DNA of 5,660 nt, taken from Candidatus Vampirococcus lugosii. Lineage in GTDB: Bacteria > Patescibacteriota > Gracilibacteria > Absconditabacterales > Absconditicoccaceae. The notes below the pieces were generated by a model. That model saw only the letters and a list, made by a program, of their open reading frames with translations. It had not been told where the DNA came from and searched no databases. The DNA lies in assembly GCF_018420025.1 (NCBI RefSeq), contig NZ_JAEDAM010000060.1:1-5660 (forward strand), in the 5' to 3' direction. The translations under genes and the position numbers were made by a program. Shown here piece after piece: positions 1-5,660 of this stretch; within the stretch, counting starts at the first letter, position 1; every line of letters begins with the position of its first letter.

Positions 1-281
1 TATATATAACTTTTTTATAATAAAGAAATTAATACTTTTTTCAAGATTTCATACAAGTAAAGACAGCTTCAAGATTATCATTAAAAACTAAAGCAGTTTC
101 TAAAACATAAGCATTATTTATCTCTTTACCTGTATTTAAATTTATAAAAAAGTAATATTTTATTATATTTTTCTGTTTATACAATTTTTTTATATTTTTT
201 TTTATTTGATTTTTTTAATTAAAAAATTATTATATTTGAACATAAAAAATAAATATTTTATATCATTAATTATCTATAAAA

Positions 282-971
282 ATGAATAAAAAAATATTTG
301 TATTATTTTCTTTGTTTGCTATACTGATTATTAGTTCTATATTAATCTGATTTTTTAATTATTTTAATATTATTAAAATTAATAAAGACTTAACCAAGTC
401 TTTGGATGAAATAAATTCTAAATTATCTTATAATTCAGAACAAAATTTTTCATCTGATGATGACAATATTGAAAATGATGATATTGAAAATGAAAATGAT
501 AATTATAATTATTATGAAAATAATAAAGATTTTGGATTAAATCAAGATGATTTATTTGATTCGTTTTTGGAAGAAAGAGATAGAATGTTTGATGAAAAAA
601 ATGAAATGTTTGATGATTTTTTTCAAAATTTGGATAATTCAAGATCTTTTGGTATGAATATTAATCCTAAATGATCAAATAATATGAGTTTTTCCAATAC
701 TTATATAAGAAATGGTGAAGTTTTTAAATATTCTATAAAAATTAATGATGATAAACTTTATTGATCACTTACTACAAAAAATGAAGATGAACTTACAAGA
801 TATTATGAATTATTAAATAAATTAGATTTGAATATAACTAAAGAATCTAATAAAATAGAATTTGATTGAAATTCTAAATATATGGATGAAGTATTAAAAA
901 TTTTTGGTAAAAATTTTGATTTTGAAATAGAGTCTAAAGATAAAAATAATTTGAATCCTAGAGAGTTTTAG
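282..971 (+). CDS. Hypothetical membrane-anchored or secreted protein with an acidic D/E/N-rich low-complexity linker (229 aa; four in-frame TGA read as sense)
   Basis: ATG at 282 is the first start after an in-frame TAA (267..269). The frame stays open to TAG at 969..971 if the TGAs at 348, 672, 762 and 867 are read through. It contains the track ORF 402..674 in the same frame. The N-terminus MNKKIFVLFSLFAILIISSILI(G)FFNYF is a hydrophobic signal or anchor with no lipobox Cys. It is followed by SSDDDNIENDDIENENDNYNYYENNKD and MFDEKNEMFDDFF, then a roughly 100-aa non-repetitive C-terminal domain. I recognise no family. Confidence 0.7.
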
Positions 972-1003
972 TTTTATATAAAAAATAATTTTAACTAAAA
1001 ATT

Positions 1004-1714
1004 ATGAAGGATTTAATTATAAATAATGAAAAAATTCCTATAAATATAATAAAAAGCCCAAAAAGAAAAAGTACTTTATCTTTTCGTATGACTTGTGATT
1101 GATTAATTATTAGAAGTCCAGTTGATAAAGTAGATAAATTAATAAATGAATTTTTATATAAAAGACAGGATTGGATTTATAAAAATTGGTTAGTTCAAAA
1201 GAATAATAAAACTGTTATCAAAAAATATGTTAGTTGAGAAACTTTTTTGTATAAAGGTAAAAAGTATATACTCAAAGTTATTCAATGAAATTATAAATGA
1301 TGTAAAATTGAATTTAATAATTCATTTTTTTTTGCATATATAGACGAAAATATTTCTGATAAAATTAAATGAAATTATATAAAACTTGAATTAGACAAGT
1401 GGTACAAAAATAAATCTAAAGAAATAATAAAAAAAGAAGCAGAAAAAATTATTAAATTATACAATTTTGATGTAAATAAAATAATTATTAAATCTTATAA
1501 GTCTAAATATGGGCAATGTAAGGCTAATGATATTTATTTTAATTATCTGATAATTAAATTTCCTTTATGAATTATAAAACATATTATTTTACATGAATTA
1601 TGTCATATTGAGCACAAAAATCATAGTAAAAATTTTTGGAATTTGTTATCAGTGTTGGACAAAAATTGTAAAGAAAACAGAAAATGGATCAAAGAAAATT
1701 GAAATTTAGATTAA
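1004..1714 (+). CDS. YgjP/DUF45-like (COG1451, M48-related) HExxH zinc metallopeptidase, 236 aa; seven in-frame TGA read as Gly
   Basis: ATG at 1004 is the first start after an in-frame TAA (992..994). The stop is TAA at 1712..1714. The motif HELCHIEHKNHSKNFW (HExxH at 1592..1606) matches the family signature HELxHxxxxNHSxxFW. Other family-like blocks are STLSFRMTCD(TGA)LIIRSP, YVS(TGA)ETFLYKGKKYILKV, KSKYGQC (family position R-W-G-S-C) and the C-terminal RKWIKEN(TGA)NL. The gene starts 32 nt after 282..971, so the two are probably co-transcribed. The family assignment is from memory of its motifs, not from a search. Confidence 0.85.
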
Positions 1715-1725
1715 AACTTCTGTAT

Positions 1726-2715
1726 TTACACCTCACCATATAAATAAAAACCTATTCCATCATCCAATAATAATTCCAATATTATATTAGATAATTTTGA
1801 TACTCTTTTACTATGTCATGGACTATAAGTTAGATCAAAAACATCTATTAATTTAATCATCAATTCAATTCAATTAGCAAAATTCATATTTCAAGTAGTA
1901 TTAATAGTATTTATTATTTTTTGAAAACTAAAAAATTCAACTCATCATGGATTTAATCTTCATATATTATTTGTCAAATATTTTGTTATTTCAATATTTG
2001 ATTTAGGAGTTTTATTAAAATTAATTAATCTATTAAAAAAACAATCCTTATTATTTTTATCTATAACATTTTTATATAAATATATAAGATTTTTTGATTC
2101 AATAGTATTTGTCTTTTTTATAACTTCCATACTTTTTTTATCAAAAATTTTTTGATAAGAATTTAAGTCAATTTCATAAGTTTCAAAATTCATTCAAGAT
2201 AAATTTACTAATTCATTATATAATTGTTTAACATAAAAAGATAATGATATTATCATAGATAAAAATAAAATAGAAGTTTTTGGGATTCATATATTTTCTT
2301 TATCCAAAATAATTCATAAAATACCATCCGTATTTTTATTTGACAAAACAGAATATAATTCATCAGAAACATGTATTTTCAAAATATTACTACATAAACT
2401 TTTTAAATAATTAAATAAATCTGCTGGAGTCTCTCACATAAATATATCTTCCAATAAAGAATCTATTTCAGTTTTTAAAGAATTTATATTTTTTTCCAAC
2501 TCACCTAAAGCCAATAAATCCAAATTTGTTGATATACAATATAAATTGTATTGTATTTTTGATGCTATATCAACCAATAAATAATAATATTTATTTCTAT
2601 TTATAACTTCTTTATTATATTCTACATTTTTATTATATTCAAATATTTGTTTATCTTTTTCAGATATAGAATTATTTTCATTTGTATGATTATCTTCTTT
2701 AACCTCAATTTCCAA
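1726..2715 (-). CDS. Hypothetical protein (core gene B, about 329 aa from TTG 2715); start uncertain, no recognised family
   Basis: One minus-strand frame is open from 2895 down to TAA at 1726..1728 once the in-frame TGAs are read through (10 downstream of 2715). It joins the track ORFs 2434..2715 and 1960..2193, which are in the same frame. In DNA this A+T-rich, TAA/TAG should occur by chance every dozen or so codons, so a run of more than 330 codons is strong coding evidence. Candidate starts are TTG 2715 (7 nt after the upstream gene's stop) and ATG 2811 (an 89-nt overlap). Alternatively there is no independent start if this is fused to gene A by a frameshift. The last 12 codons (DGIGFYLYGEV*) lie inside IR-L. 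Confidence 0.7.
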
Positions 2716-3897
2716 TGCATTATTAAATATTTCATTTCAAAAATCATTTTCTCATATAAGATAATATAATGTTCCAAAAAAAATTATATACAAGTAAATC
2801 AGTATTTTCATCACAACAAATATTTCAAGATATATACATATCAAAATATTTATCCAAAACTTTTTTATTATATTTATTAATATGATTTGAAGAACCTAAT
2901 TTAAAGATTAATAATAATCTAAAAATTTGAATAAAAAATTCTGATGAATTTAATTTATCTTTATTTTTTATTAAATTAAAATCAATATTTTCATCCAGAT
3001 TTCAATCTGATGATTTTATCATTTTTATTCATGATAATATTTTATTTCTATATTTTTCAAAAAGAGACATAGTAAAATTAAATCATCTACTAAAATTAGT
3101 ATCTGTTTTGGAAAGTATTTTACTAAATCTTCTAAAAATATCTAATTCAGAAGCAGATAAAAAATAATGTAAATATAAATTAGTATCATAATCAAGTAAT
3201 TCAGATAATGTTGATTTAGCATCTTTTAAATTATTTTCAATACTACTTAATGAATTTGTCAATATAGGTCATTTAAATTTACAAATTTCATTTCATAAAA
3301 AAGCATTATCTTTTACAGAATTTAAATATGAATTATATTTATCAATTTGTATATTATAAACTTGTTCAATATTATCAAATATATTTTTCATATAAGAAAA
3401 AAATGTTTCATTATCTGTAAATCATTCTTTCTCATAAAAATATTTAAAAAATGTGTGTCTTTTGTTTGAAGGAATTATATTTAATATATTCTTTATTTTA
3501 GTATCAATTAAGATAAAAGAATTATTATCCAATGATTCCAAATTGTAATAATCTATTGCATTATTTAATTCTATAACTTGAACTCTTGCTTTATTAAAAT
3601 CAAATCATAATTCATTATTTAGTTCTATATTTCAATCATTTTCATAAATTCTATCACTTAATTCTATATTATTCATACAATATATTTAACTATTTTAAAT
3701 AAATTATTATTTATCTATTGTATAATAATATTATTCATATTTTCAAGTTTATTTTTACTTGTAATGTTAATTTATATAATATTTTAATTTTTTTATTAAA
3801 AAATATGGAAAATTTTGGAGTTTGCTCTAAATAGCTGTTTATGCTGAATTTTCAAATATTATTTCAATAAGAAATTCAAAATTTGAAGAAAATGCTA
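1764..3897. other. Unique core segment (2,134 bp) between the inverted arms
   Basis: This is the only part of the window without a mirror partner. It holds gene A, most of gene B and a 221-bp non-coding stretch (3677..3897) upstream of gene A. Confidence 0.9.
2723..3676 (-). CDS. Hypothetical protein (core gene A, 317 aa; 11 in-frame TGA read as Gly); no recognised family
   Basis: ATG at 3676..3674 is the first start after an in-frame TAA (3686..3688). The frame is open to TAA-TAA at 2725..2720. It is absent from the ORF track only because TGAs cut it into short pieces. My hand translation begins MNNIELSDRIYEND(G)NIELNNEL(G)FDFNKARVQVIELNNAIDYYN and includes ...NLYLHYFLSASELDIFRRFSKILSK...EFFIQIFRLLLIFKLGSSNHINKY... 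It looks helical and N/K/D/E/I/F-rich, and I see no catalytic motif I can name. Confidence 0.75.
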
Positions 3898-3935
3898 ATG
3901 ATGGAATAGGTTTTTATTTATATGGTGAGGTGTAA
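3898..3935 (+). pseudogene. Orphan duplicate of the 3' end of core gene B (12 codons plus TAA) at the inner edge of IR-R
   Basis: The + strand reads (a)at gat gga ata ggt ttt tat tta tat ggt gag gtg taa, which is identical to the gene B tail in IR-L. The frame is open upstream only to a TAA at 3828..3830 and contains no ATG, GTG or TTG start. Confidence 0.5.
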
Positions 3936-3946
3936 ATACAGAAGTT

Positions 3947-4657
3947 TTAATCTAAATTTCAATTTTCTTTGATCCATTTTCTGTTTTCTTTACAATTTTT
4001 GTCCAACACTGATAACAAATTCCAAAAATTTTTACTATGATTTTTGTGCTCAATATGACATAATTCATGTAAAATAATATGTTTTATAATTCATAAAGGA
4101 AATTTAATTATCAGATAATTAAAATAAATATCATTAGCCTTACATTGCCCATATTTAGACTTATAAGATTTAATAATTATTTTATTTACATCAAAATTGT
4201 ATAATTTAATAATTTTTTCTGCTTCTTTTTTTATTATTTCTTTAGATTTATTTTTGTACCACTTGTCTAATTCAAGTTTTATATAATTTCATTTAATTTT
4301 ATCAGAAATATTTTCGTCTATATATGCAAAAAAAAATGAATTATTAAATTCAATTTTACATCATTTATAATTTCATTGAATAACTTTGAGTATATACTTT
4401 TTACCTTTATACAAAAAAGTTTCTCAACTAACATATTTTTTGATAACAGTTTTATTATTCTTTTGAACTAACCAATTTTTATAAATCCAATCCTGTCTTT
4501 TATATAAAAATTCATTTATTAATTTATCTACTTTATCAACTGGACTTCTAATAATTAATCAATCACAAGTCATACGAAAAGATAAAGTACTTTTTCTTTT
4601 TGGGCTTTTTATTATATTTATAGGAATTTTTTCATTATTTATAATTAAATCCTTCAT
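3947..4657 (-). CDS. YgjP/DUF45-like HExxH zinc metallopeptidase; identical second copy in IR-R
   Basis: Exact mirror (5661-x) of 1004..1714, so the same motifs apply. Confidence 0.85.
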
Positions 4658-4689
4658 AATTTTTAGTTAAAATTATTTTTTATATAAAA

Positions 4690-5379
4690 CTAAAACTCTC
4701 TAGGATTCAAATTATTTTTATCTTTAGACTCTATTTCAAAATCAAAATTTTTACCAAAAATTTTTAATACTTCATCCATATATTTAGAATTTCAATCAAA
4801 TTCTATTTTATTAGATTCTTTAGTTATATTCAAATCTAATTTATTTAATAATTCATAATATCTTGTAAGTTCATCTTCATTTTTTGTAGTAAGTGATCAA
4901 TAAAGTTTATCATCATTAATTTTTATAGAATATTTAAAAACTTCACCATTTCTTATATAAGTATTGGAAAAACTCATATTATTTGATCATTTAGGATTAA
5001 TATTCATACCAAAAGATCTTGAATTATCCAAATTTTGAAAAAAATCATCAAACATTTCATTTTTTTCATCAAACATTCTATCTCTTTCTTCCAAAAACGA
5101 ATCAAATAAATCATCTTGATTTAATCCAAAATCTTTATTATTTTCATAATAATTATAATTATCATTTTCATTTTCAATATCATCATTTTCAATATTGTCA
5201 TCATCAGATGAAAAATTTTGTTCTGAATTATAAGATAATTTAGAATTTATTTCATCCAAAGACTTGGTTAAGTCTTTATTAATTTTAATAATATTAAAAT
5301 AATTAAAAAATCAGATTAATATAGAACTAATAATCAGTATAGCAAACAAAGAAAATAATACAAATATTTTTTTATTCAT
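4690..5379 (-). CDS. Hypothetical membrane-anchored acidic low-complexity protein; identical second copy in IR-R
   Basis: Exact mirror of 282..971. It contains the track ORF 4987..5259(-), which is identical to 402..674(+). Confidence 0.7.
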
Positions 5380-5660
5380 TTTTATAGATAATTAATGATA
5401 TAAAATATTTATTTTTTATGTTCAAATATAATAATTTTTTAATTAAAAAAATCAAATAAAAAAAAATATAAAAAAATTGTATAAACAGAAAAATATAATA
5501 AAATATTACTTTTTTATAAATTTAAATACAGGTAAAGAGATAAATAATGCTTATGTTTTAGAAACTGCTTTAGTTTTTAATGATAATCTTGAAGCTGTCT
5601 TTACTTGTATGAAATCTTGAAAAAAGTATTAATTTCTTTATTATAAAAAAGTTATATATA

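What the first reader, a model, noticed from the sequence alone, without database searches (positions are those of the whole stretch)
1..5660. The whole window is a perfect A-B-A' foldback: 1,763-bp inverted arms around a 2,134-bp core
In every block I compared, the arms are identical at every base, and they end exactly at the window ends. Each arm carries two complete genes. I see three possible readings.

1. It is a small linear element with long terminal inverted repeats.
2. It is a chromosomal or plasmid segment flanked by a very recent inverted duplication. Arms this long and identical would support flip-flop inversion of the core by homologous recombination and would be kept identical by gene conversion, as in plastid IRs or the yeast 2-micron plasmid.
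3. It is an artefact. One polymerase template switch (copy 1..3897, then jump to the displaced strand at 1763 and copy back to 1) gives exactly this structure, and inverted chimeras are typical of multiple displacement amplification. A de Bruijn graph path A -> B -> rc(A) through a short true inverted repeat would give the same contig.

No recombinase, transposase, terminal-protein polymerase or protelomerase is encoded here, so if inversion or replication is real it depends on functions supplied in trans.
Basis: partly seen in the sequence, partly recalled or inferred. Interest (0 to 1): 0.85.

Follow-up and report, generated by a model that had tools for sequence, protein, structure and literature searches.

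The report
Amplification fold-back chimera in a contig
The perfect 1,763-bp inverted arms are really in the sequence, but they are most likely an artefact of whole-genome amplification and short-read assembly of a few Vampirococcus lugosii cells, not a biological inverted repeat or a linear element.

Summary
Bases 1-1763 are the exact reverse complement of 3898-5660, around a 2,134-bp core.

The window is a complete 5,660-bp contig of Candidatus Vampirococcus lugosii (Absconditabacteria, TGA = Gly). That genome was assembled with SPAdes from MDA- or MALBAC-amplified DNA of about 10 cell consortia.

Three results point to an artefact:
- **Left junction (1763/1764).** It cuts a gene inside its HD-GYP catalytic domain. 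Similarity to a 578-aa paralogue stops at ...LLLDD, at the junction. The missing C-terminal half sits as an orphan partial gene at the end of another contig of the same assembly.
- **Right junction (3897/3898).** An independent assembly of another sequencing run reads straight through it without a fork. It continues past the window's end into a UvrD-like helicase gene, so the window ends are not molecule ends.
- **Geometry.** The join is inverted, spans 2.1 kb, and has about 5-6 nt of inferred microhomology. This is the commonest class of MDA chimera.

The native order is helicase | ORF1-ORF2-ORF4-HD-GYP gene. The left arm is a fold-back copy. The outer 195 nt of each arm also look mis-joined.

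Interest is low, except as a warning about the deposited record. Raw reads could not be checked here.

The parts
1..1763 (+). Left arm. It is the fold-back (non-native) copy of the ORF1-ORF2 segment, an exact reverse complement of 3898-5660.
   Evidence: Judged non-native because its inner end truncates ORF3.
3898..5660 (-). Right arm. This is the native copy. ORF1' and ORF2' are co-directional with ORF4 and ORF3 on the minus strand.
   Evidence: Logan contig L002 (SRR13241709) aligns at 99.4% to window 5469->3300 and runs through 3898/3897 without a break.
1764..3897 (-). Unique core. It holds ORF4, the N-terminal 351 codons of an HD-GYP gene (ORF3), and the ORF4 upstream intergenic region (3677-3897).
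1758..1764 (-). Chimeric breakpoint (left junction 1763/1764). On the ORF3 sense strand it reads ...TTATTGG|ATGATGGAATAGG. The first 5-6 arm bases (ATGAT[G]) still encode the conserved ...LLLDD of the paralogue. This implies 5-6 nt of microhomology.
   Evidence: The microhomology is inferred from the paralogue's protein sequence, not from the true downstream DNA.
3897..3898 (.). Right junction. This is a native adjacency: ORF2 stop, then 49 nt, then the ORF4 upstream region.
   Evidence: L002 from an independent run passes through it. The ORF2-to-ORF4 spacing is 271 nt in both L002 and the window.
282..971 (+). ORF1 (229 aa). It has an N-terminal transmembrane segment and an acidic low-complexity region. 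Function unknown. The mirror copy is at 4690-5379 (-).
   Evidence: MBS8122247/51.
1004..1714 (+). ORF2 (236 aa). A YgjP-like / M48-type zinc metallopeptidase with an HELCH motif. The mirror copy is at 3947-4657 (-).
   Evidence: Pfam PF01863, E = 7e-35, spanning seven in-frame TGA codons. Accessions MBS8122245/50.
1726..2811 (-). ORF3 as annotated (361 aa). It is the N-terminal half of a membrane-anchored HD-GYP phosphodiesterase gene. An artificial 10-residue tail (GIGFYLYGEV*) is read from the arm at 1726-1758.
   Evidence: 72% identical to paralogue P0002/P0004 up to ...SNIILELLLDD. The GHSKRV helix aligns with the first helix of the solved HD-GYP domain 5z7c. ORF3 itself has no Pfam HD hit.
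2723..3676 (-). ORF4 (317 aa). A hypothetical protein with no family match.
   Evidence: MBS8122249. Its N-terminal 125 codons are also present in L002.
1..195 (.). Segment X, mirrored at 5466-5660. These outermost 195 nt of each arm carry a 51-aa ORF at 29-184 (-). X is not the sequence found upstream of ORF1 in either independent assembly. The switch occurs at a T9 tract at 196-204. X is probably a second mis-join.
   Evidence: The ORF has no relatives.

Best explanation
The window is a chimeric fold-back contig. The native chromosome of Candidatus Vampirococcus lugosii reads: UvrD-like helicase (divergent) | ORF1 -> ORF2 (YgjP-like peptidase) -> ORF4 -> a full-length HD-GYP gene. In window coordinates this is the minus strand, from 5465 down to 1764.

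During whole-genome amplification of about 10 cell consortia, a growing strand that had copied this stretch was displaced inside the HD-GYP gene, at ...TTATTGGATGAT(G)-3'. Its 3' end re-annealed through 5-6 complementary bases to a displaced strand of the same amplicon, 2.1 kb upstream and just downstream of ORF2. It then copied back outwards, which made an inverted 'A-B-A' molecule.

The chimeric junction was abundant enough in one read set to survive assembly. The native continuation of the gene was not assembled; about 130 nt are missing. SPAdes therefore left the core through the chimeric link and walked the same graph edge a second time in the opposite orientation. This is why the arms are identical at every base and stop at the same point.

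**Shown:**
- the exact repeat;
- the truncation of the gene at the junction;
- the orphan C-terminal half on another contig;
- the unbranched native right junction and the chromosomal continuation in an independent run;
- the amplification and assembly methods.

**Inferred:**
- the strand-switch mechanism;
- the microhomology;
- that the window derives from run SRR13241708.
For: 1. **Source and method.** ORF3 is MBS8122248 / WP_213349646 of Ca. V. lugosii, on a contig of exactly 5,660 bp. The genome paper states that DNA was amplified with REPLI-g MDA or MALBAC from about 10 consortia, sequenced as 2x125 Illumina reads, and assembled with SPAdes 3.6.0 at default settings (PMC8080830).

2. **Left junction cuts a gene.** ORF3 aligns at 72% with the 546/578-aa HD-GYP paralogue. 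The last 37 aligned residues are identical. The alignment stops at ...LLLDD, which is base 1764/1759. After that the paralogue continues into the HD-GYP domain, whereas ORF3 reads 10 codons of arm and then a stop. The cut lies between the first His helix (GHSKRV) and the HD dyad of the catalytic domain.

3. **The other half exists.** P0011 (MBS8121789) is a 175-aa 'HD-GYP domain-containing protein, partial' at the end of a 17,747-bp contig of the same assembly. It is 82% identical to paralogue residues 405-578. Only about 44 codons separate the two orphan halves.

4. **Independent assemblies.**
   - L002 (SRR13241709) runs helicase-ORF1-ORF2-ORF4 straight through 3898/3897 with no fork. It extends about 1.5 kb beyond where it stops matching the window.
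   - L003 (SRR13241708) is identical to window 196-1763 and ends exactly at base 1763, as expected at a graph fork.
   - The helicase identification is.

5. **Geometry matches MDA chimeras.** More than 85% of MDA chimeras are inverted joins. They are mostly intramolecular and less than 10 kb apart. For joins under 10 kb, 93.5% have at least 2 nt of complementarity at the junction (PMC1855051). WGA palindromes are a recognised problem for assembly (abstracts of PMC6218980 and PMC13265396).

6. **Nothing suggests a mobile or autonomous element.** There is no mobile-element or replication gene, no tRNA or Rfam hit, and no plasmid or phage relative.
Against: - No reads were examined, so depth, pair orientation and junction support are unknown.
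- Single chimeric junctions are usually rare. For one to dominate an assembly it must have formed early ('jackpot'), and the native path must have dropped out. This is plausible for few-cell WGA but was not shown.
- P0011 could belong to a third paralogue rather than to ORF3. The roughly 130 nt that would join them were not seen.
- The fork at 1763 in run SRR13241708 would also be produced by a real inverted repeat.
- The absence of a fork in L002 shows only that the left junction is absent or pruned in that run. That run also carries a slightly different haplotype (0.4% divergence).
- Which run was MDA and which was MALBAC is not known.
Confidence: 0.88

Rival explanations
1. The repeat is a real, very recent inverted duplication in one V. 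lugosii strain. A copy of the ORF1-ORF2 segment was inserted in inverted orientation into one of two HD-GYP paralogues and inactivated it. The 1.8-kb arms would then allow flip-flop inversion of the core and would be homogenised by gene conversion.
For: - The arms are perfect and long.
- Run SRR13241708 shows a fork exactly at 1763, so both junctions are well represented in that read set.
- The run lacking the fork carries a different haplotype, so a strain-specific rearrangement is possible.
- A redundant paralogue (P0004) exists, so losing one copy could be tolerated.
Against: - The DNA was amplified by methods known to create exactly this structure.
- The other half of the disrupted gene is present as an orphan at a contig end in the same assembly, with an intact reading frame.
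- The arms end at the contig ends, and their outer 195 nt disagree with both independent assemblies.
- No recombinase is encoded nearby.
Confidence: 0.06
2. The contig is a pure assembly-graph error with no chimeric molecules. A genuine short inverted repeat (at least k-1 nt) lies at the inner ends of the arms. The assembler walked X-R-core-rc(R)-rc(X) instead of continuing into the true flank.
For: - The arms stop at the same base at both ends, as expected when one graph edge is used twice.
- SPAdes was run in default mode rather than single-cell mode.
- The last roughly 110 nt of ORF3 before the junction encode residues 100% identical to the paralogue. The graph is therefore probably tangled there.
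Against: - A true repeat of 54 nt or more at the junction would put GIGFYLYGEV-stop inside the HD-GYP gene.
- The paralogue continues ENYHDK... at this point.
- The orphan C-terminal half shows that the gene goes on.
- Only 5-6 nt are shared at the breakpoint, far below any SPAdes k. K-mers spanning the join must therefore exist in reads.
Confidence: 0.04
3. The window is a small autonomous linear element, a plasmid or phage-like replicon, with 1.76-kb terminal inverted repeats.
For: The repeats reach the exact ends of the sequence.
Against: - Two independent assemblies continue from inside the arm into a chromosomal UvrD/PcrA-like helicase gene instead of ending.
- No replication, terminal-protein, protelomerase or structural genes were found.
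- No plasmid or phage relatives were found.
- The core carries half of a housekeeping-type signalling gene.
Confidence: 0.01

Closest known systems
Inverted ('palindromic') chimeras of multiple displacement amplification (Lasken & Stockwell 2007, PMC1855051; Pacasus paper, PMC6218980)
   Same: - The join is inverted, between two sites 2.1 kb apart on the same molecule.
- A short complementary stretch lies at the junction.
- The source DNA was MDA- or MALBAC-amplified from a few cells.
- The result is an A-B-A' palindrome.
   Different: Such chimeras are usually seen in single reads. Here the chimera was incorporated into a deposited short-read contig and annotated. A second odd join at the T9 tract (195/196) is carried in both arms. 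The mechanism is inferred, because no reads were examined.
Large inverted repeats that drive flip-flop inversion (plastid IRs, yeast 2-micron plasmid)
   Same: The formal A-B-A' layout is the same. The arms carry whole genes and are identical.
   Different: Those repeats are bounded by unique sequence on both sides and are reproducible in every preparation. The 2-micron plasmid encodes its own recombinase. Here one inner boundary truncates a gene, the outer boundaries are contig ends, and an independent run lacks the second junction.
Linear plasmids and phages with long terminal inverted repeats (terminal-protein-primed or hairpin-ended replicons)
   Same: The inverted repeats reach the very ends of the sequence.
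   Different: There is no polymerase, terminal protein or protelomerase. The sequence continues into chromosomal genes in other assemblies.

Membership tests
MDA/WGA inverted chimera | The template DNA was produced by strand-displacement whole-genome amplification. | tested here: met
   The genome paper's methods state REPLI-g MDA (samples V7, V8) and MALBAC (V12) on about 10 consortia. Protein accessions identify the contig as part of that assembly.
MDA/WGA inverted chimera | Two segments that are close together and co-linear in the genome are joined in inverted orientation. | tested here: met
   The native order ORF1-ORF2-ORF4-ORF3 is seen in L002. The window joins base 1764 to the inverted copy of base 3898, 2,134 nt away.
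MDA/WGA inverted chimera | There is a short complementary stretch (2-21 nt) at the junction. | tested here: inconclusive
   The paralogue's conserved ...LLLDD extends 5 nt (ATGAT, possibly 6) into the arm. The true downstream DNA of ORF3 was not available to confirm this.
MDA/WGA inverted chimera | The junction is absent from independent amplifications and from unamplified DNA, and the native continuation exists elsewhere. | tested here: inconclusive
   L002 from SRR13241709 shows no fork at the arm's inner end. An orphan C-terminal half of an HD-GYP gene lies at another contig's end. Reads and unamplified DNA were not examined.
MDA/WGA inverted chimera | Read-level signature: abnormal pair orientation at one junction and no two-fold depth in the arms. 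| not testable with these tools
   There is no access to the reads of SRR13241708/9.
Biological large inverted repeat with flip-flop inversion | Both inner junctions are present in every DNA preparation, and the core is found in both orientations. | tested here: not met
   The assembly of run SRR13241709 carries only the right junction. The left junction is inferred only for run SRR13241708.
Biological large inverted repeat with flip-flop inversion | The repeat is bounded on its outer sides by unique genomic sequence. | tested here: not met
   Both arms end at the contig ends. Their outer 195 nt differ from the sequence that flanks ORF1 in L002 and L003.
Linear replicon with terminal inverted repeats | The sequence ends are physical molecule ends. 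| tested here: not met
   L002 and L003 continue past the point corresponding to window 196 into a UvrD-like helicase gene.
Linear replicon with terminal inverted repeats | It encodes end-replication functions (terminal protein with a B-family polymerase, or a protelomerase). | tested here: not met
   Pfam, NCBIfam and PHROGs scans of all four proteins find only a YgjP-like peptidase.

The most novel reading that the evidence does not exclude
One V. lugosii strain may really carry a fresh 1.8-kb inverted duplication of the ORF1-ORF2 segment, inserted into one of its two HD-GYP paralogues. That would create an invertible 2.1-kb cassette in a highly reduced CPR genome that encodes no dedicated recombinase nearby.
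Probability: 0.06. Interest if true: 0.35.

Novelty: not a real feature. Interest (0 to 1): 0.07.

Why it matters
The biological importance is small. The practical importance is real.

- **The public record is affected.** A contig in the GenBank/RefSeq genome of the only described Vampirococcus appears to be a fold-back chimera. As a result, three ORFs are annotated twice, and a truncated HD-GYP phosphodiesterase is listed as a 361-aa hypothetical protein with an artificial C-terminus. The two halves of that gene sit on different contigs.
- **Automated screens can be misled.** Screens that treat terminal inverted repeats as a sign of complete linear elements, or of invertible segments, will flag such contigs. 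The combination seen here is a cheap sequence-only way to recognise them: arms that end at the contig ends, one inner junction that cuts a gene, and a WGA origin.

Tried and rejected
- **Standard-code ORF calling** gave only fragments. Comparing genetic codes showed TGA is a sense codon. It was read as Trp at first, then corrected to Gly (code 25) from the source organism and the GHSxRV alignment.
- **Exact-pattern scan of viral contigs** for the arm's inner end found nothing.
- **The search for related loci in genome contigs with P0002** returned only an unrelated Nitratiruptor HD domain. The V. lugosii assembly is not retrievable there, so the 22.7-kb and 17.7-kb contigs could not be read.
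It found nothing for P0001, P0002, P0011, P0012 or two table-11 ORFs.
That search was wasted.
- **Exact look-ups of code-4 versions** of ORF3, ORF4 and the X ORF in Logan found nothing.
- **The representative search with the X ORF** found only the ORF itself, so the origin of bases 1-195 stays unknown.
- **A PDB sequence search for ORF2** found nothing.
- **tRNA and Rfam scans** were empty.
- **blastn against plasmids and phages** gave no plasmid match. The phage search gave only one short (129-nt, 73.7% identity) match in six Lak phage records, read here as chance similarity between AT-rich sequences.
- **A short + strand ORF running into the right arm** was considered as a possible paralogous gene end. 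It is only 34 codons with no proper start, so it was rejected.
Full report
**Observation.** The window is 5,660 nt with 17.6% G+C. Bases 1-1763 are the exact reverse complement of 3898-5660. After base 1763 the two strands are no more alike than composition predicts, with 678 mismatches in 1,067 positions. The repeat finder reports the same pair at 100% complementarity with 2,134 nt between the arms. It reports nothing else beyond short AT-rich chance matches.

**Coding content.** With the standard bacterial code only fragments appear. Reading TGA as a sense codon gives four clean genes:
- ORF1, 282-971 (+), 229 aa. It has an N-terminal transmembrane segment and an acidic low-complexity region.
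- ORF2, 1004-1714 (+), 236 aa.
- ORF3, 1726-2811 (-), 361 aa.
- ORF4, 2723-3676 (-), 317 aa.

Mirror copies of ORF2 and ORF1 lie at 3947-4657 (-) and 4690-5379 (-). ORF2 matches the Pfam YgjP-like metallopeptidase family end to end (E = 7e-35) across seven in-frame TGA codons. The other proteins match no Pfam, NCBIfam or PHROG family. There are no tRNA genes and no Rfam matches.

On the minus strand, ORF1', ORF2', ORF4 and ORF3 are all co-directional. The left arm converges on ORF3 with only 11 nt between the two stop codons.

**Source.** A protein search with ORF3 found two clusters, both from Candidatus Vampirococcus lugosii. One is the protein itself, on a contig of exactly 5,660 bp. The other is a 546-aa HD-GYP protein on a 22,680-bp contig. 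Exact look-ups confirmed that ORF1, ORF2, ORF3, ORF4 and a 51-aa ORF are GenBank proteins MBS8122245-52 of that organism. The arm genes each carry two accessions. The window is therefore one whole contig of that assembly.

The genome paper (PMC8080830) states the following:
- About 10 host-epibiont consortia were collected by micromanipulation.
- DNA was amplified by MDA (REPLI-g) or MALBAC.
- Sequencing was 2x125 Illumina.
- Each dataset was assembled with SPAdes 3.6.0 at default parameters.
- Genes were called with code 25.

The TGA codon in ...SP(TGA)HSKRV aligns with the Gly of AGHSERV in the solved HD-GYP protein 5z7c. This fits TGA = Gly.

**The left junction cuts a gene.**
- ORF3 is 72% identical to the paralogue (P0002; RefSeq long form P0004, 578 aa).
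- The last 37 aligned residues are identical.
- The alignment ends at ...SNIILELLLDD.
- On the DNA this reads TTA TTA TTG G|AT GAT, with the bar marking 1764|1763.
- After that point the paralogue continues ENYHDK... into the HD-GYP domain. ORF3 instead reads ten codons of arm sequence (GIGFYLYGEV) and stops.
- Pfam places the HD_5/HD match of the paralogue at residues 401-536 and finds no HD domain in ORF3.
- The PDB alignment shows that LTYSPGHSKRVSKLSNIILELL corresponds to the first helix of the HD-GYP fold (SPYTAGHSERVAVYTDLIARQL in 5z7c), which comes just before the HD dyad.

The junction therefore lies inside the catalytic domain.

**The missing half exists.** I searched with the paralogue's C-terminal 218 residues, masking the most conserved motifs to stay under the candidate cap. 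The search returned one protein, P0011. It is a 175-aa 'HD-GYP domain-containing protein, partial' (MBS8121789) on a 17,747-bp V. lugosii contig. It is 82% identical to paralogue residues 405-578.

The assembly thus contains one orphan N-terminal half, ending at paralogue residue 360, and one orphan C-terminal half, starting at residue 405. The simplest reading is a single intact gene split over two contigs, with about 44 codons unassembled. That these two halves belong together is an inference.

**Independent assemblies.** The cluster look-up showed Logan assemblies of two SRA runs that encode ORF1 and ORF2. I fetched them.

*L002 (SRR13241709, 3,668 bp)*
- It carries a UvrD/PcrA-like helicase gene on the opposite strand (Pfam PF00580, E = 8e-71), then ORF1, ORF2 and the first 125 codons of ORF4.
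- It aligns at 99.4% to window 5469->3300.
- It runs straight through the right junction 3898/3897.

*L003 (SRR13241708, 1,635 bp)*
- It is identical to window 196-1763.
- It ends exactly at base 1763, as a de Bruijn contig does at a fork.

From these two contigs I conclude:
- The right junction is a native adjacency, reproduced in a separate amplification.
- Run SRR13241708 has two continuations at base 1763, as the window requires. That run carries the window's haplotype and is probably its source.
- Run SRR13241709 shows only the native continuation.

**The window ends are not molecule ends.** Both Logan contigs leave the window's sequence at a T9 tract (196-204) and agree with each other. 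L002 continues for about 1.5 kb into the helicase gene. The outer 195 nt of each arm (segment X) carry a 51-aa ORF with no relatives in 1.84 billion representatives. Segment X is therefore not what flanks ORF1 in either run. It looks like a second mis-join and is duplicated because the whole edge was used twice. Its origin remains unknown.

**Mechanism (inferred).** Lasken and Stockwell analysed MDA chimeras (PMC1855051). They found that:
- 85% of MDA chimeras are inverted joins with an intervening deletion;
- most are intramolecular, between sites less than 10 kb apart;
- for joins under 10 kb, 93.5% have at least 2 nt of complementarity at the junction;
- the cause is a displaced 3' end re-annealing to a nearby displaced 5' strand.

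The window fits this pattern. The join is inverted and the sites are 2,134 nt apart. The bases ATGAT(G) are shared between the conserved ...DD codons and the arm's inner end. The product of such an event is A-rc(B)-rc(A), which is the reverse complement of the window.

The identical arm ends follow from one of two routes. Either synthesis ran to the end of the template strand, or, more simply, the assembler traversed one graph edge in both orientations. The shared 5-6 nt are far shorter than any SPAdes k. Junction-spanning k-mers must therefore have existed in the reads, which favours a chimeric molecule over a pure graph error. Artificial palindromes after WGA are a recognised assembly problem (abstracts of PMC6218980 and PMC13265396).

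**Rival readings.**
- *A real strain-specific inverted duplication.* This cannot be excluded without reads. The fork in run SRR13241708 and the different haplotype in SRR13241709 (0.4% divergence) would both be compatible with it. It would, however, require a coincidence of a WGA origin, a gene cut whose other half lies intact at a contig end, and arms that end at contig ends with a foreign outer 195 nt. I give it 0.06.
- *A pure graph error through a true short inverted repeat.* I give it 0.04.
- *A linear TIR replicon.* This is contradicted by L002 and L003 and by the gene content. I give it 0.01.

**Verdict.** The biology is ordinary: a stretch of chromosome carrying a hypothetical membrane protein, a YgjP-like peptidase, a hypothetical protein and half of an HD-GYP phosphodiesterase gene. 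The A-B-A' architecture is best explained as a whole-genome-amplification fold-back chimera fixed by the assembler (confidence 0.88). The chimeric junction is the left one, not the right one. Interest is low, apart from the curation point that a public record and its RefSeq proteins carry the artefact.

Noticed in passing
window 1-195 and 5466-5660; L002 1-1503; L003 1-66: The outermost 195 nt of both arms carry a 51-aa ORF at 29-184 (-), accessions MBS8122246/52. They differ from the sequence upstream of ORF1 in two independent Logan assemblies, which both run into a divergent UvrD/PcrA-like helicase gene. The switch point is a T9 tract at 196-204. This is probably a second chimeric join or mis-join. 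The origin of the 195 nt was not found.
   Followed up: partly
window 1726-3676 and 282-1714 (all in-frame TGA codons): TGA is a sense codon, with 4, 7, 12 and 11 in-frame TGAs in ORF1 to ORF4. The TGA before HSKRV in ORF3 aligns with the conserved Gly of the GHSxRV motif in solved HD-GYP proteins. This fits code 25 (TGA = Gly) rather than Trp.
   Followed up: partly
window 5163-5190, 5084, 3832-3877 versus L002: The contig from run SRR13241709 differs from the window by about 0.4%. The differences are several SNPs and an in-frame 6-nt indel, clustered in the acidic low-complexity part of ORF1, plus three SNPs in the ORF4 upstream region. ORF2 and the start of ORF4 are identical. This suggests strain micro-diversity between the picked consortia, or amplification errors, even though the 16S sequences were reported as identical.
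   Followed up: no
window 1764-2811 (ORF3); proteins P0004 and P0011: V. lugosii has at least two paralogous membrane-anchored HD-GYP proteins. Their N-terminal domain of about 330 aa has no homologue outside this genome among 5.8 billion proteins. The first 33 residues and the last 37 residues before the junction are 100% identical between the paralogues, while the middle is about 70% identical. This hints at gene conversion or strong constraint.
   Followed up: no
window 2723-2811: ORF4's 3' end and the long (RefSeq) form of ORF3's 5' end overlap by 89 nt in different frames. The GenBank annotation instead starts ORF3 at a TTG at 2715. The long form's N-terminal transmembrane segment is conserved in the paralogue, which favours the long form.
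   Followed up: no
whole window (public record): GenBank and RefSeq annotate both arm copies as separate genes. They also list the truncated HD-GYP gene, with its artificial 10-residue tail, as a 'hypothetical protein' (WP_213349646).
   Followed up: partly

What the first reader, a model, noticed from the sequence alone, without database searches (positions are those of the whole stretch)
1004..1714. TGA is a sense codon and behaves as glycine (table 25), not Trp (table 4) or stop
About 32 in-frame TGAs must be read through to obtain the four long ORFs. Three lines of evidence point to glycine.

- **Glycine positions.** In the peptidase, TGAs sit at positions that I recall as conserved glycines of the YgjP/DUF45 family: TCD[TGA]LIIRSP (family D-G-x-h-x-h-x-x-P), YVS[TGA]ETFLYKGKKYILKV (family Y-V-S-G-E...Y-x-G-x-x-Y-x-L) and WIKEN[TGA]NL (family W-L-x-E-N-G).
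- **Trp positions.** The family's conserved Trp positions (HSxxFW and K/R-W-L) are encoded by TGG, and this gene has 5 TGG codons.
- **Composition.** By my count gene A (2723..3676) has 11 TGA, one GGN and one TGG. TGA=Trp would give about 4% Trp and 0.3% Gly. TGA=Gly gives ordinary values.

TGA would then be the dominant Gly codon, as expected under strong A+T pressure. This places the sequence in Gracilibacteria or Absconditabacteria (SR1), or on an element that replicates in them.
Basis: partly seen in the sequence, partly recalled or inferred. Interest (0 to 1): 0.7.

Follow-up and report, generated by a model that had tools for sequence, protein, structure and literature searches.

The report
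UGA read as glycine (code 25)

Summary
With TGA as a stop the longest ORF is 107 codons. With only TAA/TAG as stops there are four unique ORFs of 233-389 codons, carrying 32-34 in-frame TGAs and no internal TAA/TAG.

The interpretation (TGA = Gly, not Trp or stop) is supported:
- **ORF2 against Pfam PF01863:** Gly scores best of 20 residues (138.5 bits) and Trp worst (121.3).
- **Close relatives:** TGA swaps with GGN in 15 cells and never with TGG. It also sits on the near-invariant Gly of the WGSC motif.
- **Neighbouring UvrD-type helicase, from an independent assembly of the same organism:** Gly beats the next residue tested by 15 bits and Trp by 39.
- **Composition:** TGA = Gly gives 4.1% Gly and 0.5% Trp. 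TGA = Trp gives 1.1% and 3.5%.

ORF2 alone rejects Trp but separates Gly only weakly from Asp, Thr, Glu and Ser.

All four products, translated with Gly at TGA, are exact NCBI proteins of Ca. Vampirococcus lugosii on a 5660-bp contig. The genome paper states UGA = Gly and the use of table 25. So this is already known.

The tRNA-Gly(UCA) gene and the loss of RF2 could not be checked in the parent genome.

Aside: the contig carries a perfect 1763-nt terminal inverted repeat, probably a fold-back chimera from whole-genome amplification.

The parts
1004..1714 (+). ORF2, a YgjP-like / M48-type zinc metallopeptidase of 236 aa with an HELCH motif. It has 7 in-frame TGA (1100, 1235, 1286, 1298, 1370, 1568, 1700), 5 TGG and 2 GGN, and ends in TAA.
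   Evidence: PF01863 scores 138.5 bits with TGA = G, against a cut-off of 26. The product is identical to NCBI MBS8122245.1 / WP_213349644.1 of Ca. V. lugosii.
282..971 (+). ORF1, a hypothetical protein of 229 aa with a hydrophobic N-terminus and an acidic, Asn/Asp-rich body. It has 4 in-frame TGA (348, 672, 762, 867) and 4 GGN, and ends in TAG.
   Evidence: It is an exact NCBI V. lugosii protein with Gly at TGA. No family hits were found.
2723..3676 (-). It has 11 in-frame TGA, 1 GGT and 1 TGG, and ends in TAA.
   Evidence: It is an exact NCBI V. lugosii protein. Its only relative is a 71%-identical V. lugosii paralogue, P0174.
1726..2811 (-). ORF3, a hypothetical protein. The RefSeq model is 361 aa with 12 in-frame TGA. 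The GenBank model is 329 aa, starts near 2715 and has 10 TGA. The last 12 codons and the stop (1726-1763) lie inside the inverted-repeat arm, so the annotated C-terminus may be an artefact.
1..1763 (.). Left arm of a perfect terminal inverted repeat, containing ORF1 and ORF2.
   Evidence: It is 1763 nt long and 100% complementary to 3898-5660.
3898..5660 (.). Right arm of the inverted repeat. It holds second copies of ORF2 (3947-4657, minus strand) and ORF1 (4690-5379, minus strand), which add 11 duplicated TGAs.
   Evidence: Both copies are annotated in GenBank, with two MBS accessions each for ORF1 and ORF2. The junction 3897/3898 is spanned by the independent contig L059.

Best explanation
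The window is a contig of the Absconditabacteria (SR1) bacterium Candidatus Vampirococcus lugosii, which uses genetic code 25. TGA is an ordinary sense codon for glycine, and only TAA and TAG terminate.

In this extremely A+T-rich DNA (17.6% G+C), TGA is the main Gly codon: 34 TGA against 13 GGN in the four unique ORFs. TGG remains the Trp codon.

By analogy with other members of the clade, decoding is by a dedicated tRNA with anticodon UCA that carries the glycine acceptor identity (G1:C72, C2:G71, G3:C70, U73). Release factor 2, which would otherwise stop at UGA, is absent.

Shown here: TGA is a sense codon, it corresponds to Gly and not Trp, and the organism is identified. Inferred from the literature and from sister genomes: the tRNA and RF2 part of the mechanism.
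For: **1. TGA is a sense codon.**
- Four ORFs of 233-389 codons appear only if TGA is read through. Simulated maxima had median 88 and maximum 208.
- There are 32-34 in-frame TGAs and no internal TAA/TAG.

**2. ORF2 against the curated Pfam model PF01863, with all seven TGAs set to each residue.**
- G 138.5 bits (best); D and T 136.1; E and P 136.0; Q 135.9.
- X 132.2; W 121.3 (worst).

**3. Column counts in 149 family representatives.**
- TGA columns hold 131 Gly and 9 Trp. The family composition is 3.5% Gly and 2.1% Trp.
- TGG columns include W149/149 and W142/149.

**4. Codon-level alignment of six relatives.**
- Residues sharing a column with TGA are GGN in 15 cells (16-fold enriched) and TGG in 0.
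- Three relatives have TGA at the Gly of WGSC, which is Gly in 146 of 149 representatives.
- Over the 17 columns with a TGA, log-odds are G +9.6, next best D -5.5, W -55.

**5. Same organism, different gene.** Contig L059 is 99.4% identical to the window over 2171 bp and carries a UvrD-type helicase.
- TGA sits in motif I, LA[TGA]AGSGKT, and in motif III, I[TGA]DDFQSIY[TGA].R[TGA]A.
- PF00580 + PF13361 summed bits: G 378.1, S 362.9, N 357.6, A 356.1, X 347.7, W 339.1.

**6. Composition.**
- TGA = Gly gives 4.11% Gly and 0.52% Trp overall. For ORF2 it gives 3.8% and 2.1%, matching the family medians of 3.3% and 2.1%.
- TGA = Trp puts ORF2 at 5.1% Trp and 0.85% Gly, outside the family range (maximum W 4.1%, minimum G 1.3%).

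**7. Identity and prior knowledge.**
- The products are exact NCBI V. lugosii proteins with G at every TGA, on a 5660-bp contig. The taxon is in Absconditibacteriota.
- The genome paper states UGA -> Gly and table 25 (PMC8080830).
- Codetta inferred UGA = G in 6 of 6 Absconditabacteria species (PMC8629427).

**8. Mechanism in the sister clade.** A pattern for a tRNA with anticodon UCA and the Gly acceptor identity found such genes about 15 nt from tRNA-Gly(GCC) in 14 of 16 Gracilibacteria/Peribacteria-labelled hits.
Against: - ORF2 alone is only weakly diagnostic for Gly against other small or polar residues. The Pfam margin is 2.4 bits.
- In raw-count log-odds for its 7 columns, D (5.5) scores above G (3.0). 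An entropy-weighted HMM I built ranked Q, K and E above G.
- Four of the seven TGA columns are variable surface-type positions where Gly is rare in the family.
- One relative (L007) has a TGA at a column that is Asn in the ten standard-code homologues of the first search and is Asn-dominated (emission 0.55) in the profile of 149 representatives.
- The tRNA scan returned no hit from V. lugosii or any genome labelled Absconditabacteria. So tRNA-Gly(UCA) and absence of RF2 in the parent genome rest on published statements, not on a test made here.
- No protein-level (mass-spectrometry) evidence is available for this organism.
Confidence: 0.97

Rival explanations
1. Code 4: TGA encodes tryptophan, as in Mycoplasmatales, Entomoplasmatales and some insect endosymbionts.
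For: The very low G+C content (17.6%) is typical of TGA = Trp lineages. Automated gene callers did translate this gene and its relatives with W (Logan proteins P0002, P0003, P0005 and P0167).
Against: - Trp is the worst of 20 residues for ORF2, at 121.3 bits against 138.5 for Gly.
- In the neighbouring helicase Trp scores 39 bits below Gly.
- TGA columns contain 9 Trp against 131 Gly in 149 family representatives.
- TGA never shares a column with TGG in seven related genes, while conserved Trp columns are always TGG.
- The reading would give 3.5% Trp and 1.1% Gly overall.
Confidence: 0.01
2. Standard code: TGA is a stop, and the long frames are pseudogenes, chance open frames or sequencing artefacts.
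For: Under table 11 the window shows only short ORFs of at most 107 codons. The contig also comes from amplified DNA and shows signs of chimerism.
Against: - The TAA/TAG-free frames of 233-389 codons far exceed simulated expectation.
- ORF2 matches PF01863 end to end (profile positions 3-206 of 207) across all seven TGAs.
- Relatives keep the same frame through their own TGAs, which sit at different positions.
- None of the four ORFs ends in TGA.
Confidence: 0.005
3. TGA is a sense codon for another residue (for example Ser, Asp or Sec/Cys), or is decoded ambiguously.
For: On ORF2 alone D, T, E, P, Q, N and S score within 3 bits of G. Raw-count log-odds put D above G. In one relative a TGA lies in a Ser-conserved column and in another in an Asn-conserved column.
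Against: - In the helicase, Gly leads Ser by 15 bits, Asp by 23.5 and Cys by 35.
- Across the 17 TGA columns of the seven genes, G is +9.6 and every other residue is negative.
- GGN is the 16-fold enriched within-clade partner of TGA.
- Rfam finds no SECIS or other recoding element in the window.
- 32-34 Sec codons in 4 kb would be without precedent (my own knowledge).
Confidence: 0.015

Closest known systems
[quoted passage not shown] 2013 PNAS, Rinke et al. 2013 Nature), as applied to Ca. Vampirococcus lugosii by Moreira et al. 2021 (PMC8080830)
   Same: UGA is a Gly sense codon, TAA and TAG are the only stops, and UGG stays Trp. The genome is A+T-rich and the organism is in Absconditabacteria. 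The deposited annotation of this very contig already uses G at every TGA.
   Different: Nothing substantive. This window is more A+T-rich (17.6% G+C) than the 0.21-0.53 range quoted for the clade in PMC8629427. TGA makes up 72% of its Gly codons.
NCBI translation table 4 (Mycoplasma/Spiroplasma and endosymbiont code, UGA = Trp)
   Same: UGA is read through, G+C is low, and RF2 is dispensable.
   Different: Here UGA aligns with Gly and alternates with GGN, not with Trp or TGG. The table-4 translations of these genes in automated collections (P0002, P0003, P0005, P0167) are mistranslations.
Extended Absconditabacteria code of Shulgina & Eddy 2021 (PMC8629427): UGA = Gly plus CGA/CGG = Trp
   Same: Same phylum. 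In the neighbouring helicase of the same organism a CGA sits where I recall the conserved Trp of UvrD motif III (IY-G-W-R-G-A), and reading both CGA codons of the gene as W adds 7.2 bits. Relative L010 has CGA and CGG at two Trp columns, W52/149 and W142/149.
   Different: The four ORFs of the window contain no CGA or CGG codon, so this second reassignment cannot be seen or tested inside the window.
YgjP-like / DUF45 metallopeptidases (Pfam PF01863; NCBI 'M48 family metallopeptidase' / 'SprT family zinc-dependent metalloprotease')
   Same: ORF2 matches the whole domain and has the HExxH motif (HELCH).
   Different: In the relatives L001-L007 (P0004, P0005, P0007) the gene overlaps the 3' end of hsdR in a type I restriction-modification operon. 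In the window it follows an unrelated small ORF instead.

Membership tests
Genetic code 25 (UGA = Gly) | UGA occurs in frame inside genuine protein-coding genes, and TAA/TAG remain the only stops. | tested here: met
   There are 32-34 in-frame TGAs in four ORFs and no internal TAA/TAG. All four ORFs end in TAA or TAG. ORF lengths far exceed simulated expectation. PF01863 is matched across all TGAs.
Genetic code 25 (UGA = Gly) | UGA positions correspond to Gly in homologues from standard-code organisms. | tested here: met
   - ORF2: G is best of 20 residues but by only 2.4 bits.
- Seven related genes: G +9.6 and all other residues negative.
- TGA sits at the 146/149 Gly of WGSC in relatives.
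- Same-organism helicase: G leads the next residue tested by 15 bits.
Genetic code 25 (UGA = Gly) | A tRNA with anticodon UCA and Gly acceptor identity (G1:C72, C2:G71, G3:C70, U73) is present in the genome. | not testable with these tools
   The window has no tRNA. A pattern scan of species-representative genomes found such tRNAs about 15 nt from tRNA-Gly(GCC) in 14 of 16 Gracilibacteria/Peribacteria-labelled hits. It found none from V. lugosii or any genome labelled Absconditabacteria. The rest of the parent genome could not be fetched.
Genetic code 25 (UGA = Gly) | Release factor 2 (prfB) is absent. | not tested
   This needs the whole assembly. It is not mentioned in the genome paper ('release factor' has 0 occurrences). 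PMC8629427 uses the criterion for Gracilibacteria, where the two species lacking an inferred UGA meaning do have RF2.
Genetic code 25 (UGA = Gly) | The organism belongs to Absconditabacteria or Gracilibacteria. | tested here: met
   The products are exact NCBI proteins of Ca. Vampirococcus lugosii on a contig of the window's length. The taxonomy is phylum Candidatus Absconditibacteriota.
Genetic code 4 (UGA = Trp) | UGA aligns with conserved Trp and alternates with UGG among relatives. | tested here: not met
   W is the worst of 20 residues. There are 0 TGG partners of TGA. Conserved Trp columns are all TGG, or CGA/CGG in L010.
Selenocysteine recoding of UGA | UGA aligns with Cys/Sec, and a SECIS element follows the codon. 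| tested here: not met
   Cys scores low, at 129.2 bits for ORF2 and 342.8 for the helicase. There is no Rfam match in the window.
YgjP-like metallopeptidase (PF01863), for ORF2 | A full-length domain match above the gathering score, and an HExxH zinc-binding motif. | tested here: met
   The score is 132-138 bits against a cut-off of 26, covering profile positions 3-206 of 207. H197-E-L-C-H201 is invariant in the alignment.

The most novel reading that the evidence does not exclude
Table 25, as used for the deposited annotation, may be incomplete for V. lugosii. Besides UGA = Gly, the organism may read CGA (and perhaps CGG) as Trp, as Shulgina & Eddy proposed for Absconditabacteria. Deposited proteins would then carry Arg where the cell inserts Trp.

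The only evidence here lies outside the window:
- A CGA sits where I recall the conserved Trp of UvrD motif III in the adjacent helicase of the same organism. Reading both CGA codons of that gene as W adds 7.2 bits.
- CGA and CGG sit at two Trp columns of the YgjP-like gene of relative L010.

The window's own ORFs contain no CGA or CGG codon.
Probability: 0.55. Interest if true: 0.3.

Novelty: already known. Interest (0 to 1): 0.1.

Why it matters
**For biology: little.** UGA = Gly in SR1/Absconditabacteria has been known since 2013. It is stated in the paper describing this genome and is built into the deposited annotation.

**The practical value is quality control.**
- Large automated protein collections hold table-4 (Trp) mistranslations of this gene and its relatives (P0002, P0003, P0005, P0167). 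These place Trp at the near-invariant Gly of the WGSC motif.
- The case shows that a single short gene can reject Trp firmly but cannot by itself prove Gly.
- The contig itself is probably a fold-back amplification chimera. One annotated C-terminus and two duplicate gene records may therefore be artefacts.

Tried and rejected
- **Custom HMM.** I built it from 149 family representatives with HMMER's default entropy weighting (effective N 2.5). It flattened the columns and ranked Q, K and E above G for ORF2's seven TGA positions. I replaced it with raw column counts. The weak result for ORF2 alone stays in the report.
- **tRNA scan.** I scanned genome contigs with a pattern for a tRNA(UCA) carrying the Gly acceptor identity. 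Of 47 hits, about 16 are real tRNA(UCA) genes in genomes labelled Gracilibacteria or Peribacteria and the rest look random. None came from V. lugosii or a genome labelled Absconditabacteria, so the parent-genome tRNA test failed. The pattern was probably too strict for their D/T arms, or the genome is not a species representative.
- **Contig look-ups.** The look-up of encoding contigs for the NCBI proteins P0001 and P0174 returned nothing on record. I therefore could not read the 22.7-kb V. lugosii contig that carries the ORF4 paralogue.
- **Campbell et al. 2013 (PMC3619370)** is not held in the library.
- **Family searches for ORF1, ORF3 and ORF4.** Pfam, PHROGs, PADLOC and viral contigs gave no hits. 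Nothing suggests a phage or a known defence system.
- **Rfam and ARAGORN on the window** found nothing.
- **Sec recoding, pseudogenes and code 4** were considered and rejected, as set out under the rival explanations.

Full report
**What is in the window.**

The 5660-bp window is 17.6% G+C. Under the standard bacterial code its longest ORF is 107 codons. If only TAA and TAG are stops, four unique long ORFs appear:
- ORF1, 282-971, plus strand.
- ORF2, 1004-1714, plus strand.
- ORF3, 1726-2811, minus strand.
- ORF4, 2723-3676, minus strand.

The longest TAA/TAG-free runs are 389, 320, 239 and 233 codons. In 1000 first-order Markov simulations of the same sequence the longest run had median 88, 95th percentile 123 and maximum 208.

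The ORFs contain 4, 7, 12 and 11 in-frame TGAs, 34 in total. The count is 32 with the shorter GenBank model of ORF3. None has an internal TAA or TAG, and all end in TAA or TAG.

That includes 5 TGG in ORF2, and 11 TGA, 1 GGN and 1 TGG in gene A.

**Which amino acid: ORF2 alone.**

ORF2 is a full-length YgjP-like metallopeptidase (PF01863) with an HELCH motif. I set all seven TGAs to each of the 20 residues in turn and scored against the curated Pfam model:

| Residue at TGA | PF01863 bits |
|---|---|
| G | 138.5 (best) |
| D, T | 136.1 |
| E, P | 136.0 |
| Q | 135.9 |
| X | 132.2 |
| W | 121.3 (worst) |

Trp is therefore rejected by about 17 bits. Gly leads other small or polar residues by only about 2.4 bits.

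I then collected 149 family representatives using a profile built only from standard-code homologues. Raw column counts show the following.

| ORF2 position | Codon | Family residues |
|---|---|---|
| aa78 | TGA | G51, the commonest residue |
| aa33 | TGA | K36, then G28 |
| aa233 | TGA | S38, then G30 |
| aa95, 99, 123, 189 | TGA | variable polar; G 13, 8, 1, 0 |
| aa57 | TGG | W149/149 |
| aa212 | TGG | W142/149 |
| aa133 | TGG | W52, the commonest residue |
| aa228 | TGG | W28, second commonest |
| aa170 | GGN | G146/149 |
| aa85 | GGN | G62, the commonest residue |

Trp appears 0-5 times in each TGA column. These are the three columns where Gly is frequent, and Gly is the commonest residue in only one of them.

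Log-odds over the seven columns give D 5.5, G 3.0, E 2.9, S 2.6 and W -20.5. On ORF2 alone the honest statement is "not Trp, compatible with Gly".

**Which amino acid: relatives at the DNA level.**

Six related genes at 47-61% identity were recovered with their DNA from metagenome assemblies. Most had been machine-translated with Trp at TGA.

Codon-level alignment shows that TGA alternates with GGA, GGT, GGC and GGG in the same columns, including three informative ones:
- the YVS-G-E column;
- the Y-K-G-K column (G62/149);
- the WGSC Gly (G146/149), which is TGA in three relatives and GGG in the window.

Residues sharing a column with TGA are GGN in 15 cells, a 16-fold enrichment. They are TGG in none. 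Over the 17 columns that hold a TGA in any of the seven genes, Gly scores +9.6 and every other residue is negative (D -5.5, W -55).

**Which amino acid: another gene of the same organism.**

Exact look-up showed that table-4 translations of ORF1 and ORF2 also exist on independent Logan assemblies of runs SRR13241708 and SRR13241709. Contig L059 is 99.4% identical to the window over 2171 bp. Upstream of ORF1 it carries a UvrD/PcrA-type helicase fragment with 23 TGA, 5 GGN and 7 TGG.

TGAs occupy positions that I recall as conserved glycines of UvrD-type helicases:
- motif I, LA[TGA]AGSGKT;
- motif III, I[TGA]DDFQSIY[TGA]-CGA-AGA-[TGA]A.

Summed PF00580 + PF13361 scores are below. F, I, L, M and V were not run.

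| Residue at TGA | Summed bits |
|---|---|
| G | 378.1 |
| S | 362.9 |
| N | 357.6 |
| A | 356.1 |
| E | 355.7 |
| Q | 355.0 |
| D | 354.6 |
| T | 353.4 |
| K | 353.2 |
| H | 351.7 |
| R | 349.7 |
| P | 348.6 |
| X | 347.7 |
| C | 342.8 |
| W | 339.1 |
| Y | 333.1 |

This singles out Gly.

**Composition.**

Across the four ORFs, TGA = Gly gives 4.11% Gly and 0.52% Trp. TGA = Trp gives 1.14% Gly and 3.50% Trp.

For ORF2, the Gly reading (3.8% G, 2.1% W) matches the family medians of 3.3% and 2.1%. The Trp reading (0.85% G, 5.1% W) falls outside the family range.

**Identity and prior knowledge.**

The Gly translations of all four ORFs are exact NCBI proteins of Candidatus Vampirococcus lugosii, each on a contig of 5660 bp. 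The species is in phylum Absconditibacteriota.

Moreira et al. 2021 state that UGA is reassigned to Gly in this genome, as in other Absconditabacteria, and that genes were called with Prodigal table 25 (PMC8080830). Shulgina & Eddy 2021 inferred UGA = G in 6 of 6 Absconditabacteria species (PMC8629427). The finding is therefore correct but already known and already annotated.

**Mechanism.**

The accepted mechanism has two parts. A tRNA-Gly with anticodon UCA bears the Gly acceptor identity, and RF2 has been lost. This comes from Campbell et al. 2013 as cited, and from the criteria in PMC8629427.

I could not test it in the parent genome. The window has no tRNA. My single genome-collection scan used a pattern encoding G1-C2-G3, C70-G71-C72, U73 and a UUCAA anticodon loop. 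It returned tRNA(UCA) genes about 15 nt from tRNA-Gly(GCC) in 14 of 16 Gracilibacteria/Peribacteria-labelled hits. It returned nothing from V. lugosii or from any genome labelled Absconditabacteria. This step is inferred, not shown.

**Things seen on the way.**

- **(a) Inverted repeat.** The contig has a perfect 1763-nt terminal inverted repeat, 1-1763 against 3898-5660.
  - It duplicates ORF1 and ORF2, and both copies are annotated.
  - L059 runs straight through the right inner junction (3898/3897) into ORF4. The native order is therefore helicase (divergent), then ORF1, ORF2, a spacer, ORF4 and ORF3, all on one strand.
  - No independent contig supports the left junction at 1763/1764. L060 ends exactly there.
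  - The DNA was MDA/MALBAC-amplified and assembled with SPAdes. A fold-back amplification chimera is the likeliest explanation.
  - The last 12 codons of ORF3 (DGIGFYLYGEV*) would then be read-through into the inverted copy.
- **(b) Outer ends.** Window positions 1-191, and their mirror, are not found in L059 or L060. Those two contigs agree with each other upstream of position 192.
- **(c) CGA/CGG.** A CGA sits where I recall the conserved Trp of UvrD motif III in the helicase. CGA and CGG sit at two Trp columns in relative L010. Both fit the published CGA/CGG -> Trp reassignment. The window's ORFs have no such codon.
- **(d) ORF4 paralogue.** ORF4 has a 71%-identical paralogue elsewhere in V. 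lugosii, and the last 57 or so residues are identical.
- **(e) Gene context.** In the relatives on L001-L007 the YgjP-like gene overlaps the end of hsdR in type I R-M operons.

**Verdict.**

- The novelty class is "already known".
- Interest is low.

Noticed in passing
window 1-1763 and 3898-5660: A perfect (100%) 1763-nt terminal inverted repeat duplicates ORF1 and ORF2, and both copies are annotated in GenBank. The independent contig L059 spans the right inner junction (3897/3898). Nothing supports the left one (1763/1764), and L060 ends exactly there. Because the DNA was MDA/MALBAC-amplified, this is most likely a fold-back chimera rather than a real palindrome.
   Followed up: partly
window 1726-1763 (ORF3 C-terminus, minus strand): The last 12 codons and the stop of ORF3 (DGIGFYLYGEV*) lie inside the inverted-repeat arm. 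They are the reverse complement of the sequence just downstream of ORF2. If the left junction is chimeric, the annotated C-terminus is an artefact and ORF3 is truncated on this contig.
   Followed up: partly
window 1-191 and 5470-5660: The outermost 191 nt of each arm are absent from two independent assemblies of the same locus (L059, L060). Those two agree with each other upstream of window position 192, and the break falls at a T-run. This is a second possible chimeric join or a structural variant.
   Followed up: partly
L059 3-1385 (minus strand), codon 283: In the UvrD-type helicase next to ORF1 in the same organism, motif III reads TAT TGA CGA AGA TGA GCC. A CGA sits where I recall the conserved Trp (Y-G-W-R-G-A). 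Reading both CGA codons of the gene as W adds 7.2 bits to PF00580. This fits the published CGA/CGG -> Trp reassignment in Absconditabacteria. The window's own ORFs have no CGA or CGG.
   Followed up: partly
L010 3638-4360: The YgjP-like gene of this relative has CGA and CGG at two Trp columns (W52/149 and W142/149) where all six other genes have TGG. It also has CGA/CGG at three non-Trp columns.
   Followed up: partly
window 2723-2895 (C-terminal part of ORF4): ORF4 has a single relative, a V. lugosii paralogue on a 22,680-bp contig (P0174, 71% identity). The last 57 or so residues are 100% identical, unlike the rest. This suggests gene conversion, a recent partial duplication or another assembly join.
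   Followed up: no
L001 6021-9756, L004 6982-10717, L007 6982-10702: In the relatives on L001-L007 (P0004, P0005, P0007) the YgjP-like peptidase gene overlaps the 3' end of hsdR by 11 nt, within type I restriction-modification operons (hsdM, hsdS, hsdR). In the window the peptidase gene is not next to any R-M gene.
   Followed up: no
proteins P0002, P0003, P0005, P0167, P0169, P0170: Automated (Logan) translations of this gene family use Trp at TGA (table 4). This places W at the near-invariant Gly of the WGSC motif. These are mistranslations sitting in a large public protein collection.
   Followed up: yes
window 2715-2811: The GenBank and RefSeq models of ORF3 differ: 329 aa against 361 aa. 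The longer one overlaps ORF4 by 89 nt and adds two in-frame TGAs. The true start is unresolved.
   Followed up: no
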